64,000 nucleotides of DNA, from the NCBI GenBank assembly GCA_037444305.1, contig JBBIMP010000029.1, positions 2,758-66,757 of the forward strand, in the 5' to 3' direction. Each line of letters opens with the position of its first letter. Positions within the stretch are counted from its first letter, which is position 1. Made by a program: the position numbers and the translations under genes. Shown here in pieces: positions 1 through 64,000 of this stretch. Below the pieces are notes generated by a model, which did not search any database, had not been told where the DNA came from, and was given only the letters and a program-made list of their open reading frames with translations. Source of the stretch: Acidobacteriota bacterium. Lineage in GTDB: Bacteria > Acidobacteriota > UBA6911.

Positions 1-5
1 GAACT

Positions 6-548
6 ATGCGAAACCAGGCGAGCGCCGACAGGGCGAAGGCAGCGCAAGCACGAAATCACAACCCGGGATTCTCCCTCACCGAGCTGATCATCGTTTTGGC
101 GGGGGTTTCGCTGCTGGCGTCCATCGCGGTGCCGATCGGAGAAACCGCGCTGGACCAGTATGCGCTGCTCATGGCCGCCGACCAGATCACAACGCAATTG
201 CAGGCTGCGCGGCTCAAAGCGGTGAGCAGCAACGAGACCTTCCGCCTCCGTTTCGGCCCGGCCGCCGGTGCCTACAGGATCGAATCGGGCGCCGGGGAAG
301 TCACGGCGGGCCCGTTTTTCCTGCCCCGCGGCGTGAATTGGAATGCCGCCGACACCAGGAGCGCCATCAGTTTCCCGGGGAGTTTCGTGGCGTTTCTTCC
401 CACCGGCAATCTGCCTGCCACCGGCGACGGGTCGGCGGGGAGGGTCAAAATCGTCAATCAGACCAACCGCAAGATCGATATCGTGGTTTCCAGCGGCGGG
501 ATGATCAGCCGAACCCCGACCTACCGGACAACCTCCCCGCCCTTCTGA
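6..548 (+). CDS. Prepilin-type N-terminal cleavage/methylation domain protein (GspH/FimT-like minor pilin or pseudopilin). It may be 5'-partial at the window edge.
   Basis: Translation carries the motif NPG-FSLTELIIVLAGVSLLASIAVP, a prepilin peptidase site with Glu at +5, followed by a hydrophobic helix. Only 5 nt lie upstream of the ATG inside the window. Confidence 0.6.
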   Translation: MRNQASADRAKAAQARNHNPGFSLTELIIVLAGVSLLASIAVPIGETALDQYALLMAADQITTQLQAARLKAVSSNETFRLRFGPAAGAYRIESGAGEVTAGPFFLPRGVNWNAADTRSAISFPGSFVAFLPTGNLPATGDGSAGRVKIVNQTNRKIDIVVSSGGMISRTPTYRTTSPPF

Positions 549-803
549 GCCCGGCGCCTTTCCGGCCGCGCATCAGCAGGCTATTCCACCGAGCCCGCGT
601 CAATCCGCGTCACAGGCGCCGGCCGCCGGCAGGAACAGTCGTTGCAGAATCGATCCATTTCCCTCCGTGTAATCTGTGAAATCCGTGGCTCGAGCCGTTT
701 CTTCAAGCCCTTGCCGCTTGCATGCGAGCCGTGGAGATGATTACATATGAGAACACGCTGACCTCGGGCTCCCGGTTTCCACGGCGTCCGGAAAGGAGCA
801 ACC

Positions 804-1190
804 ATGACTCTCAGGGATAAGTACAAGGATGTGTTGGACACGGCATCCCGGCTTCCACTCAGGGAAGCCTCGGTGCGAGAAGAAGGCCAGAAGCTGCTTA
901 TCAAAGGCACCTGCGCCTACCAGCTGGACAAGGACGTGCTATGGGACAAGATAAAGGCCCGGGAGGGATGGAAAAAGGAGGTCGAGGCCGACATCAAGGT
1001 CGAGAAAACGGATATCTACGGCGTCTACACCGTCCAGGAGGGCGATACCCTGTCGGGCATCGCCAAGCGGCACCTGGGAAACGCCAACCGCTATATGGAG
1101 ATTTTCAACCTGAACCGGGACGTTTTGACCAATCCCGACCTCATCCGGATTGGTCAGAACCTCAAGCTGCCGAACAAGCAAGGCGGATAA
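804..1190 (+). CDS. BON + LysM domain protein (Kbp/YgaU-like).
   Basis: C-terminal LysM signature YTVQEGDTLSGIAKRHLGNANRYMEIFNLNRDVLTNPDLIRIGQNLKLP. The N-terminal roughly 70 aa is BON-like. AAAGGAG RBS precedes the ATG. Confidence 0.75.
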   Translation: MTLRDKYKDVLDTASRLPLREASVREEGQKLLIKGTCAYQLDKDVLWDKIKAREGWKKEVEADIKVEKTDIYGVYTVQEGDTLSGIAKRHLGNANRYMEIFNLNRDVLTNPDLIRIGQNLKLPNKQGG

Positions 1191-1192
1191 AG

Positions 1193-1714
1193 ATGAAAGG
1201 AATTTACCTAAAGCATTACAACACCAATGAATACTTAAAACCTCATGAACATGTTGGTATTTCCCTTGTAGAACTGCTCATCCTGCTGGCAATTCTCTCG
1301 CTTGCCGCCGCCATCGCCATCCCCGGCTACATGATGCGGCGAATGATCGCCAACGAGGCGGCGGCCATCCAGGGCTGCAAGTTGATTGCCTCAGCCGAAC
1401 TCGCCTATGCCGCAGCCAACGAAAACAACTTCGGGGAAATCGCCGACCTGGTCGATGCCGAACTGCTGGATCCCCGCTACGCCGGCGAGCTGCCCGTAAA
1501 CGGATACCGCTACCGTAACGGGGATGTCATCGGAACCGACCTGGACGGCGAGTGTCCGGCCTCCTTCGGATTCCTGGCCGTGCCTGAGCCCGGGGCGGGC
1601 CGGTTCGTCTATGCGATCGCGCCCGACCAGCTCGTCCGGTACCAGGGACCTGCCACCGGATTCAAAATGCCGGCGGGGATAGTGGCCGGAACGGTCGTGG
1701 AAGCGGACAAGTAG
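1193..1714 (+). CDS. Type IV pilin (PilA-like) with an unusually long 22-aa leader.
   Basis: G-ISLVELLILLAILSLAAAIAIPGY followed by MRRMIANEAAAI is the classic class III signal peptide and N-terminal helix (compare GFTLIELMIVVAIIGILAAIAIPQY). A Cys pair (GCK...GECP) fits the pilin D-region disulfide. The leader is encoded in an AT-rich patch (1193-1260). Confidence 0.65.
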   Translation: MKGIYLKHYNTNEYLKPHEHVGISLVELLILLAILSLAAAIAIPGYMMRRMIANEAAAIQGCKLIASAELAYAAANENNFGEIADLVDAELLDPRYAGELPVNGYRYRNGDVIGTDLDGECPASFGFLAVPEPGAGRFVYAIAPDQLVRYQGPATGFKMPAGIVAGTVVEADK

Positions 1715-1904
1715 ATCCAGCATCCCGGTGCCGTCCTTGCCGGGGAAAGCGGGCAGCGGATCCCCCTTCCTGAATTCAAATCCTTGGAACAAGATCCAAT
1801 TCATTGAACCAACAAAACTGGCTCCCTGACGCCGAGCGCCCCGGCCAGATGCACTAATCATTATTCCATAGGCACTTACGACAACAGCTGCGGTACGCCT
1901 CACC

Positions 1905-1920
1905 GCCTGTCCTGTGGCAT
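1905..1920 (+). promoter_or_regulatory. Candidate sigma-54 (-24/-12) promoter TGGCAT-N5-TTGCA upstream of the TonB-dependent receptor.
   Basis: The sequence tggcatgtactttgca matches the TGGCAC-N5-TTGCW consensus at the GG and GC positions. It lies about 115 nt upstream of the ATG at 2035. Confidence 0.35.
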
Positions 1921-2034
1921 GTACTTTGCATGGTGAAACGGATCTTCTTCGCATTGAAGGAGCGTTGGAGTGGCACCCGAGAAGGAAGATTTTAATTAGC
2001 GTTGAATCCAACAATTATCAGAGAGGATGAAAAT

Positions 2035-5000
2035 ATGTTTAATCGAAGCAGCCGAATGAAGTTGCTTTCATTTTGGCTACTTTTTGCCGTGGCAATGCTC
2101 TCCGTGGCGCCCCAGTCCCTGGCCCAGGGAACCTCCGGCACCATCACCGGTGTCGTGAAAGACCAGTCGGGCGCCGTGGTTCCCGGGGTGACGGTTACGG
2201 TCCGTAGCCTCGAGACCAATGCCGGCCGGACGGTGGTTTCCGCCGCCGACGGGCGCTACACGGTCCCCGGCCTGACCCCGGGACCCTACGAGGTAACGGC
2301 GGAGCTGACCGGATTTGCCAAGTACGTCCGCTCCCCGATCAACCTCCTTCTGAACCAGAACGCGATCGTCGATCCGGAACTTCGCCCCGCAACCGCGGCC
2401 GAGACCGTGATCGTGACCGACGACGCGCCGCTGATCAACACCACGACCTCGGAAGTGGGCGTGCGCTTCGATGAGAAGCGGCTCTCCGACCTCCCGACCC
2501 TCCCCTCCGCGGGCGGCGGATTCCGCGACGTGTTCGCTTTCGCGCTTTCCGCGGCCGGAGTCAGCCAGCTCAACAGCGGGAATTCGGGCTTTGCCGCGGG
2601 CACCAACTTCTCCTCCAACGGGATGCGCCCGCGCGGCAACAACTTCATGGTGGACGGCCAGGACTCCAACGATCCGAGCGTTACCGGTAGAACCCAGGTC
2701 ATGAACAACCCGGACATCATCCGGGAGTTCCTGCTGGTGACCAACCAGTTCCAGGCCGAGCACGGCCGCGCCGCCGGGTCGGTCGTGAATGTCGTCACCA
2801 AGAGCGGGACGAACGAATTCCACGGCTCGCTGTTCTGGTTCAACAACAACAACGCGCTGAACTCGCTGAGCAACCTCGACAAGGCCGCCAAGATGACCGA
2901 GGCGCCCTTCCGGATTGAAAACCAGTTCGGAGGCACCCTGGGCGGGCCCGTGCTCAAAGACAGCATGTTCTTCTTCGGGTCGCTGCAGCGCTGGACCGAC
3001 CGGCAGATCGGTTCAGGGAGCACCATCACCGGCATCCCGACCGAGGCCGGCCGGGCAACCCTCCAGACGGTGGCCGGCAGCAGGCCCCAGGTGCAGGCGC
3101 TGTTGAAGCACCTCCCCGCCGCCACCACCCCGATCAACAAGACCGTGGCGCTGACCGTCGGCGGCCAGACCTACCAGATCCCGGTCGGCTCGCTGACCAA
3201 CTCTGCCGGCGCCACTTTCAACAACTGGCAGTGGTCGGGCCGCATCGACAAGACTCTGGGGAATCATTCGCTCGGAGGACGCTACCTTTACAACAACAGC
3301 GTCTCGGACGGTACTGGGCAGGCGACGCCTCCAGGCCTTACTACCTACGTTCCCTCGCGCCAGCAGGCAATGTCTCTGTTCCTCACGAGCAATCTGACCC
3401 CCAAAACGCTCAACGAGGCGCGGATCTCCTGGCAGAGGCTCGGAACCACAACCACGGCAGCCAACCCCGTTTCTGAGGAAATCCCCTCTCTGGAGATCAC
3501 AGAACTGGGTTTGACCGGCTTCAACGCCGCCGCCAGCCGCACGGCCGTCGGCCTCGCGGTCAACCTGCCGCAGTACCGCTTCAACAACACCTGGCAGCTG
3601 CAGGATACGATGTCGTGGATTCACAAGAACCACACCATCAAATTCGGGATCGACTTCCGCCGGATCGACGTGAAGAGCTTCTTCTTCCCGACCATCCGCG
3701 GACTGCTGCGCTACCCGACGCTGCAGCGCTTCGTGGACGACATTGCCGAGGCGGCCAACATCAACAAGCCCCTGCCGGGCGGCCAGGAGATCAACTACTA
3801 CGAGTGGAGCGACTACCACGCGTTCATCCAGGATACCTGGAGGGTGACGCCGCGGTTTACGCTCAACTTCGGCCTCCGGTACGAGCGGCCGGGCAACGCC
3901 ATGGCAAGCCTCTTCCCGCTGAACGAAAAGATCGTCCAGACCAACGGCGGCAACGCCGTCTTCCAGTTGAAGCCCAAGCCGGGCGACGACAACAACAACT
4001 TCCAGCCCCGAGTAGGATTCAGCTGGAATCCCGAGACCGGAACCGACGGCATCCTCGGCTGGCTGACCGGCGGCAACAAACTGGTCATGCGCGGCGGCTA
4101 TGCGCGGACGAACGACTACCAGTTCATCAACCTCGCGCTGAACGTCGCCAGCGCCTTCCCTTATGTGGCGGCCATCAACAGCTCCAACCTGGCCAATGCC
4201 TGGACGGTGCTGCCCAACCAGAGGGCCGACCTGAGCAACCCGGCTTCGTTGAACCTGCTTACCCGGACGGTGCTGGCGGAGGACTTCCGCGCGCCGATCG
4301 CCGAGCAGTTCTCGCTGGAATTCCAGCGCCAGATGGCGGCCAATACCGTCCTGCGCCTCGGCTACGTCGGGACCAAGGGGACGGGCCTGTTCCAGACAAT
4401 CGACGGCAACCCGCGGACCAAATGCGCCACGCCGCCGAACTGCCCCAGGGTGGATCCCCTGGCCGGCGTGATCCGGCTGCGCGCGAACGCGGCCGCCTCG
4501 ATCTATCACTCGATGCAGCTGAGCTTCGACAAGCGCTTCTCCAAGGGCTTCAGCGGCGGGTGGCACTACACCTGGAGCGCCTTCATCGACGACGCCTCCG
4601 ACACGTTCAATCCGTCGGTGCGCGGCGAGGTGGCGATTTCGCAGGACTCGTTCGACCGCCGCTCCGACCGTGGCCGGTCGACCTACGACAGGCCGCACCG
4701 CTTCTCGACCAACTTCGTCTACGAGCTGCCGTTCTTCCAGAATGACTCCGGCGCCCTGCGCCACATCCTGGGCGGCTGGCAGCTCGCCTCGTTCATCACC
4801 CTGCAGAGCGGATCGCCCTGGGGGCCGCTGAACGGAACCGATCCCGCCGGCGCGCTGGCGGGGATCGACGGCCTGGTGGGGAACGCCATCCGGCCGAACA
4901 TGAACACCAGTATCGCCGTGTCCAAGCTGTCGGTCGAAGACCTGCTGGCCCAGGGGGGCCGTTCCCTGTTCTCCACGCTGCCGACCAACGGTTCGCAGCG

Positions 5001-5247
5001 CGTCGGCAACGCGGGACGGAACATCCTGCGCAGCGACGGGATCGCCAACTGGGACGTCAGCATCAAGAAGAACATGCGCGTGACCGAGACCAACACCCTC
5101 GAGTTCCGGCTCGACATGTTCAACGCCACCAACACGCGCAACTTCGGCATCCCCGAGGCGCGCGTGAACAACGCCGGCTTCGGCAACCAGTGGGGCACCG
5201 ACGGAGGCAACCGCAGGATCTTCTTCGCCCTGCGCTACGCCTTCTAA
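2035..5247 (+). CDS. TonB-dependent receptor with N-terminal carboxypeptidase-regulatory-like domain (Acidobacteria-type outer membrane receptor).
   Basis: Signal peptide MKLLSFWLLFAVAMLSVAPQSLAQG, then GTITGVVKDQSGAVVPGVTVTVRSLETNAGRTVVSAADGRYTVPGLTPGPYEVTAELTGF (CarboxypepD_reg), then a roughly 900-aa beta-barrel ending ...FFALRYAF with aromatic C-terminus. Start 2035 chosen by the GAGAGG RBS. Confidence 0.85.
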   Translation: MFNRSSRMKLLSFWLLFAVAMLSVAPQSLAQGTSGTITGVVKDQSGAVVPGVTVTVRSLETNAGRTVVSAADGRYTVPGLTPGPYEVTAELTGFAKYVRSPINLLLNQNAIVDPELRPATAAETVIVTDDAPLINTTTSEVGVRFDEKRLSDLPTLPSAGGGFRDVFAFALSAAGVSQLNSGNSGFAAGTNFSSNGMRPRGNNFMVDGQDSNDPSVTGRTQVMNNPDIIREFLLVTNQFQAEHGRAAGSVVNVVTKSGTNEFHGSLFWFNNNNALNSLSNLDKAAKMTEAPFRIENQFGGTLGGPVLKDSMFFFGSLQRWTDRQIGSGSTITGIPTEAGRATLQTVAGSRPQVQALLKHLPAATTPINKTVALTVGGQTYQIPVGSLTNSAGATFNNWQWSGRIDKTLGNHSLGGRYLYNNSVSDGTGQATPPGLTTYVPSRQQAMSLFLTSNLTPKTLNEARISWQRLGTTTTAANPVSEEIPSLEITELGLTGFNAAASRTAVGLAVNLPQYRFNNTWQLQDTMSWIHKNHTIKFGIDFRRIDVKSFFFPTIRGLLRYPTLQRFVDDIAEAANINKPLPGGQEINYYEWSDYHAFIQDTWRVTPRFTLNFGLRYERPGNAMASLFPLNEKIVQTNGGNAVFQLKPKPGDDNNNFQPRVGFSWNPETGTDGILGWLTGGNKLVMRGGYARTNDYQFINLALNVASAFPYVAAINSSNLANAWTVLPNQRADLSNPASLNLLTRTVLAEDFRAPIAEQFSLEFQRQMAANTVLRLGYVGTKGTGLFQTIDGNPRTKCATPPNCPRVDPLAGVIRLRANAAASIYHSMQLSFDKRFSKGFSGGWHYTWSAFIDDASDTFNPSVRGEVAISQDSFDRRSDRGRSTYDRPHRFSTNFVYELPFFQNDSGALRHILGGWQLASFITLQSGSPWGPLNGTDPAGALAGIDGLVGNAIRPNMNTSIAVSKLSVEDLLAQGGRSLFSTLPTNGSQRVGNAGRNILRSDGIANWDVSIKKNMRVTETNTLEFRLDMFNATNTRNFGIPEARVNNAGFGNQWGTDGGNRRIFFALRYAF

Positions 5248-5270
5248 CCGGCCGTCCCGCGACCGGCTCC

Positions 5271-5311
5271 ATGGCTCCGGGGGCGCGTTGCGCTCCCGGA
5301 GCTTTTTTATT
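5271..5311 (+). terminator. Rho-independent terminator of the TonB-receptor gene.
   Basis: Hairpin ggctccggg-ggcgcgttgcgct-cccggagc followed by ttttttatt. Confidence 0.6.
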
Positions 5312-5384
5312 CCCACGCTCCTTGTGCAAAATGGGGGCGTTCGCCGTCGCCGCCTTCGTGCTGGCTCTTCAATGCGACCTTCCT

Positions 5385-5535
5385 CGGTGGCTCCGCGCTT
5401 CTGCTTCTGCCAATCATGCTTGCCGGCCGGGAGTCCACGGAGCCCGGAGCGACAGCGACGGGTCGCGCTGCTTGACCGGGTTGCAGGACCGCTCACTGGC
5501 GTTCGCGGCTTCCGTTTGCCGCGTATCTTCAATTC
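5385..5535 (+). repeat. Copy 1 of the modular interspersed repeat family (modules C-A-linker-B-C'), forward orientation.
   Basis: Shares ctgcttctgccaatcatgcttgccggccgggag, gcccggagcgacagcgacgggtcgc and gaccgctcactggcgttcgcggct(t)ccgtttgc with the copies at 22125 and 59490. Confidence 0.7.
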
Positions 5536-5610
5536 GGCTTTCCTCGGTTGCGGCCTCGGAGCGCAAGGCAGCTCGCCGGTGGCTTTTGTCTCCCGATCCG
5601 CTGCTCGTGC

Positions 5611-5651
5611 CAAAACGAAAAGGGGCGACCGCCTGTTGGCGGCCGCCCCCT
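5611..5651 (-). terminator. Probable terminator of nuoM (minus strand).
   Basis: Inverted repeat ggggcgaccgcc-tgtt-ggcggccgcccc. On the minus strand it is followed by TTTTCGTTTT. Confidence 0.45.
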
Positions 5652-5672
5652 GAAGCCGTGGGCCGGATCCCG

Positions 5673-7232
<1,560 letters not shown>

Positions 7233-7294
7233 CGGATCGAACTCCTTGTGTTATGAGCCTTCAAGCCCGTGGTCGCCCCACGATCCTGCCGGCG

Positions 7295-9352
7295 CTACAG
7301 CCTCACGAAGTCGTTGTAGAAAATGAGGACAAACACGATGATCCCCACCACCGCAGCCAGGGCGTACCGCTGGACCAGTCCGGTCTGGAATGATGTGGCG
7401 ATCCGGTTCAGGGCCATGTTGAGCCAGCCCACGAAGTTGACGAGGCCGTCCACGACATACTTGTCGAAGATCCGCGAGACCGTGGCCGTCACCCGCGTCG
7501 TGGCCGCGGTCCCGTTGACGGCGCCATCCACGAACTGGGCATCCACGAACCAGCAGCCGTCGGCCAGGTCCTTGGTGCGGTTGACGAACAGGGCGTCGTA
7601 GGCCTCGTCCACGAAGTATTTGTGGAACACCAGGCGGTACAGCCCGCGGAACCGCTCGGTGATCCTGTCCGCCGTTCCGGGTCGCTGGACGTAGAAGCGA
7701 TAGGCCAGGAAAATGCCGGCAGCGGCGATGAGCACCGACAAGCCCGTCAGGGCGAGCTCCTCCGCCACCGAGTGGTGGGCGTGCGCCGCGGCGGTTTCCG
7801 GCACCCGGAGCACCGGCGAGAGGAAGTGTTCGAACCGGTTGGCCATGCCGGTCCAGGCGGGCAGCCCGACGTACCCGCCGACCACCGAGAGCACCGCCAG
7901 CGCCACGAGCGGGTACGTGACCCTGCGCGGCGATTCCTGCAGATGGTGCCGGGTGTGGTCATCCATCCGCTCTTCACCCCAGAAGGTCAGGAACACAAGC
8001 CGGAACATGTAGAACGCGGTCATGCCCGCGCCGGCCCACAGCAGCGCCCAGATTACCGGATGGCCGTTCGCCCACGCCTTCCAGAGAATTTCGTCCTTGC
8101 TGAAAAACCCGGCGAGCCCGGGCACGCCCGCGATGGCCAGCGTCCCGATCAGCATCGTCCAGTAGGTGTAGGGCAGATGCTTTCGCAGGCCTCCCATTTT
8201 CATCATGTCCTGCTCGTGATGCATCGCCATGATGACCGAGCCCGAGCCGAGGAAGAGCAGCGCCTTGAAAAAGGCGTGCGTCATGAGATGAAAGATCCCG
8301 CCGACAAAGGCGCCGACTCCGAGCGCGGCGAACATGTAGCCCAGCTGGCTGACCGTGGAATAGGCCAGCACACGCTTGATATCCGTCTGCGCAAAACCTA
8401 TGGTGGCCGCGAAGATCGCCGTCAAGGCGCCCACCACCGCCACGATCATCATCGTTTCGGGCGCGCGCGCGAAAATGGCATTGCAGCGGCAGACCATGTA
8501 GACGCCGGCGGTCACCATCGTGGCCGCGTGGATCAGCGCGCTGACGGGCGTCGGGCCCTCCATGGCGTCCGGCAGCCAGGTGTAGAGCGGGATCTGCGCG
8601 CTCTTGCCCGTCGCCCCGATGAAGAGGCAGATGGTCGCCCAGAAGAGCCAGCCGAATCCATCCTGCACCGGCATCTCGGCAGCCTTGCTGAAGACCTCCT
8701 CGTAGCGCAGCGAACCGAAGTGCGCAAACAGCAGCATCATCCCCAGGATAAAACCAGCGTCGCCGATGCGGTTGACCACGAAGGCCTTCTTCCCCGCGTC
8801 TCCCGCGCTCTTCTTCTCGAAGTAAAAACCGATCAGCAGGTAGGAGCAGAGCCCTACGCCTTCCCAGCCCACGAACATCAGGACGAAGTTGTTCGCCAGC
8901 ACGAGCGTCAGCATGGCGAACATGAAAAGATTCAGGTAGGAAAAAAACCGATAGTATCCCGAGTCGTCCCACATGTAGCCCGTGGAGTAGACGTGGATGA
9001 GGAAGCCGACGCCGGTGACGACGAGAATCATGACGGCCGAAAGCGGATCGAGCTGGAATCCCCAGGGCACCGTAAACTCCGCCAGGCCTCCGCCCGCCAT
9101 GGGGAGCTTGCCCGCGTTCATCCAGGTGAACAGGTCCGCCGAATAGAGCTTGTCCGGCGTCAGGACGAACAGCTCGTAAGTCGCCGCCGCGGAGACGAGA
9201 AACGAGAGGGCGACCGCGGTGAGCGCGATGAAAGAGACCGTCTTCTTACTGAGCCGTTCCCCGGCGATCCGGAGCTTGAAAAGGCCGTAAATTCCGATCA
9301 ACGCGCTGCCGGCAAGGGGGAAGAGCGGGATCAACCAGATGTAGTTCAACAT
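7295..9352 (-). CDS. nuoL: NADH-quinone oxidoreductase subunit L (NuoL / ND5 family).
   Basis: 685 aa with TWLPDAMEGPTPVSALIHAATMVTAGVYMVCR and a long C-terminal extension typical of NuoL. Confidence 0.85.
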   Translation of the reverse strand: MLNYIWLIPLFPLAGSALIGIYGLFKLRIAGERLSKKTVSFIALTAVALSFLVSAAATYELFVLTPDKLYSADLFTWMNAGKLPMAGGGLAEFTVPWGFQLDPLSAVMILVVTGVGFLIHVYSTGYMWDDSGYYRFFSYLNLFMFAMLTLVLANNFVLMFVGWEGVGLCSYLLIGFYFEKKSAGDAGKKAFVVNRIGDAGFILGMMLLFAHFGSLRYEEVFSKAAEMPVQDGFGWLFWATICLFIGATGKSAQIPLYTWLPDAMEGPTPVSALIHAATMVTAGVYMVCRCNAIFARAPETMMIVAVVGALTAIFAATIGFAQTDIKRVLAYSTVSQLGYMFAALGVGAFVGGIFHLMTHAFFKALLFLGSGSVIMAMHHEQDMMKMGGLRKHLPYTYWTMLIGTLAIAGVPGLAGFFSKDEILWKAWANGHPVIWALLWAGAGMTAFYMFRLVFLTFWGEERMDDHTRHHLQESPRRVTYPLVALAVLSVVGGYVGLPAWTGMANRFEHFLSPVLRVPETAAAHAHHSVAEELALTGLSVLIAAAGIFLAYRFYVQRPGTADRITERFRGLYRLVFHKYFVDEAYDALFVNRTKDLADGCWFVDAQFVDGAVNGTAATTRVTATVSRIFDKYVVDGLVNFVGWLNMALNRIATSFQTGLVQRYALAAVVGIIVFVLIFYNDFVRL

Positions 9353-9661
9353 AAATTCCTACTTTTTCCGGGAGTTCGGCGTGGGCTTGCAGCCCCAGTG
9401 CCGTGAGTGCAAGATTCCCCGCAACCTTTCTGCTTTCAACCGTTCGGCGGCACCGGCGCATCGCTGCCGTCTCCACCTTCGAGCCGCTCCAAAAAAACGC
9501 TCTAACCTGAGCATCTTCAATCAGTAACACTCAGGAAGAGCGGCTCTTAGTAACACAGCGTTCCACGGATTGTCAATGCAAAATACCCGCCAAAGAAGCT
9601 GTGCGCGGGGATGGCTTCGGCTGCGGCGTGTTGGCTGTCCGATCTGCTTGCGGAATCCGCT

Positions 9662-10291
9662 TCAGTCCTCCACCGGATTTCTCGACTCGCGTTCCCGCCG
9701 GAGCAGCTCCTTGTAGATTTCCTCTATTTGCACGCGCGTCTCCCGGAAGGTCCCCGAGGTGTCGATGACGTAGTCCGCCAGTTTCACCTTTTCTTCGACC
9801 GGCATCTGCGCTTCCATGCGGGACCGCGCCTCCTCCAGGGTCAGGTCGCTCCGGTTCATCAGCCGGGCCGACTGCAGCCCCGCATCACAGGTCACTACGA
9901 TCAGGACGTCGTGCATCCTGTAAAAGCCCGATTCGACCATGAGCGCGGCATCGACGATGACAATCCCGTTCGGGCTCCCCTCTTGCAGCTGGAAAATCCG
10001 GCGGAGCACTTCATCCCTCACATCGGGGTGGACCAGGCTGTTCAGCAGAAGCCTCTTGGGGGTGTCGTTGAAGACGATGGTTCCGAGCGACCTGCGGTTT
10101 ATTGTGCCGTCGGGATTCAGAATGCCCTCCCCGAACGCGGCCACGACCTTTTCGCAGGTCTGGCTGCCGGGTTGCATGAGTTCGTGGGCGATGACGTCTG
10201 CGTCGATGACGTGAGCGCCCAGCTCTGCGAAGACGCTCGCCGCCCTGCTCTTGCCCGAAGCGATGTTCCCCGTGAGGCCGACCTGGAGCAT
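9662..10291 (-). CDS. coaE: Dephospho-CoA kinase.
   Basis: MLQVGLTGNIASGKS P-loop start and CoaE-like body (about 209 aa). The longer ORF-track start at 10507 adds a non-homologous N-terminal extension. Confidence 0.8.
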   Translation of the reverse strand: MLQVGLTGNIASGKSRAASVFAELGAHVIDADVIAHELMQPGSQTCEKVVAAFGEGILNPDGTINRRSLGTIVFNDTPKRLLLNSLVHPDVRDEVLRRIFQLQEGSPNGIVIVDAALMVESGFYRMHDVLIVVTCDAGLQSARLMNRSDLTLEEARSRMEAQMPVEEKVKLADYVIDTSGTFRETRVQIEEIYKELLRRERESRNPVED

Positions 10292-10472
10292 ACCGGGCAT
10301 CATACACAAGCCCGATTCTCCGTGGCAAACGCCAAAAAGGCCCTCCCGGCCTCTCCACGCCAAATCCCGGGTCGCAAACCCGGTTCGTTGACGGATCCGG
10401 ATCCCATAGGGTAACTTGTCGCAGGCTGCGCGCTCCGCGCCGGCAGGCAATCTACCATGAGGTCGCACACCA

Positions 10473-11450
10473 ATGAAGACTCTGATCACGGGCGGGGCGG
10501 GATTCATCGGGTTTCACGTCGCCTCCAGGCTCCTGACACTGAAGCACGAAGTGGCAATCCTGGACAACTTCAACGATTTTTACGATCCCCAGCTCAAGCG
10601 GCGCAACGTCCGGGACCTCGAGGAGCTGGGGCCGGTTTCCCTGCACGAAACCGACATCCTCGAGCGGGAGAATCTCCGCCGCGCATTCCGGACGATCGAA
10701 CCCGAGACTGTGATTCATCTGGCCGCCTGGGCCGGCGTCCGGCCTTCCCTCCTGAGGCCGGCGTTATACGCCGACGTCAACGTTACCGGCACGGTTCACC
10801 TGCTGGAACTCGCGCGCGAGTTCCAGGTGGGCAGCTTCATCTTTGGATCTTCGTCCTCGGTTTATGGTGGCAGCGAGCGCGTCCCGTTCCGGGAAGACGA
10901 TCCCGTGGACACGCCGGTGTCGCCCTATGCCGCTACCAAGCGCGCCGGGGAGCTTCTTTGCCACACTTATGCCCACAATCACGGTCTGAAGGTGACCTGC
11001 CTGCGCTTTTTCACGGTCTATGGCCCCCGGCAGCGGCCGGAAATGGCGATTCACAAGTTCAGCCGGCTGATCCTGGAGGGCGGGGAGATCCCGGTGTTCG
11101 GCGACGGCTCCTCCAGGCGCGACTACACCTACATCGACGACATCGTCGCCGGCGTGATTGCGGCAGTGAGGGTGAATCCGCAATTCGAAATCCTGAATCT
11201 GGGGGAATCCGAGACCATCGGCCTGCTGGAACTGGTGGCGCTGCTCGAGGAGGCCCTTGGGAAGAACGCGAAACTGGCCTTTCTGCCGGAGCAGCCCGGG
11301 GACATGCCCATCACCTACGCCGACATCGCCAGGTCGAGGCGTGTTCTCGGCTACGCCCCGCAAACCCCGATCCGGGAAGGGATTCGCAAGTTCGCCCAGT
11401 GGCTGCTCGAGGGGGACAGGCTACCGTGTCCCCCAACGGGGACACGGTAG
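10473..11450 (+). CDS. NAD-dependent epimerase/dehydratase (UDP-sugar 4-epimerase family).
   Basis: MKTLITGGAGFIGFHVASRLL Rossmann motif, YxxxK region, 325 aa. Confidence 0.85.
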   Translation: MKTLITGGAGFIGFHVASRLLTLKHEVAILDNFNDFYDPQLKRRNVRDLEELGPVSLHETDILERENLRRAFRTIEPETVIHLAAWAGVRPSLLRPALYADVNVTGTVHLLELAREFQVGSFIFGSSSSVYGGSERVPFREDDPVDTPVSPYAATKRAGELLCHTYAHNHGLKVTCLRFFTVYGPRQRPEMAIHKFSRLILEGGEIPVFGDGSSRRDYTYIDDIVAGVIAAVRVNPQFEILNLGESETIGLLELVALLEEALGKNAKLAFLPEQPGDMPITYADIARSRRVLGYAPQTPIREGIRKFAQWLLEGDRLPCPPTGTR

Positions 11451-11460
11451 CCTGTCCCCC
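11411..11460. terminator. 23-bp perfect inverted repeat (4-nt loop) at the convergent junction of the epimerase and YVTN genes. It overlaps the epimerase stop codon.
   Basis: Left arm gggggacaggctaccgtgtcccc, loop caac, right arm ggggacacggtagcctgtccccc. The epimerase TAG lies at 11448-11450 inside the right arm. The YVTN stop is at 11466. Confidence 0.55.
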
Positions 11461-11465
11461 TCTCA

Positions 11466-12416
11466 TTAAAATGTTTGAATCAGCATCACGGTGTGGGACT
11501 GCTCGTTGACGACCAGTATGGTGCGGTTGTCGGGCAGCACCTGCACACCCACCGGCCCCTTGTCCACCTTGAAGGTCTTCGCCTGGATGGAACTCAGGTC
11601 GGCCGGAAGCATCGACACGGTCCTGGAGGCCGTGTTCACGACAAAGACGCGCCGCCCGTCAGGACTCACAGCCACGCCGAACGGCATCCTGCCCACGGGA
11701 ATGGTCACCAGAACCGACTGGCTTTCGGCATCAATCACCGACAGGCTGTCGGATCGGCTGTTGCTCACGAAAATCCTCTTGCCATCGGGCGTGATGGCAA
11801 TGCCATCGGGGGCATCCCCCACAGTGATCCTGCCCACCACCGACGGGCGTTCCGGGTCGACGATCCAGACTTCGTTCGAGCCGCCGTTGACCACGTAGAC
11901 CATTTCGTTCACCGGACCGACCGCCAGGGCAATCGGCGACATCCCCATTCGCAGTGTCGCCACTACTTCCCTCTCCCGCAGGTCGATGACATGAAGCAGG
12001 CCGTCGCGGGTTCTGCCGAAATCGGTCACGTAGGCGCGGTATCCACGCGAGCCCACCGCCACCGCGTTCGGCGAACCCGTTACCTTGATGGAGCTTTCGA
12101 CCCTGAAGGAAGCGGTGTCGACGACGACGACCGTGCCGGAATCCTTGCAGGCGACCAGCGCAAGCCGGTCCTGCTCGGCGAGCGTCACGCCCAGCGGAGA
12201 TACCCCGACGGTCACGGCTCGCGTCACCGCCTTTTTCGCAAGATCGAGTTCGAGCAATTCCCCGGTGCCGAAGGAGGTTACGTATGCCCGCCGCCCGTCG
12301 GCACTGACGGCGGCGAAGTTGGGATACTCGCCCACCTTTTTGACCTTGTGCGTTTTGCCGAAGCCGGGTACGCCCAGGCTCAGAATCGCCAACCACATGA
12401 TTGCAGCTTTTTTCAT
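11466..12416 (-). CDS. YVTN-family beta-propeller repeat protein, secreted.
   Basis: Signal peptide MKKAAIMWLAILSLGVPGFG. Repeated units of about 40 aa of the type AYVTxxGSNxVxVID. Confidence 0.8.
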   Translation of the reverse strand: MKKAAIMWLAILSLGVPGFGKTHKVKKVGEYPNFAAVSADGRRAYVTSFGTGELLELDLAKKAVTRAVTVGVSPLGVTLAEQDRLALVACKDSGTVVVVDTASFRVESSIKVTGSPNAVAVGSRGYRAYVTDFGRTRDGLLHVIDLREREVVATLRMGMSPIALAVGPVNEMVYVVNGGSNEVWIVDPERPSVVGRITVGDAPDGIAITPDGKRIFVSNSRSDSLSVIDAESQSVLVTIPVGRMPFGVAVSPDGRRVFVVNTASRTVSMLPADLSSIQAKTFKVDKGPVGVQVLPDNRTILVVNEQSHTVMLIQTF

Positions 12417-12468
12417 CAGAACAAGCCTCCGCCGGTCCGATTCGCCGGCATCCCACGTCTCGAAAGGT

Positions 12469-13212
12469 CTACTTGGTCGCCGCCACCAGGCTGAAAACCC
12501 CCCGGTGGGGCGAAGCGGGACTCTGCAATCCCTGGATGATAACCTGCCTGAATCCCGCCTCGAAGACCATGCGAATCATCGCCTCACGATCGAAGTAGGC
12601 GCCCCGCGCCTCTTCGATGTTCTTCTGGATGAACCGTAACTGAAGCCGGCTCCAGATCCACCGCAGCCGGTTCCACGCCGTCCCGGGCTCGAGGACCTCC
12701 GCCAGCAGGAGATAGCCCTCCGGAGCCAGTATCCTGTATGCCTCCGACAGGTACTTCGTCGCATCGTGCCTGTGCAAGTCAAATATGGACACCGCTATTT
12801 CGGCAAATCCATCCGCCACAGCCCATCGCTGCGGCTCGTACTGCCGGAATTCGGCAATCTGGTCCAGATTCAGGTATCGCGCCCTCTGCCGGGCTCTCTC
12901 CAGCAGCGTGATGTTGTCGTCGAAGGCGTACACCTTTCCCTGAAATCCTTTCCTTCCCGCCAGGCGCAGCGAGAAGGTCGCGGTGTCGCACAGCAGGTCC
13001 ACCACGCAGATACGCCGCGTGGTGAGCACGAAATCCACTATCTGATCCATCGCGGCATAGTAATCGAGCCCCGTACGCCACCGGAAAAACCTAGCGACCC
13101 CCTCCTCGTAAGAGTCGATTTTGGCCGGCAGGGACGACAGGAAGGGGCGCGGCCGCGCCGCGGAGAAATCGAATTTTGTCTGGACGCCCTTGGCCGGGCC
13201 CTCGTGTTTCAC
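12469..13212 (-). CDS. Class I SAM-dependent methyltransferase.
   Basis: VVDLLCDTATFSLRL motif I region and an acidic motif II (VYAFDDN). The start ATG overlaps the upstream gene's stop (ATGA). Confidence 0.7.
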   Translation of the reverse strand: MKHEGPAKGVQTKFDFSAARPRPFLSSLPAKIDSYEEGVARFFRWRTGLDYYAAMDQIVDFVLTTRRICVVDLLCDTATFSLRLAGRKGFQGKVYAFDDNITLLERARQRARYLNLDQIAEFRQYEPQRWAVADGFAEIAVSIFDLHRHDATKYLSEAYRILAPEGYLLLAEVLEPGTAWNRLRWIWSRLQLRFIQKNIEEARGAYFDREAMIRMVFEAGFRQVIIQGLQSPASPHRGVFSLVAATK

Positions 13213-14875
13213 TCGTTTCGCTTCAGGAGCAGCTCCCGCTCATCCGACTGCAGCCTGTAAAGGACAAAGTTCCTGGTCTGCAAAGCAAGAAGATACCTTT
13301 CGAGCCAGGGAGGGTCAACGTGAAGCAGTTTCCAGACCTCATCCCCCTCCTCGGCGCAAATCCAGCCCGCTTCCGCGTGGGGCGCCCATATTGCGCGATG
13401 CCAGTGCCCGCCGCCGCCTTCATTGTATATGAACTCCCGCACCGGCAGTTGCGAGTCGTATATCAGCGGCGCCTGCCGGCCCATGTCTATGAGGATCCGC
13501 GTGCCGTCGTAGTGTTCCGCCAGGTGGGAAAGAACTTCGCTGCGCTGCGGCTCGATGAACTCGTGCTCCAGCGCCTCGCGCAGCATTGCGCGGCTTTCCC
13601 CTCTGAGCGCCGGAAACTGCATGCCGGCAACGAGCAGAAGCAGCAGCGGAACCGCATACCGTTTCCTCGACAATGCCCAGAACGCCAGCACAAGCGCCAG
13701 CGCGGGCAGAATCAGAATGCCCGGACCGGCAAACAAAAAGTTGTATTTCCACTTGTGGGGAAAAAGCCAGGGGAGCCAGGGCAGCAACATCGCAAGGATC
13801 GCCGCCCCCAGGAAAACCCGCCGCAACGACCGCCCGGAGCCCACGAGAAAGCTCGAAAAGATCGCCACCGCCGGAACCAGCAGGATCGAATAACGCACCC
13901 GGTATATCAGGCCCCAGTAGAGGGCCGAGATGTTGATGAGCGAAGGGATCCAGAGCAGCATCAGGGGCAGCCGCCGGTCCAGGTCCCGCCGCGCAGCCAG
14001 CACGAGGAGAAGCCCGGCAACAGCGGCCAGGAGCGGAAGCAGGGCAGTTGCCTGGAACAGCTCCCCTGCGTGGTAGAGCGCGGCAAGGAAGGGCCTTTTG
14101 TAGGTCTCCGCCGGGACCTCGGCCCCTTTGGCCACCTTGTGCAGAAAAGTGTCTCCCAGGCGGTAGTAGATGTAGCCGAAGTGGGCCGCGACCGGCAGCG
14201 CGAAACCTCCTGCCAGAACCGTCGCTGCCCGCAGGGCCCGCGGCAGCGGCAAGCGCCCACTCGAGCAGTCCCAAACGAGCAGCACCCCGATTCCCGCCGC
14301 CAGATACCACCCCTCATAGCGGCAGACGGCGCCCAGCCCGATCCACAGCGCCGCCGCCCAGGGGAGCCTTCCCCCGCCCACTTCCCGCCAGGCGATCAGC
14401 GAATCCAGCGCCAGCAGGAAAAGCAGCATGTACACCGGCTCCGTCATCGGGCTGCTCTGCAGGTACTGCAGGTTCGGATTCGCCAGCAACACACCAGCCG
14501 CAAAGACACCGGCCATATCGGATCCGGTCAGGCGTTTCGATATGCGGAATACCAGCCAGCCGGAAAGCGAAAAGGCGAAAACCGAAATCAGCGATGGTAT
14601 CAGGCCCGACAGGTACTGTCCGTCGAAGAGCACAGCCGGCAGGTAGAGCAGGTGCAGCAGCGGCAGCCAGTGGGCGCCCATCTGCTCGTAACCCGGCGAC
14701 AGCGAATCGACCAGCCGCCGCGCCACCACCAGGTGAGCCTTGGCATCGTAGTGCGCCGTCGTGAGTCCCTGGAAGTAGTAATAGCCGAAGCTGCCGAGAC
14801 CCGTCGCGAGCCCCGTCAGGAGTACCCACCGCGAGGTCCGGATGGCGGGACCGGAAATCGCCGAGGTTTCGCCCA

Positions 14876-14876
<1 letters not shown>
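13209..14876 (-). CDS. GT-C fold membrane glycosyltransferase (ArnT/PMT, GT39/83-like).
   Basis: About 11 predicted TM helices plus a roughly 130-aa C-terminal soluble domain. Start taken at MGETSAIS (14876), whose ATG overlaps the asnS stop (TGATG). The ORF-track extension to 15809 runs out of frame through asnS. Confidence 0.6.
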
Positions 14877-16167
<1,291 letters not shown>

Positions 16168-16168
<1 letters not shown>

Positions 16169-16755
16169 CAGCCATCCTTTCCATCAACCGGAAAAAGCAT
16201 GAATCCCGCCTTCAGGCCCTTCGTTTTGCAGTGATGCAGATAGAGCGAATAGTAGCTGTCGCGCAGGAATCCGGAGGCAGGGATCCCCAGCGCTTCCGCC
16301 GTCCGGCGGATTCCATCCTCCTCCCCTTCGATCTCCAGAAAATCCCCGATCGGCGTCTCGTCCAGCGCCAGGTGAACCGTCGGTCCCCCGCTGCCGAGGG
16401 GAGCCAGCCGATACTCACGGCGGTACTTCTGGTAGCGGAAGGCCACCCTCAAGCCCAGGCGAACCAGGATCTCCAGCAGGACCTTCCCGTCCGCGATCCC
16501 TGTTTCCAGCTCCTCGCGGATCTTGAATACCGCCGAGTCTGCGGGAGGGCCCTTGAAGGTCAGCAGAGAAGCGTTCGCAGTCTCCCGGATGCGCAGCAGG
16601 CACCTTTGGGCCCCGAGCCGGCCATCCTTGAAATCCAATACAAAGTTGTCCTCGAAATGCCGGGCCGCCGATTCCCTCGCCAGCATCATCTCAATCCGCC
16701 GCTGAATCGCCTCGCGATCCGCCAGCTCGACCTTGACCTCGGTCTCCTTTTCCAA
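16168..16755 (-). CDS. CYTH-domain protein (CyaB-like class IV adenylyl cyclase / triphosphatase fold).
   Basis: [18 protein letters not shown] matches the EIExKF start of CYTH domains. Start proposed at TTG 16755 ([10 protein letters not shown]), preceded by GAGGTGG. The stop TGA overlaps the asnS ATG. Confidence 0.55.
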
Positions 16756-16864
16756 GGCTGCCACCTCAACCGCCAAAGCTAATAACCACGGCCGCACAAT
16801 GCAAGCACAAAAGCAACCGGCACCGAGCAAATCACTTCGACTTTTTTGTCGCCTTGCGCGTCAA

Positions 16865-17110
16865 AACGGATGTAGATGAACAAGGGGTGCAGCCGCAACC
16901 AATGGCAGGCAAGGGGAGGAAAGCCGTGTTGACGGCACACGGCAAACGGAGCCCCGAACGATAGTGAGGGGTTGGGCAACCCAACTCACCATTGTTGCTC
17001 CTATCGGTCTTACGGGCACAGCCTGCATTTGGGCGGCCTGACCCGTCGCTATCGCTCCGGGCTCCGTTGAATTCCGACCGGCAAGCAAAAGCGGCAGACG
17101 GAGCGGCCTT
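16865..17110 (-). repeat. Copy 2 of the modular interspersed repeat (reverse orientation; C'-B'-linker'-A').
   Basis: acccgtcgctatcgctccgggctccgttga is the reverse complement of module A. ggcaaacggagccccgaacgatagtgagggg is the reverse complement of module B. Confidence 0.6.
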
Positions 17111-17420
17111 TAACCACTGCCGATGAGTTTCTCCACTCGCGGGAAAGATTTTGCGGGTTAGCGGCACAGAGAGACACGGAGTAAAACACTCTTGAGCAAC
17201 GGAGACTCCCTCACCTTTCTCGGCCCCGATGAGCACATCAACGTCATATTCAGATTCGGGGATGAGACACGATACCTGCGGACGGGCGAGGATGCCGGCC
17301 CGGCCCAGGAAGTGATGACAGTCCGCAAATCGGTCATCACCGAATTCAAAGCGGGCAGGCTGACGATGGAGGGATTGAAGCAGAGAATCCCGATCTATTG
17401 AAACCCGGCTGCGCGGCCCG

Positions 17421-18419
17421 TCAGACGCGGTGCTTGCGTAGTTCTATGCCGCACTCCTTCAAGAGGTCCAGGGCGCGCTCATTCAGCGGATATTCCTGGT
17501 TGTAGACCACCTCGGCAATCCCGCTGTTGATGATCATCTTGGTGCAGAGCAGACAGGGGGCGAACGTGGTGTAGAGCGTGGCGCCCTTGACGCTGGTGCC
17601 GTGATAGGCCGCCTGGGTGATGGCGTTCTCCTCCCCGTGGCTGCACAGGCACTCCTCCAGTGCGGTCCCGCTGGGGGCAAGCTCCGCGCAGCGCGGGCAC
17701 CCCCCCTGGTTGCAGTTGCGCGCCCCGCGGGGCGTGCCATTGTAGCCTGTCGATATGACCCGCTTGTCCTTCACGATGATCGCCGCGACGCGGCGCTTCA
17801 GGCAGTTGCTCCTGGAGGCGACCACGGCGGCAATGTTCATGAAGTACTCGTCCCATTCCGGCCGTTCGAAAGTGCCGGCCAGGCGCGGCACCAGACCGGC
17901 CAGCTGGAGGTGCAGGTCCGCCAGCGAACCGTTGTTCGTGACCGTCACGTCGGCGAGATCCAGCGTGGCCAGCAGCTGCTGGTTTGCGGGCTCCTTGCTC
18001 GCCAGTTCCCTGTCCTCCAGCGCACGGAATTGCTCCAGCGTCTGTGCCGCGCGTTCCCTTGCGCGCCGGCGGCTCCTTTCGAAGCGGAGCTCCAGTGCGG
18101 CATCGACCGCCAGCAGGCGGAAGTCCTTGCGCCGCCGCAGAACGCCAACCTCGGCGGGATTGCGGATGGAATCGACGACGCAGCTTTTGTCGCGGTCGAG
18201 GCGCAGGAGGATGCGTTCGGCGAGGATGCCAGGCCCGAACCGCGTCCGCAGATCATTGCCGACCTCGATCAGCGTCTCGCGCGTGATTTCCCGGCCGCGG
18301 CTGCGGATCTCTTCGCGGACTTCGTCCGAGAGGGAGTGGTATTCGAAGCCCCGGGTGATGAGGTAGTTGGAAACCTCGGTTTTGCCCGCGCCGTTTCTGC
18401 CCGTCAGTCCGATGATCAT
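17421..18419 (-). CDS. Fusion protein: N-terminal P-loop nucleotide kinase-like domain plus C-terminal deoxycytidylate (dCMP/dCTP) deaminase domain (AvcD / defensive dCTP-deaminase architecture).
   Basis: N-terminus MIIGLTGRNGAGKTEVSNYL (Walker A). C-terminus WDEYFMNIAAVVASRSNC...GYNGTPRGARNCNQGGCPRC...CSHGEENAITQAA...TFAPCLLCTKMI (CDA zinc motifs HxE and PCxxC plus the extra Cys cluster of dCMP deaminases). Confidence 0.8.
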   Translation of the reverse strand: MIIGLTGRNGAGKTEVSNYLITRGFEYHSLSDEVREEIRSRGREITRETLIEVGNDLRTRFGPGILAERILLRLDRDKSCVVDSIRNPAEVGVLRRRKDFRLLAVDAALELRFERSRRRARERAAQTLEQFRALEDRELASKEPANQQLLATLDLADVTVTNNGSLADLHLQLAGLVPRLAGTFERPEWDEYFMNIAAVVASRSNCLKRRVAAIIVKDKRVISTGYNGTPRGARNCNQGGCPRCAELAPSGTALEECLCSHGEENAITQAAYHGTSVKGATLYTTFAPCLLCTKMIINSGIAEVVYNQEYPLNERALDLLKECGIELRKHRV

Positions 18420-18484
18420 GAGTGCAGATTGTCGGGTATAAGCGCCCCGGGTGTCAATGCGGCGTTTCCGTAAATATGTAAACG

Positions 18485-18650
18485 AAAAAGCGTTACACGG
18501 AGGATCACAGAGTAGCACGGAGGTCCACGGAGAAAAACACGACGTCTCCCGCCCCCTGCGGCGGGAGACGTCGCAGATGCCTCGCCGGGCTTTTCTCCGT
18601 GCTCCGCGCTACTCCGTGTATCTCCGTGTGACGCTTTTCTTTTTCGAAAC
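18485..18650. repeat. Large CACGGAG-unit palindromic element with a nested 13-bp perfect hairpin, in the divergent intergenic region.
   Basis: Left arm cgttacacggaggatcacagagtagcacggaggtccacggagaaaaacac. Right arm ttttctccgtgctccgcgctactccgtgtatctccgtgtgacgcttttc. Centre gacgtctcccgcc-ccctgc-ggcgggagacgtc (18541-18572). Confidence 0.7.
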
Positions 18651-18706
18651 TTGATATGAGGGCTCGATTGACTTAAGTTTGCATTACACATCACCGGGGA
18701 ATCCTT

Positions 18707-19297
18707 ATGATCACACGCGAATCTTCCTGGGCCCTCCTAACCGAGTACACCAAGAGCGACAGCCTGCAGAAGCACGCCCTGGCCGTGGAAACCCTGATGC
18801 GCGCCTACGCCGACAAATACGGCGAGGACGCGGAGACCTGGGGGATCGTCGGGCTGCTGCACGATTTCGACTACGAGATGTATCCCACCATGCCCGACCA
18901 CCCGACCAAAGGAGCGGAAATCCTCCGGCAACGGGGGTATCCGGAGGAGATCATCTATGCCATCTCCGCGCACGTGGACGCTCTGGGCCTCCCGCGCAAC
19001 AACCTGCTCTGCAAGGCCGTCTACGCCTGCGACGAACTCGCCGGCTTCCTGTTCGCCGGCGCACTGGTCCGCCCGGGTAAATCGATTATCGGGATGGAAA
19101 CCCGCTCGGTCCGGAAGAAGCTGAAGGACAAGGCTTTTGCCCGCGCGGTCAACCGGGACGACATCTACCGCGGAGCCGAAGAACTGGGGGTCGATCTGGA
19201 CGAGCACATCGGTTTCTGCATTCGCGCCCTGGAGGCCAACGCCGCGTCCCTGGGGCTGGACGGCAGCGCCGCGCCGCCGCACGCAACGGCTACATGA
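18707..19297 (+). CDS. HD/HDIG-domain metal-dependent phosphohydrolase.
   Basis: HALAVETLMR ... GLLHDFDYEM ... AISAHVD give the H...HD...H...D metal ligands. 196 aa. Confidence 0.7.
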   Translation: MITRESSWALLTEYTKSDSLQKHALAVETLMRAYADKYGEDAETWGIVGLLHDFDYEMYPTMPDHPTKGAEILRQRGYPEEIIYAISAHVDALGLPRNNLLCKAVYACDELAGFLFAGALVRPGKSIIGMETRSVRKKLKDKAFARAVNRDDIYRGAEELGVDLDEHIGFCIRALEANAASLGLDGSAAPPHATAT

Positions 19298-19309
19298 CGG
19301 CTTGAGGCA

Positions 19310-20482
19310 TCAACCGTACAGCAGGTAAGGTTCGCGCGCGGCGAGAAACCGGCTGACATCCTCCGCCCAGCTCCCGCGAATCTCATCCGGCGCGGCACCC
19401 GACTCGATCTGCTGCCTCACGAGGGTTCCCCCCGTCAGGATGTCAATCGGCAGCTTTTCGTACTCGTACTCGTAAGGGGGCTGTCGCCAGGAAAAGGATG
19501 ATGGATACAGGCTCCTGATTGCGGCAATCGTGCAGATGCCTGCAAGATAAGGTTCAAAAACCTCGCGGTCGGTTACGTGAAGCTGCACCCCGCCGCATAT
19601 GGAACCGGCATGCTTCTGAAAAGTGGGCTCGAAATGCGCAGCCCGGAAACGCACCCCGGGCAGGCGGAGTTCGTCCAGCCGGCGGGCCAGTTCCGTTCCG
19701 TTGACATACGGCGCGCCCACCAGTTCGAACGGCCGCGTGGTTCCCCGGCCTTCCGACAGTTCGGTACCTTCCACGAGGACCATGCCGGGATAGACGATGG
19801 CGGAATCGAGCGTCGGCAGGTTAGGCGAGGGCATCACCCACGGAAGGCCGGTCTCATCGAACCACTGCGACCGGCTCCAGCCCTCCATGGCGATCACTTC
19901 GAGATCGCACCCGATCCCAAACTCGGCGTTGAACATCCGCGCCAGCTCCCCGACCGTCATGCCGTGCCGCATCGGAATCGGGTAAAGGCCGACGAAGGAA
20001 CGGTATTCCCGGTCGAGCAGGTTTCCCTCCACGCGCGCGCCGTTGACCGGATTGGGCCGGTCCAGGACGATGAACCGGACGCCGTGCTCGGCGCAGGCCT
20101 CCATGCAGTAGGCCATGGTGTAAATGAATGTATAGATCCGGGTTCCGGCATCCTGCAGATCGAAAAGGAGCGCGTCGAGCCCGGCCATCATCTCCGCCGT
20201 TGGCCGGCGGACATCGCTATAGAGGCTGTGAACCGGAAGCCCGGTCCCTGGATCCCGGTAGAACTCCGACTCGATCATGTTGTCCTGCTTTTCACCGCGG
20301 GCGCCGTGCTGCGGTCCGAAAAGTGCTGTTACACGCAGTCCCGGCGCTTCGCAGAGCGCATCCACGGTGTGGCGCAGGTCCGACAGCACGGATGCCGGGT
20401 GCACGACGGCTCCCATGCGCAGACCCTTCATGCCGTTCACCCGGTCCCTCAGAAAAACCTCCACTCCCGTTTTTATCCCCAT
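19310..20482 (-). CDS. DUF1343 family protein (NamZ-like exo-beta-N-acetylmuramidase family).
   Basis: 390 aa. A conserved DUF1343 architecture. Confidence 0.6.
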   Translation of the reverse strand: MGIKTGVEVFLRDRVNGMKGLRMGAVVHPASVLSDLRHTVDALCEAPGLRVTALFGPQHGARGEKQDNMIESEFYRDPGTGLPVHSLYSDVRRPTAEMMAGLDALLFDLQDAGTRIYTFIYTMAYCMEACAEHGVRFIVLDRPNPVNGARVEGNLLDREYRSFVGLYPIPMRHGMTVGELARMFNAEFGIGCDLEVIAMEGWSRSQWFDETGLPWVMPSPNLPTLDSAIVYPGMVLVEGTELSEGRGTTRPFELVGAPYVNGTELARRLDELRLPGVRFRAAHFEPTFQKHAGSICGGVQLHVTDREVFEPYLAGICTIAAIRSLYPSSFSWRQPPYEYEYEKLPIDILTGGTLVRQQIESGAAPDEIRGSWAEDVSRFLAAREPYLLYG

Positions 20483-20713
20483 TGGATCACCTCTGCCCCT
20501 TCCTCACCCGTGCCAAAGGAGTGCTTTTAATCGCTTGACTGGCCGCAAACTCTGTAATTCAATATTGCGAAATTGCATTATGCAGATAGATGCACCGCAA
20601 CGCCACAGCAATGCTCCGAGGCGTACTCCGGCGAATGATCCTCCATCCGGCGGGTGCGCGGACAGGGTGTTGACCGCCCTCCACAAGCCACCCTTTCCGC
20701 CGCAGTGAATGTC

Positions 20714-21253
20714 ATGGATCATACCCTCGTTCTGAATGCCAGCTATGAACCGATCAACATCGTCTCGTGGAAGAGGGCCATGAGCCTCCTCTGCCAAGGC
20801 AAGGTCGAGGTGCTGGCGGAATACGAACGGGAGGTCCATTGCATCAGTTTCTCCATCCGGCTGCCCAGCGTGCTGCGCCTGCTGAAGTATGTGAAAATCC
20901 GGAAAAAATTCCACCACGTGAAGTTCAGCCGGTCGAACATCTATTCCCGGGACCACCACACGTGCCAGTATTGCGGATCCACCTGCTCTGCGGAGAACCT
21001 CACCTTCGACCACGTGATCCCGGTGGTGCGCGGAGGTAGCCGAACCTGGGACAACATCGTGACCTGCTGCTTCTCGTGCAACCGGAAAAAGGGAGGCCGC
21101 ACACCGGAGGAAGCGGGGATGCGGCTGCTGCGCGAACCCAAGGAGCCCAGCTGGGTTCCAACGATGATCCACGTCACCATCGGCTTCAAGAGCGCGCCGG
21201 AGGCATGGAGAGATTTTATTTATTGGAATGTGGAGTTAGACAACAGTTCCTGA
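20714..21253 (+). CDS. HNH endonuclease (small, stand-alone).
   Basis: CQYCGSTCSAENLTFDHVIPVVRGGSRTWDNIVTCCFSCNRKKG is an HNH motif with a zinc ribbon. Start at MDHTLVLNASYEPINIV. Confidence 0.75.
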   Translation: MDHTLVLNASYEPINIVSWKRAMSLLCQGKVEVLAEYEREVHCISFSIRLPSVLRLLKYVKIRKKFHHVKFSRSNIYSRDHHTCQYCGSTCSAENLTFDHVIPVVRGGSRTWDNIVTCCFSCNRKKGGRTPEEAGMRLLREPKEPSWVPTMIHVTIGFKSAPEAWRDFIYWNVELDNSS

Positions 21254-21291
21254 TGTTTTGCTTTATATAAGAAGCGGGAAGGAACGAAAGT

Positions 21292-22110
21292 TCAGGCGCA
21301 GGGCAGGAAGCGCAGCGGGCGGTTTTTGGCCGTGATCCCCTCTTCGCAGCACAGCCGGTAAAAGCGCTCCAAACCTTCAAGCTCCGGTGTTCCCAAGTCA
21401 TAGTCGATGTTGTCGGTGAGGTAGGCGAGCAGGTCGTCTTCGTCCATCGCAAGCGACTTGGCATAGGCTCGCGCGATTTCCGGCAGGCGGGCAAGCCCAT
21501 AGGCCTTTGCCTCCGCCAGCGCCTGCACTATCGCCTCTGCAGCCGGTGAATCCTCGCGGCACGCCCAGAAAGCGTAGACGAAGGGCCGATCCTGCCAGTC
21601 CTGCCAGGCTTGGCCGAGATCGAGGATCCGATAATCCTCGCTACGCAGCTTGAGCGCTGCATCCCCTATGACCAGTGCGGCATCGCACCGGGACAGCATG
21701 GCCGCAGGTTCGGGGGGGTGAGGGACCAGTTCGGGGCGCACTCCCATGCGTTTCTCCAGGAGAAGCTGGAGCAGGGCCACCGAGGTGCGGGAGCCGGCGT
21801 CCACGGCTACGGAACGAATCGAAGCCCCATCGCGGGGCCTCAGCAGGAGCACGCTCCGGACGGCGCGCCGGGAGGCGATTGCCATTCCCGGCACGATCTT
21901 CAGCCCTGGGATACGCTGGTACTCGATACTGGGGATGAGCCCCACCTGGACCTCGCCCTCCGCCAATTGCTCGGCGCAGCGCGCCGGCGTGGAGGGGAGC
22001 ACTTCCACCCGGTCATGTTGAGGACCGTGGCGGAATGACCACCCCAACGGCGCCGCGTTCAGGTAGTCCACCAGAGAAATTCGGATTTTTCCGCCTTCCT
22101 TCGCCTTCAT
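21292..22110 (-). CDS. mqnA: Menaquinone (futalosine pathway) biosynthesis protein, MqnA/MqnD family.
   Basis: IRISLVDYLNAAPL N-terminus characteristic of the MqnA/MqnD (VitK2_biosynth) periplasmic-binding-like fold. 272 aa. Confidence 0.65.
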   Translation of the reverse strand: MKAKEGGKIRISLVDYLNAAPLGWSFRHGPQHDRVEVLPSTPARCAEQLAEGEVQVGLIPSIEYQRIPGLKIVPGMAIASRRAVRSVLLLRPRDGASIRSVAVDAGSRTSVALLQLLLEKRMGVRPELVPHPPEPAAMLSRCDAALVIGDAALKLRSEDYRILDLGQAWQDWQDRPFVYAFWACREDSPAAEAIVQALAEAKAYGLARLPEIARAYAKSLAMDEDDLLAYLTDNIDYDLGTPELEGLERFYRLCCEEGITAKNRPLRFLPCA

Positions 22111-22124
22111 CGCTGCAGGTCCAT

Positions 22125-22350
22125 ATCTGTTCGGTCGTGCCTGCCGGCCGGGCGCCCACGGCGCCCGGAGCGGCAGCGACGGGTCGCTTCCCTCGATTGG
22201 GTTACCTGACCGCTCACTAGCGTTCGCGGCTCCGTTTGCCGCGTTACCCTCAACACGGCTTTCCTCGGCGGTTCCACGCTGCTATAACTGCCCATCGTGC
22301 CTGCCGGCCGGGAGCTCACAAAGCCCGGAGCGGCAGCGACGGGTCGCATT
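22125..22350 (+). repeat. Copy 3 of the modular interspersed repeat (A-linker-B-C-A).
   Basis: Contains gcccggagcggcagcgacgggtcgc twice, gaccgctcactagcgttcgcggctccgtttgc, and cggctttcctcggcggttccacgctgctataactgcccatcgtgcctgccggccgggag. Confidence 0.7.
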
Positions 22351-22412
22351 CCTCGACTGCAGCGACCCTGCACGGTGAAAAATCTCTCCCCCTGCCGAAA
22401 CATACAGCCTGC

Positions 22413-23603
22413 ATGATTATAAAGAGCCCGGGCGGAAATGAGAACCGCCTTGACGCCGGGTCCGGTTCCGTGAGGAAAGACGAGAAGGAACAGTTGCGCG
22501 ACACAATCGAATTGACTCTGGTGCCCGGCATCGGCTCGGTAACCCAGGGAAGACTCCGGGCGGCCCACCAGGAAATCTCGGGCGTTTTCTCCCTGGCCGG
22601 CAACGCCTTGGCTTCCTACGGGGTGGCCGAAGACGCGAGGTCCGGCATCCGTACGCGGCGTTACAGGGCGGCCGCCGAGGAGATCCTGGACTGGGGGCTG
22701 CGCGAGGGCTGCCTCTTTGTGGTGCGCGGAACTCCGGGCTATCCCCCACTCCTCGAGGAGATCTTCGATCCCCCGCTGCTGCTCTATGGCCGGGGCAATC
22801 CGGAGGCGCTCGCACTCCCCTGCCTTGCCGTCGTCGGCACGCGCCGCCCCACCTGGTACGGCCTGCAGATGGCCGAGGGCCTGGCCTCGGACCTGACCCG
22901 CAGGGGCGTAGCCATCGTCAGCGGCCTAGCCCGGGGGATCGATGCGGCGGCTCACCGCGGCTGCCTGGGTGCGGACGGCAGAACCATCGCGGTGCTGGGT
23001 TGCGGCATCGACATTGTCTACCCCCGGGAGCACGGCGATCTGAGCCGGAGAATCGAGCGGCAGGGGCTGCTGCTCTCGGAGTTCCCGCCGGGCACTTCCC
23101 CCGCTCCCCAGAACTTCCCCGTACGCAACCGGCTCATCAGCGGCCTGTCGCTGGGCGCCCTGATCGTCGAGGCGCGCGAATACAGCGGCTCGCTGATCAC
23201 CGCAAGGCTGGCGCTGGAACAGAACCGGGAGGTCTTCGCCCTTCCGGGCAACCTGACCTCCCCGCAAAGCTTCGGCCCCAACTACCTCATCAAGCAGGGG
23301 GCCAAACTCGTGCAGTCCTGGCAGGACATCGCAGAGGAGTTTCCCAATGAACTGCGGCATACCATCCTCGCGCGGGAGGTTGCCCGAGAGCCCAGGCCGG
23401 CGCTGGAGCTTCTGTCGCCGGACGAAATCCGCATCCTGGACGCGCTGCGGGCCGAAACCGCCACCCACTTCGACAAGATTTTGGCCGCCACCGGCCTCGA
23501 GATCTCGCGCCTCAGCAACCTGTTGTTGAATTTAGAGATGAGCGGCTTTTTACGGCAGGTTCCCGGAAATCTCTTTGTCAAGACCGCCCGCCCGGTTGTA
23601 TAG
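22413..23603 (+). CDS. dprA: DNA-processing protein DprA (Smf).
   Basis: Rossmann-like DprA core (LAVVGTRRPTWYG...IVSGLARGIDAAAH...FPVRNRLISGLS) and a C-terminal winged helix. Start taken at MIIKSPGG, after the repeat. The ORF-track start at 22236 lies inside the repeat. Confidence 0.85.
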   Translation: MIIKSPGGNENRLDAGSGSVRKDEKEQLRDTIELTLVPGIGSVTQGRLRAAHQEISGVFSLAGNALASYGVAEDARSGIRTRRYRAAAEEILDWGLREGCLFVVRGTPGYPPLLEEIFDPPLLLYGRGNPEALALPCLAVVGTRRPTWYGLQMAEGLASDLTRRGVAIVSGLARGIDAAAHRGCLGADGRTIAVLGCGIDIVYPREHGDLSRRIERQGLLLSEFPPGTSPAPQNFPVRNRLISGLSLGALIVEAREYSGSLITARLALEQNREVFALPGNLTSPQSFGPNYLIKQGAKLVQSWQDIAEEFPNELRHTILAREVAREPRPALELLSPDEIRILDALRAETATHFDKILAATGLEISRLSNLLLNLEMSGFLRQVPGNLFVKTARPVV

Positions 23604-23753
23604 ATTTAACTTGGAAACGGGCCAGACCCCCGTTATAGTTTGCGCCCTCCCGGGATTGTTTCCGACGGATTGCGCCGATGATCGCCCCCGGGCAGGGCCG
23701 ATGCTCCGCGTGCCGGATTCAGGATTTGCGGGCCGACAGGTGCGGTCGATACT

Positions 23754-26183
23754 ATGAAAGCGAACGAGAAATCTCTAGTCATTGTCGAGTCCCCGGCCAA
23801 GGCCAGGACCATAAGCAGGTATCTCGGCAAGGGTTTTGCGGTCAAGGCGTCCGTGGGTCACATCAAGGACCTGCCCAAGAGCAAGCTGTCGGTGGACGTC
23901 GACAACGATTTCGCCCCGCACTACGCCGTCATCCCGGCAAAGAAAAAGGTCGTGAAAGAGCTTCAGAGGGCCGCGAAGGGGACCACGGCCATTTATCTGG
24001 CAGCCGACCCGGACCGCGAGGGAGAGGCAATCTGCCAGCACCTGGCGGAAGAACTTGCGGGCAAGGACCGAAACATCTACCGGGTTCTCTTTCACGAAAT
24101 CACCGAAAAGGCCATCCGGGCGGCTTTTGAAAAGCCCGGACAGATCAACACCCGCAAAGTGGACGCTCAACTGGCGCGCCGGATCCTGGACCGGCTCGTG
24201 GGTTACAAGATCAGCCCGCTCCTTTGGGAGAAAGTGCGCCGGGGCCTGTCGGCCGGAAGGGTGCAGACCGTGGCGCTGAGGATGATCGTGGAGCGCGAAA
24301 AGGAAATCCGAGCGTTTCTGCCGGAGGAGTACTGGAACCTCTCCGCCCTGCTGCTGGGCAACACGCCGCCCGAATTCAAGGCCAGGGCCCACAACCTCGA
24401 CGGGGAAAAATGGCAGGTAAGTGACGGCGAAACCGCTCGAGCGCTCGAGGAGGAGCTGAAGTCCGTCCCGTTTGTCGTCCGCAAGGTCCACCGCCGCGAG
24501 AAAAAGCGCTACCCCATCCCGCCGTTCATCACCAGCAAGCTGCAGCAGGATGCTGCCCGGCGGCTCGGTTTCTCGGTCAAGAAGACGATGACGCTGGCGC
24601 AGCGGCTGTACGAAGGGATCGAAATCGGCGACCGGGGACCGGCAGGCCTGATCACCTACATGAGAACCGACTCCACGCGCGTGGCCGAGGATGCCCTGCA
24701 CCAAGTGCGCGACCTCATCCTCAGGAACCACGGCGAGGCGTACCTGCCGCACCACCCGATCTACTACAAGTCCGGCAAGGCGGCGCAGGGGGCCCACGAA
24801 GCAATCCGCCCCACTTCACTCGACCTTCCTCCGGCAAAAGTGGAAGGCCTGCTCGAACCGGACCTGCAGAAGCTTTACACTCTGATCTGGAACAGGTTCG
24901 TCGCCTCCCAGATGAATCCCGCCATCTTCGATCAGACCGATGTGCAAATCGAGGCGGGCAGGGTCGGGTTCAAAGCGACCGGCTCGATTCTCAAGTTCGA
25001 CGGCTTCCTGGCCGTCTACCAGGAAGCCAGGTCGGAGGAGCAGCGGTTGGCCGAGGCCGAAAGGGAGGGGGAAGGCCTCCTGCCTCAACTATCGGAGGGC
25101 GACCGGCTGGAATTGCGGAAACTGGATGCCACGCAGCATTTCACGCAGCCGCCGCCCCGCTACAACGAGGCCAGCCTGGTCAAGGCCCTGGAGACGCGGG
25201 GCATCGGCCGCCCCAGCACCTATGCTTCCATCCTCGCAACGATACAGAGCCGCGAGTACGTCGCCAAAACCGACGGCAGGTTCCTGCCCACCGAAACCGG
25301 CGAGGTGGTCGTGGATCTGCTGGTGGAGAGCTTCCACGAGCTCTTCGACTACGAATACACGGCCAGAATGGAGGGCCACCTGGACCGCATCGAGTCGGGC
25401 CGGGAAGGCTGGGTGGAGACGCTGCGGGAATTCTACGACAAGTTCGCCCAAAAGCTCGAGGTCGCCAAGAAGGAGATGAAGGCGATCAAGCGGGAGGAAA
25501 TCCCCACCGACGAGGCCTGCGAGAAGTGCGGCAAGAACATGGTCATTAAGTGGGGGCGCTTCGGGCGCTTCATGGCCTGCTCCGGCTACCCCGACTGCAA
25601 GAACACGAAGGAAATCTTCAAAAACGGGGCCGAGGAGGGGGACGAGAGCTCGGCGGCGCTGGAGGAAATCCAGTGCGAGAAGTGCGGCAGCCCAATGGTT
25701 CTCAAACGGGGCCGCTTTGGCGAGTTCATGGCCTGCTCCGCCTATCCGGAGTGCCGCAACACCAGGCGGATCCACAAGTCCGCGGGCAGCCTGGAGGTCA
25801 AGCGGGACATACCGCTGGATGAGACGTGCCCGCAGTGCGGCAGAAACCTGGCCCTGAAGCACGGACGCTTCGGAGAGTACACGGCCTGTTCCGGCTATCC
25901 CGACTGCAAGTACATCAAGCACAAGACCACGGGCGTGGCCTGCGGCAAAAACTGCGGGGGCGAGGTGGTGGAGAGAAAATCGCGCCGCGGGAAGGTCTTC
26001 TTCGGCTGCTCCCGATATCCCGATTGCGACTTCGTGCTCTGGCACCGACCGCTGCCCGAGCCCTGCCCGGAGTGCGAAGCGCCCTACACGCTGTACAAGA
26101 CCACCAAGCGCACCGGGCCGATACGCTATTGCGCCGGGGAAGAATGCAGCTTCAAAGAGCCTCTGGACAACTCCGATTCATGA
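23754..26183 (+). CDS. topA: DNA topoisomerase I.
   Basis: Toprim start MKANEKSLVIVESPAKARTISRYLG, an active-site Tyr region, and four C-terminal C4 zinc ribbons (CEKCGKNM..., CEKCGSPM..., CPQCGRNL..., CGKNCGGE...). Confidence 0.9.
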   Translation: MKANEKSLVIVESPAKARTISRYLGKGFAVKASVGHIKDLPKSKLSVDVDNDFAPHYAVIPAKKKVVKELQRAAKGTTAIYLAADPDREGEAICQHLAEELAGKDRNIYRVLFHEITEKAIRAAFEKPGQINTRKVDAQLARRILDRLVGYKISPLLWEKVRRGLSAGRVQTVALRMIVEREKEIRAFLPEEYWNLSALLLGNTPPEFKARAHNLDGEKWQVSDGETARALEEELKSVPFVVRKVHRREKKRYPIPPFITSKLQQDAARRLGFSVKKTMTLAQRLYEGIEIGDRGPAGLITYMRTDSTRVAEDALHQVRDLILRNHGEAYLPHHPIYYKSGKAAQGAHEAIRPTSLDLPPAKVEGLLEPDLQKLYTLIWNRFVASQMNPAIFDQTDVQIEAGRVGFKATGSILKFDGFLAVYQEARSEEQRLAEAEREGEGLLPQLSEGDRLELRKLDATQHFTQPPPRYNEASLVKALETRGIGRPSTYASILATIQSREYVAKTDGRFLPTETGEVVVDLLVESFHELFDYEYTARMEGHLDRIESGREGWVETLREFYDKFAQKLEVAKKEMKAIKREEIPTDEACEKCGKNMVIKWGRFGRFMACSGYPDCKNTKEIFKNGAEEGDESSAALEEIQCEKCGSPMVLKRGRFGEFMACSAYPECRNTRRIHKSAGSLEVKRDIPLDETCPQCGRNLALKHGRFGEYTACSGYPDCKYIKHKTTGVACGKNCGGEVVERKSRRGKVFFGCSRYPDCDFVLWHRPLPEPCPECEAPYTLYKTTKRTGPIRYCAGEECSFKEPLDNSDS

Positions 26184-26227
26184 GGCGGCAAATCTCGGCT
26201 TCTACCATATAGAGACTTTATAAAAGG

Positions 26228-26306
26228 CCGCGGATTTCACTGATTACACGGACTAACGCGGCCGGCCGCCAGAGAATTGTCCGTGTAATCAGTGAAATCC
26301 GTGGCT
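26228..26306. terminator. CACGGAT-family palindromic element between convergent topA and the M28 peptidase gene. Likely a bidirectional terminator.
   Basis: Arms ccgcggatttcactgattacacggac and gtccgtgtaatcagtgaaatccgtgg with a spacer of about 25 nt. Confidence 0.5.
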
Positions 26307-26337
26307 GGAGAAAGAGCCGCAACTCCTGTGGGAATGC

Positions 26338-27249
26338 CTATTTGGCGAAGCGCTCCTGAAGCTTGCCCAGCACCGCGATCACGAGCCTCCCGACCTTTTC
26401 CAGGCTGGCCGCGCTCAGCTTGTCCAGAGTGTCCTGCTCCGTGTGCCAGAAAGAGTTTCCGGGCCCGTACTCCAGGTCGATGATATCCACTGCGGGCACG
26501 CCGGCCGCCAGAAACGGCAGGTGGTCATCCTCGATGGCCGCCCTGTATGTGGAGAGGATGTCCTGCATCCCGATTTCGACCGCAGTTCTCCAGACCATCT
26601 CCATGAGCCAGGGCGTCGAGTTCATGTCCCGCAGGATGCCAAGGTCGCGGTCGCCGATCATATCCAGCAGAATCAGGGCCTTGATCCGGCTCAGCACCCC
26701 TTCTTCCTTCCATCGCTTTGCCAGGTGCCGGCTGCCATAGAGGCTGTCGAACGTGCTCCATTCGATGAAGGCCTCCTCACCGTCGAAGAAGATGAACCAG
26801 TAGTCCAGCCCGTCCTTGCTTTCGGCCAGGACCCTGGCCAATTCCAGCAGCAGCCCCGTGCTGCTGCCGGCATCGTTGGCGCCGACAAACCGGATCCCTT
26901 CCATGAGCTTCGTTTCATAGTGAGTGGCCAGGGCGATGACCCCCTTGTCCCCTGCACCTTTGCGCGCTATCAGGTTGTGCATGGGAATCGGGCCATACGG
27001 GGTTTGAGCAGTGAATGCGTCATCCTCGACCTGGTAGCCGAAGCCCTCCAGTTCGCCCCGGATCCAGTTCCGGCACTGTTTCAACTCCTCGGAGCCGGAG
27101 GGGCGGGGGCCGAATTCCACCTGCTTGCGGACGTATTCCAGCGCCCTCTCCCCGCTGAGCGATTCGGCCAGTTTCGCGGTGCCCGGGGACTGCGCGCAGG
27201 CGGAAGTGAGAAAGAAGAGCAGCATCAGGGCGGACGTCGCATGAAGCAT
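26338..27249 (-). CDS. M28 family zinc peptidase, secreted.
   Basis: Signal peptide MLHATSALMLLFFLTSACA. HYETK...DDAGSSTG...FFDGEE metal-binding motifs. Confidence 0.8.
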   Translation of the reverse strand: MLHATSALMLLFFLTSACAQSPGTAKLAESLSGERALEYVRKQVEFGPRPSGSEELKQCRNWIRGELEGFGYQVEDDAFTAQTPYGPIPMHNLIARKGAGDKGVIALATHYETKLMEGIRFVGANDAGSSTGLLLELARVLAESKDGLDYWFIFFDGEEAFIEWSTFDSLYGSRHLAKRWKEEGVLSRIKALILLDMIGDRDLGILRDMNSTPWLMEMVWRTAVEIGMQDILSTYRAAIEDDHLPFLAAGVPAVDIIDLEYGPGNSFWHTEQDTLDKLSAASLEKVGRLVIAVLGKLQERFAK

Positions 27250-27475
27250 GTTCCCTCCAAGGCAAGGTTCCGCCGCAGTATATTACAAATCGCCGCTGCG
27301 GCATAAGAATCCGACCGGCAATCAGAAATGGCAGAAGGAGTGGCCTTCATCCGTTCCGGCGAGAATTCTCGGCGTGTCGGAAGGCTGCCCCTTACCAATA
27401 AGACAGAGGCGCACACGGCGGATTTGGATTCGGCCAAGGACACGGGCACCGCCCGAATCCATAGGGTGTTCGGTT

Positions 27476-27504
27476 GGTTGCGGCCAAAAGGGGCCTGTGG
27501 TAGT
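27476..27504 (+). promoter_or_regulatory. Sigma-70-like promoter TTGCGG-17-TAGTAT (with TG extended -10) upstream of the EF-G paralog.
   Basis: ttgcggccaaaaggggcctgtggtagtat. A 5'UTR of about 55 nt follows, then AAAGGA and ATG at 27559. Confidence 0.45.
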
Positions 27505-27558
27505 ATCCTTTTCTTTTTTGGTCCGAGCATTCCTGGCACTCCTGAAAGGAGCCGTTTG

Positions 27559-29649
27559 ATGAAGGTTTACAACAGCGACGCGATTCGTAACATCGGCATT
27601 ATCGGCCACGGAACATCCGGCAAAACCTCCCTGACGGCCGCCATGCTGTTCAACTCGGGCGCCGTCAACCGGCTGGCCCGCGTGGACGACGGAAACACCG
27701 TCACCGACTGGGAAGACGAGGAGATCGACAGAAAGATAAGCATCACCAGCGCGCTGGCCCACTGCGAGTGGAACAAGCACAAGGTGAACATCCTCGACAC
27801 CCCGGGATACAGGCCGTTCCTCACGGATACGAAGCTCGCGTTGCGCGCGGCGGATGCTGCGGTGGTGGTCGTGGATGCCGTGGCGGGGGTGGAAGTCCAG
27901 ACAGAGAAGGTCTGGGAGTATGCCGACGAATTCAACCTTCCCCGGATCATCGTCCTGAACAAGATGGACCGCGACAACGCCAGCTTCGAGCGGGCCATGA
28001 ACTCGATCGAGGAGCTTTTCGGGCGCGCGGCTGTCCCCGTGCAGCTCGCCATCGGCGCGGAACGGGAATTCGCCGGCGTGATCGACCTTCTGGCCAACAA
28101 GGCCTTTGTCTACGAACGGGACGGTTCGGGCAAGTTCAAGGAATCCGAAGTCCCGGAGAACTACCGCGAGCAGGTGCAGGAGGAGCGGGAGAAGCTCATC
28201 GAGCGGGTCGCCGAGGGGAGCGACGAGCTGATGGAGAAGTTCTTCGCCGAGGGGACGCTCGAGGCGCAGGACCTGATCAAGGGCCTGAAAAAGAGCGTGT
28301 TCGACCGGAGCATCGTGCCCGTGCTGATCAGCAGCGCCACGCTGAATGTGGGGGTGTCGCAACTGCTCAACGCCATCGTGGAACTCCTCCCATCCCCCGC
28401 GGCGGTGGCGAAGGCCGCGGGCCTCAATCCCAAGACGCAGGAGGCTGCCGAGCGGGCCATCGACACCCAGGAGCCTTACGCGGCTTACGTTTTCAAGACC
28501 ATCGCAGATCCCTTCACAGGCCGGATCAGCATCGTCCGGCTCTACTCCGGCGTTATGCGTTCCGACACCACGTACCACAACCAGACCAAGGGAAAAACGG
28601 AAAAGTTCGGTCCCATCCAGCTGCTGCAGGGCAAGACCATGACCCCCGCGGGCGAAGTGCACGCCGGCGACTTCTTCGCCGTGGCGAAGCTCAAGGAGAC
28701 CACCACCGGGGACACACTCTGCGACCCGGCAAGCCCGATTGTCTTTCCGGCGGTGGAGATCCCGGAAGCCTCGATCAGCTTCGCCATCGAACCCAAGAGC
28801 CGCGGCGACGAAGACAAGATCAGCAACGCCCTGGCACGGATCGCCGAGGAAGATCCGGCCATCAAATACAACCGGGACGCCCAGACAAAGCAGCTGCTGC
28901 TCTCCGGCTCGGGGCAGCTGCACGTGGAGGTGACCGTCTCCAAGCTGCGCAAGCGCTACGGCGTGGAGGTGATCCTCAAGACGCCCAAGATCCCGTACCG
29001 GGAGACCATCCGGGGGAAGGCCGACGTCCAGGGGCGGCACAAGAAGCAGACCGGAGGGCACGGGCAGTTCGGCGACTGCTGGATCCGGATGGAACCGCTT
29101 CCGCGGGGCGGCAACTTCGAATTCGTGGACGAGATTTTCGGCGGCTCCATCCCGCGGAACTTTATTCCGGCTGTGGAGAAAGGGATCATCGAGTCGGCCG
29201 CCCGCGGATTCCTGGCCGGCTTCCCGGTCGTGGATTTCAGGGTCATCCTGTACGACGGCAGCTACCACCCGGTGGATTCATCGGAGCTGGCGTTCAAGCT
29301 TGCCGCCAGCCTCGCCTTCAAGAAGGCCATGCAGGAGGCCGAACCCATCCTGCTGGAACCGATCATGAACGTGGAGATCTACGCCCCGCAGGAATACGCG
29401 GGCGATCTCATGGGCGACCTGACTTCCCGACGCGGCAGGCTGCAGGGGATGGACATCAAGCGCGACATGCAGGTCATCAAGGCGCAGGTCCCGATGGCTG
29501 AGATGGTCACCTACGCCCCGGTCCTCACGTCGATGACCGGAGGCAGGGGCAACTACCACATGGAGTTTTCGCACTACGACGAGGTCCCCGCCCACGTGAG
29601 CCAGAAGATCATCGAGGAAGCCCTCAAGGAAAAGCAGGAAGAGGAATAG
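27559..29649 (+). CDS. Elongation factor G family GTPase (EF-G paralog with non-canonical G1 motif).
   Basis: 696 aa. G1 reads GIIGHGTSGKTS instead of AHIDAGKT. DTPGYRPF (G3) and NKMD (G4). EF-G domains II-V are recognisable. It is not flanked by rpsL/rpsG/tuf. Confidence 0.8.
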   Translation: MKVYNSDAIRNIGIIGHGTSGKTSLTAAMLFNSGAVNRLARVDDGNTVTDWEDEEIDRKISITSALAHCEWNKHKVNILDTPGYRPFLTDTKLALRAADAAVVVVDAVAGVEVQTEKVWEYADEFNLPRIIVLNKMDRDNASFERAMNSIEELFGRAAVPVQLAIGAEREFAGVIDLLANKAFVYERDGSGKFKESEVPENYREQVQEEREKLIERVAEGSDELMEKFFAEGTLEAQDLIKGLKKSVFDRSIVPVLISSATLNVGVSQLLNAIVELLPSPAAVAKAAGLNPKTQEAAERAIDTQEPYAAYVFKTIADPFTGRISIVRLYSGVMRSDTTYHNQTKGKTEKFGPIQLLQGKTMTPAGEVHAGDFFAVAKLKETTTGDTLCDPASPIVFPAVEIPEASISFAIEPKSRGDEDKISNALARIAEEDPAIKYNRDAQTKQLLLSGSGQLHVEVTVSKLRKRYGVEVILKTPKIPYRETIRGKADVQGRHKKQTGGHGQFGDCWIRMEPLPRGGNFEFVDEIFGGSIPRNFIPAVEKGIIESAARGFLAGFPVVDFRVILYDGSYHPVDSSELAFKLAASLAFKKAMQEAEPILLEPIMNVEIYAPQEYAGDLMGDLTSRRGRLQGMDIKRDMQVIKAQVPMAEMVTYAPVLTSMTGGRGNYHMEFSHYDEVPAHVSQKIIEEALKEKQEEE

Positions 29650-29658
29650 AGAGATCCC

Positions 29659-30453
29659 ATGTACCCAAAGATCCTGGACCTCGGCCCCGTTACCATCCAC
29701 ACCTACGGACTGCTGCTCGCCCTGGCCTTCATCGCCGGGATCTGGCTCACCAGCCGCAACGCGCGCAGGGAAGGTCTGAACCCGGACGCCATCTGGAACC
29801 TGGGCCTGATCGTCATTTTCTCCGCCCTGGTCGGGGCCAAGGTGCTGCTCTTCCTCTCGGACTTCTCCTACTACTCCGAAAACCCGCGCGAGATATTTTC
29901 GCTTTCGACGCTGCGCGCCACCGGCGTTTTCTACGGGGGGCTGATCCTCGCGCTGCTCGCCTCCGCCTGGTATCTCCGTCGAAGCGGCCTCCCCGGATGG
30001 AAGGTGGCGGACCTGGCGGCGCCCGGCATCGCGCTCGGCCATGCCATCGGCAGGATCGGCTGCCTTTCGGCCGGCTGCTGCTACGGCAAGGCGACCGGCC
30101 TCCCCTGGGGCATCACGTTCACCAGCCAGTATGCCTACGACAACGTGGGGGTCCCACTGCACAGCCCCCTCCACCCCACTCAGCTCTACGAATCCGCCGC
30201 CACCTTCGGCCTGTTCCTCTACCTCATGTTCCGCCTCTCGCGGAAGCACTTCACCGGCCAGATCCTGCTGGAATACCTGATCATTTACGGCGGGCTCCGC
30301 TTCCTGCTCGAATTCTTCCGGGACGATGAGCGCGGGTTCCTCTTCCGCGGCCTGCTGTCCACCTCGCAGTTCATCGCGCTCCTGCTGGTGCTGGGAGCCA
30401 CTGCAGCCTTCTTAGTCCTGCGGGGGCGGAAGGCCGAAGCGCAGCAGACTTGA
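29659..30453 (+). CDS. lgt: Prolipoprotein diacylglyceryl transferase.
   Basis: Polytopic membrane protein, 264 aa, with the Lgt signature region GRIGCLSAGCCYGK and conserved Y/H/R residues. Confidence 0.85.
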   Translation: MYPKILDLGPVTIHTYGLLLALAFIAGIWLTSRNARREGLNPDAIWNLGLIVIFSALVGAKVLLFLSDFSYYSENPREIFSLSTLRATGVFYGGLILALLASAWYLRRSGLPGWKVADLAAPGIALGHAIGRIGCLSAGCCYGKATGLPWGITFTSQYAYDNVGVPLHSPLHPTQLYESAATFGLFLYLMFRLSRKHFTGQILLEYLIIYGGLRFLLEFFRDDERGFLFRGLLSTSQFIALLLVLGATAAFLVLRGRKAEAQQT

Positions 30454-31412
30454 GCCAGAGAGACCGCCACTGGAAGATTGCGCCCGGGGAAACGCCTGCG
30501 CGGCTGGACCACCACCTCGCTGCGCTGCTGCCCGAGCACAGCCGCTCCAGGATCCAGGCCTGGATCCGCGGCGGCCACGTGCGGGTCAATCAAGTCCGCG
30601 TGAAAACCGGCTACATCATCCGCCCGGGCGACGAGATCTCCCTGCTCGAGCCCGAGACCTTCCCTTCCCAGCCCGAGCCGGAGAACCTCCCGCTCAGCAT
30701 CCTGTTCGAAGACCCGGACCTTGCGGTGGTCGACAAGCCTGCCGGCATGACCTGCCACACGGGCGCGGGCATCCGCACCGGAACCCTGGTCAACGCCCTG
30801 CTGTACCACTTCGGCCGCCTGGATGCAGGCGATCCCTCCCGCCCCGGGATCGTTCACCGGCTGGACAAACTGACCAGCGGCGTCCTCGTCGTGGCCCGGA
30901 ATCCGCGGTCCCACCGCCTGCTTTCGGCCCAGTTCAAGAGCCGGCAGGTCGGCAAAGCGTATACCGCCCTCGTCTTCGGCCAACCCAAAGCCGAGCGGGG
31001 CACCATCGACCTGCCGATCGGAAGGGCCCCTGCGAACCGGAAAAAGATCTCCGTCCGCGCGCGCCGGAAAAGAGCCGCGGTTACGCACTACCGGATTGCG
31101 GAGCGCTACGCGCAGCTGACGCTGCTGGACATCACAATCGAAACCGGGAGAACGCACCAGATCCGCGTGCACCTGGCGCACCTGGGCCATCCTGTCGTGG
31201 GGGACACGCTGTACGGCGGGAGGCGCAGCCGCGATATCCACGATCCGCTGCTGAGGGGCGAAATCGAAGGCCTGAACCGGTACTTTCTTCATGCCCGCAG
31301 CCTGGAATTCGATCACCCGCGGACCGGGAAGAGGCTGCGCTTCGAGGCGCCTCTGCCCCTGGAACTGCAACGGCTCCTCGATCTGCTGAAAAGGTGTAGA
31401 CAAAAGCATTAG
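30450..31412 (+). CDS. RluA-family pseudouridine synthase (RluD-like), TTG start overlapping the lgt stop.
   Basis: S4-like N-terminus. HRLDKLTSGVLVVAR catalytic Asp motif. GRTHQIRVHLAHLGHPVVGD. Confidence 0.8.
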   Translation: MSQRDRHWKIAPGETPARLDHHLAALLPEHSRSRIQAWIRGGHVRVNQVRVKTGYIIRPGDEISLLEPETFPSQPEPENLPLSILFEDPDLAVVDKPAGMTCHTGAGIRTGTLVNALLYHFGRLDAGDPSRPGIVHRLDKLTSGVLVVARNPRSHRLLSAQFKSRQVGKAYTALVFGQPKAERGTIDLPIGRAPANRKKISVRARRKRAAVTHYRIAERYAQLTLLDITIETGRTHQIRVHLAHLGHPVVGDTLYGGRRSRDIHDPLLRGEIEGLNRYFLHARSLEFDHPRTGKRLRFEAPLPLELQRLLDLLKRCRQKH

Positions 31413-31435
31413 AGGAAAGCTGAATTGAAGATACA

Positions 31436-31635
31436 CGACAAGCGGAGCCGCGAACGCCAGTGAGCGGTCGGGTGACCCACCAAAGTAACACAACCCGTCG
31501 CTGCCGCTCCGGGCTCCGCGGGCGCCCGACCGGAAATCACGATGGGCAGTTACAGCAGCGTGGAACCGCCGAGGAAAGCCGTGTTGAGGATAACGCGGCA
31601 AGCGGAGCCGCAATTGCCGGTGAGCGATCAGGCGG
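31436..31635 (-). repeat. Copy 4 of the modular interspersed repeat (reverse orientation; B'-linker'-A'-C'-B').
   Basis: gcggagccgcgaacgccagtgagcggtc, acccgtcgctgccgctccgggc and gcagttacagcagcgtggaaccgccgaggaaagccgtgttgagg are reverse complements of modules B, A and C. Confidence 0.7.
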
Positions 31636-31719
31636 CCTGGTTTTCTTGACTCGCCGGGGGCGGCTCCCTATAATTCGCTCATGTAAAACGTCTGCAGCCA
31701 TGGAGATAGAGCGAAAGTC

Positions 31720-32697
31720 ATGCAGCGCAAAATCACCCTCTTGACCCTTGCCGCAATTGCGGGCCTCGCGTTATTCGCCGGTCCGGCGACCCTACCACAG
31801 GGCGTGAGCACGCCGGGAAAAGCCTATTCGGCGGCCCAGCAGCTTCCGTCGAACATCTCGGATCAGACCTACAGGGTCAGCGTGGACCTCATCAATATCT
31901 TCTGTTCCGTCTGGGACAGCAAGACCAATGCCTTCCTGACCAACCTGACGCGCGAGAAGTTCCTCGTCTTCGAGAACGGCGAGAGGCAGGAGATCAAAAA
32001 CTTCAGCCGCGAAACCAACCTGCCGCTGACGATCGCACTGCTGGTGGATACCAGCCAGAGCGTAGCCCCCAAGCTCAAGTTCGCACAGGAGGCCGCCACG
32101 AACTTCTTCTACTCGGTCCTGAAGGAAAGTGACCGGGCGCTGCTGGTCGAGTTCGATTCGGGGGTGACGCTGGTGCAGGATTTCACCAACGATCCCAACA
32201 AGCTGGCCAAGCAGATCCAGACGCTGAGGGCCGCAGGGGGCACCGCGCTCTACGACGCCATCACCCTCACCTGCGACGAGAAACTGATCCGCGAAACGGG
32301 GAGGAAGACCATCGTCATACTTTCGGACGGCGAGGACACGTCGAGCCGGGCCTCGCTCGAGGAGGCACTGGAAATGGCGCTGCGCGCCGAGGCTACGATA
32401 TTCGCCATCAGCATAAACCGGGGCGGTTTCTTCGGCGTGGGGCCGACCAAGGAGGGCGACCGGATTATGAAGAAGCTCTCGGAGGACACCGGCGGCCGGG
32501 CTTTCTTCCCGTTCAAGGTCGAGGAACTGGAGGAGTCCTTCCGGCAGATCAGCCAGGAACTGCGCACCCAATACAACCTGGGTTACATCTCGAACAACCC
32601 GGCGAGGGACGGCAGCTACCGCAGGATCGAAGTCAGGGTGGCGGAGAAGGACACAAAAGCCAGTTACCGGCGCGGTTACTACGCTCCCGGCAACTAG
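31720..32697 (+). CDS. VWA (von Willebrand factor A) domain protein, secreted.
   Basis: Signal peptide. MIDAS-type DTSQS ... TALYDAI ... ILSDGEDT motifs. Confidence 0.8.
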   Translation: MQRKITLLTLAAIAGLALFAGPATLPQGVSTPGKAYSAAQQLPSNISDQTYRVSVDLINIFCSVWDSKTNAFLTNLTREKFLVFENGERQEIKNFSRETNLPLTIALLVDTSQSVAPKLKFAQEAATNFFYSVLKESDRALLVEFDSGVTLVQDFTNDPNKLAKQIQTLRAAGGTALYDAITLTCDEKLIRETGRKTIVILSDGEDTSSRASLEEALEMALRAEATIFAISINRGGFFGVGPTKEGDRIMKKLSEDTGGRAFFPFKVEELEESFRQISQELRTQYNLGYISNNPARDGSYRRIEVRVAEKDTKASYRRGYYAPGN

Positions 32698-32725
32698 GCG
32701 GGCCTTTCAGGATGAGGCCGGAGCC

Positions 32726-33121
32726 TCACACGAGGTGATGCTCCAGCCGGCCTTCCAGCAGGTTCTGTATGCCCGAAATCTGGTCCTGGGCTTCGACCTG
32801 GTGCTCCAGGACGTTCGCGATCAGCTTTTCCGGTTTCCCCTCGAAAAAGCGCGTCAGGATGTCCCGCACCTGGTTGCTGGTCGCCTGCTGGCGCGAGAGA
32901 AGGGGACGGAAAATGTAGGCTCTGCCCAAGCGTGTGTGCGCCAGAACCCCCTTGTCCTCGAGGATTCCCATCAGCGTCAGCACGGTGGTGTAGGCAGTGG
33001 GCTTCTTGAGGCAGAGCTGTTCGCAGACCTCTTTCACGGTTGCCGCGCCCCTGTCCCAAACCACTTTCATTATCTCCAACTCCTGCCGGGTGAGAATGAT
33101 AGCGTTCAGGTCCTTCTTCAT
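32726..33121 (-). CDS. BlaI/MecI/CopY-family transcriptional repressor.
   Basis: LTRQELEIMKVVWDRGAATVKEVCEQL...TAYTTVLTLMGILEDKGVL is the penicillinase-repressor winged helix. 131 aa. Confidence 0.8.
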   Translation of the reverse strand: MKKDLNAIILTRQELEIMKVVWDRGAATVKEVCEQLCLKKPTAYTTVLTLMGILEDKGVLAHTRLGRAYIFRPLLSRQQATSNQVRDILTRFFEGKPEKLIANVLEHQVEAQDQISGIQNLLEGRLEHHLV

Positions 33122-33325
33122 TTCCCCTCCTGAAACTTGAAATCTCCCGTCATCGAGGCCCTTTCCGACCGTGGCTCCGATGCTCTTAATACGCTCCGAG
33201 GAAGTCCCTTATTTCTGTCTTTTTTTCCAAAACATTGGAATTGTTTGAGAGAGATGGCTGAATGCGTGCACGGCAGCTTCGGGACCGCTGGGGCGCCGCC
33301 GGAGAAGCAGGGGGAACGCCACCGC

Positions 33326-34384
33326 TCAGCGGGATCTCTCGACGGGATCGTCCAGCCCTGCCTCCAGGCGGGCGGCAAGGCTTGCGCTTTCCGGGTCGGC
33401 GGTGGCGAACCGGATCTCTTTTGCGGACTTCACCCCCAGCTCGAGTTCCACCGCCCGCTTGATCTGCGGCTGGTCGAACACCCGCCCTTCACGCAGCGTT
33501 GCACCGGCGCCATTGAGGCGCAGCAGGACCACGCCCGCCGCATCCAGCGCCACCCGGTCGGCGGCCGCCAAAGCCGCCGCGGGCGCAGCCCGCTCGCCCT
33601 CCTCGGGACCGCCGCTGCAGAACACCTCCGCGGCATCCATCACCACCACTACAGGGCGGTAGAGCTGGTTGATTTCGGCTATCATCGACTGCTGATCCGG
33701 GGACGAATGGAGCTCCTCCATATAGTTCCAGCGGTCCGGCAGGATTGTCGACTGCTTTGCCAGCAGGCCCACCGAGTTCTTGAGGCTGGCGCTGAAAACC
33801 CCGCCGAAACGGTGCGTCTTCAGATTGCAGGTCTGGACTATGCAGGCATCTTTGAGAAACAGCGGCACCTCGACGCCGTTTTTCCAGTGGGACCCGGGCA
33901 ATGCCTCCTGCCTCCACTCTCCTTCCGGCAGGTCTTCGAGCGCCAGAAGCTCGATGCCCAGTTCCCGGGCGATCTCGGTCATCCCGAGTTTGCTCCAGAC
34001 ATCCCGGGTCCGTCCCATCCCGCTCCGCTCCACCAGCGTCACCCTGCCGCACTCTTTTTCCCTGAGCCAGCCGACGATGGCCCGCAGGGCATCCGGGTGG
34101 GTGCTCGCCGGATAGGGATCCGGACTGTTGAAGCTGCCCTTCAGGAGCACGTCTCTTCCTTCGAAGGAGGGCGGATCCACGAGCCGCAGTGCCGTTGCAA
34201 TGGCCGCCCTGCGATCGGGATTGCGCGCAACCGCCACCGCCGCCCCGGCCGGCTCCTGCTCCTCCTGACGCGGCCGGGCCAAGGTCAGGCCGACCGCTCC
34301 ACAGCCGACGCGGCGGCCGAACTCCCGCCTGCTGATACGCCCGCAGCCCGGCAAGAAATCTCTGGAAGGCTTCATGGTTCCCAT
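33326..34384 (-). CDS. DUF362 domain protein with twin-arginine (Tat) signal.
   Basis: SRREFGRRVGCGAVGLTLA is a Tat motif. The body matches the DUF362 length and composition. The start could be 34375 (MKPS). Confidence 0.6.
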   Translation of the reverse strand: MGTMKPSRDFLPGCGRISRREFGRRVGCGAVGLTLARPRQEEQEPAGAAVAVARNPDRRAAIATALRLVDPPSFEGRDVLLKGSFNSPDPYPASTHPDALRAIVGWLREKECGRVTLVERSGMGRTRDVWSKLGMTEIARELGIELLALEDLPEGEWRQEALPGSHWKNGVEVPLFLKDACIVQTCNLKTHRFGGVFSASLKNSVGLLAKQSTILPDRWNYMEELHSSPDQQSMIAEINQLYRPVVVVMDAAEVFCSGGPEEGERAAPAAALAAADRVALDAAGVVLLRLNGAGATLREGRVFDQPQIKRAVELELGVKSAKEIRFATADPESASLAARLEAGLDDPVERSR

Positions 34385-34406
34385 GTTATCCAGATACCGG
34401 AGGTGC

Positions 34407-34625
34407 CATGCAAGAAAAAGTGCTGATCTTCGGAAAGAACTCCTGACCCTACACCCTGCAGGCCCGTGCGGCCTATGAAGAAAAGGGCGTGCCCTTCGAA
34501 TACAAAGACGTCCTGCAGGACCGGGCGGCTTTGCAGGAAATGATGCGGTACTCGGCGGGCCGGCGTTTCGTACCGGTCATCGTGGACGGCGGCCGGGTTG
34601 AAGTGGGATTCGCCGGAGGCTCCTG
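34407..34625 (+). CDS. Glutaredoxin/NrdH-like protein with an in-frame UGA at the first active-site Cys position. It is either a candidate selenoprotein or a recently inactivated grx pseudogene.
   Basis: GGAGG-4nt-ATG. The translation MQEKVLIFGKNS-U-PYTLQARAAYEEKGVPFEYKDV...GRRFVPVIVDGGRVEVG aligns over its full length to Grx (..YTKETCPYCHRAKALLSSKGVSF...GRTTVPQIFIDAQHIGG). TGA at 34443-34445. A small hairpin lies 13 nt downstream. Confidence 0.45.
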
Positions 34626-34707
34626 ACACATCTGAGGCCCGCAGTTGCGGGCCCGCCCCCGGCCGACTCTCGCAGCGCCGGCCTTCATTCCCGGCGGACA
34701 GGACTCC

Positions 34708-35898
34708 GTGAAACGCAACATTCTGATCCACTACCACGAGATAAACCTCAAGCGGAACAACCGCGGCTGGTTCGAAAGCCGCCTGCACCACCACGTGGAA
34801 TCCCTGCTCCGGGACATCCCGCACGACGGCGTCACCCGCTTCGGCGGGCGTATGCTGATCGCCGTGCGGGATGAGAGCCTGCTGCCGGAGGTCGGGAAAC
34901 GGCTGCGCGGCGTCTTCGGCATCGCCAACTTCGCGCTCACCTGGGAGGCGCCCGCGGACATGGACGCCGTCAAGTCCGCCCTGGCGGCGCTGCTGCAAAG
35001 CAGGGCTTTCGAGTCCTTCAAGATCGACGCCCGCCGCGGGACCAAGAAGTTTCCCTTCAATTCCCAGCAGGTCAACGTGGAGCTGGGCGCATTCGTGCAG
35101 AAGCTGACCGGCGCCGCCGTACGCATGGAGAATCCCGACCTGACCTGTTTCGTGGAGCTGGTCGGCGACCGCGCGTTCCTCTATTTCGAGAAAATCCCCG
35201 GCTCCGGCGGCCTCCCTTCGCGCACCGGAGGCAAGGTGCTCTGCCTTCTCTCCGGGGGGATCGATTCCCCGGTTGCCGCTTATCGCATGCTCCGCCGCGG
35301 CTGCCAGGTGCGCTACCTCCACTTCCACAGCTTCCCCCACACGAGCCGGGAGTCGCAGGACAAGGTCCGCCGCCTGCTGCAGATCCTGGCCCGCTTCCAG
35401 CTCGCGGCGCGGCTGCACCTCGTGCCGTTCACGGACGTCCAGCGCGAAATCGTGGCCTATGCCCCCCCGCCGCTCCGCGTGGTCCTCTACCGGCGGTTCA
35501 TGGTGCGCATTGCGGACGCGCTGGCCGCCAAGGAGAGCATCTCTGCGCTGGTCACCGGCGACAGCCTGGGCCAGGTTGCCAGCCAGACGCTGGAGAACCT
35601 CCGGGTGGTCTCGGCCGCCGCCCGGCTGCCCATCTTCCGCCCGCTCATCGGGGACGACAAGGAGGACATCATCCGGCTCGCGCGCGAAATCGGTACTTAC
35701 GAAATCAGCATTCTCCCCGACCAGGACTGCTGCACCATGTTCGTGCCGCGGCACCCGGAGACCATGGCCCGGCTCGAGCAGGTCGAGCAGGCCGAGGCCG
35801 CGCTGGACGTCGGCCGGCTCGTCGAAGCCGCGCTCGCAGGCTCCAGCCGCGAGACGGTCGAGGCCGACTTTTCCAGGGCTCATCCCAGCCTGGTGTGA
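34708..35898 (+). CDS. thiI: tRNA 4-thiouridine(8) synthase ThiI (no rhodanese domain).
   Basis: THUMP region, then the PP-loop [16 protein letters not shown] start at 34708 ([16 protein letters not shown]) fits ThiI N-termini. Confidence 0.8.
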
Positions 35899-35918
35899 AA
35901 AATGAGAAAGGGACTGCC

Positions 35919-36461
35919 ATGAGCCGGAGAATCGAGGTTCTTCAGGGCGACATCACGCTGCGGAAGGTGGACGCCATCGTCAATGCGGCCAACAGCTCGC
36001 TGCTGGGCGGCGGCGGCGTGGATGGAGCCATCCACCGCGCGGCCGGGCCCCGGCTGCTGGAGGAGTGCCGCACCCTGGGCGGATGCCCCACCGGATCGGC
36101 CAGGATCACCGCGGGGTACAACCTGCCCGCCGCGCACGTGATCCACACCGTCGGCCCGGTCTGGCGCGGCGGCGATGCGGGCGAAGGCGAACTGCTGGCC
36201 TCCTGCTACCGCAAGTCGCTCGAGCTGGCCAGGGAGCACCGGCTGAAATCGGTCGCCTTCCCTTCGATCAGCACCGGCGCCTACCGGTTCCCCGTCGACC
36301 GCGCCGCGCGGATCGCCGTCCGTGAAATCGCCGCCTTCCTGTCCGAACACGACCTGCCGGAGCGCGTGCAGATCGTCTGCTTCGACGCCGCCACCAGGGA
36401 CTGCTACAGCAGAGCTCTCGCCGCTTTTGAGTCCACAGCAGCCACGGATTTCACGGACTGA
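35919..36461 (+). CDS. Macro-domain protein (O-acetyl-ADP-ribose deacetylase, YmdB-like).
   Basis: [37 protein letters not shown] ... [18 protein letters not shown] before the ATG at 35919. Confidence 0.8.
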
Positions 36462-36532
36462 GTGGATTTCTCCATGGTCGGGCCGGCAGCCGCTGAATGG
36501 CTGATTCCGTAGAATCTGTGAAATCTGTGGCC
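36441..36532. terminator. CACGGAT-family palindromic element overlapping the macro-gene stop.
   Basis: gccacggatttcacggactgagtggatttc ... attccgtagaatctgtgaaatctgtggc. Confidence 0.45.
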
Positions 36533-36562
36533 AGCCGGATTTTCAGCTTTTGATTTTCTGAA

Positions 36563-36591
36563 CTTGACAGGCGCATTTTCAATTGTATAAT
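36563..36591 (+). promoter_or_regulatory. Near-consensus sigma-70 promoter TTGACA-16-TATAAT for the arsR-czc efflux operon. Flanking direct repeats GCGCATTT are a possible ArsR operator.
   Basis: aacttgacaggcgcattttcaattgtataatagttgcgcatttgg. Confidence 0.55.
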
Positions 36592-36619
36592 AGTTGCGCA
36601 TTTGGGAAACATATAGACT

Positions 36620-36985
36620 ATGAAACGTACAACGCGCAACGACAAAGAGACTCTGCGGAAAATCCTCGAGCTGCAGTGCGAGATCTGCAAGGCCATGGGG
36701 CACCCGCTGCGGCTGGAGATCGTCGAGCACCTGCACGGCGGGGAGCTGTCCGCCGCCGCCCTGCTGGACCTGCTGGAGACGTCCAAGGCGAACCTGTCCA
36801 AGCACATCTCCCAGATGACCAAGGCCGGGATCGTAGACCAGAGACGCGAAGGCCGGCAGGCCTACTACCGCCTCACGCACCCCGAGATCCACGAAGCCTG
36901 CTCTCTCATGCGCTCGGTTCTCTACCGCCGGCTGAAGGAAGGCGGGAAACTGGCGCAGGCGCTGAGATCCCCGGAGGGGCGCTGA
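36620..36985 (+). CDS. ArsR/SmtB-family metalloregulator.
   Basis: ELQCEICKAMGHPLRLEIVEHL ... ANLSKHISQMTKAGIV is the ArsR HTH. 121 aa. Confidence 0.8.
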   Translation: MKRTTRNDKETLRKILELQCEICKAMGHPLRLEIVEHLHGGELSAAALLDLLETSKANLSKHISQMTKAGIVDQRREGRQAYYRLTHPEIHEACSLMRSVLYRRLKEGGKLAQALRSPEGR

Positions 36986-37019
36986 GCCATCGAACCACAG
37001 CCGCCATTCAGGTGAAACC

Positions 37020-38390
37020 ATGAAAAACCTTGCCCGAGTTCATTTTCTGATCCTGGCCGCGACGCTGGCCGGCGCGGGTCTCGCGGCCCCCGCCGGCGCC
37101 CAGCAGCCGCTGACCCTGCGGGAGTTCGTCACCCGCGTGCTGGAGCACAATCCCGACCTCGCCGCCGACGGCCCCGCGCGGGAAGCGGCGCGCGCCGACC
37201 TGCAGGCCAGCCGCGCCGGCTACCTCCCCCGGCTGGATTTCGAGCAGTCCTACGCCGGGGGCAACAATCCCGTTTACGTCTTCGGAACGCTGCTTACCCA
37301 GCGGCGGTTTACCGCGGCGAATTTCGCGCTCTCCTCGCTGAATTCCCCGGATGCGGTGGACAACCTGCAGACCCGACTGTCCGCCCGGCAGACCCTGTGG
37401 GATTTCGGCCGGACAAAGCGGCGGATGGAGTCGGCGGCAACCGGCGCGGAGCTGGTCGACCGGGGTCACGAGAACCACGTCCGGCACGTTCTGCTGGCGG
37501 CCCTGGACACATATTATTCCGTCTCGCTGGCGCGCGAGGCGCACCGGGCGTCGCAGGTCGCACTGGAATCGGCCGCGGCCATTCACGCGCAGGCAAGATC
37601 CAGAGTCGAGAGCGGCCTGGCCGTGGAAGCCGACCTGCTCCGCAGCCAGGCGCACCTGGCCGCCGCGCGCCAGCGCGAGATCCAGGCGCGCAGCCACCTG
37701 GAAACAGCCCGCGCCGCCCTGAACCGGATCATGGGGCAGCCGCTGGATTCCCCGCTCGGCGAAACCGCGCCGCTCGCCCCGGCAGCGCTGCCGCTTCCTA
37801 CCGAAGAGTCGCTCGCGGCGGAACAGCTCGCGCGGCGCCCCGACTACCAGGCCAAGCTGGCCGAGATGCGTCTCGCGGAACTGGAGGTTCGGAACGGCAG
37901 GGGCGAGTTCCTCCCGGTAGTGGGGGCGTTTGCCTCCTGGGAGATGGACAATCCCTCGCTGAAGGACTACGGGGGGAACAACTGGACCGCGGGCGTGAGC
38001 CTGCGCTGGAACCTTTTTGCCGGCGGGGCCGATGCGGCGCGCCTGCAGGCGGCCCGCCACCGGCTGGAACAGCGGCAGCGCGAGCTGCGGGCCCTGGAAT
38101 CCGCCATGGCCCTCGAGCTCCGGGCATCGCTCCTCCAGGCGAAGGCCGCGGAGGAGCAGGTGGATGTGACCCGCGCAGCCCAGGCACAGGCCGAGGAGGG
38201 ACTTCGCATCCTGAAAAACCGTTATGACGCCGGCCTGGCCACCATGACCGACCTGCTCTCGGCCGAAACCGCCAGAGCGGCCGCCAGGACCGCTTTTGCC
38301 GAAGCCGTGTATCACCACAGGATCAGCTTTGCCGGGCTGGAGTCTGCTGCCGGCCTGCTGAGCCCTTCATCCAAAGCCACACAACCCTGA
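37020..38390 (+). CDS. TolC-family outer membrane efflux protein.
   Basis: Signal peptide. Two OEP repeats rich in Ala, Leu, Arg and Gln. Confidence 0.85.
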   Translation: MKNLARVHFLILAATLAGAGLAAPAGAQQPLTLREFVTRVLEHNPDLAADGPAREAARADLQASRAGYLPRLDFEQSYAGGNNPVYVFGTLLTQRRFTAANFALSSLNSPDAVDNLQTRLSARQTLWDFGRTKRRMESAATGAELVDRGHENHVRHVLLAALDTYYSVSLAREAHRASQVALESAAAIHAQARSRVESGLAVEADLLRSQAHLAAARQREIQARSHLETARAALNRIMGQPLDSPLGETAPLAPAALPLPTEESLAAEQLARRPDYQAKLAEMRLAELEVRNGRGEFLPVVGAFASWEMDNPSLKDYGGNNWTAGVSLRWNLFAGGADAARLQAARHRLEQRQRELRALESAMALELRASLLQAKAAEEQVDVTRAAQAQAEEGLRILKNRYDAGLATMTDLLSAETARAAARTAFAEAVYHHRISFAGLESAAGLLSPSSKATQP

Positions 38391-38405
38391 AAAGGTGACG
38401 GAAAC

Positions 38406-39599
38406 ATGCGCAGATACTCATACATGCCAGTTTTACTTGCCGCAGCGGCGCTCTTCGCCGGCGCCTGCCAGGAGTCCCCGCGGGGCTCCGCACCGTTGAA
38501 GCCCATTCCGGCCGAGGTTTTCACGGCCTCCTACGAGGAGGTCCCGGCGTCGATCGCGGTTCCCGGTTCGGTGCAGGCAAGATACAGGACGGTGATCTCC
38601 TCGCAGATCAACGGCTTCGTCAAGGACGCCCGCGTCAAGGCCGGCGCCTCAGTAAGCGAGGGCCAGGTGCTCATGACGCTCGATGCCCGCGACGCGGAAA
38701 GCCAGAAGGCCGCCGCAGCCGCAGGCCTCGCAGAGGCCCGCGCGGCCCTGGACGAGGCCCGCAAGGCGGCCGCCGCCGCCGCCAACATGCGCGACGCCGC
38801 CAAAGCCTCGGCCAACCTCGCCGAGAACACCCACGCCCGCTACCTTAAGCTGTTCGAGACCAAGTCGGTTTCGCCCCAGGAGCTTGACGAGGTGAAGGCG
38901 CGCCGCGATGCCGCCGCCGCAGATCTCGCCGCCCGCGAGACCATGGCGGCCGCAGCCCAGGACCGTCTCCGGCAGGTCGAAGCCCGCATTGATCAGGCCG
39001 GCGCCCAGGCGCAGCGGGCCGACGTCCTGCTGGGCTGGACCGTCATCAAGGCCCCTGCGGCCGGCAGGATTGCCGAACGCTCCGTGGATCCCGGATCCGC
39101 GGTGTTCCCCGGCAGTCCCCTGCTGGTGCTGGAATCGACCGTCGTCCCGCAGGTGCTGGCGGACATGCCCGCCGGCCAGGCCGACCTGCTGCGCACGGGG
39201 CTCCAAGTTACCGTCCTTGAACCGGGTACGTCTGCCGCCCTGCAGGGCGCCGTCTCGGAGATCATCCCCGTGTCCGTCCCCGGAACGCACACGGTGCGGT
39301 TCAAGGTGGACATGCCGGCCGGCTTCTCCGCTCCCTCGGGCCGCTTCGTGGAGGTGCGCGTGCCCTCCGGAAGCCGCCGCATCATGCTGGTCCCGCGCCG
39401 GTCGCTGCGCCAAACCGGCCAGCTCACCGGCGTCTTCGTGGTCGACGCCTCCGCCAGCGCGCGCTTCCGCCTGGTGAAAACCGCTCCCTACGACGCCGAC
39501 AGGATCGAGCTGCTCTCGGGGCTGGACGCAGGCGAAAAGATCATCCGGTCGCCGGGTTCGCAGATCCTGGACGGCACCCCCGTGGAGGTCAGGCAATGA
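38406..39599 (+). CDS. Efflux RND periplasmic adaptor (membrane fusion protein, CzcB/CusB-like).
   Basis: Lipoprotein-like signal (LFAGAC), coiled-coil hairpin, beta-barrel domains. Confidence 0.85.
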
Positions 39600-42500
39600 G
39601 CAAACCCCAGGTAGCCGGGAAGCTGGCACAGGCATTCATTCACTCCAAACTGACCCCTCTCGCTCTGCTCGCAGCCATCGTGCTCGGGGCCGCGGCCGTG
39701 GTGATGCTGCCGCGCGAAGAGGAGCCGCAGATCATCGTTCCGATGATCGACATCTTCGTCGCCGTTCCGGGCGCCTCGGCCAAGGAGGTCGAAACGCGGG
39801 TCACCCGGCCGATGGAGCGCCTGCTGTGGGAGATCCCGGGAGTGGAGTACATCTACAGCACATCGTCGCCCGGGATGTCGATGGCCGTCGTCCGCTTCTA
39901 CGTGGGCGAGGACGAGGAAAAGAGCATCGTCCGGCTGAATCAGAAGATGTTCGCCAACTTCGACCTGATCCCGCCCGGAGCCTCCCAGCCGCTGATCAAG
40001 CCGCGCTCCATCGACGACGTGCCCTTCATGACGCTCACACTCTGGAGCCCGGAACTGGACGGCTATCAGCTCCGCCGCGCCGCCGCCGAACTCCGGAACG
40101 ATCTCCAGCAGATCCCGGACATTTCGGCCACAGAGCTCATCGGCGGCCAGCGCCGCCAGATGCGGGTCGAGCCCGATTCGGTCAGGATGGCCGCCTACGG
40201 CGTCAGCCCCTCCAGGCTTACAGGCGTACTCCAGATGGAAAACCGGGAAATCGACGCCGGGCGCCTCACGAGCGAAAACCGCAGCATCCCCGTCAGGCTT
40301 GGCGGCTTCCTCGAGACGGCGGATGATCTCGGGTCCCTGGTTGTGGGCGTGCATAATGGCTCGCCTGTCTACCTGCGCGACGTGGCCCGCATCGTGGACG
40401 GCCCCGAAGAGCCCAGGGACTACGTCTTCTTCGCCCCGGGCCCGGCCGCGTCCGTGAAGGGCATTTCCAGCGGGAGCGTTTCCGCCGGAGCCGGCTCCCA
40501 AGCCTCGTCGGAAGTGATCGGCGACAGCCTTTTCCCCGCGGTAACCATCTCCTTCGCCAAGCGCAAAGGGACCAATGCCGTGGAGCTGGCAAAGCAGGTG
40601 CAGCATCGCGCCGGGGAGTTTCACGCGCGCTACCTCCCTGCCTCGGTCCAGATGACGGTGACGCGCAACTACGGCGAGACCGCCGAGGAGAAGTCGAACG
40701 AGCTGCTGCTGCACATGATGATCGCCGTGATCTCGGTCACGCTGCTGATCTGGCTCGTTCTCGGCTTTCGCGAGTCCGGGGTCGTGGCGCTCGCCATCCC
40801 GATGACGTTGGCGCTGACGCTCGTGGTCTTCCTCCTGTACGGCTACACGCTCAACCGCATCACCCTTTTCGCCCTGATCTTCTCCATAGGCATCCTGGTG
40901 GACGACGCCATCGTGGTCGTGGAGAACATCGTGCGCCACCGCCGGATGCCTGGAAACAAAGGCCGGGACTTCGCGCAGGTGGCGGTGGAGGCCGTGGACG
41001 AGGTCGGCAACCCGACCATCCTCGCCACCTTCACCGTGATCGCCGCGATCCTGCCGATGGCCTTCGTCAGCGGCCTCATGGGCCCCTACATGCGGCCCAT
41101 CCCGATCGGGGCTTCCGCCGCCATGGTCTTCTCCCTGCTGGTCGCCTTCGTCATCACGCCGTGGGCCTCGGTCCGCCTGCTCCGCGGCGCGCAGCACAAG
41201 CACGGCGACGGCGAACAGGAAGACCGGACCACGCGGCTCTACCGCCGCGTCATGGGCACGCTTTTGGCCAGCGGCAAGAACCGGTGGGCCTTTCTCGGCC
41301 TGGTGGTGCTGCTGCTGGTGCTCTCCATGAGCACGGTCTATTTCAAGCTCGTGATCGTCAAGATGCTCCCCTTCGACAACAAGAGCGAGTTCCAGGTGAT
41401 CGTGGACATGCCGGAGGGGGTCAGCCTGGAAAAGACGGCGGCCGTGACGCGCGAACTCGCCGCCGGCCTGAACCAGGTGCCCGAGATCACCGACTACCAG
41501 ATCTACGTCGGCACCGCCTCCCCGTTCAACTTCAACGGCCTCGTCCGCCACTACTATCTGCGCCGCGGCGAAAACGTCGCCGACATCCAGGTAAACCTCA
41601 CGCCCAAGGGAGAACGCTCCCGGCAGAGCCACGAGATCGCGCTGCGGACACGGGAGATCCTGCAGCCGCCGGCCCAGGCAGCCGGGGCGCGCATCAAGGT
41701 CGCGGAAGTGCCGCCGGGCCCGCCCGTGCTGCAGACGCTCGTGGCCGAAATCTACGGCCCGGACTACGAAAGGCAGATCGAGCTGGCGCGGGAGATCCGC
41801 GACACGATGGACCGGACGCCGGGGGTCGTGGACGTGGACTGGTACGTGGAGGAGGAGCACTCGGAATGGACCTTCCAGGTCGACCGGCTGAAGGCTTCCC
41901 TCGCGGGAATCTCGCTTTCGGAAATCCAGCAGACGGTCGGCATGGCGCTGCACGGCGCCGGGTCGGGCCTGGCCCATCTCCCGCGCGAAGCCGAAGACGT
42001 GCCGATCGTGCTCCGGCTCCCCCTCGAGGCGCGCACCAGCATGGAAGACCTGAACGGCCTCCGGGTGCCGTCCGCCGCCGGAAAGCTTGTGCCGCTGTCC
42101 GAGCTGGGTTCCTGGCGGGAAGGAACGCGGGAGCGCAGCATCTACCACAAGAACCTCATGCCGGTGGTTTACGTCACAGCCGACGTGGCGGGGCACGAGG
42201 AGAGCCCGGTCTATCCCATTCTGAAACTGGACAAGGAGATCCGGAGCCGGGCGCTTCCCGAAGGCTACAACCTGGAAACCTACACGGCCAGCCAGCCCGC
42301 GAGCAGCGACCGGCTGGCCATGAAATGGGACGGGGAGTGGCACATCACCTACGAGGTGTTCCGCGATCTCGGGCTGGCCTTCGCCGCCGTCCTGGTCCTG
42401 ATCTACATTCTGGTGGTGGCCTGGTTCCAGGACTTCAAGACGCCTCTCGTGATCATGGCCGCAATCCCCTTTTCGCTCGTCGGCATCCTGCCCGGCCACT

Positions 42501-42856
42501 GGGCGATGGGCGCCTTTTTCACCGCCACCTCCATGATCGGTTTCATCGCGGGCGCGGGGATCGTCGTGCGCAATTCGATCATCCTGGTGGACTTCATCGA
42601 GCTCCGGCTGAAGATGGGCGACCCGCTTGACCGGGCCGTCATCGAGGCCGGCGCGGTGCGCTTCCGGCCCATGATGCTGACGGCCGCCGCCGTCGTCGTC
42701 GGGGCCGCGGTGATTCTCTTCGACCCGATCTTCCAGGGTCTGGCAATATCATTGATGGCGGGTGAGGTGGCCTCGCTCCTGCTGAGCCGCATGACCGTTC
42801 CGGTTTTGTATTACATGATGAGGAAGCGCGAACCTGCCGCGAGCGTTTCCCAATGA
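39596..42856 (+). CDS. czcA: Heavy-metal efflux RND permease (CzcA/CusA family).
   Basis: 1086 aa, 12-TM RND architecture with N-terminus [30 protein letters not shown]. The ATGA start overlaps the adaptor gene. Confidence 0.9.
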
Positions 42857-42872
42857 CGAAGGAGATTTTCAA

Positions 42873-43067
42873 ATGAGCATGGAAAGATGGATAAGGCTGA
42901 TCGCGGGGAGTTTCGTCCTGGGCAGCCTGGCGCCGGCATACTGGGTGAACGTCAATTTCCTGTGGTTCACGGCTTTCGTGGGCGCGAACCTGCTGCAGTC
43001 CGCGCTCACGCGCTGGTGCCTGATGGAGGACATCCTGCACAAGCTCGGCGTCGCCCAAAAGCCGTAA
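42873..43067 (+). CDS. DUF2892 small membrane protein (YgaP C-terminal-like).
   Basis: 64 aa. RLIAGSFVLGSLA...GANLLQSALTRWCLMEDIL resembles the DUF2892 consensus with a conserved Cys. Confidence 0.55.
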   Translation: MSMERWIRLIAGSFVLGSLAPAYWVNVNFLWFTAFVGANLLQSALTRWCLMEDILHKLGVAQKP

Positions 43068-43072
43068 AAAAA

Positions 43073-43150
43073 GCGGCCACGGATTACGCGGATTACACTG
43101 TCGCTTGATTTCGTGTAATCTGTGAAATCCGTGGCTGCTGTATTTTTTTG
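43073..43150. terminator. CACGGAT-family palindromic terminator after the czc operon (T-run present).
   Basis: gcggccacggattacgcggattacac ... gtgtaatctgtgaaatccgtggctgc followed by tattttttt. Confidence 0.6.
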
Positions 43151-43203
43151 ATAATTCGGCCTCTGTGTGAGCCGCCGAGGCTGAAGCTCCCGGCGCCGAG
43201 CTG

Positions 43204-44973
43204 ATGAAGCATCCCAACCTTCGCAGTTACATCGAAACCCTGAGACGCGAAGGGGAGCTGCGCGTGGTCGAAGAGACCGTGGATCCCCACCTGGAGCTGG
43301 CGGAAGTCCAGCGGCGGACGGTGGCCCGTCAGGGGCCCGCGCTCCTGTTCACGAAGGTCGCGGGCGCCGGGTTCCCCGTTGCCACGAACCTGTTCGGCTC
43401 CAGGCGGCGCATCGACCTTGCCTTCGGCGAAGACCCTGCGCGCTTCTTCTCGAGGGTTGCGGAAGCGGCCCAGCAGCTGATGCCGCCGACGCTCGGCACC
43501 CTCTGGAGATTCCGCGACCTCGCAGTCTCGGTCCTGCGCACGGGCACGCGAAACCGCCCATCCGGCCCGGTCCTCGCCAGGGTTATGAACCCCGCGCGGC
43601 TGACCTCCCTGCCCCGCATCCAGAGCTGGCCCGGCGACGGCGGGCCGTTCCTGACGCTGCCGCTGGTCTACACCGAGCACCCGGTAACCGGGCGGTCGAA
43701 CCTCGGCATGTACCGCAACCAGATCTACGACGACACCACCGTGGGGATGCATATCCAGATCCACCGCGGCGGAGGCTTTCACCATTACGAGGCGGAGCGT
43801 CGGAACCAGGATCTGCCCGTGAACCTGTTTTTGGGCGGGCCGCCCGCGCTGATCCTCTCCGCCATCGCGCCGCTGCCGGAGAATGTCCCGGAACTGGTGC
43901 TGGCATCGCTGCTGCAGGGCGGAAAACTCGGTCTGATCCGGGCCCCGCAGGTGAGCCCGCTCCCGATTGTCGCCGAGGCGGAGTTTCTACTTGTGGGCCG
44001 GATCCCGCCCGGCCGGCGAAGACTCGAAGGCCCCTTCGGCGACCACTACGGGTACTACTCCCTGGCGCACGACTACCCGGTCATGGAGGTCTCCCGCGTC
44101 CACCACCGGGAGAACGCCATCTTCCCCGCCACCGTCGTGGGCCGCCCGCCGCAGGAGGACCACTACATCGGCGAGTACCTGCAGGAGCTTTTCGCGCCCA
44201 TCTTCCCCCTCGTCATGAACGGCGTGGAGGCTGTGTGGGCGTACGACGAGGCGGGGATGCACCCGCTGGCCGCGGCGGTCGTGAAAAACCGGTACCCGCG
44301 CGAAGCCTTCGCCGCAGCCATGCGGATCCTGGGAGAGGGGCAGCTCTCCCTGACCAAGTTCCTGATGGTCACCGACCGGAGCATGCCGCTGCGTAATTTC
44401 AGACGGCTGCTCTGCCACGTACTGGAGCGGGCCGATTTCGCATCGGACCTTTTCGTCTTTTCGAACGTCTCCCAGGACACGCTGGACTACACCACGCGCA
44501 CGATCAACGAGGGGAGCAAGGCGATCCTGCTGGGGCTGGGGGAAAAGAAATACAGCCTCGCCGAATCGCTCCACGCGGACCTGAAAAACCCGGCCTTCCG
44601 CCGGCAACGCCTGTTCGTCCCCGGGGTCCTGGTCGTGGACGGCCCCGGGTGGAGGGAGAACGACGCCGCCGTGGGGGAGCTCCTGCGCGAGGAGGCAGTC
44701 CAGCCCTTCCGCCTGGTATGCCTTGTGGACGATGCCGACGAATGCGTGAAAGACGACGGGTCGTTCCTCTGGACCGTCTTCACGCGCTTCGAACCCGCCG
44801 CGGACATCCACGCGCGGGATGCCCGTCTGCAGCGTTATCACGTGAGCCTTTCGCCGCCGGTCGTCCTGGACTGCAGGATCAAGCCCTGGTATCCGCCGGC
44901 CGTGGAACCCGACGGGGAGACGGTCGCGCGCGTGGACAGGCTCTGGCCGAAGATCTTTCCCGGGGAACAGTGA
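43204..44973 (+). CDS. UbiD-family (prenylated-FMN dependent) decarboxylase.
   Basis: MKHPNLRSYIETLRREGELRVVEETVDPHLELAEV is a typical UbiD N-terminus. 589 aa. Confidence 0.85.
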   Translation: MKHPNLRSYIETLRREGELRVVEETVDPHLELAEVQRRTVARQGPALLFTKVAGAGFPVATNLFGSRRRIDLAFGEDPARFFSRVAEAAQQLMPPTLGTLWRFRDLAVSVLRTGTRNRPSGPVLARVMNPARLTSLPRIQSWPGDGGPFLTLPLVYTEHPVTGRSNLGMYRNQIYDDTTVGMHIQIHRGGGFHHYEAERRNQDLPVNLFLGGPPALILSAIAPLPENVPELVLASLLQGGKLGLIRAPQVSPLPIVAEAEFLLVGRIPPGRRRLEGPFGDHYGYYSLAHDYPVMEVSRVHHRENAIFPATVVGRPPQEDHYIGEYLQELFAPIFPLVMNGVEAVWAYDEAGMHPLAAAVVKNRYPREAFAAAMRILGEGQLSLTKFLMVTDRSMPLRNFRRLLCHVLERADFASDLFVFSNVSQDTLDYTTRTINEGSKAILLGLGEKKYSLAESLHADLKNPAFRRQRLFVPGVLVVDGPGWRENDAAVGELLREEAVQPFRLVCLVDDADECVKDDGSFLWTVFTRFEPAADIHARDARLQRYHVSLSPPVVLDCRIKPWYPPAVEPDGETVARVDRLWPKIFPGEQ

Positions 44974-44978
44974 AATGT

Positions 44979-45060
44979 CAGCCACGGATTGCACGGATTA
45001 CACAGATTTTGTTTCCTCTCAATTCGTGTAATCCGTGCAATCCGTGGCTGGAGTTTTTTT
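44979..45060. terminator. CACGGAT-family palindromic terminator (T-run present).
   Basis: cagccacggattgcacggattacacagatt ... aattcgtgtaatccgtgcaatccgtggctgg followed by agttttttt. Confidence 0.6.
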
Positions 45061-45076
45061 GACCAGGAGGAGCGCT

Positions 45077-46522
45077 ATGGAAGCGGCTGCCAACATCCTT
45101 CAGGACATGAACCACGAAGCGTTCCGGGAGGCGATGGCGCAGGTCGGTGAGTGGATAGCGCGCTATCGGGAACGTGTGGGGGAACTGCCGGTGCTCTCGC
45201 GCGTCAAGCCCGGGGAGCTCCTGAAAGCGCTCCCCTCTTCTCCGCCCAGGCACGGCGAGCCGGTGGAAGCGTGGCTGCGCGATCTGGAAGACGTCATTTT
45301 GCCGGGGATCACGCACTGGAACCACCCGGGGTTCATGGCCTATTTCGGCATCACCTCCTCCGGACCGGGAATCCTGGGCGAGATGGTCAGCGCCGTGATC
45401 AACGGCAACGGCATGCTGTGGAAAACCTGCCCCGCGCTGACGGAGCTGGAGCAGGTCGTCCTGCGCTGGCACGCGGAAATGGCCGGCCTCCCCACCACGT
45501 GGTTCGGCATGTTCACCGACACGGCTTCCACCTCGACGCTGGTCGCCCTGGCGGCCGCGCGCGAGGCGGCCGGCCTCGGCGTGCGCGAGCGCGGGCTCTC
45601 CGGCGTTCCGCCGCTGACGATGTACTGCTCCGAGGAAGCCCACTCCTCGGTGGACAAAGCCGGCCTGGTCCTTGGGGTTGGCATGAACGGCATCCGCCGG
45701 GTTGCCGCCGACGAACGCTTCCGCATGCGCGTCGATGCGCTGGAGCAGGCCGTCGCGAGAGACCGCGCCGAAGGCCGCCACCCCTTTGCCGTAGTGGCCA
45801 CGGTCGGCACCACCTCGGCCACCGCCGTAGATCCCGTAGCCGACATCGCCGACGTCTGCCGCCGGCACAACCTCTGGCTGCACGTGGACGCGGCCTATGC
45901 GGGAAACGCCGCCGCCGTCCCCGAGCTGCGCTGGGCGCTGCGCGGCTGCGACCTCGCCGACTCCTACGTGAGCAATCCGCACAAGTGGCTCTTCGTCCCG
46001 ATCGACTGCTCAGCACTCTACACCCGCCGGCCCGAGATGCTGCGCCAGGCCTTTTCGCTCACACCCGAGTACCTGCGCACCGACGTCGCCGACGCCGTCA
46101 ATCTCATGGACTATTCGTTCCAGCTGGGAAGGCGGTTCCGGGCTCTGAAGCTCTGGTTCGTTTTCCGCCACTTCGGCGCCGAAGGGATCGCGGCGCGCAT
46201 CCGCGAACATGTCCGGCTGGGAAAGCTCTTTGCGCAGTGGGTGGATGCCACGGGCGGCCTCGAGCGCATGGCGGAAGCCGATTTTTCGGTCGTCTGCTTC
46301 CGGGCGCACCCCTCGGGCACCGACGATGAAGCCGCGCTGGAGAAATTCAACGAAGGCGTCCTGGAGAAAGTCAACGCGGGCGGAGAAGTGTACCTTTCGC
46401 ACACACGGCTCAAGGGGCGCTACTGCCTGCGCCTGGCCGTCGGGAACCTGGCGACGGACGAATCGCGCGTCCGGCGGGCCTACGAGCTCATCTGCGATGC
46501 GGCCGGCCTCCACCCGGAATGA
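45077..46522 (+). CDS. Group II pyridoxal-dependent decarboxylase (aromatic-L-amino-acid / tyrosine decarboxylase family).
   Basis: ITHWNHPGFMAYF signature and a PLP-lysine region (VSNPHKWLF). AGGAGG RBS. 481 aa. Confidence 0.8.
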   Translation: MEAAANILQDMNHEAFREAMAQVGEWIARYRERVGELPVLSRVKPGELLKALPSSPPRHGEPVEAWLRDLEDVILPGITHWNHPGFMAYFGITSSGPGILGEMVSAVINGNGMLWKTCPALTELEQVVLRWHAEMAGLPTTWFGMFTDTASTSTLVALAAAREAAGLGVRERGLSGVPPLTMYCSEEAHSSVDKAGLVLGVGMNGIRRVAADERFRMRVDALEQAVARDRAEGRHPFAVVATVGTTSATAVDPVADIADVCRRHNLWLHVDAAYAGNAAAVPELRWALRGCDLADSYVSNPHKWLFVPIDCSALYTRRPEMLRQAFSLTPEYLRTDVADAVNLMDYSFQLGRRFRALKLWFVFRHFGAEGIAARIREHVRLGKLFAQWVDATGGLERMAEADFSVVCFRAHPSGTDDEAALEKFNEGVLEKVNAGGEVYLSHTRLKGRYCLRLAVGNLATDESRVRRAYELICDAAGLHPE

Positions 46523-46533
46523 AGGAAAGCTCC

Positions 46534-46584
46534 TGCACGGAGGTCACGGAGAAATTTATTTTCTCCGTGCATCTCCGTGTGACA
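46534..46584. terminator. CACGGAG-family palindrome between the convergent decarboxylase and S9 peptidase genes.
   Basis: tgcacggaggtcacggagaaa-tttat-tttctccgtgcatctccgtgtgaca. Confidence 0.5.
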
Positions 46585-46592
46585 GAACAGCC

Positions 46593-48626
46593 CTACTTAG
46601 TCCACTGGTCGATCCAGTCCAGGACCGTCTTGTGCCAGAGCTGGCTGTTCTGCGGCTTCAGCACCCAGTGCCCCTCGTCGGGGAAATAGAGGAACTTCGA
46701 CGGCACGTCCATCAGCTGCAGCGCGGTGAACAGCTCGAAGCCCTGCGAGACCGGCACGCGGTAGTCCAGCTCGCCGTGAACCACCAGCGTGGGAGTCTTG
46801 AAGTTTTTCACGAAGTTGGACGGAGTCCACCGCTCGTACATCTCCCGGTTCGTCCACGGCCTGCCCTTGAACTCCCAGTCGGTGAACCAGAGTTCCTCGG
46901 TGGCACCGTACATGCTGATCAGGTTGTAGACGCCCGCGTGGTTCACCATGCAGCGGAACCTGTCGGTGTGGCCCAGCATCCAGCTCATCATGTAGCCGCC
47001 ATAGCTCGCGCCCGCCGCCGCCATCCGCGAGCCGTCGACATAGGGGAGCGCGGCGAAGTAGTCCACCCCCTTCATGATGTCCTCGTAGACCTTGCCGCCC
47101 CAGTCGCCGGAGATTTCATCGGTGAACTGCTGCCCGAACCCGGTGCTGCCGCGGGGATTCGGGGCGAAGACGACGTAGCCGCGGCTGGCGAACATGTGGT
47201 AGTTCCAGCGATAGGAGAAGGCGTCGTTCCACGCGCTCTGCGGACCGCCGTGCACCAGGACGACGGCCGGGTACTTCCGGTCGGCGGAGAACATGGGAGG
47301 CTTGATGATCCACGCCTGCACATCGGCGCCGCCGGCCCCCTTGTAGCGGACGTTTTCCACGGGACCGAATTCGATCCGCGAGAGCACCTGCCGGTTCACC
47401 GCCGTGAGCGGGGTGACATTCCGGCCCTCCGCATCGGAGCGGAATATCTCGAACGGGCCGGACATGCTCTGCCGGACGAAAACAAGCGTCCGGCCGTCCG
47501 GCGATACCTGGATGTCGCCGTTGTAGCTCTTCTCCACGAGCCGCACCGGGTTCCCCCCGGCGACCGCGACCTTCCAGATGGTCGAGTACCCTTCATCCCC
47601 CGCGTTGAAGTAGATCGTGCGCGAGTCCGGCGCCCAGCTGAACCCGTCCACCGAGCGGTCCAGCCCGGCCGTGATCGACTTCGAGGCGCCCGTGGCGCGG
47701 TCCAAGAGCATCAGTTCGAACCGGTCGGCTTCGAACCCGGCCCTCCTCTGGGCCCGGTAGCCGATATACTTCCCGTCGGGCGAGTACGAGGGCGAGCCAT
47801 CCCACGCCGGGTTGGGCGTGATCTTCCTGGCCTCGCCCCCCGCAACGGGAACCACCCAGAGGTCGGTGTTGGTGCTGAGCGCCTCCACCTTGTCGGTATT
47901 CCGCACAAAGCAGAGCTCTTTGCCGTCGGGGGAGAAGGCATAGTCGGTCGGCCCGCCCAGGGAGAAAGTGGGGGCGTCGAAATCCCCCGGCGTCAGGTCG
48001 CGCGCCGTTCCGCCTTCGGCCGGGACGACGAAGATGTGCGTCCGCTTGCCGTCCTTCCAGCTGTCCCAGTGCCGGTACAGCAGCCGGTCGAAGATCTTCG
48101 CCTTCACCTTCGAGGCTTCGGCATCGGCGTTTCTCTTTCTGTTGCACTCGTCGTCCGCGCAATCGGGGTAGACCTCCGAAGTGAAGGCGAGATGCTTCCC
48201 GTCGGGCGACCAGATCACGCCGTCGGCGCCGGTCGAAATCGACGTCAGCTTCGCCGCTTCGCCGCCCGCGAGATCCAGCACCCAGATCTGCGGCGAGCCG
48301 TCCCGGCTGGAAATGAACGCAAGCTTCTTTCCATCGGGCGACCAGCGGGCGTTGTTGTCCCGGCGGTCGCTGCGGGTGAGCTGCTCGGGTTCGCCTCCCG
48401 CCAGGGGCACCCGCCAGACATCGCTGTTTCCGGCATTGCGGGCGAGGTCCATCCGCGTGAGCGAGAAGGAGACCCATTGGCCGTCGGGCGATATCCGTGG
48501 ATCCCCCAGGCGCCCGAAAGCCACCATGTCGTCGAAGGAAATCGGCTGCCTGGTTTGCGCAGCCGGGGAGATGATAAAGACGGTTGACAGCAGCAGTGCA
48601 AGGCAGAACGGCTTGGCTGTTTTCAT
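46593..48626 (-). CDS. S9-family serine peptidase (prolyl oligopeptidase / acylaminoacyl-peptidase) with N-terminal TolB-like beta-propeller.
   Basis: Signal peptide MKTAKPFCLALLL. WSPDGK propeller repeats. GASYGGYM nucleophile elbow and a C-terminal Asp/His. GGAGGAG RBS. Confidence 0.85.
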   Translation of the reverse strand: MKTAKPFCLALLLSTVFIISPAAQTRQPISFDDMVAFGRLGDPRISPDGQWVSFSLTRMDLARNAGNSDVWRVPLAGGEPEQLTRSDRRDNNARWSPDGKKLAFISSRDGSPQIWVLDLAGGEAAKLTSISTGADGVIWSPDGKHLAFTSEVYPDCADDECNRKRNADAEASKVKAKIFDRLLYRHWDSWKDGKRTHIFVVPAEGGTARDLTPGDFDAPTFSLGGPTDYAFSPDGKELCFVRNTDKVEALSTNTDLWVVPVAGGEARKITPNPAWDGSPSYSPDGKYIGYRAQRRAGFEADRFELMLLDRATGASKSITAGLDRSVDGFSWAPDSRTIYFNAGDEGYSTIWKVAVAGGNPVRLVEKSYNGDIQVSPDGRTLVFVRQSMSGPFEIFRSDAEGRNVTPLTAVNRQVLSRIEFGPVENVRYKGAGGADVQAWIIKPPMFSADRKYPAVVLVHGGPQSAWNDAFSYRWNYHMFASRGYVVFAPNPRGSTGFGQQFTDEISGDWGGKVYEDIMKGVDYFAALPYVDGSRMAAAGASYGGYMMSWMLGHTDRFRCMVNHAGVYNLISMYGATEELWFTDWEFKGRPWTNREMYERWTPSNFVKNFKTPTLVVHGELDYRVPVSQGFELFTALQLMDVPSKFLYFPDEGHWVLKPQNSQLWHKTVLDWIDQWTK

Positions 48627-48755
48627 CGTTTGCTCCTCCACGTTGACCGGCACAAGGGCCGGGATGAATATGGGCAAGAGTATAGCAGGAGGGGGGGTAA
48701 AGTGTTATAACCGGTCCCGGCACAAGGTCACGGCAGGGACGCACGGAGGGATAAA

Positions 48756-49724
48756 ATGAAAGCGATTCGAGTGCACAAGAACGGAGGCCCGGAGCAGCTC
48801 AAATACGGAGAGGTTCCCACACCCGAGCCGCAGGCCGGACAGGCACGCGTGAAGATCGAGGCGGCCGGGCTCAACTACATCGATGTCTACCACCGCACCG
48901 GCCTCTATCCCGTCCCGCTCCCCTTCACCCCGGGCATGGAGGGGGCAGGCGTCGTGGACGCCGTCGGCGAAGGCGTGACCAATGTCGCCCCCGGCGACCG
49001 GGTCGCCTACGCCATGAGCCTTGGCTCATACGCGGAATCGGCGCTCGTGGACGCGTGGAAGCTCGTGAAGCTGCCCGAGGCCGTGGAATTCCAGACGGGC
49101 GCGGCCGCCATGCTTCAGGGAATGACGGCGCACTACCTCGTCCACTCTTCGTTTCCCCTGCGCAGCGGAGAAACCGCGCTCGTTCACGCTGCGGCCGGCG
49201 GCGTGGGCCTGCTTCTGGTCCAGATGGCAAAGGCAGCGGGCGCGCGCGTCATCGGCACCGTGTCCACCGAGGAAAAGGCGGCCCTGGCGCGCTCCGCGGG
49301 CGCCGACCATGTGATCCAGTACGAGGACGTCGACTTCGAGGCCGAGGTCAAGAAGATCACGGAGAACGCCGGTGTGAACGTCGTGTACGACTCGGTGGGA
49401 AAGAGCACGTTCGCGAAGAGCCTGAACTGCCTGAGGCCGCGCGGCATGATGGTGCTGTTCGGGCAGAGCAGCGGCCCCGTGGAGCCGGTCGACCTGTCGA
49501 TCCTGAACCAGAAGGGTTCGATCTACGTCACGCGGCCGAGCCTGGCGCACTACCTCGCCGGCCCGGAGGAACTGGACTGGCGTTCGGGGGATGTCCTGCA
49601 GTGGATCGCCGAGGGCAGGCTGAAGCTGCGCATCGGCCGGACCTTCGCGCTCCAGGATGCCGCCGAGGCCCACCGCGATCTCGAAGCGCGGAAAACCGCC
49701 GGCAAAGTATTGCTTATACCCTGA
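48756..49724 (+). CDS. qor: NADPH:quinone oxidoreductase (zeta-crystallin/MDR family).
   Basis: [25 protein letters not shown]...[22 protein letters not shown]. Confidence 0.85.
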
Positions 49725-49746
49725 AGGCTGCGTCCACCAAAACCTC

Positions 49747-49801
49747 GGCCACGAATTGCACGAATTTCGTGGAATTCGTGCAATTCGTGGCCGTCGTTTT
49801 T
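49747..49801. terminator. CACGAAT-variant palindromic bidirectional terminator between qor and the aminotransferase gene.
   Basis: ggccacgaattgcacgaatttcgtggaattcgtgcaattcgtggcc followed by gtcgttttt. Confidence 0.6.
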
Positions 49802-49802
49802 C

Positions 49803-51026
49803 TTACTTCATTGACAGGACTTTGTCGAAGCGCTCGAACGCCCAGTCCACCTCTTCCCGCGTGATGATCAGCGGCGGCGCCACCCGGATGACGTGCTGGT
49901 GGGTCTCCTTGCAGAGGATCCCCTCGCGCATCAGTTCCTCGCAGTAAGGCCTCGCCGGAACCGTCAGCTCGATGCCGATCCACAGCCCGCGGCCCCGCAC
50001 CTCGCGGATCACGCCGGACTTTATCGTCTTCAGCCGGCCGAGCAGGTAGGCGCCCAACTCCGCCGACCTCTCGACCAGGTTCTCCTCCACCAGAACCGTA
50101 AGCGCCGTGCGGGCCACGGCACAGGCCAGCGGATTGCCGCCGAATGTGCTCCCGTGATCCCCCGGCTTGAAGACGTCCATCACTTCCCGCGGCGCCAGCA
50201 GCGCCGAGACCGGGTAGTACCCTCCCGAAAGCGCCTTGCCCACAATCAGCAGGTCGGGCCGGACATCCTCGTACATGTACGCGAAGAGCCGGCCGGACCG
50301 CCCCAGCCCTGACTGGATCTCATCCAGGGCAAACAGGACGTTGTTTTCCCGGCAGATGCCGTAGCACTCCTTCAGGTAGCCGCCGGGTGGAATGATGATG
50401 CCCGCCTCCCCCTGAATGGGTTCCACGAGGAACGCGCAGGTGTTGGGTGTGACGGCGGCGCGCAGCGCCCCGGCATCCCCGTAGGGAATGATCTTGAATC
50501 CCGGCGTGTATGGGCCGAAGCCTTCCCGGTACTGCCGCTCCGTCGAAAAGCTCACGATGCAGACGGTCCGGCCGTGGAAATTCCCCGAGCAGACGATGAT
50601 TTCGGCCTTGTCCTCCGGAATGCCCTTGACCTGGTACCCCCACTTGCGCGCCGCTTTCAGTGCGGTTTCCACCGCCTCCGCGCCCGAGTTCATCGGGAGC
50701 ATCACCTCCATCCCGGTCAGCTCGTGCAGCTGCCTGCAGAGCAGCGGCAGCTGGTCGTTGCGAAACGCCCTGGAGGTGAGCGTCACCCTGCCCGCCTGTT
50801 CGGTCATGACCTCCAGGATCCGGGGGTGGCAGTGCCCCTGGTTGACGGCCGAATAGGCTGCCAGGCAATCCAGGTAGCGGTTGCCTTCCACATCGTGCAC
50901 CCAGACGCCGCTTGCCTTGCGGATGATCACGTCGAGCGGGTGGTAGTTGTGCGCGCCGAAGCGCTCTTCCATGGCTATGTAGTCCGCGGTTCGCAGCGGG
51001 TTGTCGATTCCGGTTTCGAAACTCAT
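49803..51026 (-). CDS. rocD: Ornithine aminotransferase (class III PLP aminotransferase).
   Basis: 407 aa. [17 protein letters not shown] and the PLP lysine [12 protein letters not shown]. Confidence 0.8.
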
Positions 51027-51085
51027 GCAACCTCCTTATGAATGCCGCGGCAGCCGCGCGCAGCGGCTGCCGCCGTTTGAATGTA

Positions 51086-51994
51086 TCAGTCCAAAAGCAT
51101 GGCCAGCAGCGCCATCCGGACGTACAGTCCGTTGGTGGCCTGCTGGAAGTAAAAGGCGCGCCGGTCCCCGTCCACCGTCTTGTCGAGCTCCAGCGTGCGC
51201 GGCAGCGGGTGCAGGATCATGGCGTCGGACTTCATCGATTTCAGGATGGAGGAATCGACCACGTATTTGCGCTGGTCTTCGCGGTCGGCCAGCCGCCCGG
51301 GGCGGATCTGCGTGAGGTAGACGACGTCCACTTCCCCGATCACCTTGGCCAGGTCCGCTTCCAGTTCGTACCAGATCTCCTTCTCGTCGAGGTGTTCGAG
51401 GATGTCCTCCCTCATCTGGAGTTCGGGCGGGCTGACGAAGTACATTTTCACCCTGTCGAACTTGCCCAGGAGGTAGGCCAGCGAGCGCGCCGTCCGCCCC
51501 ACGTCCAGCTCGCCGATCATTGCGATGGTCAGGCCGTCGAGCGTCCGCCGCTCGCGGAAGATCGTATAGAGATCCAGCAATGCCTGCGTAGGGTGCTGCC
51601 CCCCGCTGCCGTCGCCGGCGTTGATCACGGGGACCGTGGAAACGGATGCCGCGCGGGCCGCCCCTCCTTTTTCCGAGTGGCGGATCACGATCAGGTCCGA
51701 GTAGCCGGAGATGATGCGGATCGTGTCCTCGAGCTGCTCCCCGTCGAACTCGGACGAAAAGAGCTTGGCCTGCTCGGTCGAGCACACGCGGCCGCCAAGC
51801 CTGAGCATGGCGGCCTCGAAGCAGATGCGGGTGCGCGTCGACGGCTGGTAGAAAAGCGTCGCCATGATTTTGTGCTGGTAGTCGAGCGTGCCGCCCCGCG
51901 CCACGATCCGCTCCATGGCCCTGGTGCGGTCGAAAAGCTCCATGAGCCAGGGAACGGTGAACTGCTGGGACTCGATTACATGCTGGAGTTTCAT
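51086..51994 (-). CDS. pyrB: Aspartate-carbamoyltransferase-type transcarbamylase (PyrB-like catalytic chain, 302 aa).
   Basis: STRTR, HPTQALLDLYTI and HPLPR motifs (ATCase-type, not OTCase HCLP). Start at MKLQHVIE with a GAGGTGG RBS. The ORF-track N-terminal extension is out-of-frame junk. Confidence 0.7.
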   Translation of the reverse strand: MKLQHVIESQQFTVPWLMELFDRTRAMERIVARGGTLDYQHKIMATLFYQPSTRTRICFEAAMLRLGGRVCSTEQAKLFSSEFDGEQLEDTIRIISGYSDLIVIRHSEKGGAARAASVSTVPVINAGDGSGGQHPTQALLDLYTIFRERRTLDGLTIAMIGELDVGRTARSLAYLLGKFDRVKMYFVSPPELQMREDILEHLDEKEIWYELEADLAKVIGEVDVVYLTQIRPGRLADREDQRKYVVDSSILKSMKSDAMILHPLPRTLELDKTVDGDRRAFYFQQATNGLYVRMALLAMLLD

Positions 51995-52050
51995 CTTCCA
52001 CCTCTGGTGCTGATTCTCTGTCACGGCTTCCAAGGATTCGGCGAAATCCT

Positions 52051-52989
52051 TCAGGGGAATACGTGCGTGCCCGCGCTTCCGGAGACGGCGTCGGCCAGGT
52101 TCTCGAGCGAGGTGATGACCGCCTCCTTTCCGCCGCCCTCCAGGAACGAGAGTATGGACTCCACCTTCGGCCCCATGCTCCCGGGCGGAAACTGCCCATC
52201 CTCGAGGTGGCGGCGCAGTTCGGCGGCCGTCACCCTCTCGAGAGCCTTCTGCCCGGGCTTGCGGTAGTTCAGGTAGATGTGGTCGGCGTCGGTGGAAAAG
52301 ACCAGCTTGTCCACGCCGAGCTTGCCGGCCAGAAGCGTCGAGGCGCGGTCCTTGTCGATGACCGCATCCACGCCGCGCAGCCTGCCGTTCTCCCGCACCA
52401 CGGGGATGCCTCCTCCTCCCGTGGCGATCACGAGCGCCCCCTGGCCCAGGACGAGGCGGATGGTACGCTCCTCCACGATTTCCACCGGCGCCGGCGAGGC
52501 CACCACCCGCCTGTAGCCGCGGGAGGAATCCTCCACCATCTTCCACCCAAGCGCTCTTTGCCTGGCCTCGGCGTGCGCCTCCGAGTAGAAAGGCCCGATC
52601 GGTTTGGAAGGCCGGCCGAAAGCGGGATCGTCCGCCCGCACGACCACCTGGGTGAGAACCACGATCACGGGGATGTCCAGCCCGGCGGCTTCGATCTCCT
52701 GCTGCAGCGACTGCTGCAGGATGTATCCGATCTCCCCCTGGGTGGCGGCGACGCAGACGTCCAGGCTTTGCTCGTAGACTTGTCCCGCCGCCCGTTCCGA
52801 GCGCAGCAGCGCGGCTCCGACCTGCGGGCCGTTCCCGTGCGTGACGACGATGCTAAGGCCGCCTCGGAGCAGCGAGACGATCGCTTTGCCGACACGGTGC
52901 GCGTTTGCGATCTGCTCCGGAATGGTCCCCTTCTCACCGGCCCGGATGAGGGAGTTGCCGCCGACTGCGATGAGGGCCGATTGCGGCAT
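52051..52989 (-). CDS. arcC: Carbamate kinase.
   Basis: MPQSALIAVGGNSL...VVTHGNGPQVG... 312 aa amino-acid-kinase fold. Confidence 0.85.
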   Translation of the reverse strand: MPQSALIAVGGNSLIRAGEKGTIPEQIANAHRVGKAIVSLLRGGLSIVVTHGNGPQVGAALLRSERAAGQVYEQSLDVCVAATQGEIGYILQQSLQQEIEAAGLDIPVIVVLTQVVVRADDPAFGRPSKPIGPFYSEAHAEARQRALGWKMVEDSSRGYRRVVASPAPVEIVEERTIRLVLGQGALVIATGGGGIPVVRENGRLRGVDAVIDKDRASTLLAGKLGVDKLVFSTDADHIYLNYRKPGQKALERVTAAELRRHLEDGQFPPGSMGPKVESILSFLEGGGKEAVITSLENLADAVSGSAGTHVFP

Positions 52990-52992
52990 GGG

Positions 52993-53910
52993 TCACCTCA
53001 TCAGGTGCAGCATGATGGCCTTCTGCGCGTGCAGGCGGTTCTCCGCCTGCTGGAAGACCACCGAACGGGGCGAATCGATCACCTCGGCGGCCACCTCCTC
53101 GCCGCGGTGCGCCGGCAGGCAGTGCATGAAGACCGCATCCGGTTTGGCATGCGCAAAGAGGGCCGCATTGACCTGGTACGGCTGGAAGGCCTTCAGGCGT
53201 TCCTGCGTCTCGGCCTCCTGCCCCATGCTCGTCCAGACGTCGGTGTAGATCACGTCGGCGTCCTTCGCCGCATCCGCCGGATTCCGGGTCACGTCGATCC
53301 TGGCGCCGGTCCCGCCGATGTTCCCGCGGACCCAATCCATCACCCCGGCCGCCGGTTCGTAGCCCTGGGGCGTCGCCACCGCCAGGTGGACTCCCAGCCT
53401 GACGGCGCCGTGGATCAGCGAGTGGGCGACGTTGTTGCCGTCGCCGATGTAGGCGACCTTGCACTTGCGCAGATCCCCCTTCAACTCCATGATCGTCAGG
53501 TAGTCGGCCATCGCCTGGCAGGGGTGGTTGAAGTCGGTGAGCCCGTTGATCACCGGGATGGCGGCGTTTTTGGCCAGTTCCACCACGACCTCGTGGCTGA
53601 AGGTCCGCGCCATGACGCCCTGGACCATCCGCTCCAGGTTGTGCGCCACGTCGGCCACCGACTCGCGCTTGCCGAGGCTGATCTCCGCCGGCGAGAGGCA
53701 GAGCGAAAAACCGCCCAGCTGCTGAATGCCCACGTCGAAGGTCACGCGCGTCCGCAGCGAGGGTTTCTCGAAGATCAGCGCCAGCGCCTTGCCTTTGAGC
53801 GCGCTGCTGTATTTGTCGGGCGCCGCCTTGACGTCCGCGGCCTCCTTGAGCAGCCCGGCAATTTCCGCCGGGGAGTAGTCGGCAATGCAGATGAAGTCCT
53901 TTTTTTTCAT
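52993..53910 (-). CDS. argF: Ornithine carbamoyltransferase.
   Basis: SLRTR, HPCQ, DGNNVAHS and HCLPAHRGEE motifs. 305 aa. Confidence 0.85.
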   Translation of the reverse strand: MKKKDFICIADYSPAEIAGLLKEAADVKAAPDKYSSALKGKALALIFEKPSLRTRVTFDVGIQQLGGFSLCLSPAEISLGKRESVADVAHNLERMVQGVMARTFSHEVVVELAKNAAIPVINGLTDFNHPCQAMADYLTIMELKGDLRKCKVAYIGDGNNVAHSLIHGAVRLGVHLAVATPQGYEPAAGVMDWVRGNIGGTGARIDVTRNPADAAKDADVIYTDVWTSMGQEAETQERLKAFQPYQVNAALFAHAKPDAVFMHCLPAHRGEEVAAEVIDSPRSVVFQQAENRLHAQKAIMLHLMR

Positions 53911-53924
53911 GACGGGATCATTCC

Positions 53925-55259
53925 TCAATTCGCTTTCGATAAAAACCTGTCGATCAGCCCTTCGAGCGCCACCGTGGTGTTTTTGTCCAGTTCGTAGGTC
54001 ACCCTCATCTTGGGGTGGCGGATGTTGATGAGCGCCGCCAGGTCGAAGGGTGTGCCCACGAGCACCAGGTCGCAGGGGACGGCATCGATCGTGGCCTGGA
54101 GCTCGCTTACCTGCTGCTCGCCGTACCCCATGGCCGGGAGCACGTCGGTGAGGTGAGTGTATTTCTCGAAGACACCCCGGATCGAGCCGACAGCGTAGGG
54201 CCTCGGGTCCACGATCGCGGCGGCGCCGAACTCTCTGGCGGCCACGTGCGCGGCGCCATAGGTCATTTCGCCATGGGTCAGCGTGGGGCCGTCTTCCACC
54301 ACCAGGACGCGCTTCCCCTTGATGGCCGCTTCGTCGGCGACGTGCACCTCGGAATCGGCCTTCAGGAGCAGCGCGCCGGGATTCATGCGCCGCGCGTTCT
54401 CCTCCACCTGCGCGATGCCGGCGGCATCCGCCGTGTTGACCTTGTTCATGATGAGCACCTGCGCCATCCGCAGGTTGGTCTCCCCCGGGTGATAGAGCAG
54501 CTCGTGCCCGGGCCTGTGCGGATCCACGATCACGATCCGGAGATCCGACTCGTAGAACGGGATGTCGTTGTTGCCGCCGTCCCAGAGGATGACGTCCGCC
54601 TCCTTTTCCGCCACGCGCAGGATCTCCTCGTAGTCCACGCCCGCGAAGACGAGGTTGCCCTTGTTGATGTGAGACTCGTACTCCTCGCGCTCCTCGATCG
54701 TGCACTGGTGGCGGTTCAGGTCAGCAAGCGTCTCGAAACGCTGGCACCGCTGGTCGTTCAGGTCCGCCCCGTAGGGCATCGGGTGGCGGATGACCGCGAC
54801 GGACTTGCCGCGGCTGCGCAGGATCTCGGTGATCCGCCGCGAGGTCTGGCTCTTGCCGCAGCCCGTGCGGACGGCGCAGACGGAGATGACCGGTTTGCTC
54901 GAGCGGACCGTGGTGGAGTCGGCGCCCATGAGGCGGAAGTCTGCCCCCAGCGAGTTCACCAGCGCCGCGCGGTGCATGACCTCCACGTGCGGGACGTCGC
55001 TGTAGGCGAAGATCACTTCGTCCACGCCGAACCTGCCGATGAGTTCCGGCAGCTCCGCCTCGTCGAAGATCGGGATGCCGTCCGGGTACAGTTCGCCGGC
55101 GAGTTCGGGCGGGTAGGTTCTTCCGGCGATGCCGGGAATCTGGAAGGCGGTGAAGGCCTGGACCTGGTAGCGCGGGTCATTGCGGAAATAGACGTTGAAG
55201 TTGTGAAAGTCTCTTCCGGCCGCTCCCATTATGATGACTTTTTGCTTCTTATCAGGCAT
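53925..55259 (-). CDS. P-loop NTPase of the cyclic 2,3-diphosphoglycerate synthetase-like family (tentative). It is the first gene of the transcarbamylase/carbamate kinase cluster.
   Basis: 444 aa. Internal Walker A VRTGCGKSQTS. The family assignment is from memory of cPGS-like architecture and is not verified. Confidence 0.45.
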   Translation of the reverse strand: MPDKKQKVIIMGAAGRDFHNFNVYFRNDPRYQVQAFTAFQIPGIAGRTYPPELAGELYPDGIPIFDEAELPELIGRFGVDEVIFAYSDVPHVEVMHRAALVNSLGADFRLMGADSTTVRSSKPVISVCAVRTGCGKSQTSRRITEILRSRGKSVAVIRHPMPYGADLNDQRCQRFETLADLNRHQCTIEEREEYESHINKGNLVFAGVDYEEILRVAEKEADVILWDGGNNDIPFYESDLRIVIVDPHRPGHELLYHPGETNLRMAQVLIMNKVNTADAAGIAQVEENARRMNPGALLLKADSEVHVADEAAIKGKRVLVVEDGPTLTHGEMTYGAAHVAAREFGAAAIVDPRPYAVGSIRGVFEKYTHLTDVLPAMGYGEQQVSELQATIDAVPCDLVLVGTPFDLAALINIRHPKMRVTYELDKNTTVALEGLIDRFLSKAN

Positions 55260-55389
55260 TGTCTCTCCCCAATATTAGGTAAGGAACGAGTGCTTCCCCG
55301 CACGCAGATCCTGTGCGGGCAGGCGAACAGAAACATGAATATTACTATAAGGCCAATTGTTTGTTCCAGTAAGGGTGCATAAAAGCTGG

Positions 55390-55429
55390 GTCTCCGTGCT
55401 TCTCCGTGGACCTCCGTGTGACGCTTTTG
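55390..55429. repeat. CACGGAG-family half-element (three ctccgtg units) in the divergent region between the cPGS-like gene and mutS2.
   Basis: gtctccgtgcttctccgtggacctccgtgtgacgcttttg. The AT-rich stretch 55331-55386 is adjacent. Confidence 0.5.
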
Positions 55430-55473
55430 TTTTTCTCCCCCCCAAACGGCATGATAGGCTTCCGGCCTACCCT

Positions 55474-57876
55474 ATGAACGACCAGACCTTCGAAACCCTT
55501 GAACTCGATGAACTCATCGCCTTGCTGGAAAAGCACGCCCAGACGCCGATGGGCCACGCTCTCGTCCTCGGCCTCCGCCCCTCGACCGACCGCGGCTCGA
55601 TCGAACACGCCCTCGACCTGACGACCGAGAGCGCGGCGCTGCTCCAAACCGGCGCGCGCCTGGGCCTGAGCGGCATTTCCGATCCGGATCCCGCGCTTGC
55701 CCTCCTCCAGATTGAAGGCACCAGCCTCGAGCCGCTCCAGATCCTTGCGTTTGAACGCCTGATCGCCGTCGGTATGGACCTGCGCGCCATGTTCCGGAAC
55801 CCCGAGACGCGGGAGCTGTGCCCGAAGCTGTCGGAGATCGCCGCACGCACGCCCGATCTCCGGGGTCTCCTGGGCGGAATGCGCGGCAAGATCCTGCCCG
55901 ACGGCAGCATCGACGACAATGCCAGCCCCGAGCTGCGCTCCCTGCGCAGGACGATCCAGATCTCGCGGGAGCGCATCCACCGCTCGCTCGAATCCATCAT
56001 GCGCAAGCAGGACCACGCCGTGCAGGACGACATCGTCACCTTCCGCCACGGACGGTTCGTCATCCCCATTCGCACCGACTCGCGCGGGCAGGTGCCGGGG
56101 GTGATGCACGGCCTTTCCTCCAGCGGCCAGACGACGTTCGTGGAGCCGCTCGCGGTCATCGAGCACAACAACGAGCTGGTGCGCCTGCGGGAGCAGGAGG
56201 AGATGGAGATCGCCCGGATCCTGCACGAAATCTCCGACTCGCTCCGGGAGAGCCTCGAGGCCCTGCGCGCCGTGGTATCGGCCCTGGCCGAATTGGATTT
56301 CGCCCAGGCGCGGGCGAAGCTTTCGCTCGAGTTCCAGTGTGTGCGGCCCGCGATCGATCCCGAAGCACGCCTGCGCGTGCTTAACCTGAGGCACATCCCG
56401 CTGCAGCACAACCTCGGCAAGTCGGGCGAAAAGATCGTGCCCATTTCCTTCGAGCTGGCCGAGGGGCAGAACGTCCTGGTGATCAGCGGGCCGAACGCGG
56501 GCGGCAAGACGGTCGTCCTGAAAACCGTGGGCCTGGCGGCGCTCATGGCCCAGATGGGGCTCCACGTGCCTGCGGAGGAAGCCGCCCTCCCGGTCTACCG
56601 GAGGATGTACGCCGACATCGGCGACCAGCAGTCGATCGCCGCCAACCTCTCGACCTTCACGGCCCACATGCGGAATATCGCTGCCATGGCGCGCGGGGTG
56701 GACACGGACACGCTGCTCCTGCTCGACGAGGTGGGCACCGGCACCGATCCGCAGGAAGGAGCGGCGCTGGCCGTCGCGATCGTCGACCACTTCCGGCGCA
56801 CCGGAGCGACGACCATGGCCACGACCCACTACAACGAGCTGAAGATGTGGGCCACCGGCGCCGAGGGCGTACTGAACGCCTCCGTCGAGTTCGACGAAGC
56901 CACGCTCAAACCGACCTACCGCCTCATCAGCGGGGTGGCCGGCGCATCTGCGGGATTCGAAATCGCCCGCCGGATGGAGGTGCCGGATGCCATCTTAGGC
57001 GCCGGAAAGGCCATGTTGTCTCCCGATCAGGCGCGCGCAACGGACTACCTGAAGAAGATCAAGGCGTCGGCGGACGAGCTGGAGGCGAAGAAGGCTGCGC
57101 TGGAGGCCGAGCTGGCTGAGACCGCGCGCCTGCGGCGGCAACTGAAGGAGGACCATTCGGCGCAGGAGGAGGCCAGGAAGGCCAAATTCGAAAAGGCGCT
57201 CGAGAAGGTTCTCGGAGAGCACCGCCGGGAAAGTGAACGCCTGATCGCGGAGCTCAAAGACCGCGCCGCGGCGGAGAAGGTGAAGCGGACCGCTTCCGCC
57301 GCCGCCGCGCGGCTGGCGGGCAAAGGCCGGAGGCTGCGCGCGCAGGCGCAGGAAGAGCTGGGGCTCGCGGCCGCCGCGGAGGGTGCGCCGGCAGGCGATC
57401 CCGGCCGCCAGGATGAACCGCGGGAGGGCGACCTTGTCCTGGTGCAATCCCTGGACAAGCAGGGGGTGGTGGAATCGGCATCGGAGGACACCTTCACGAT
57501 CCGCATCGGGGCCCTCCGCTTCCGCGCGCGCCGGGACGAATTGATGGTCCTCGCCGCTCCCGGGGACAAACCCGCGGCGGAAGGTCAAGGCAGGACACGC
57601 GGCGCGGTCGAGACCGGCATCGACGCGGATTTCAATCCGGAATTGAAGGTCATCGGCCAGACGGCGGACGAGGCGGTTGCGCACGTGGACAAGTTCCTGG
57701 ATGAGGCATTCCTGGCGGGCGTGGAGAGCGTGAGGATCATCCACGGGCACGGCAAGGGGATTTTGCGCAAGGCGATCGCGGAACTCCTGACCGGTCACCC
57801 CCAGGTCAAGGGATTCGAGCCCGCCCCGCCAAACCAGGGCGGGAGCGGCGCGACCATCGCGTTCATCAACCGCTAG
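55474..57876 (+). CDS. mutS2: Endonuclease MutS2 (MutS domain plus C-terminal Smr).
   Basis: Walker A GPNAGGKT. DEVGTGTD. C-terminal Smr ELKVIGQTADEAVAHVDKFLDEA...IIHGHGKGILR. Confidence 0.85.
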   Translation: MNDQTFETLELDELIALLEKHAQTPMGHALVLGLRPSTDRGSIEHALDLTTESAALLQTGARLGLSGISDPDPALALLQIEGTSLEPLQILAFERLIAVGMDLRAMFRNPETRELCPKLSEIAARTPDLRGLLGGMRGKILPDGSIDDNASPELRSLRRTIQISRERIHRSLESIMRKQDHAVQDDIVTFRHGRFVIPIRTDSRGQVPGVMHGLSSSGQTTFVEPLAVIEHNNELVRLREQEEMEIARILHEISDSLRESLEALRAVVSALAELDFAQARAKLSLEFQCVRPAIDPEARLRVLNLRHIPLQHNLGKSGEKIVPISFELAEGQNVLVISGPNAGGKTVVLKTVGLAALMAQMGLHVPAEEAALPVYRRMYADIGDQQSIAANLSTFTAHMRNIAAMARGVDTDTLLLLDEVGTGTDPQEGAALAVAIVDHFRRTGATTMATTHYNELKMWATGAEGVLNASVEFDEATLKPTYRLISGVAGASAGFEIARRMEVPDAILGAGKAMLSPDQARATDYLKKIKASADELEAKKAALEAELAETARLRRQLKEDHSAQEEARKAKFEKALEKVLGEHRRESERLIAELKDRAAAEKVKRTASAAAARLAGKGRRLRAQAQEELGLAAAAEGAPAGDPGRQDEPREGDLVLVQSLDKQGVVESASEDTFTIRIGALRFRARRDELMVLAAPGDKPAAEGQGRTRGAVETGIDADFNPELKVIGQTADEAVAHVDKFLDEAFLAGVESVRIIHGHGKGILRKAIAELLTGHPQVKGFEPAPPNQGGSGATIAFINR

Positions 57877-57924
57877 TGCGCTTAAAGAGCCTGCTTGCTC
57901 AGGAATGCGGGAAACGGCGCCGCG

Positions 57925-58072
57925 ATAACAACGAGCGGTCAGGCGGCCCAGTCAGGCAACACAACCCGTCGCTGCCGCTCCGGGCGCCGTTGACTCCCGG
58001 CCGGCAAGCACGATTGGCACATGCAGCAGCGTGGAACCACCGAGGAAAGCCGTATTAGCGGGAGCGGCAAAC
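57925..58072 (-). repeat. Copy 5 of the modular interspersed repeat (reverse orientation), abutting a truncated IMPase gene.
   Basis: acccgtcgctgccgctccgggcgccgttgactcccggccggcaagca (A') and gcagcagcgtggaaccaccgaggaaagccgtattagcg (C'). Confidence 0.65.
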
Positions 58073-58230
58073 CTTGGGATTACGCCCCCGCGCGCATCAT
58101 CGCCGCCGAGTGCGGCGCCCTGTTCCTCACCCAGGACGGCAGCGCAAGGATCGATGCCGGCCACTGCGTGATCTGCGCGCCGGGGCTCGAGGAAGAAATC
58201 CGGAAGATTCTGCGGATTCCCCGCCGCTGA
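58072..58230 (+). pseudogene. 3' remnant of an inositol-monophosphatase-family (SuhB/CysQ/HisN-like) gene, truncated at the repeat boundary.
   Basis: PWDYAPARIIAAECGALFLTQDGSARIDAGHCVICAPGLEEEIRKIL matches the IMPase C-terminal WD(F/Y)AAG..EAGG..D motif. No upstream IMPase N-terminal sequence is present. The repeat occupies that position. Confidence 0.55.
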
Positions 58231-58238
58231 ATGGCGCC

Positions 58239-59381
58239 TCAGGGGGCGGAGATGTAATCCGTGGTCACCAGGCTCCAGTAGTCGCCGCACAACCCCTTGT
58301 CGTAGTTCTCCAGAAACGTCCGGATGTTCCCGAGCAGCGTCGTGATGCGGTGCCCGGGCACGCGCGCCGGGTGAAGGATCCGCGAATTGGCATAGGCGCG
58401 GATGAAGAGGCTGCTGTCCGAGAGCGGCAGTTTCCGGACATTCTCCACGAAATCCGGGAAGACGCCGTTCCTGAAAAGGTACTGCTCGACGTTGGAAGTG
58501 TAGAAAGCCGACACCGTGTACCCTTCCCGGCGAAGGTGCTCTGCCACAGCGGCAAAGGCCCTGGATCCGGCGAAATCGCCCACGACCGGGACGATGCGGT
58601 TTTCCAACTGCAAGCGGCGCACGAAAGCATAATCCTCCGCCGAAGCGAGGAAGTGCCCGCGGCTTCCCTCGAGATCGGTCTCCAGCAGGAGATCCGCCAG
58701 GGTGGGAAAACTTCGCCCCCATCCCCAGGAGCTGCCGCTGCGGAACGACCGGTAGCTGATGCCCAGTCCCGCGTCCCGGAACGCGGCCATAACGTGCTCC
58801 AGCGCGTCGCGGTCGTCGTCATTGAGTGGGATCCGGAAATCATGCTCGATCCTCTTCCGGACCCGCTGCAGCGTGGACCGGAAGGACGCCGGATCCGGCG
58901 CGGTCTTTGCCAGAAATGCAAGCGTCTCCTCCAGGCCCGTTTCCGGCTTCGGGGCTCCGTCGCCCTCGAGCGGCCGGCTCAGGAGCGCCGCGAGGAACAG
59001 GTCGCGGCTTTCGGACATGTGAAAGAGCGCCTTCAGCGCCAGGTGCTGGATCACCGCCTGCCGGCGTATGTCGATGATAAAGGCGATCGCGGGACGGATC
59101 TTGGCAATGTAGGTGAAGTTCTGCTCGGGACCGACCCCGATGTAGGCTCCTCCGGTCACGCCCAGCTCTTTCATGAGCGGGACGATGTGCAGGAAGGAGG
59201 TTTCGTTGGAAATAAAATTGTCCGAGCGGAAATAGCCGCCGTCTTCGGACCAATCGACCGTCATCCGGGCAAATTCCGCTGCCGGTATGGCGCCGGATCC
59301 GGGGTGAAGGGCGGCATCCTGTCCCGCGGGATAGGCATAAAAGAGCGCGGCAAGGACCGCAATCGAGAGCTTCCTGATCAC
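58239..59381 (-). CDS. Secreted hypothetical protein (unassigned family).
   Basis: GTG start at 59381 preceded by GGAAAGGAG. Signal peptide MIRKLSIAVLAALFYAYPAG. Continuous 380-aa frame. The TTG at 59423 given by the ORF track is less likely. Confidence 0.55.
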   Translation of the reverse strand: MIRKLSIAVLAALFYAYPAGQDAALHPGSGAIPAAEFARMTVDWSEDGGYFRSDNFISNETSFLHIVPLMKELGVTGGAYIGVGPEQNFTYIAKIRPAIAFIIDIRRQAVIQHLALKALFHMSESRDLFLAALLSRPLEGDGAPKPETGLEETLAFLAKTAPDPASFRSTLQRVRKRIEHDFRIPLNDDDRDALEHVMAAFRDAGLGISYRSFRSGSSWGWGRSFPTLADLLLETDLEGSRGHFLASAEDYAFVRRLQLENRIVPVVGDFAGSRAFAAVAEHLRREGYTVSAFYTSNVEQYLFRNGVFPDFVENVRKLPLSDSSLFIRAYANSRILHPARVPGHRITTLLGNIRTFLENYDKGLCGDYWSLVTTDYISAP

Positions 59382-59489
59382 GCAACTCCTTTCCTGCAGA
59401 TTCAGGATCCTGCCGGAAGACAAATCCCCTGCCGTGGAAGGAGCATTCCCGCGGCCATGGATAAATTGTTTTCCATCTGCGGTCCGTGC

Positions 59490-59740
59490 TTGCCGGTCAG
59501 AAGTTCACGGCGCCCGGAGCGACAGCGACGGGTTGCATTTCGGGAGCAAGCCATTTGACCGCTCACTGGCGTTCGCGGCTCCGTTTGCATCATTCCTTCA
59601 ACGCGGCTTTCCTCGGCGGCTCCGTGCTGCTGCTTCTGCCAATCATGCTTGCCGGCCGGGAGTCAACGGCGCCCGGAGCGACAGCGACGGGTTGCATTTC
59701 GGGAGCAAGCCATTTGACCGCTCACCGTGCGCCGTCAACA
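59490..59740 (+). repeat. Copy 6 of the modular interspersed repeat, present as about 1.6 tandem units (A-linker-B-C-A-linker-B').
   Basis: ttcacggcgcccggagcgacagcgacgggttgcatttcgggagcaagccatttgaccgctcac occurs twice, about 155 bp apart. Confidence 0.75.
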
Positions 59741-59788
59741 CAGCCTTCCTCTCCATGCCCAGATGACGAGGTAGCCTTGAATTGGAGG

Positions 59789-60148
59789 TCAGGGGCGGCG
59801 TCTTGCGGACCAGTGGCCGGAACCGGCGTCCCCGAAGCGCACCTTCCCTTTCATGGTCTCGCCTTCGACGGTACCCGTATAGACCACCGTAAACTGCGTG
59901 TTCTGGAAGCTGAGCGTCACGGAAAACTCTATCCTGTCGGCCTCCACGGTGCCGGAGAGGGGCACTTCCCCCATGCGCCCGGAATACCGGCCGGTGATCC
60001 TTCCTCCATCCTGTTTCAAATTCAGGACCGCCGACCCCGTCCCCTGCGTGGACTCCACGGTCAGATCCCAGGTGCCGGTGACATCGGTTTCGCCCGCGGG
60101 AAGAAAGCTCATCAAAAAAGCCGCAACGGCAAAGACGGCAGGATTCAT
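59789..60148 (-). CDS. Small secreted beta-rich protein, unknown function.
   Basis: Signal peptide MNPAVFAVAAFLMSFLPAG. 119 aa with Thr/Gly-rich beta strands. Confidence 0.45.
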   Translation of the reverse strand: MNPAVFAVAAFLMSFLPAGETDVTGTWDLTVESTQGTGSAVLNLKQDGGRITGRYSGRMGEVPLSGTVEADRIEFSVTLSFQNTQFTVVYTGTVEGETMKGKVRFGDAGSGHWSARRRP

Positions 60149-60163
60149 AGGGGGCTCCTGCTT

Positions 60164-60811
60164 TCAGATGGGCGGCTGGAAGCGGATGTGGTGAACCGTC
60201 GCGGGAGGGAGGTTCCGAAGCACCACATTCTGCTCGAAGCCGTATCTGTCGATGTATTCCCGCACGACCGAGGAGACACCCTCCACGCGGTCCCGTTCGC
60301 CCGCATCGCCCGCCATGAGGCGCACAGCCTTCCGGACCAGGATGTATTCGTAGAAGCTGCAGATCCCCCCGGGCTTGAGCACCGAGCGGTAGAGCTCGAA
60401 AATCCTCCGCACGCCTTCGGGGGTGAAGTTCGTGAACGGAAGGCAGGACAGCACGTAGTCGTATTCCGGGCCGGATTCGATTTCCTCGATCGGCCGGTGG
60501 TAGACGCGCACCGCAGCCCGCCGGCGGCCCTGGGTTCCGCCGTCGAAGCGTCGGCGGAGAAGGCCCGCAAGCTTTTCGTCGATTTCGTAGACGTCGATCC
60601 GGCCGCCCCGGGAAAGTCTCTCGCAGATGGACTCGGTGACGGCCCCCGTCCCGCCGCCGACTTCCAGCACGCGGCAGGACGCGGCGTCTCCGGAGTCGAT
60701 CTGCCTGGTCATGGACTGGGCCAGCGCCTTGGAGCTGGGCGCGACGGCGCCGGTGCGCTTGAAGTCGCGCGTGGCGGATTCCAGAAAGAGACGGCTGCTG
60801 TTTATGGGCAT
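60164..60811 (-). CDS. Class I SAM-dependent methyltransferase (RrnaAD/PmtA-like).
   Basis: VLEVGGGTGAVTESI motif I. 215 aa. Confidence 0.7.
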   Translation of the reverse strand: MPINSSRLFLESATRDFKRTGAVAPSSKALAQSMTRQIDSGDAASCRVLEVGGGTGAVTESICERLSRGGRIDVYEIDEKLAGLLRRRFDGGTQGRRRAAVRVYHRPIEEIESGPEYDYVLSCLPFTNFTPEGVRRIFELYRSVLKPGGICSFYEYILVRKAVRLMAGDAGERDRVEGVSSVVREYIDRYGFEQNVVLRNLPPATVHHIRFQPPI

Positions 60812-60906
60812 GCGTTCACTTATTTGACGTAGAACAGGTTATTGCGTGCCCGATTATATGAAAGCCTGTCTCTGACTACAAGCCTCCTCTCTGGGGTTGG
60901 CCGGAC

Positions 60907-60962
60907 AAAAGCGTTTCACGGAGGTTCACGGAGCAGCACGGAGGCCTCCGTGTAATGCTTTT
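60907..60962. repeat. CACGGAG-family palindromic element in the divergent region upstream of the F420 cluster.
   Basis: aaaagcgtttcacggaggttcacggagcagcacggagg-cctccgtgtaatgctttt. Confidence 0.5.
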
Positions 60963-60983
60963 ATTTATGCTACCCTGAAGCGC

Positions 60984-61640
60984 ATGAAAACAGGAATGCT
61001 TGGCGGAACCGGCCTCGAAGGCAAAGCCCTCGCCCTCCGCCTCGCCGCCGCCGGCATCCCCATCGTCATCGGCTCCCGCTCCGCCCAGCGGGCGGAAGCC
61101 GCCGCCGCCGAGTGCAACGCGCGCCTCGAGGGCTTCAGCGTGAGCGCTGCAACCAACGAACAGATGCTCTCCGACTGCGGAATCGTCTTCCTGACCCTGC
61201 CGTACGACCAGGCGTTGCCGGCGGTCGACGCGCACGCCGACCTGTTCCGGCCCGGCCAGATCCTCGTCGACGTCACGGTCCCGATGCGCTTCAGGGAAGG
61301 CCGCCCGGAGTTTCTGGAACCGCCCGAGGGATCCAGCGCGGAAGCCCTCGCGGCCGCCGTTCCCCCTGGCGTTCCCCTGGTCGGGGCCTTCAAGACAATC
61401 CCCGCACACCTTCTGGGAAACCTCGACAAGCCGATGGAATGCGACCTTTTCGTATGCGGCGATTCGGAGGAGGCCAAGGCCCGGGTCATGGATCTGGCGG
61501 GCAGGATCCCTTCGCTCCGGCCGCTGGATGCCGGCCCGCTGGCTTCGGCGCGCATCCTGGAGCGCATGACCCTGCTGGCCGTTCAACTGAACCGCCGCTA
61601 CAAGAGCAAGGGCGCACGCTTCCGGATCGTAGGCATATAG
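60984..61640 (+). CDS. F420-dependent NADP oxidoreductase family protein (Fno/NpdG-like).
   Basis: MKTGMLGGTGLEGKALALRLAAAGIPIVIGSR matches the F420_oxidored N-terminus. Confidence 0.65.
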   Translation: MKTGMLGGTGLEGKALALRLAAAGIPIVIGSRSAQRAEAAAAECNARLEGFSVSAATNEQMLSDCGIVFLTLPYDQALPAVDAHADLFRPGQILVDVTVPMRFREGRPEFLEPPEGSSAEALAAAVPPGVPLVGAFKTIPAHLLGNLDKPMECDLFVCGDSEEAKARVMDLAGRIPSLRPLDAGPLASARILERMTLLAVQLNRRYKSKGARFRIVGI

Positions 61641-61643
61641 CAG

Positions 61644-62579
61644 ATGAAGATCACGGCACTGGCCGGCGGCGTCGGCGCCGCCCGCTTCCTCTCCGGTTTC
61701 GTCGAAGCCTTTCCGGAAGCCGAACTCACCATCATCGTCAACACGGGCGACGACTTCGACTGGCTCGGACTGCGCATATGCCCCGACATCGACACCGTCA
61801 TCTACACGCTGGCCGGCATCGCCGACCCTGCGGCAGGATGGGGGATTCGCGGCGACACGTTTCACTGCCTCCGGATGCTGGAGACACTCGGGCATGACGC
61901 CTGGTTCCGCATGGGCGACCGCGACCTGGCCTCGTCGCTCGAGCGCACGAGCAGGCTCCGGCGGGGAGAGCGTCTGGCCGATATCACGCGCGACCTGGCC
62001 AGGGCCCACGGCGTGAAAGCCACGGTGCTGCCGGTGACCGACGACCCGGTTCCGACAATGGTACACACCACCGAGGGCACGCTCGCGTTTCAGGATTACT
62101 TCGTCCGCCGGAGGCACGAGCCGCGCGTCACGGGCATCACTTCCCTGAATGTCGAAAACGCCCGGCCGGCCCCCGGCGTGCTGGAAGCCCTGCAGGAGGC
62201 CTCCGGCATCGTCATCTGCCCCAGCAATCCCATCATCAGCATCGGTCCCATTCTGGCGGTTCCCGGAATCCGTGAGGCGCTTCGGTCCCGCACTTCTCCA
62301 GCGGCGGCTGTGAGCCCGATCATCGCCGGGGAGGCCGTGAAGGGACCTGCCGCCACCATGATGGCAGATTTGGGGATGGAGGCCTCCTCACTGGGTGTCG
62401 CGCGGATGTACTCGGGCCTGGTGGACGTGTTCGTCATGGACGCACGCGACGGGCCCCTGGCTGAGCGGGAGCCTCCGGCGGGCATGGTCTTCCGGACCGC
62501 ACAGACGTTGATGGATACGGTACAATCGAGGACGAGGCTCGCAAAACAGGTTGTCGAGATAATGTCATGGAGATCGTGA
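61644..62579 (+). CDS. cofD: 2-phospho-L-lactate transferase (F420 biosynthesis).
   Basis: MKITALAGGVGAARFLSG N-terminus and CofD/UPF0052 body. 311 aa. Confidence 0.8.
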   Translation: MKITALAGGVGAARFLSGFVEAFPEAELTIIVNTGDDFDWLGLRICPDIDTVIYTLAGIADPAAGWGIRGDTFHCLRMLETLGHDAWFRMGDRDLASSLERTSRLRRGERLADITRDLARAHGVKATVLPVTDDPVPTMVHTTEGTLAFQDYFVRRRHEPRVTGITSLNVENARPAPGVLEALQEASGIVICPSNPIISIGPILAVPGIREALRSRTSPAAAVSPIIAGEAVKGPAATMMADLGMEASSLGVARMYSGLVDVFVMDARDGPLAEREPPAGMVFRTAQTLMDTVQSRTRLAKQVVEIMSWRS

Positions 62580-63226
62580 TCCTGGTGCCGGTCAAGAACC
62601 GGTCGCTGGCAAAACTACGGCTCGCGTCGATACTGAGCGAGGCGGAGCGCCTGGTGCTCTCCCAGGCGATGTTCGCCGACACGGCGCACGCGCTCCAGCA
62701 CGCGAACGTGCCCGTCGCGGTCGTCACCAACTCCAAGCCCGCCGCCGGCCTGGCCCGCTCGTTCGGCTGGCAGGTGCTGTGGGAAGCCGAGCAGTCGAGC
62801 GAAAGCCAATCGGTCGACGAGGCCTCCCGGAAACTCATGGACGGCGGCGCCGAAGCCGTCCTTAGGGTTCCGGCCGACCTGCCCCTGCTCGATCCCTCGG
62901 ATATCAAGGAGCTCCTTGATTTCCCGCGGGCGAAAAACTCGGCCCTGATGGTCCCCTCCCGCAGTTTCGACGGCACCAACGCGCTGTTGCGCACCCCGCC
63001 CGATCTCTTCCCTTCCCGCTTCGGTCCCAACAGCTTCGCGCTCCATACAAAATCCGCGCTGGAAGCGGGGGCCGAACTGCGGATCGTGGGGAGCCGCCGC
63101 ATGTCGCTCGACATCGACGACGTGGCCGACCTGGCCTGCTTCATGCAGCAACCCTCGGACACCGAGACCTACAGATACCTTTTTGGCATTGGCCTCTACG
63201 AAAGGCTCTCCGGCCATGCCGGCTGA
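62567..63226 (+). CDS. cofC: 2-phospho-L-lactate guanylyltransferase (F420 biosynthesis).
   Basis: MEIVILVPVKNRSLAKLRL is the MobA-like NTP-transferase start typical of CofC. It overlaps the cofD end by 13 nt. Confidence 0.7.
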   Translation: MEIVILVPVKNRSLAKLRLASILSEAERLVLSQAMFADTAHALQHANVPVAVVTNSKPAAGLARSFGWQVLWEAEQSSESQSVDEASRKLMDGGAEAVLRVPADLPLLDPSDIKELLDFPRAKNSALMVPSRSFDGTNALLRTPPDLFPSRFGPNSFALHTKSALEAGAELRIVGSRRMSLDIDDVADLACFMQQPSDTETYRYLFGIGLYERLSGHAG

Positions 63227-63971
63227 GATCCGGATTCGAGGGCTGCAGGGCATCCCGGAAATCCGCCCCGGCGACGACCTTTGCCGCACAATCCTGGAGG
63301 CCACAGCCGGCCAGGGCCGCCCGGAGATCGAGCCTGGAGCGCTGTTCGTCGTCGCCCAGAAAATCGTCAGCAAGGCGGAAGGCCGCATCATCCGGCTCGA
63401 CGGGGTGGCGCCCTCGCCACAGGCCGAGGCCTGGGCCTCGGAGTGCGGGCGCGATGCGCGGCTGGTGGAGGTCATCCTGCGCGAGACCCGGCGCATCGTG
63501 CGCATGGACCGGGGCATCCTGATCGCGGAAACCCATCACGGATACGTCTGCGCCAACGCCGGCGTGGACGCATCCAACGCGCCGCCCGGCTGCGTCATTC
63601 TCCTGCCGCTCGATCCGGACGCCTCGGCCCGCCGGCTGAGGGATGGCCTGACGAAGGCACTGAGTCGCCCCGTCGGCGTGATCGTCTCCGACACCTTCGG
63701 ACGCCCGTGGCGGCAGGGTCTGACCAACATAGCGCTGGGACTGGCCGGCCTTTCCCCTTTCATCGACTACCGCGGGAAGGTAGACTGCTACGGACGCACG
63801 CTGCACACGACCCTCCTCGCCGCGGCCGACGAAATCGCCGCCGCGGCGGAACTCGTGATGGGAAAAACGCTGGGCATCCCGGTGGCTCTCGTCGAGGGTC
63901 TCGAATACTCACCGGCGGAAGGGAGCGGAATCGAGCTGCTCCGGCCTCCGGAGGAGGATCTCTTCCGCTGA
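63216..63971 (+). CDS. cofE: Coenzyme F420-0:L-glutamate ligase.
   Basis: LFVVAQKIVSKAEGR ... GYVCANAGVDASN ... CofE signature regions. Start at MPAEIRI, overlapping the cofC end. Confidence 0.75.
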   Translation: MPAEIRIRGLQGIPEIRPGDDLCRTILEATAGQGRPEIEPGALFVVAQKIVSKAEGRIIRLDGVAPSPQAEAWASECGRDARLVEVILRETRRIVRMDRGILIAETHHGYVCANAGVDASNAPPGCVILLPLDPDASARRLRDGLTKALSRPVGVIVSDTFGRPWRQGLTNIALGLAGLSPFIDYRGKVDCYGRTLHTTLLAAADEIAAAAELVMGKTLGIPVALVEGLEYSPAEGSGIELLRPPEEDLFR

Positions 63972-64000
63972 ACTGTCGAAAGGAGTGGTTCATGCCGGAG

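Follow-up and report, generated by a model that had tools for sequence, protein, structure and literature searches.

The question raised by this locus is whether a gene joining a P-loop, nucleotide-kinase-like domain to a deoxycytidylate deaminase encodes the toxin of an anti-phage system or an enzyme of ordinary nucleotide metabolism. The gene lies at positions 17421-18419 (stop codon included) on the minus strand of the window, the 64,000-nucleotide stretch of Acidobacteriota DNA that was analysed. An earlier note on this DNA related the product to AvcD and the defensive dCTP deaminases and proposed regulation, as in AvcID, by an RNA from the structured region immediately upstream, while allowing that it might instead be a housekeeping dCMP deaminase fused to a dNMP kinase. 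This alternative fits the results better, given the leaning of the C-terminal domain towards ComEB and the core-genome synteny described below: the fusion is probably a deoxycytidylate deaminase of the core genome with a housekeeping role, to which a nucleotide-binding or kinase module is joined; it is a short-form relative of AvcD.

Translation of 17421-18419 (minus strand) yields a protein of 332 amino acids beginning MIIGLTGRNGAGKTEV, and calling genes independently on the contig of origin gave the identical start and coordinates. A 365-residue open reading frame from GTG at 18518 was rejected since it enters the palindrome upstream of the gene, and both the orthologue matches and the independent gene call start at MIIGLTG. 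The motifs Walker A GRNGAGKT, WDEYFM, HGEENA, PCLLC and CNQGGCPRC were all found. The catalytic motifs of both domains are intact and are kept across 39 diverse family members; the translation, the motifs and the Pfam matches bear out the description of the product as a P-loop domain joined to a complete zinc dCMP-deaminase domain. The AF2 model of the fusion has a pLDDT of 92.5.

The deaminase domain comprises residues 181-332 (17424-17879, minus strand), with a TGYNGTP loop followed by CNQGGCPRC, HGEENA and PCLLC, and reached 88.6 bits with Pfam dCMP_cyt_deam_1 (PF00383), whose cut-off is 25. The domain scored higher with the ComEB model (118.9 bits) than with the anti-phage model (91.6 bits); the whole fusion scored 115.7 bits with the ComEB equivalog TIGR02571, which is below the cut-off of 219.45. 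A sequence search of the PDB matched the fusion to 2HVV (E=1.4e-22), and the AF2 model of the domain aligned with Streptococcus mutans dCMP deaminase 2HVW with a TM-score of 0.88 and an rmsd of 1.8 Å (Foldseek). The modelled fold is that of the canonical dCMP deaminases (ComEB; 2HVW; T4 Cd, 1VQ2; human DCTD, 2W4L), with which the domain is 29-35% identical and has in common the catalytic zinc motifs, the GYNG loop and the second cysteine cluster. The loop is said to be allosteric in the S. mutans enzyme, which is taken here as a lead only. True stand-alone dCMP deaminases of 54-69% identity bear the same CxxGGCxRC site. The canonical enzymes are stand-alone proteins of ~150-190 residues, whereas the fusion adds a P-loop domain of 180 residues.

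That domain, residues 1-180 (17880-18419, minus strand), is NMP-kinase-like, with the Walker A motif, SLSD..RE, a Walker B region VVDSIRNPAEV and an arginine-rich LID RFERSRRRARER, all four of which are kept across the 39 family members. Matches to Pfam were AAA_17 (27.2 bits, cut-off 27) and AAA_18 (27.6 bits, below the cut-off of 29.4). The N-terminal domain alone scored 70.2 bits with the PADLOC dCTPase model and about 17-19 bits with CoaE models, so that the comparison proposed in the earlier note, of AvcD-type against CoaE-like kinases, came out on the AvcD side. This difference, together with the 99.9% hhalign probability reported below, sets the domain apart from ordinary CoaE/Cmk-type kinases, and with a genuine, separate CoaE encoded 7 kb away it does not serve the cell as CoaE. 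The score with the NCBIfam antiphage_deaminase model was 41.9 bits and that with PRK08356 (NF006226) was 69.4 bits, under the 189-bit equivalog cut-off. Outside AvcD the best match of the domain is to the UPF0200/PRK08356 proteins (Sulfolobus SSO1041, PDB 3H0K/3LW7). The AF2 model of the domain resembles this adenylate-kinase-related Sulfolobus protein with TM-scores of 0.83-0.87 (Foldseek), and phmmer matched the fusion to 3H0K/3LW7 with E=3e-6. The UPF0200/PRK08356 proteins are stand-alone, ~180-195 residues long and of undescribed function, whereas the domain of the fusion is joined to a deaminase.

Homology to the defensive deaminases extends over both domains, as the earlier note had held. 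The PADLOC dCTPase model matched residues 1-311 with 194.7 bits (E=8e-58), and hhalign against a bona fide anti-phage deaminase from an E. coli plasmid gave a probability of 99.9% over 311 collinear columns. AvcD-type proteins and the fusion have in common an N-terminal P-loop domain and a C-terminal zinc DCD domain in collinear arrangement with catalytic residues intact, and specifically Walker A, the VDxI[KR]xPxEV Walker B region, H/CxE and PCxxC. In the proven defence family both domains are needed for toxicity; the P-loop domain of AvcD (also named DcdV, V. cholerae VC0175) is required for deamination itself and was not shown to be a kinase. Hsueh et al. reported homologues with the P-loop and DCD domains across many phyla.

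Membership in an AvcID-like system was nevertheless not borne out. The fusion scored 140.5 bits with the curated NCBIfam model NF041025, below its cut-off of 400 bits, whereas the true E. coli plasmid member used as positive control scored 498 bits; six short-form relatives (327-353 residues) and two longer ones scored 89-167 bits. Identity to the true E. coli AvcD-type member is 25-26%. The criterion of Tal et al. for the defensive family is a length of >350 residues, and the fusion, at 332 residues, is shorter; AvcD has 532 residues, the E. coli defence protein 576 and the characterised defence members 499-576. The fusion is without the ~31-residue N-terminal extension, the ~60-residue insertion in the deaminase domain and the ~80-residue C-terminal tail of the AvcD type, and the mutations K511E and Q514R that render AvcD insensitive to AvcI map to that tail. 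The E. coli protein has VGRND and the insertion, whereas the fusion has the TGYNG loop and the CxxGGCxRC site. A sequence search of the PDB with either protein found no solved AvcD structure, and no enzyme assay of any short-form member was found in the literature. The fusion is a member of a large short-form clade of ~330 residues, homologous to but distinct from long-form AvcD.

The genomic setting is that of a core gene. Orthologues in related Acidobacteriota loci are 68-77% identical and align over all 332 residues; at least 120 database clusters are 71-77% identical and nearly all exactly 332 residues long. At the 50%-identity level 668 clusters matched with E<1e-30, many of them fusions of ~330 residues. 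Counting only loci with enough flanking DNA and scoring adjacency of NamZ and fusion, of fusion and CYTH, or both, the gene lies inside a NamZ-fusion-CYTH-asnS block in 16 of 16 related loci. The conserved neighbours in the window are, on the minus strand, asnS (14876-16168) and a CYTH-domain gene (16168-16755 in the independent gene call) downstream, and NamZ, an exo-beta-N-acetylmuramidase (19310-20482), which is directly upstream of the fusion gene in most relatives. A collinear block of ~20 kb, fusA-M28-topA-dprA-mqnA-HNH-NamZ-fusion-CYTH-asnS-...-coaE, is common to the window and the 6.9-Mb chromosome of a different species. When metagenome loci were anchored on asnS (at least 78% identical, with at least 1.6 kb of upstream DNA) the fusion gene was found in all six. 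Across loci, identity is 77-82% for asnS, 68-77% for the fusion gene and 55-72% for NamZ, so that the fusion gene is intermediate in divergence. Conserved housekeeping synteny across relatives, one part of what the earlier note had named beforehand as evidence against the defence reading, was found.

Beyond the phylum, relatives 53-59% identical occur in Elusimicrobiota, Spirochaetales and one Micrarchaeota bin, suggesting some horizontal transfer; in Elusimicrobiota the order is pheS-pheT-fusion, and the last part of pheT overlaps the fusion gene. In the Acidobacteriota block the fusion gene is flanked by housekeeping genes, and neither association with defence islands, for which the threshold is a defence score of >0.33, nor a patchy, horizontally transferred distribution was found. 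The full fusion was absent from the phage records searched, and the only full-length plasmid matches were the 25%-identical E. coli AvcD-type genes. A PADLOC scan of five neighbours in the window and five in locus L001 found no defence neighbours beyond generic HNH-motif matches. The HNH gene was rejected as a defence marker since its scores (≤30 bits, with PtuB, REase and Cas9 models) are at the motif level and relatives carry it at the syntenic position.

The divergent gene at 18707-19297 (plus strand, 196 residues) encodes an HD/HDIG phosphohydrolase, matching Pfam HD with 44.3 bits and TIGR00277 with 48.5 bits, as had been supposed. It is present in four of the 15 evaluable loci (the window, L001, L003 and L058 only) and in both orientations, and is a variable neighbour rather than a conserved partner. 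Its recurrence beside the fusion gene in those four loci hints at a possible functional link. The HMM matches of the protein are to generic HD/HDIG models, and a sequence search found no relative in the PDB; a PADLOC Cas3c match (18.5 bits) was weak, at the level of the HD motif, and was not taken as a sign of defence.

The region between the two genes (18420-18706) was the seat of the proposed RNA. The independent gene call placed no gene there, in agreement with the earlier note that these 286 nucleotides are non-coding. Open reading frames within the palindrome (18416-18694, minus strand; 18451-18654, plus strand) were rejected as mirror-image artefacts of palindromic symmetry. In nine orthologous loci NamZ ends 27-129 nucleotides before the fusion start codon, which indicates that the 286-nucleotide region is specific to this genome, and no conserved 5' small open reading frame or AvcI-like RNA locus was found across orthologous loci. 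An Rfam scan of 16000-21000 at a permissive E-value returned only a sub-threshold chance match inside a coding region; no known RNA family is therefore present upstream of the gene.

The structure in the region is an imperfect palindrome of CACGGAG units with a 10-nucleotide period, spanning 18483-18646 (164 nucleotides) and flanked by AAAAGCGTnACACGGAGG ends. Its longest arms, 18486-18522 and 18602-18638, are 37 nucleotides long with 84% complementarity; beyond them, shorter outer arms reach the limits of the element. A perfect hairpin at the centre was reported earlier as 13 bp at 18541-18572; the hairpin is there, although it is 14 bp long, with arms at 18540-18553 and 18560-18573 and a 6-nucleotide loop. 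The upstream palindrome is the largest of CACGGAG units in the window, as noted before. The inverted repeat whose arms are the longest anywhere in the window lies elsewhere, at 16945-17068. Six exact CACGGAG units lie in 18420-18706 and 29 in the window, against 12.7 ± 3.8 expected. Further copies of the palindrome occur at 46536-46579, 55392-55418 and 60909-60960, and a sister family is built of CACGGATT units, amounting to about ten related elements in 64 kb; neither tandem CACGGAG units nor copies of the palindrome were found in 48 related loci. The upstream palindrome is one member of a lineage-specific family of dispersed repeats. The fold-energy z-scores of the region (-9.9 and -8.6) are as expected for a long palindrome of any kind.

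The signals on the minus strand suggest how the gene may be expressed. The centre of the palindrome resembles an intrinsic terminator (18528-18575, minus strand) of 16 pairs (11 G-C) with a 6-nucleotide loop and a TTTTTCTCCG tail, the sole terminator-like site in 16700-19400. It lies upstream of a candidate sigma-70-like promoter, TTGACA-18-GACAAT (18428-18457, minus strand; 10 of 12 consensus matches). The candidate ends 8 nucleotides ahead of the ATG, with no Shine-Dalgarno sequence in sight; the transcript may thus have little or no leader. The consensus scan found no promoter-like site on the minus strand upstream of the palindrome.

These results allow the readings of the locus to be weighed together. 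A type III toxin-antitoxin system like AvcID, in which a toxin depleting deoxycytidine nucleotides is checked by a small RNA from the palindrome and freed when phage stops host transcription, would account for the two-domain architecture with its full-length homology, and AvcI is indeed encoded directly 5' of avcD; the strongly folding region and the terminator-like hairpin on the strand of the gene point the same way. We nevertheless consider it highly improbable: the score with NF041025 and the length are those of a short-form protein, the tail to which the AvcI-insensitive mutations map is absent, the palindrome is one of a dispersed family missing from related loci, the gap to NamZ is short in nine orthologous loci, a promoter that could transcribe it towards the gene was not seen, and the synteny is fixed with no defence genes nearby. 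Since homology to a proven defence family is collinear over both domains, a role in defence or stress may still be considered, and the fusion could be a domesticated or ancestral defence enzyme that has no RNA antitoxin, is fixed in the core genome, is silenced by allostery and depletes dCTP on infection. The breadth of P-loop and DCD homologues among phyla is consistent with such a role, as is the possibility of dual housekeeping and defence functions raised by Tal et al. for distant dGTPase homologues. Lack of a defence-island context, vertical distribution within the clade, a deaminase domain closer to housekeeping ComEB-type enzymes, translational coupling to pheT in Elusimicrobiota and the absence of any sequence sign of an infection sensor make it improbable.

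A further reading overlaps the preferred one and differs from it only in the job given to the P-loop domain. The fusion could be a bifunctional salvage enzyme in which an active (d)NMP or deoxynucleoside kinase is coupled to the deaminase, for example converting dC to dCMP to dUMP or phosphorylating the product. Family-wide conservation of Walker A and B, the NMP-site-like SLSD..RE and the LID agrees with catalysis, and among solved folds the closest is that of an adenylate-kinase-related protein from a crystal containing AMP; each module is also found as a stand-alone protein (P0260, 190 residues, and P0157, 161 residues, for example), and CoaE is separately encoded. No demonstrated substrate is known for any member of this P-loop family, however, and the requirement for the AvcD P-loop in deamination itself, where kinase activity was not shown, weighs against this reading; an active kinase is accordingly judged unlikely. 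Similarly doubtful is the conjecture that P-loop/DCD proteins of ~330 residues are the housekeeping stock from which long-form AvcD arose through the acquisition of insertions, extended termini and an RNA antitoxin, with the Acidobacteriota fusion retaining infection-responsive depletion of the deoxycytidine pool as core immunity and the HD protein serving as a second nucleotide-pool enzyme.

For the housekeeping deaminase that is preferred here, the following scheme is envisaged. The C-terminal domain, a canonical zinc dCMP deaminase, would convert deoxycytidine nucleotides (dCMP, possibly dCTP) to deoxyuridine nucleotides, which would feed thymidylate synthesis. The N-terminal domain, an NMP-kinase-fold P-loop module of the archaeal UPF0200/PRK08356 type, as in AvcD, would bind a nucleotide, whether as a substrate, a donor of phosphate or an effector; by analogy with AvcD the deaminase probably depends on it. 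The enzyme is probably regulated allosterically and transcriptionally in the ordinary way rather than by an RNA antitoxin. The palindrome, a copy of the genome-specific dispersed repeat, would have landed in the gap that arises where the HD gene sits, and at most would insulate, as a terminator-like element, the putative promoter of the gene itself. What the analysis shows is the architecture, the intact motifs, the folds, the homology, the synteny and the dispersal of the repeat; the substrate, the part played by the P-loop domain, the housekeeping role and the working of promoter and terminator are inferred.

The fusion gene is a boundary case for the annotation of defence systems, in that it strongly matches the PADLOC dCTPase model yet is not an AvcID system, as judged from the curated thresholds, its size, the synteny and the missing antitoxin locus. 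Surveys of genomes could for this reason report too many dCTP deaminase defence systems among the Acidobacteriota and in other phyla. The gene also represents a large uncharacterised clade of housekeeping-type dCMP deaminases joined to a P-loop module, and characterisation of one member could explain both the dependence of AvcD on its P-loop domain and the way in which an enzyme of metabolism came to serve immunity.

Sequence comparison, structure modelling and gene order were used to evaluate the 332-residue fusion protein, which is encoded on the minus strand at 17421-18419. The same start was obtained in an independent gene call made on contig CAZIEJ010000019.1 (NCBI GCA_964538715.1, 68,968 bp), which placed no genes between the fusion gene and the divergent HD gene. 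Residues 1-180 comprise a P-loop domain with Walker A (GRNGAGKT) and Walker B (VVDSIRNPAEV) motifs, an NMP-site-like SLSDEVRE sequence and an arginine-rich LID, and residues 181-332 comprise a complete zinc dCMP deaminase domain containing TGYNGTP, CNQGGCPRC, HGEENA and PCLLC. Pfam matches were to dCMP_cyt_deam_1 (88.6 bits), AAA_17 and AAA_18 (∼27 bits) and CoaE (16.8 bits). The fusion of a P-loop domain to a complete dCMP deaminase described in the earlier note is confirmed. The deaminase domain alone scored higher against ComEB (118.9 bits) than against the anti-phage model (91.6 bits), and the N-terminal domain alone scored higher against PRK08356, a family of stand-alone archaeal proteins (69.4 bits), than against the anti-phage model (41.9 bits). 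The AlphaFold model of the protein was confident (pLDDT 92.5); the modelled C-terminal domain superimposed on the Streptococcus mutans dCMP deaminase 2HVW with a TM score of 0.88 and rmsd of 1.8 Å, and the N-terminal domain on the Sulfolobus adenylate-kinase-related protein 3LW7/3H0K with TM scores of 0.83-0.87. A search of the PDB copy yielded no structure of AvcD.

The homology to the anti-phage deaminases is real and extends across both domains. The PADLOC dCTPase model matched residues 1-311 with 194.7 bits and the N-terminal domain by itself with 70.2 bits. A profile of 39 family members aligned with the anti-phage dCTP deaminase of an E. coli IncI1 plasmid (CP057019.1; 499 residues; region 3685-5404 of locus L048), the positive control, at 99.9% probability over 311 collinear columns. 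The AvcD-like architecture proposed earlier is borne out as homology, but membership in the AvcD family fails on several defining features. With NCBIfam NF041025, for which the cut-off is 400 bits, the fusion protein scored 140.5 bits and eight relatives (six of them short-form, 327-353 residues) scored 89-167 bits, compared to 498 bits for the plasmid protein. The plasmid and fusion proteins are only 25-26% identical with 81 gap positions, the longer plasmid form having ∼31 additional residues at the N-terminus, ∼18 in the P-loop domain, ∼60 within the deaminase domain and ∼80 at the C-terminus. The defensive family was defined by Tal et al. as proteins of >350 residues with a defence score >0.33, and AvcD has 532 residues versus 332 in the fusion protein. 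Two of the five AvcD mutations conferring insensitivity to the RNA antitoxin, K511E and Q514R, lie ∼100 residues past the PCxxC motif, whereas the fusion protein stops 41 residues past it; these positions would fall in a region absent from the short form. The plasmid deaminase gene resides on a conjugative plasmid between a relaxase and a phospholipase D gene and is preceded by a 61-residue ORF at the position of AvcI.

The 286-nt region upstream of the fusion gene had been proposed to encode an AvcI-like RNA antitoxin. It does contain the reported CACGGAG palindrome, imperfect and 164 nt long (18483-18646), with six exact units in the region and a central perfect hairpin at 18540-18573, the stem of which is 14 bp rather than 13. 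The palindrome shares AAAAGCGTnACACGGAGG ends and 10-nt-phased CACGGAG units with copies elsewhere in the window: one between convergent genes (46536-46579), a half element upstream of a plus-strand gene (55392-55426) and a copy with three units plus one inverted unit (60909-60960), all three intergenic on a rough ORF map. A sister family of tandem 9-nt units, CACGGATT or CACGAATT (CACGGATTn/CACGAATTn), forms palindromes at 667-687, 26227-26305, 36443-36529, 43066-43145, 44979-45050 and 49739-49800, with 27 pattern matches in the window versus 1.8 expected; together with the 10-nt CACGGAGnnn family it amounts to about ten REP-like elements in the 64-kb window. Since copies occur elsewhere and tandem CACGGAG units were found in none of 48 related loci searched, the upstream element is a lineage-specific dispersed repeat rather than part of the deaminase locus.

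Among the loci compared, the 286-nt non-coding gap occurs only in the window genome. The distance from the end of NamZ to the fusion start codon is 27-129 nt in nine orthologous loci; in two relatives (L003 and L058) the HD gene is co-oriented and its end lies 92-124 nt ahead of the start codon, and in another (L001) a different ORF ends ∼100 nt ahead of it. No promoter-like site for an independent minus-strand RNA across the palindrome was found, and Rfam found nothing in the region. Read on the minus strand, TTTTTCTCCG comes after the central hairpin, which is the sole terminator-like site in 16700-19400. Downstream of the hairpin, TTGACA-18-GACAAT matches a promoter well; it stops 8 nt short of the ATG, and there is no Shine-Dalgarno sequence. 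The simplest reading is that the inverted HD gene sets the fusion gene apart from NamZ, that the fusion gene would be transcribed from its own candidate promoter into a possibly near-leaderless mRNA, and that the repeat would at most block read-through from NamZ.

The divergent neighbor at 18707-19297 is an HD protein as first described, with an HD/HDIG match; its assignment beyond HD/HDIG was not informative and no solved relative was found. A role as a partner is not supported. The protein is well conserved (76-83% identity); the gene is present in only 4 of 15 evaluable loci and in both orientations, divergent in the window and L001 and co-oriented in L003 and L058. The HD gene is not an obligate partner, and it may be loosely linked in function to nucleotide metabolism.

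Other features flank the fusion gene. A plus-strand 69-residue ORF at 17192-17401, convergent with the fusion gene and included in the gene call on contig CAZIEJ010000019.1, has counterparts of 33-42% identity at the same position in four relatives (L001, L002, L004 and L058) and no match in Pfam or PADLOC. Of all inverted repeats in the window, the one at 16945-17068 has the longest arms (40 nt each and 80% complementary, separated by a 44-nt spacer). It falls inside the 436-nt gap that separates this ORF from the start of CYTH; its predicted RNA fold has −74.7 kcal/mol (z = −4.8) with no Rfam match. The gap is missing from relatives in which CYTH begins within ∼60-140 nt of the fusion gene. 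L001 carries additional genes in the gaps to either side of the fusion gene (4647-5898 and 7073-9432 of that locus), among them an ECF sigma factor accompanied by a zf-HC2 anti-sigma factor, a weak matrixin-like ORF and one unknown gene, indicating that the flanking junctions are insertion-prone. The 199-residue HNH endonuclease (HNH_5) encoded on the plus strand at 20654-21253 keeps its place between mqnA and NamZ in the relatives, at 67-79% identity, and has PADLOC matches at motif level only.

The fusion gene shows the conservation of a core gene. Among the 120 best-matching database clusters identity is 71-77% and the length is almost always exactly 332 residues; most derive from Acidobacteriota metagenomes and are named 'dCMP deaminase' or 'deaminase'. 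The 20-kb neighborhood (fusA, M28 peptidase, topA, dprA, mqnA, HNH, NamZ, HD, fusion, the 69-residue ORF, CYTH, asnS, a 555-residue gene that is PMT_2-like in a relative, methyltransferase, a 316-residue gene without a Pfam match, epimerase, coaE, nuoL) has the same gene order as a 6.9-Mb chromosome from a different species, apart from the HD gene and the small ORF. Adjacency of NamZ to fusion and/or fusion to CYTH(-asnS) was found at the ten species-representative genome loci whose flanks were long enough. In an independent test with asnS as the anchor in metagenome contigs, the fusion gene and CYTH were present in all six loci with asnS at least 78% identical and at least 1.6 kb of upstream DNA; the fusion gene was adjacent in none of the loci from other clades with asnS ≤72% identical. 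Identity decreases from asnS (77-82%) to the fusion protein (68-77%) and NamZ (55-72%). In Terriglobales, relatives (53-59% identity) have a different, internally conserved, non-defence context. In two Elusimicrobiota loci (L012 5638-6636; L013 3620-6996), with the order pheS-pheT-fusion, the fusion start overlaps the pheT stop, so that the gene may be translationally coupled to an aminoacyl-tRNA synthetase operon. PADLOC gave no meaningful match among the neighbors, no full fusion was found in phage records, and full-length plasmid matches were only to E. coli AvcD-type genes. The wider family contains 668 clusters (50% identity level) at E<1e-30, many of them ∼330-residue fusions, and each module also exists stand-alone. 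The earlier note had held that its reading would be refuted if the N-terminal domain clustered with ordinary dNMP kinases and the gene were the only dCMP deaminase in a conserved syntenic housekeeping context; a context of this kind was found, but the domain does not cluster with ordinary dNMP or CoaE kinases.

An AvcID-like system of toxin, upstream RNA antitoxin and HD partner is not supported for this locus, given the dispersed repeat, the short gaps in relatives and the lack of a promoter-like site for the RNA. The fusion protein is most likely a constitutive deoxycytidylate deaminase, predicted to supply dUMP and dTMP synthesis, in which the P-loop module is most likely to bind or phosphorylate a nucleotide and, by analogy with AvcD, is probably needed for activity. 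Overall, this is not a new system but an uncharacterized short-form protein related to a defence enzyme, and the short-form fusion is a likely origin of false-positive defence calls.

Follow-up and report, generated by a model that had tools for sequence, protein, structure and literature searches.

The REP sequences and BIMEs of Escherichia coli with their RAYT (TnpA_REP), and the REPINs of Pseudomonas, are linked to a single-copy Y1 HUH gene that is flanked by the repeats. The ends of IS200/IS605 elements, as well as PATEs, carry subterminal imperfect hairpins, which are recognised as single-stranded DNA by a Y1 HUH enzyme. Pneumococcal BOX elements combine boxA, boxB and boxC modules; we know of no Y1 enzyme for them.

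REPs have been sorted by a GTAG or a CGTC tag (Di Nocera et al. 2013, PMC3733652). Class 3, a small group of IS200-like, single-tyrosine Y1 HUH proteins with the motifs NHVH, W[TA] and YV[VI][AENY]EQ, is hosted by Planctomycetes, Acidobacteria and Proteobacteria (Quentin et al. 2018, BMC Genomics 19:475, PMC6006769). The REP-like sequences of this class possess a CnGA foot and reach about 600 copies in Solibacter usitatus; Table S1 of the same paper (PMC6006769) gives CCGAG-CCGC-GA-CC-GTAA-GG-GA-GCGG for Legionella, ACGAG-CCGG-AA-GC-GTGA-GC-GA-CGGG for Planctomyces limnophilus and CGGAG-CCGC-GA-CC-GTAA-GG-GA-GCG for Solibacter. Class 3 genes and hairpins were described in 2018 by sequence inspection, as rare (PMC6006769), and neither PMC3733652 nor PMC6006769 reports a test of the enzyme's activity.

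The window, i.e. the whole 64-kb stretch of DNA analysed here, contains six loci of a modular repeat, which are probably BIME-like clusters of class-3-type REP elements. The sequence-only reading had called this family novel. Such novelty does not extend to the kind of element: the hairpin and, in part, the foot match the published class 3 REP-like sequences (PMC6006769, Table S1), and an identical core flanks such a gene elsewhere. Judged by its sequence, the repeat is a putative further member of a family already known but little studied, and no new kind of element.

Repeat loci of the window

A repeat search of the window yields six intergenic loci in both orientations, distributed over 54 kb and arranged as partial tandems, with copies 63-91% identical in pairwise comparison. 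All six are recovered by nhmmer with one unit as query. The six copies in both orientations that had been read from the letters alone are found again close to their earlier positions, with slightly different bounds, and all six indeed lie between genes (flanking genes from third-position GC, with Pfam as a check). The most conserved part is the 21-mer CCCGGAGCGRYAGCGACGGGT, with 8 occurrences in the window vs 0.02 expected from shuffles. The period is 159-160 bp, as measured from A to A at 22164/22324 (160 bp) and 59513/59672 (159 bp), and from B to B at 31448/31608 (160 bp). In the alignment of the copies each locus is a differently phased stretch, 1 to 1.7 units long, of a C-A-linker-B cycle, in agreement with the cyclic permutations or partial tandems without fixed ends that had been claimed.

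The conserved core of modules A and B is a 20-nt hairpin, N4-GA-N2-GNNA-N2-GA-N4, behind a CGGAG-like 5' foot: the foot is followed by an outer stem of 4 bp, an internal loop of tandem G.A/G.A, an inner stem of 2 bp and, at the tip, a GNNA loop. Module A reads acggag-CCCG-GA-GC-GRYA-GC-GA-CGGG and module B, on the opposite strand, acggag-CCGC-GA-AC-GCCA-GT-GA-GCGG. Their stems differ, with CCCG/CGGG and GC/GC in A, and CCGC/GCGG or CCCC/GGGG and AC/GT in B. The GA strand is the top strand in A and the bottom strand in B, so that the two hairpins of a unit form an inverted pair whose feet lie outside. The A(+) hairpin is separated by ~25 nt from B(-), which is followed after ~95 nt, including module C, by the next A hairpin; between successive hairpin pairs lies a conserved spacer, which consists of module C and the 5' part of A. 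Module C carries a truncated foot and half-stem (ACGGAGCCGC). Perfect hairpins, i.e. with all six pairs intact, are present 13 times in the window, every one inside the six loci, vs 0.06 expected from 100 dinucleotide shuffles. The foot is CGGAG in seven of them, CGGCG in four, CAAAG in one and CGGAAG in one. The loci and their hairpins are:

5367..5547, plus strand: putative REP locus 1, order C-A-linker-B-C', between a convergent TonB-type OMP gene (ends 5247) and NuoM-like gene (ends 5673)
5443..5462, plus strand: A hairpin of locus 1, CCCG-GA-GC-GACA-GC-GA-CGGG, foot acggag
5489..5508, minus strand: B hairpin of locus 1, CCGC-GA-AC-GCCA-GT-GA-GCGG, foot cggaag
16900..17119, minus strand: putative REP locus 2, order A, 68-nt linker, B, C', between a deaminase-kinase gene (stop 17421) and a CYTH gene (start 16830), both on the minus strand
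17042..17061, minus strand: A hairpin of locus 2, GATA loop, foot acggag
16952..16971, plus strand: B hairpin of locus 2, CCCC-GA-AC-GATA-GT-GA-GGGG, with a compensatory change of the outer stem relative to the other B copies
22131..22353, plus strand: putative REP locus 3, order A-B-C-A, between a divergent MqnA-like gene (start 22110, minus strand) and dprA (start about 22440, plus strand)
22164..22183, plus strand: A hairpin of locus 3, foot acggcg
22210..22229, minus strand: B hairpin of locus 3, GCTA loop, foot acggag
22324..22343, plus strand: A hairpin of the second unit of locus 3, foot acaaag
31412..31641, minus strand: putative REP locus 4, order B(degenerate)-C-A-B-C', between an RluD-like gene (stop 31410-31412) and a VWA gene (start 31720)
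31494..31513, minus strand: A hairpin of locus 4, foot gcggag
31448..31467, plus strand: B hairpin of locus 4, foot gcggag
31608..31627, plus strand: degenerate B hairpin of locus 4, CCGC-AA-TT-GCCG-GT-GA-GCGA
57911..58072, minus strand: putative REP locus 5, order C-A-B(degenerate), between mutS2 (ends 57876) and the IMPase remnant
57965..57984, minus strand: A hairpin of locus 5, foot acggcg
57920..57938, plus strand: degenerate B hairpin of locus 5 with a 1-nt deletion, CCGC-GA-TA-ACAA-CG-A-GCGG
58060..58230, plus strand: C-terminal remnant of an IMPase gene, 56 codons, starting at the edge of locus 5; it matches Inositol_P over profile positions 216-261 of 271 with E = 1.6e-3
59484..59759, plus strand: putative REP locus 6, order A-B-C-A-B(internally deleted)-C', in a 365-bp spacer between DUF7790 (start 59423) and a 119-aa gene (stop 59789)
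59513..59532, plus strand: A hairpin of locus 6, foot acggcg
59559..59578, minus strand: B hairpin of locus 6, foot acggag
59672..59691, plus strand: A hairpin of the second unit of locus 6, foot acggcg

Loci 1 and 5 lie between convergent genes, locus 3 between divergent starts, and loci 2, 4 and 6 between co-directional genes. The neighbours of all six are ordinary housekeeping genes according to Pfam, and the orientation of the loci bears no relation to the direction of the flanking genes. Locus 4 touches the stop codon of its upstream gene. The window possesses no tRNA genes.

The nearest named homologues of the MutS2 encoded in the window belong to Acidobacteriota/Blastocatellia (55-60% identity). 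A distant relative (L081, 59% MutS2 identity) was used for an empty-site comparison. Its gene order around mutS2 is that of the window, and its 8.4 kb contain no GA hairpins. At the position of locus 5 and the last 56 codons in the window, L081 possesses a complete IMPase gene of 252 aa; furthermore, there is a 4-bp overlap between its DUF7790 gene and the following one at the site of the spacer that contains locus 6. The copy said to abut a truncated IMPase gene does so, as the 56-codon remnant at the edge of locus 5 and the full 252-aa gene of the syntenic relative confirm. Hairpin clusters differ between related genomes, and a truncated IMPase gene abuts one of them. An independent assembly of short reads from the same strain breaks off within locus 1, where its Logan contig L070 ends at 5529; a sequence present in several copies is expected to cause such a break.

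Folding and covariation of the hairpin

The hairpin differs between its two strands, only one of which has the tandem G.A pairs and the GNNA loop. Single hairpins are weak as DNA (-4.5 to -6 kcal/mol) and no better than shuffles. Mutual pairing of A and B was not found either: A-linker-B folds at -18.2 kcal/mol vs -17.7 kcal/mol for shuffles, and the whole unit, folded as DNA and as RNA on both strands, is no better than its shuffles (z = +1.3 to +1.9). The modules do share CGGAGC/GCTCCG words, as pointed out earlier, and this complementarity arises because hairpins of opposite orientation have these words as their 5' feet. The further proposal that the modules pair with each other within a transcript is dropped, since the whole unit folds no better than shuffles.

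Covariation was assessed on 56 distinct foot-plus-hairpin variants, comprising the A and B copies of the window, those of other genomes and the published examples. The six proposed pairs are standard in 89.3% of the cells vs 73.6 +/- 1.5% in shuffled sets, in a sample that was gathered by similarity to a self-complementary core and is thereby biased toward pairing. Cells with both sides changed number 43 vs 13.6 +/- 2.5, a value reached by none of 500 shuffles, and control registers slid by 1-3 columns are paired in 25-47%. This sampling bias does not account for the surplus of double changes, which are CG to GC at two stem positions and GC to CG or AU in the inner stem. The compensatory changes across the 56 variants support the hairpin.

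Occurrence in other genomes and class 3 Y1 genes

The exact 21-mer core is present at at least 68 loci of a collection of species-representative genomes. The matches listed belong mostly to Acidobacteriota (Pyrinomonadaceae, Blastocatellia, Aridibacter, Chloracidobacterium, Bryobacteraceae) and Planctomycetota (Phycisphaerae, Planctomycetales, Gemmataceae, Thermogutta), with a few in MAGs labelled Flavobacteriales and Dehalococcoidia, single MAGs of which also have the hairpin. A handful of listed matches, in Gammaproteobacteria, Haloarcula and Acidimicrobiales, look like chance or coding sequence. In other genomes the core is usually preceded by CAGAA, CAGTA, CCGAA, CTAG, CGAG or CAGAG; as a tetranucleotide the foot reads CAGA, CCGA, CGGA, CAGT or CTAG there. 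An inverted partner often follows 20-100 nt after the core, e.g. CCGG-GA-GC-GATA-GC-GA-CCGG. Clusters are found with a period of 204 bp (L030), as a 36-bp array (L039) and as a 293-bp array of B-type pairs (L091). Ten further metagenome contigs contain the B-type hairpin, and the composite A+B pattern has 0 matches in the scan of metagenome contigs; the 160-bp A/B/C composite alone appears lineage-specific.

ORF clustering around the 68 core-bearing loci listed gives no recurrent neighbour protein. One cluster of STAS-domain-like neighbours at these loci is incidental, as judged by its sequence. The 160-bp unit has no match in a plasmid collection, blastx of the window against the core-bearing loci reveals no close relative, and the literal core sequence was not found in literature text.

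The foot-plus-hairpin is conserved, strand-specific and associated with class-3-type Y1 genes. A Y1 profile, built from the alignment in PMC3733652 and run over the fetched core-bearing loci, detects one ORF, at 2796-3185 of L050 (Aridibacter MAG), which starts 40 nt downstream of a canonical core. This ORF contains NHVH and ends before the tyrosine motif (Pfam Y1_Tnp E = 1.4e-6). Its full-length homologues comprise 169-172 aa with NVRTNHVH, YLWNE and Y-V-x-x-G-Q, i.e. the class 3 Y-x4-Q signature. Among them is P0001 of CP065003.1 (L076), a 4.5-Mb Acidobacteriota genome: a Y1_Tnp protein of 172 aa with the motifs NVRTNHVH and Y-x4-Q, whose gene has 13 head-to-tail copies of C[AG]GTA-CCCGGAGCGGTAGCGACGGG upstream and one inverted copy downstream. 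The P0001 locus is a REPtron with the module-A core. Three further members of the protein family are flanked by related hairpins that have the same foot, namely CAGAA-CCACC-TGCGTAAGCG-GGTGG (4 copies upstream, 6 inverted copies downstream), CGGAA-CCGCC...GGCGG and CAGAA-CCGAGCGCGGTAGCGCCGG. The family has at least 7080 homologues at E<=1e-5 in a large protein collection. Its members often bear the JGI label "REP element-mobilizing transposase RayT".

Profile and motif searches detect no Y1 gene in the 64-kb window. A regular expression for the class 3 motifs has no match in the core-bearing loci and the window, because the single gene present there, that of L050, stops before the Y motif. Legionella repeats were tried as a route to a class 3 gene; blastn against plasmid records matched L. 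adelaidensis only as intergenic copies, and the route was abandoned because these copies adjoin housekeeping genes without a nearby Y1 gene. A cognate class 3 Y1 enzyme is assumed to be encoded elsewhere in the source genome.

Origin of the clusters and comparison with known systems

By analogy with the TnpA of IS200/IS605 and the TnpA_REP of E. coli, a class 3 Y1 enzyme would read foot and hairpin on single-stranded DNA, probably at replication forks, cut at the foot, rejoin the strand and in this way disperse copies. Tandem amplification and variable phase would be secondary, through recombination or slippage between neighbouring copies, which may also lie behind deletions such as the truncation of the IMPase gene. 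A host role in termination, mRNA stability or protein binding, if any, would be secondary and putative. A simple hairpin-guided cut explains neither why the ends of the loci vary nor why a spacer beyond the hairpins is conserved. It is possible, if somewhat doubtful, that the 160-bp unit is an active non-autonomous heterodimer of two class-3-type hairpins, moved as a whole by a Y1 HUH enzyme and deleting host genes such as that of the IMPase. The near-invariant 20-nt hairpin would then point to a recent cross-phylum spread of a single REPtron lineage or to an unusually strict requirement of the enzyme.

Of the three identities suggested by the sequence-only reading, the BIME/REP-like mosaic is supported, and the MITE and the family of structured small RNAs are not. 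A structured small RNA family, or a cis-regulatory RNA with the GA hairpin as a protein-bound motif, would suit the covariation and strand asymmetry of the hairpin as well as the position of some copies just 3' of genes. It is nevertheless quite improbable: Rfam gives no match at the gathering score in the window, and at E<=10 only chance-level ones in locus 6; on both strands the complete unit folds less stably than its shuffles (z = +1.3 to +1.9); and GA hairpins are present on both strands of every unit. Furthermore, the orientation of the copies is independent of the flanking genes, with one copy between divergent starts, promoter-like sites are lacking around loci 5 and 6, terminator-like sites are no commoner than in shuffles, and the 13 head-to-tail copies and the inverted one in L076 flank a transposase gene. 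The core is associated with a gene of the Y1 (HUH) and not of the DDE type, which also speaks against a MITE, i.e. a deletion derivative of a DDE-type IS moved via terminal inverted repeats with target-site duplications. The repeat is short, dispersed and non-coding, its A is inverted relative to B and one copy lies at a truncated gene, all as in a MITE; yet the start and end phases within the cycle vary among the six loci, with neither fixed ends nor terminal inverted repeats, no consistent duplication flanks the six loci, A and B are distinct hairpin types instead of one terminal repeat, and the 68 listed loci have no recurrent neighbour protein. A MITE is thus very unlikely.

The repeats could also be sequences that have lost mobility and are maintained by selection mainly as host-function sites, for nucleoid proteins, gyrase or as terminators, roles that have been proposed for E. 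coli BIMEs. Strong conservation of the hairpin next to variable linkers, a 20-nt core that is near-invariant across phyla, and two loci between convergent genes are consistent with such sites, whereas the clusters are absent from the syntenic L081, one of them truncates a gene and another lies between divergent promoters. We regard this as unlikely for the main role; as a secondary role it is compatible with mobile class-3-type REP elements. Least credible of all, to the point of being hardly conceivable, is a local segmental duplication or minisatellite of this contig without a wider family: the zero matches of the A+B composite in the metagenome contig scan would agree with it, but the six loci, in both orientations, are scattered along 54 kb, a second, independent assembly of this strain is interrupted within locus 1, and A and B hairpins are each found in many other genomes and metagenomes.

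BIME-like clusters of class-3-type REP elements are the preferred reading. The class 3 protein family, counting at least 7080 homologues, is not rare in metagenomes, and one exact 20-nt hairpin is common to several phyla and kept by compensatory change. P0001 and CAGTA-CCCGGAGCGGTAGCGACGGG form a defined, putative enzyme-substrate pair for a first biochemical test of class 3. The hairpin pattern, moreover, provides a simple annotation marker for these repeats, at which assemblies of soil Acidobacteriota from short reads break.

Among the known systems, BOX elements likewise consist of repeated modules that vary in number and lie between genes, but have no relation to the window repeat in sequence or structure. 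The ends of IS200/IS605 and PATEs share the short guide or cleavage motif 5' of a hairpin; unlike them, the window elements possess neither defined left and right ends nor an internal transposase, and their copies are many, scattered and clustered. The GTAG and CGTC superfamilies of REPs (PMC3733652) were considered and rejected, as neither tag occurs at the foot of the hairpin; GTAG is found only within the loop of some variants in other genomes. With the REP/BIME of E. coli and the REPINs the window repeat has in common the short, imperfect extragenic palindromes in inverted pairs with the feet outside, and the alternating-orientation clusters, two kinds of conserved linker and tandem repetition of E. 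coli BIMEs are all present here. In contrast to REPs and REPINs of class 2 RAYTs, the feet are CGGAG-like and not GT[AG]G, tandem G.A pairs interrupt a shorter stem, and the enzyme class differs (Y-x4-Q of class 3 vs Y-x3-NP). Each 160-bp unit is arranged like a REPIN or, in the terms of Di Nocera, an HH dimer; however, A and B do not pair into a long hairpin as in REPINs.

The closest system is that of the class 3 REP-like sequences (PMC6006769). The window differs from it in the fixed combination of A and B with a conserved spacer in a tandem unit of 160 bp, in the foot, which is degenerate in 6 of the 13 window copies, and in the absence of a cognate gene within the window. Shared are the CnGA foot plus one base in seven of the 13 window hairpins; the 4-bp stem, the GA/GA loop, the 2-bp stem and the 4-nt G..A loop, with a bracket structure in Table S1 identical to that of the window hairpins; the high copy number in Acidobacteria and Planctomycetes hosts, with six loci in 64 kb here; and the identical core that flanks a gene with NHVH and Y-x4-Q in CP065003.1. 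Among the sequences of Table S1 (PMC6006769), module A is nearest to the Planctomyces type and module B to the Solibacter and Legionella type.

Further repeats in the window

A further intergenic repeat family of the window, TCCGTGTAATCTGTGAAATCCGTGGCT, is separate from the GA-hairpin family and has no sequence relation to it. Its copies form inverted pairs in most cases, with a spacing of 8-40 nt and often a T-run after them; the family looks like another REPIN-like or terminator-like one. A 44-nt repeat is present at gene boundaries in two copies (89% identical); it contains CTCCGTG three times, with a T-run after the third. A stretch near 17170-17195 resembles it. The apparent threefold tandem repeat of 155 bp at 25496-25919 was rejected, being ordinary coding sequence in the zinc-ribbon repeat region of topoisomerase I.

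Repeats and associated gene in the window
664-690, TCCGTGTAATCTGTGAAATCCGTGGCT copy
26226-26306, TCCGTGTAATCTGTGAAATCCGTGGCT copy
36440-36532, TCCGTGTAATCTGTGAAATCCGTGGCT copy
43075-43136, TCCGTGTAATCTGTGAAATCCGTGGCT copy
44980-45049, TCCGTGTAATCTGTGAAATCCGTGGCT copy
about 49735-49792, TCCGTGTAATCTGTGAAATCCGTGGCT copy
18602-18645, 44-nt repeat
55392-55435, 44-nt repeat
23754-26183, topoisomerase I gene with four Zn_ribbon_Top1 matches

Edges and a possible remnant of the A/B/C repeat

The same strain has also been assembled independently, and a contig of that assembly (L070, Logan SRR11582151) ends within repeat locus 1, at window position 5529, as expected where short-read assembly is interrupted by a multi-copy repeat. 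Repeat locus 5 adjoins, at its edge, a remnant of an IMPase gene comprising only the last 56 codons, and the corresponding position of the relative L081 holds a complete IMPase gene of 252 aa. Furthermore, a short intergenic fragment, TCCGACCGGCAATCAGAAATGGCAGAAGGAGTGGCC, is similar to the beginning of module A and to the end of module C; it lacks a hairpin, is located between genes at 27249 and 27328, and may be a decayed repeat copy.

Gene remnant and possible repeat remnant in the window
58060-58230, + strand, IMPase gene remnant
27310-27352, - strand, fragment TCCGACCGGCAATCAGAAATGGCAGAAGGAGTGGCC

The GA-hairpin core outside the window

The exact 20-nt core is present in Flavobacteriales MAGs (L063, 887-1151; L067, 3819-3838), where it sits amid GACCCCGAAGGGGTC hairpins, and in a Dehalococcoidia MAG (L021, 1150-1275). 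These assignments, for which mis-binning is possible, correspond to Bacteroidota and Chloroflexota, beyond the phyla reported for class 3 Y1 transposases. In three metagenome contigs, the B-type hairpin, foot included, falls within an apparent single conserved coding region (L083, 2372-2391; L084, 248-267 and 2107-2126; L090, 181-200), and may represent a REP inside a gene or a match by chance.

The Acidobacteriota genome CP065003.1 (L076) possesses a class-3-type Y1 gene with foot and core repeated 13 times in tandem directly upstream, at a period of 31 bp, and a single inverted copy downstream.

Foot and core copies in L076
2580-2971, tandem array
3542-3561, inverted copy

An array of 13 copies is of unusual length for the flank of a REPtron, i.e. 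such a gene flanked by its REP hairpins.

Follow-up and report, generated by a model that had tools for sequence, protein, structure and literature searches.

The interval 34408-34635 (plus strand) of the DNA analysed here, a 64,000-nt stretch of an Acidobacteriota metagenome-assembled genome (MAG) referred to below as the window, very probably encodes a 75-residue thioredoxin/glutaredoxin-fold protein of NCBIfam family NF041114, in which two in-frame UGA codons are both recoded as selenocysteine (Sec, U), each by its own hairpin, and in which the two Sec residues, U13 and U73, most likely form a redox pair. It is signals in the nucleotide sequence that suggest recoding of both codons. By all of its sequence-level features the gene belongs to UXX-star selenoprotein family 1. 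Genes of this kind are already catalogued, and the one described here is an instance that the annotation of an Acidobacteriota MAG lacks.

Gene structure and coding sequence

A Shine-Dalgarno-like GGAGG (34399-34403, plus strand) can be read off the sequence 4 nt 5' of the start codon, ATG 34408-34410, and the orthologue in another Acidobacteriota MAG (locus L001) opens with the identical MQEKVLIFGK. The coding sequence, identified by translation, by its match to NF041114 and by comparison with the L001 orthologue, gives the product MQEKVLIFGKNS-U-PYT...GFAGGS-U-HI-stop, and a plain translation of 34408-34626 shows asterisks at codons 13 and 73. The first putative Sec codon, UGA 34444-34446, encodes residue 13 and falls on the first Cys of CPYC when aligned with Cys and TGA homologues, so that the active-site motif U-P-Y-T occupies residues 13-16. 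The second, UGA 34624-34626, encodes residue 73, the family-defining U of U-X-X-stop. The 3' end reads TGA CAC ATC TGA (34624-34635), and the last of these triplets, TGA 34633-34635, two codons past the second Sec codon, is the true stop codon. No frameshifts were found in the glutaredoxin-like frame, and the family-invariant residues downstream of TGA 34444 are all kept.

A preliminary description of the locus had reported the same GGAGG, ATG and first TGA about 1 nt too far upstream (from 34398, at 34407 and at 34443-34445, respectively), and its read-through peptide matches the translation of 34408-34626 exactly. It had proposed a glutaredoxin-like selenoprotein with the TGA on the first active-site Cys, giving U-P-Y-T; the proposal holds as far as a Sec candidate of glutaredoxin fold and the homology are concerned, but the second Sec codon was missed, UGA 34624 having been taken as the stop codon in place of 34633-34635. 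A second, independent, per-run assembly (Logan SRR11582151) contains the same 341 nt, both TGAs included, which supports the reliability of the sequence.

The gene is missing from the gene calls of GCA_964538715.1, contig CAZIEJ010000019.1. The interval between the genes for ThiI and the DUF362 protein is a gap of 260 nt in the deposited MAG and holds no called gene.

Family assignment and homology

NF041114 is the NCBIfam equivalog "UXX-star selenoprotein family 1", with WP_258313609.1 as its representative sequence. Residues 1-72 matched this profile with 97.3 bits (cutoff 72), the match ending at profile position 67 of 70. Appending Cys-His-Ile, which corresponds to read-through to 34632, raised the score to 104.7 bits and extended the match over the entire profile (positions 1-70 of 70). 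Because both score and coverage increase, TGA 34624 is interpreted as a second Sec codon. A 2026 review of prokaryotic selenoproteins tabulates NF041114 with the motif UxxT and 2 Sec, under the name 'Distant Grx-like protein 1' (PMC13188914).

The window protein shares with UXX-star family 1 a length of about 70-75 residues, UxxT at the glutaredoxin active-site position, and a second Sec in the third-last position, ahead of the stop. It differs in its tail, U-H-I instead of the usual U-G-V, the His being common only to L001 and L037 and the Ile occurring in 0 of the 80 relatives described below. It differs also in having ThiI as the adjoining gene, a neighbour found in only 4 of 81 loci.

Similarity to classical dithiol glutaredoxins (PF00462; Grx3, 1FOV/3GRX) is seen at the level of the fold. 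Pfam Glutaredoxin PF00462 matches residues 5-63 with 49.4 bits (cutoff 22.9), and alignment with E. coli Grx3 (3grx/1fov; E = 3e-5) places the first TGA opposite Cys11 of CPYC. Shared elements include a Lys 3 residues before the nucleophile, Pro-Tyr after it, the cis-Pro 'VP' and the GG motif. Sec in place of the N-terminal Cys is also found in the Sec-containing glutaredoxin (UxxC) of Clostridium/Alkaliphilus oremlandii. In contrast to both, the window protein has Thr and no resolving Cys, and lacks conservation of the Thr in the TVP glutathione-binding motif. The classical active site (CPYC/CxxC dithiol or CGFS monothiol) is absent, with UPYT in its place, and so are the classical glutathione-binding residues (TVP, GG-x-DD): the residue before VP is variable, being Phe here, and the chain stops 5 residues past GG, thus lacking DD and the last helix. 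The C-terminal helix of classical dithiol glutaredoxins is replaced by a five-residue tail with the second Sec. The product scores below every cutoff of the named Grx, NrdH, and YruB equivalogs.

A glutaredoxin-like domain ending in Sec-X-X-stop, with a SECIS element necessarily past the stop codon, is also found in UXX-star families 2 and 3 and in the HUGP/GUXX-star fusion selenoprotein, for which Haft and Tolstoy (2025) are reportedly the source. Scores against these three models (NF041211, NF047338, NF045501) were 54.3 vs. 100, 61.3 vs. 97 and 58.4 vs. 325, all below cutoff.

More distant parallels may be drawn with mammalian thioredoxin reductase, which carries a redox-active Sec on a C-terminal GCUG tail, and with SelL, of the UxxU diselenide type. 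As in these proteins, the Sec carried by a flexible C-terminal tail could undergo exchange with a chalcogen of the active site, and two Sec residues in a small redox domain could form a diselenide. The folds or organisms are unrelated, however, these being eukaryotic proteins with a 3'-UTR SECIS of another type, and no homology is claimed.

Conservation among relatives

One scan of a species-representative genome collection yielded 80 loci, mostly from Acidobacteriota/Vicinamibacterales and Desulfobacterales-type MAGs, which together with the window make 81 sequences. TGA-NNN-NNN-stop is found at the C-terminus in 81/81 members. The tail is U-X-V-stop in all 80 relatives, and the two residues after U are GV in at least 66. 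The stop codon after UXX, tallied in 78 of the 81 members, is TGA in 34, TAG in 30, and TAA in 14.

Alignment places codon 13 opposite Cys in proteins P0001-P0009 and in 38 loci, and opposite TGA in 42 other loci. With the window included, codon 13 is thus TGA in 43/81 and TGC/TGT in 38/81, a Sec/Cys pair. Codon 73 has no Cys counterpart among the 81, in agreement with the family name, in which 'seleno' stands without brackets. Nine database homologues retrieved by protein search are all Cys forms and were cut by gene callers exactly at the C-terminal U.

The orthologue in L001 is 64% identical, has both TGAs and reads MQEKVLIFGKSA-U-PYT...GGS-U-HV-stop. This locus is syntenic with the window over VWA, DUF362, grx, ThiI, macro, and TolC genes, at 54-79% identity. 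The comparison with orthologues called for in the preliminary description finds TGA, and not Cys, at codon 13 of the syntenic relative.

Two members depart from the common pattern. L045 (3037-3075) is a Cys form, with TGT at codon 13, that retains downstream sequence typical of Sec forms (GCCGCCCGTGAGGACTACGCAAGGCGGC); from its sequence it looks like a recent Sec-to-Cys switch. L064 (1472-1730), from a Fibrobacteraceae genome, has a full dithiol CPFC and an insert, SSLRGGIPLF, before a GGT-U-SV-stop tail, an outlier architecture in the family.

Candidate SECIS element within the coding region

The candidate element for the first UGA (SECIS 1) is the hairpin AGGCC-CGUGC-GGCCU (34460-34474, plus strand), with a stem of 5 bp and the loop CGUGC. 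The loop start lies 21 nt downstream of the U of the UGA, and 18 nt separate codon and loop. This hairpin had already been pointed out as a possible SECIS, and it is real and plausible as such. A second hairpin put forward with it, AAGGG-CGUG-CCCUU at 34483-34496, is not supported as a SECIS: its loop starts 44 nt after the UGA, outside the 19-24 nt at which the loops of nearly all 77 family hairpins begin, and it lies in a variable coding stretch.

Helix conservation was evaluated in gap-free alignments of the coding region whose columns are codon-anchored and not fitted to structure, with U forms (A2) and Cys forms (A3) kept apart. In the U forms 56.7% of cells are paired, a value reached by 0 of 500 shuffles, and the helix shows third-position covariation (GCC...GAG vs. 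GCU...GAA). In the Cys forms 34.6% are paired, which 156 of 500 shuffles reach, so that the helix there behaves like the shuffles. The Arg codon seven codons 3' of the Sec codon is CGU in 35/43 U forms vs. 7/38 Cys forms (Fisher p = 1e-8, with loci that are phylogenetically non-independent), and synonymous-site constraints on Arg CGU, Ala GCY, and GAR are specific to TGA forms. Shuffle-normalised stability z-scores for positions +10 to +38 are lower in U forms than in Cys forms (Mann-Whitney p = 5e-8); the minimum free energy of the 52 nt downstream of codon 13 did not separate the two.

A simple hairpin descriptor was also applied, requiring 5 bp or more in the stem, 3 or more of them G-C, a loop of 3-5 nt containing GU or GG, and a loop start 19-24 nt after the U of the UGA. 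At the N-terminal site it was passed by only 12 of the 43 U forms, the window included, and by 0/38 Cys forms. These sequences indicate that SECIS 1 varies in structure from member to member, and many Vicinamibacterales members have a longer bulged stem instead of the simple hairpin. An alternative helix (columns 9-13 with 19-23) showed high pairing, but its covariation was not above that of shuffles, and conservation of Arg and Tyr codons accounts for the pairing; this candidate was rejected.

Candidate SECIS element after the stop codon

U73 is only two codons from the end of the protein, and a SECIS element serving it must therefore sit in the 3' untranslated region. Directly 3' of the stop codon lies a hairpin overlooked in the preliminary description, GGCCCGC-AGUU-GCGGGCC (34636-34653, plus strand; SECIS 2), identified by folding and covariation. 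It is a perfect 7-bp stem with the loop AGUU and a folding energy of -18.4 kcal/mol; the first loop nucleotide is 19 nt from the U of the second UGA, with 16 nt between UGA and loop.

An equivalent post-stop hairpin of 4-14 bp was found with RNAfold in 77 of the 81 members. In nearly all of these 77 hairpins the distance from the U of the UGA to the loop start is 19-24 nt (full range 16-26). All 77 loops contain G and 56 contain GU, common versions being GGUC, GUC, CGUGA, and CGUGC; the commonest, GGUC, is the loop found in E. coli fdhF. Post-stop folding energies fall below those of dinucleotide shuffles in 71/81 loci (Wilcoxon p = 1e-12). When the 7-bp helix itself was followed in a sequence-only MAFFT alignment (A4), 71% of cells paired vs. 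52.6% in shuffled alignments, and 0/500 shuffles reached the observed value. Double-sided changes numbered 130 vs. 65 expected, covariation was present in 7/7 pairs, and all slid registers scored lower. On a MAFFT alignment of the 3' regions of all 81, RNAalifold predicted no structure, since hairpins that differ in loop length fall out of register there.

Both window hairpins (34460-34474 and 34636-34653) lie within the published constraints for bacterial SECIS elements, namely a stem of 4-16 bp, a loop of 3-9 nt, G followed by G/U near the loop start, and a distance of 16-37 nt from the UGA (PMC13188914). The simple descriptor is passed by both TGAs of the gene, and by 47 of the 1537 TGA triplets of the window (3.1%), which gives its chance level. 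A search of the whole window against Rfam at gathering threshold and a permissive search of 34350-34700 returned nothing meaningful, the best match being Hrs10 (E = 0.41).

Selenocysteine machinery and rival readings of the UGA codons

Neither the Pfam families of selA, selB, and selD nor a tRNA-Sec were found in the window or elsewhere on the same 69-kb contig, one contig of the genome. The SelD-type GCGCK motif is absent from 0.6 Mb (window plus loci), and ARAGORN detected no tRNA genes in the window or in 83 loci scanned (L001-L084 set), about 0.6 Mb, which is fewer than expected by density. For UXX-star family 1, no experimental selenium incorporation was found in the accessible literature.

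The missing gene call in the deposited annotation and the lack of visible Sec machinery in the window would also suit a glutaredoxin pseudogene, inactivated by a recent nonsense mutation of codon 13 from TGC/TGT to TGA, an alternative already entertained in the preliminary description. The comparative data make this extremely unlikely: 42 other species, among them the one with the syntenic orthologue (64% identity), also have TGA at codon 13 (43 TGA and 38 Cys forms in all), and L001, at such divergence, would not share a nonsense mutation. The intact frame with its family-invariant residues kept downstream of the TGA, a SECIS-type hairpin at the right distance, and synonymous-site constraints specific to TGA forms speak against it as well. 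That this organism has reassigned UGA, to Gly or Trp for instance, with both codons as ordinary sense codons, has a negligible probability. Reassignment is excluded because TGA is a normal stop in the window, where it ends 33 of 48 called genes at normal, domain-complete lengths; no in-frame TGA occurs at Gly or Trp columns of conserved genes in the window, and the window's intergenic gaps contain no other convincing TGA-interrupted frame or selenoprotein gene besides the glutaredoxin-like one.

It is also very improbable that only UGA 34444 is recoded and that the protein ends at UGA 34624, with the hairpin at 34636-34653 acting as a terminator or being unrelated, even though hairpins just past a gene end commonly are terminators and UGA is the commonest stop in the window. 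The TGA-NNN-NNN-stop arrangement is invariant (81/81) and the two residues encoded after the TGA are themselves conserved, with GV in at least 66; moreover, the curated profile spans the last three residues, and the score increases when they are added. The hairpin is followed by no T-run, a terminator scan found nothing there, and the ThiI gene follows 72 nt on in the same orientation. Across members, the stem covaries around a conserved loop motif that keeps a conserved distance from the UGA. A double selenoprotein with one hairpin for each UGA remains the preferred reading.

Genomic context

The gene for ThiI (tRNA 4-thiouridine synthase; 34708-35898, plus strand; TIGR00342, 374.6 bits; Pfam ThiI_fer, THUMP, and ThiI) starts 72 nt downstream of the glutaredoxin-like gene in the same orientation, and a macro-domain gene is also found downstream. 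This ThiI consists of THUMP and PP-loop domains without a rhodanese domain, and starts either with GVK... at 34708 or at TTG 34645. A divergent gene 23 nt upstream (33326-34384, minus strand; PF04015) encodes a DUF362 protein with a Tat-like SRREF motif in its N-terminal translation. This arrangement is the one previously reported.

Stop codon UGA 34633 is in frame with the ThiI open reading frame with no stop between them (34633-35898), so that read-through would give a Grx-ThiI fusion. This is probably a coincidence, since the L001 orthologue ends in TAG.

A conserved-neighbour analysis found no universal neighbour of the UXX-star gene, only lineage-specific ones (ThyX, Def, a thioesterase, LOG, and an ABC ATPase). 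Vicinamibacterales loci have ThyX and Def, Desulfobacterales loci have LOG, and ThiI adjoins the gene in the window, L001, L045, and L070. In 28 loci (including L005, L008, L058, and L065) a double-length ThyX thymidylate synthase (about 540 aa; PF02511) lies beside the UXX-star gene, within 3 kb, often together with a peptide deformylase and a 4HBT thioesterase. These loci are mostly from Vicinamibacterales, with one bin labelled Woeseiaceae. A LOG-family gene adjoins the UXX-star gene in 13 loci, most of them Desulfobacterales-type.

Further along the window, directly downstream of the grx-ThiI-macro run, the region 36620-43067 contains an ArsR/HTH_20 regulator followed by an RND efflux operon with a TolC-like OEP, a membrane-fusion protein, an AcrB-type pump, and a YgaP-like small membrane protein. 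A coenzyme F420 biosynthesis cluster (CofC, CofD, and F420 ligase), with an F420-dependent oxidoreductase and a PNPOx-like protein, occupies 60984-64390.

Proposed mechanism

Both UGA codons would be read as selenocysteine via the standard bacterial SelB/tRNA-Sec route, SECIS 1 (34460-34474) serving U13 and SECIS 2 (34636-34653) serving U73. The third UGA, at 34633, 6 nt after that of U73, abuts the stem and leaves no room for the spacing of about 16 nt to the loop; it would therefore be read as a stop.

Within the motif K-x-x-U-P-Y-T, U13 would take the position of the nucleophile, where helix 1 starts, with Thr replacing the resolving Cys of CPYC. U73 would sit on a short five-residue tail, GG-S-U-H-I, two residues past the conserved GG. 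The GG motif of glutaredoxins adjoins the active site, and in some monothiol (Grx5-type) glutaredoxins a Cys after GG forms a disulfide with the catalytic Cys; for these reasons pairing of U13 with U73 is favoured. The redox couple passing reducing equivalents to a substrate would then be a diselenide between U13 and U73 or, in the Cys forms, a Cys13-U73 selenenylsulfide. By analogy with these glutaredoxins, this redox couple is the most likely mechanism.

The main alternative chemistry is the binding of soft metals or metalloids by the two selenols; metal or metalloid chelation was suggested for the UXX-star family (PMC13188914). Returning to the favoured redox couple, a more speculative and rather unlikely extension is that folding back of the U73 tail makes the protein a natural diselenide oxidoreductase which, in the acidobacterial lineage, would be a dedicated redox or chalcogen-relay partner of the rhodanese-less ThiI; in a variant of this proposal, occasional read-through of UGA 34633 would yield the in-frame ThiI fusion. 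ThiI neighbours the UXX-star gene in two differently arranged lineages, window/L001 and L045/L070.

Significance

For the family, interest lies in two Sec residues within 75, a bacterial SECIS element wholly in the 3' untranslated region, and a Sec-UGA 6 nt from a stop-UGA. The two Sec, the post-stop SECIS, and the adjacent UGAs are already implied by the published name and table entry of the family. Standard gene callers miss the gene entirely, and even a careful reader cut the product at the second Sec codon, which makes the locus a useful test case for selenoprotein-aware annotation. For the organism, the gene marks this Acidobacteriota MAG as a likely user of selenocysteine.
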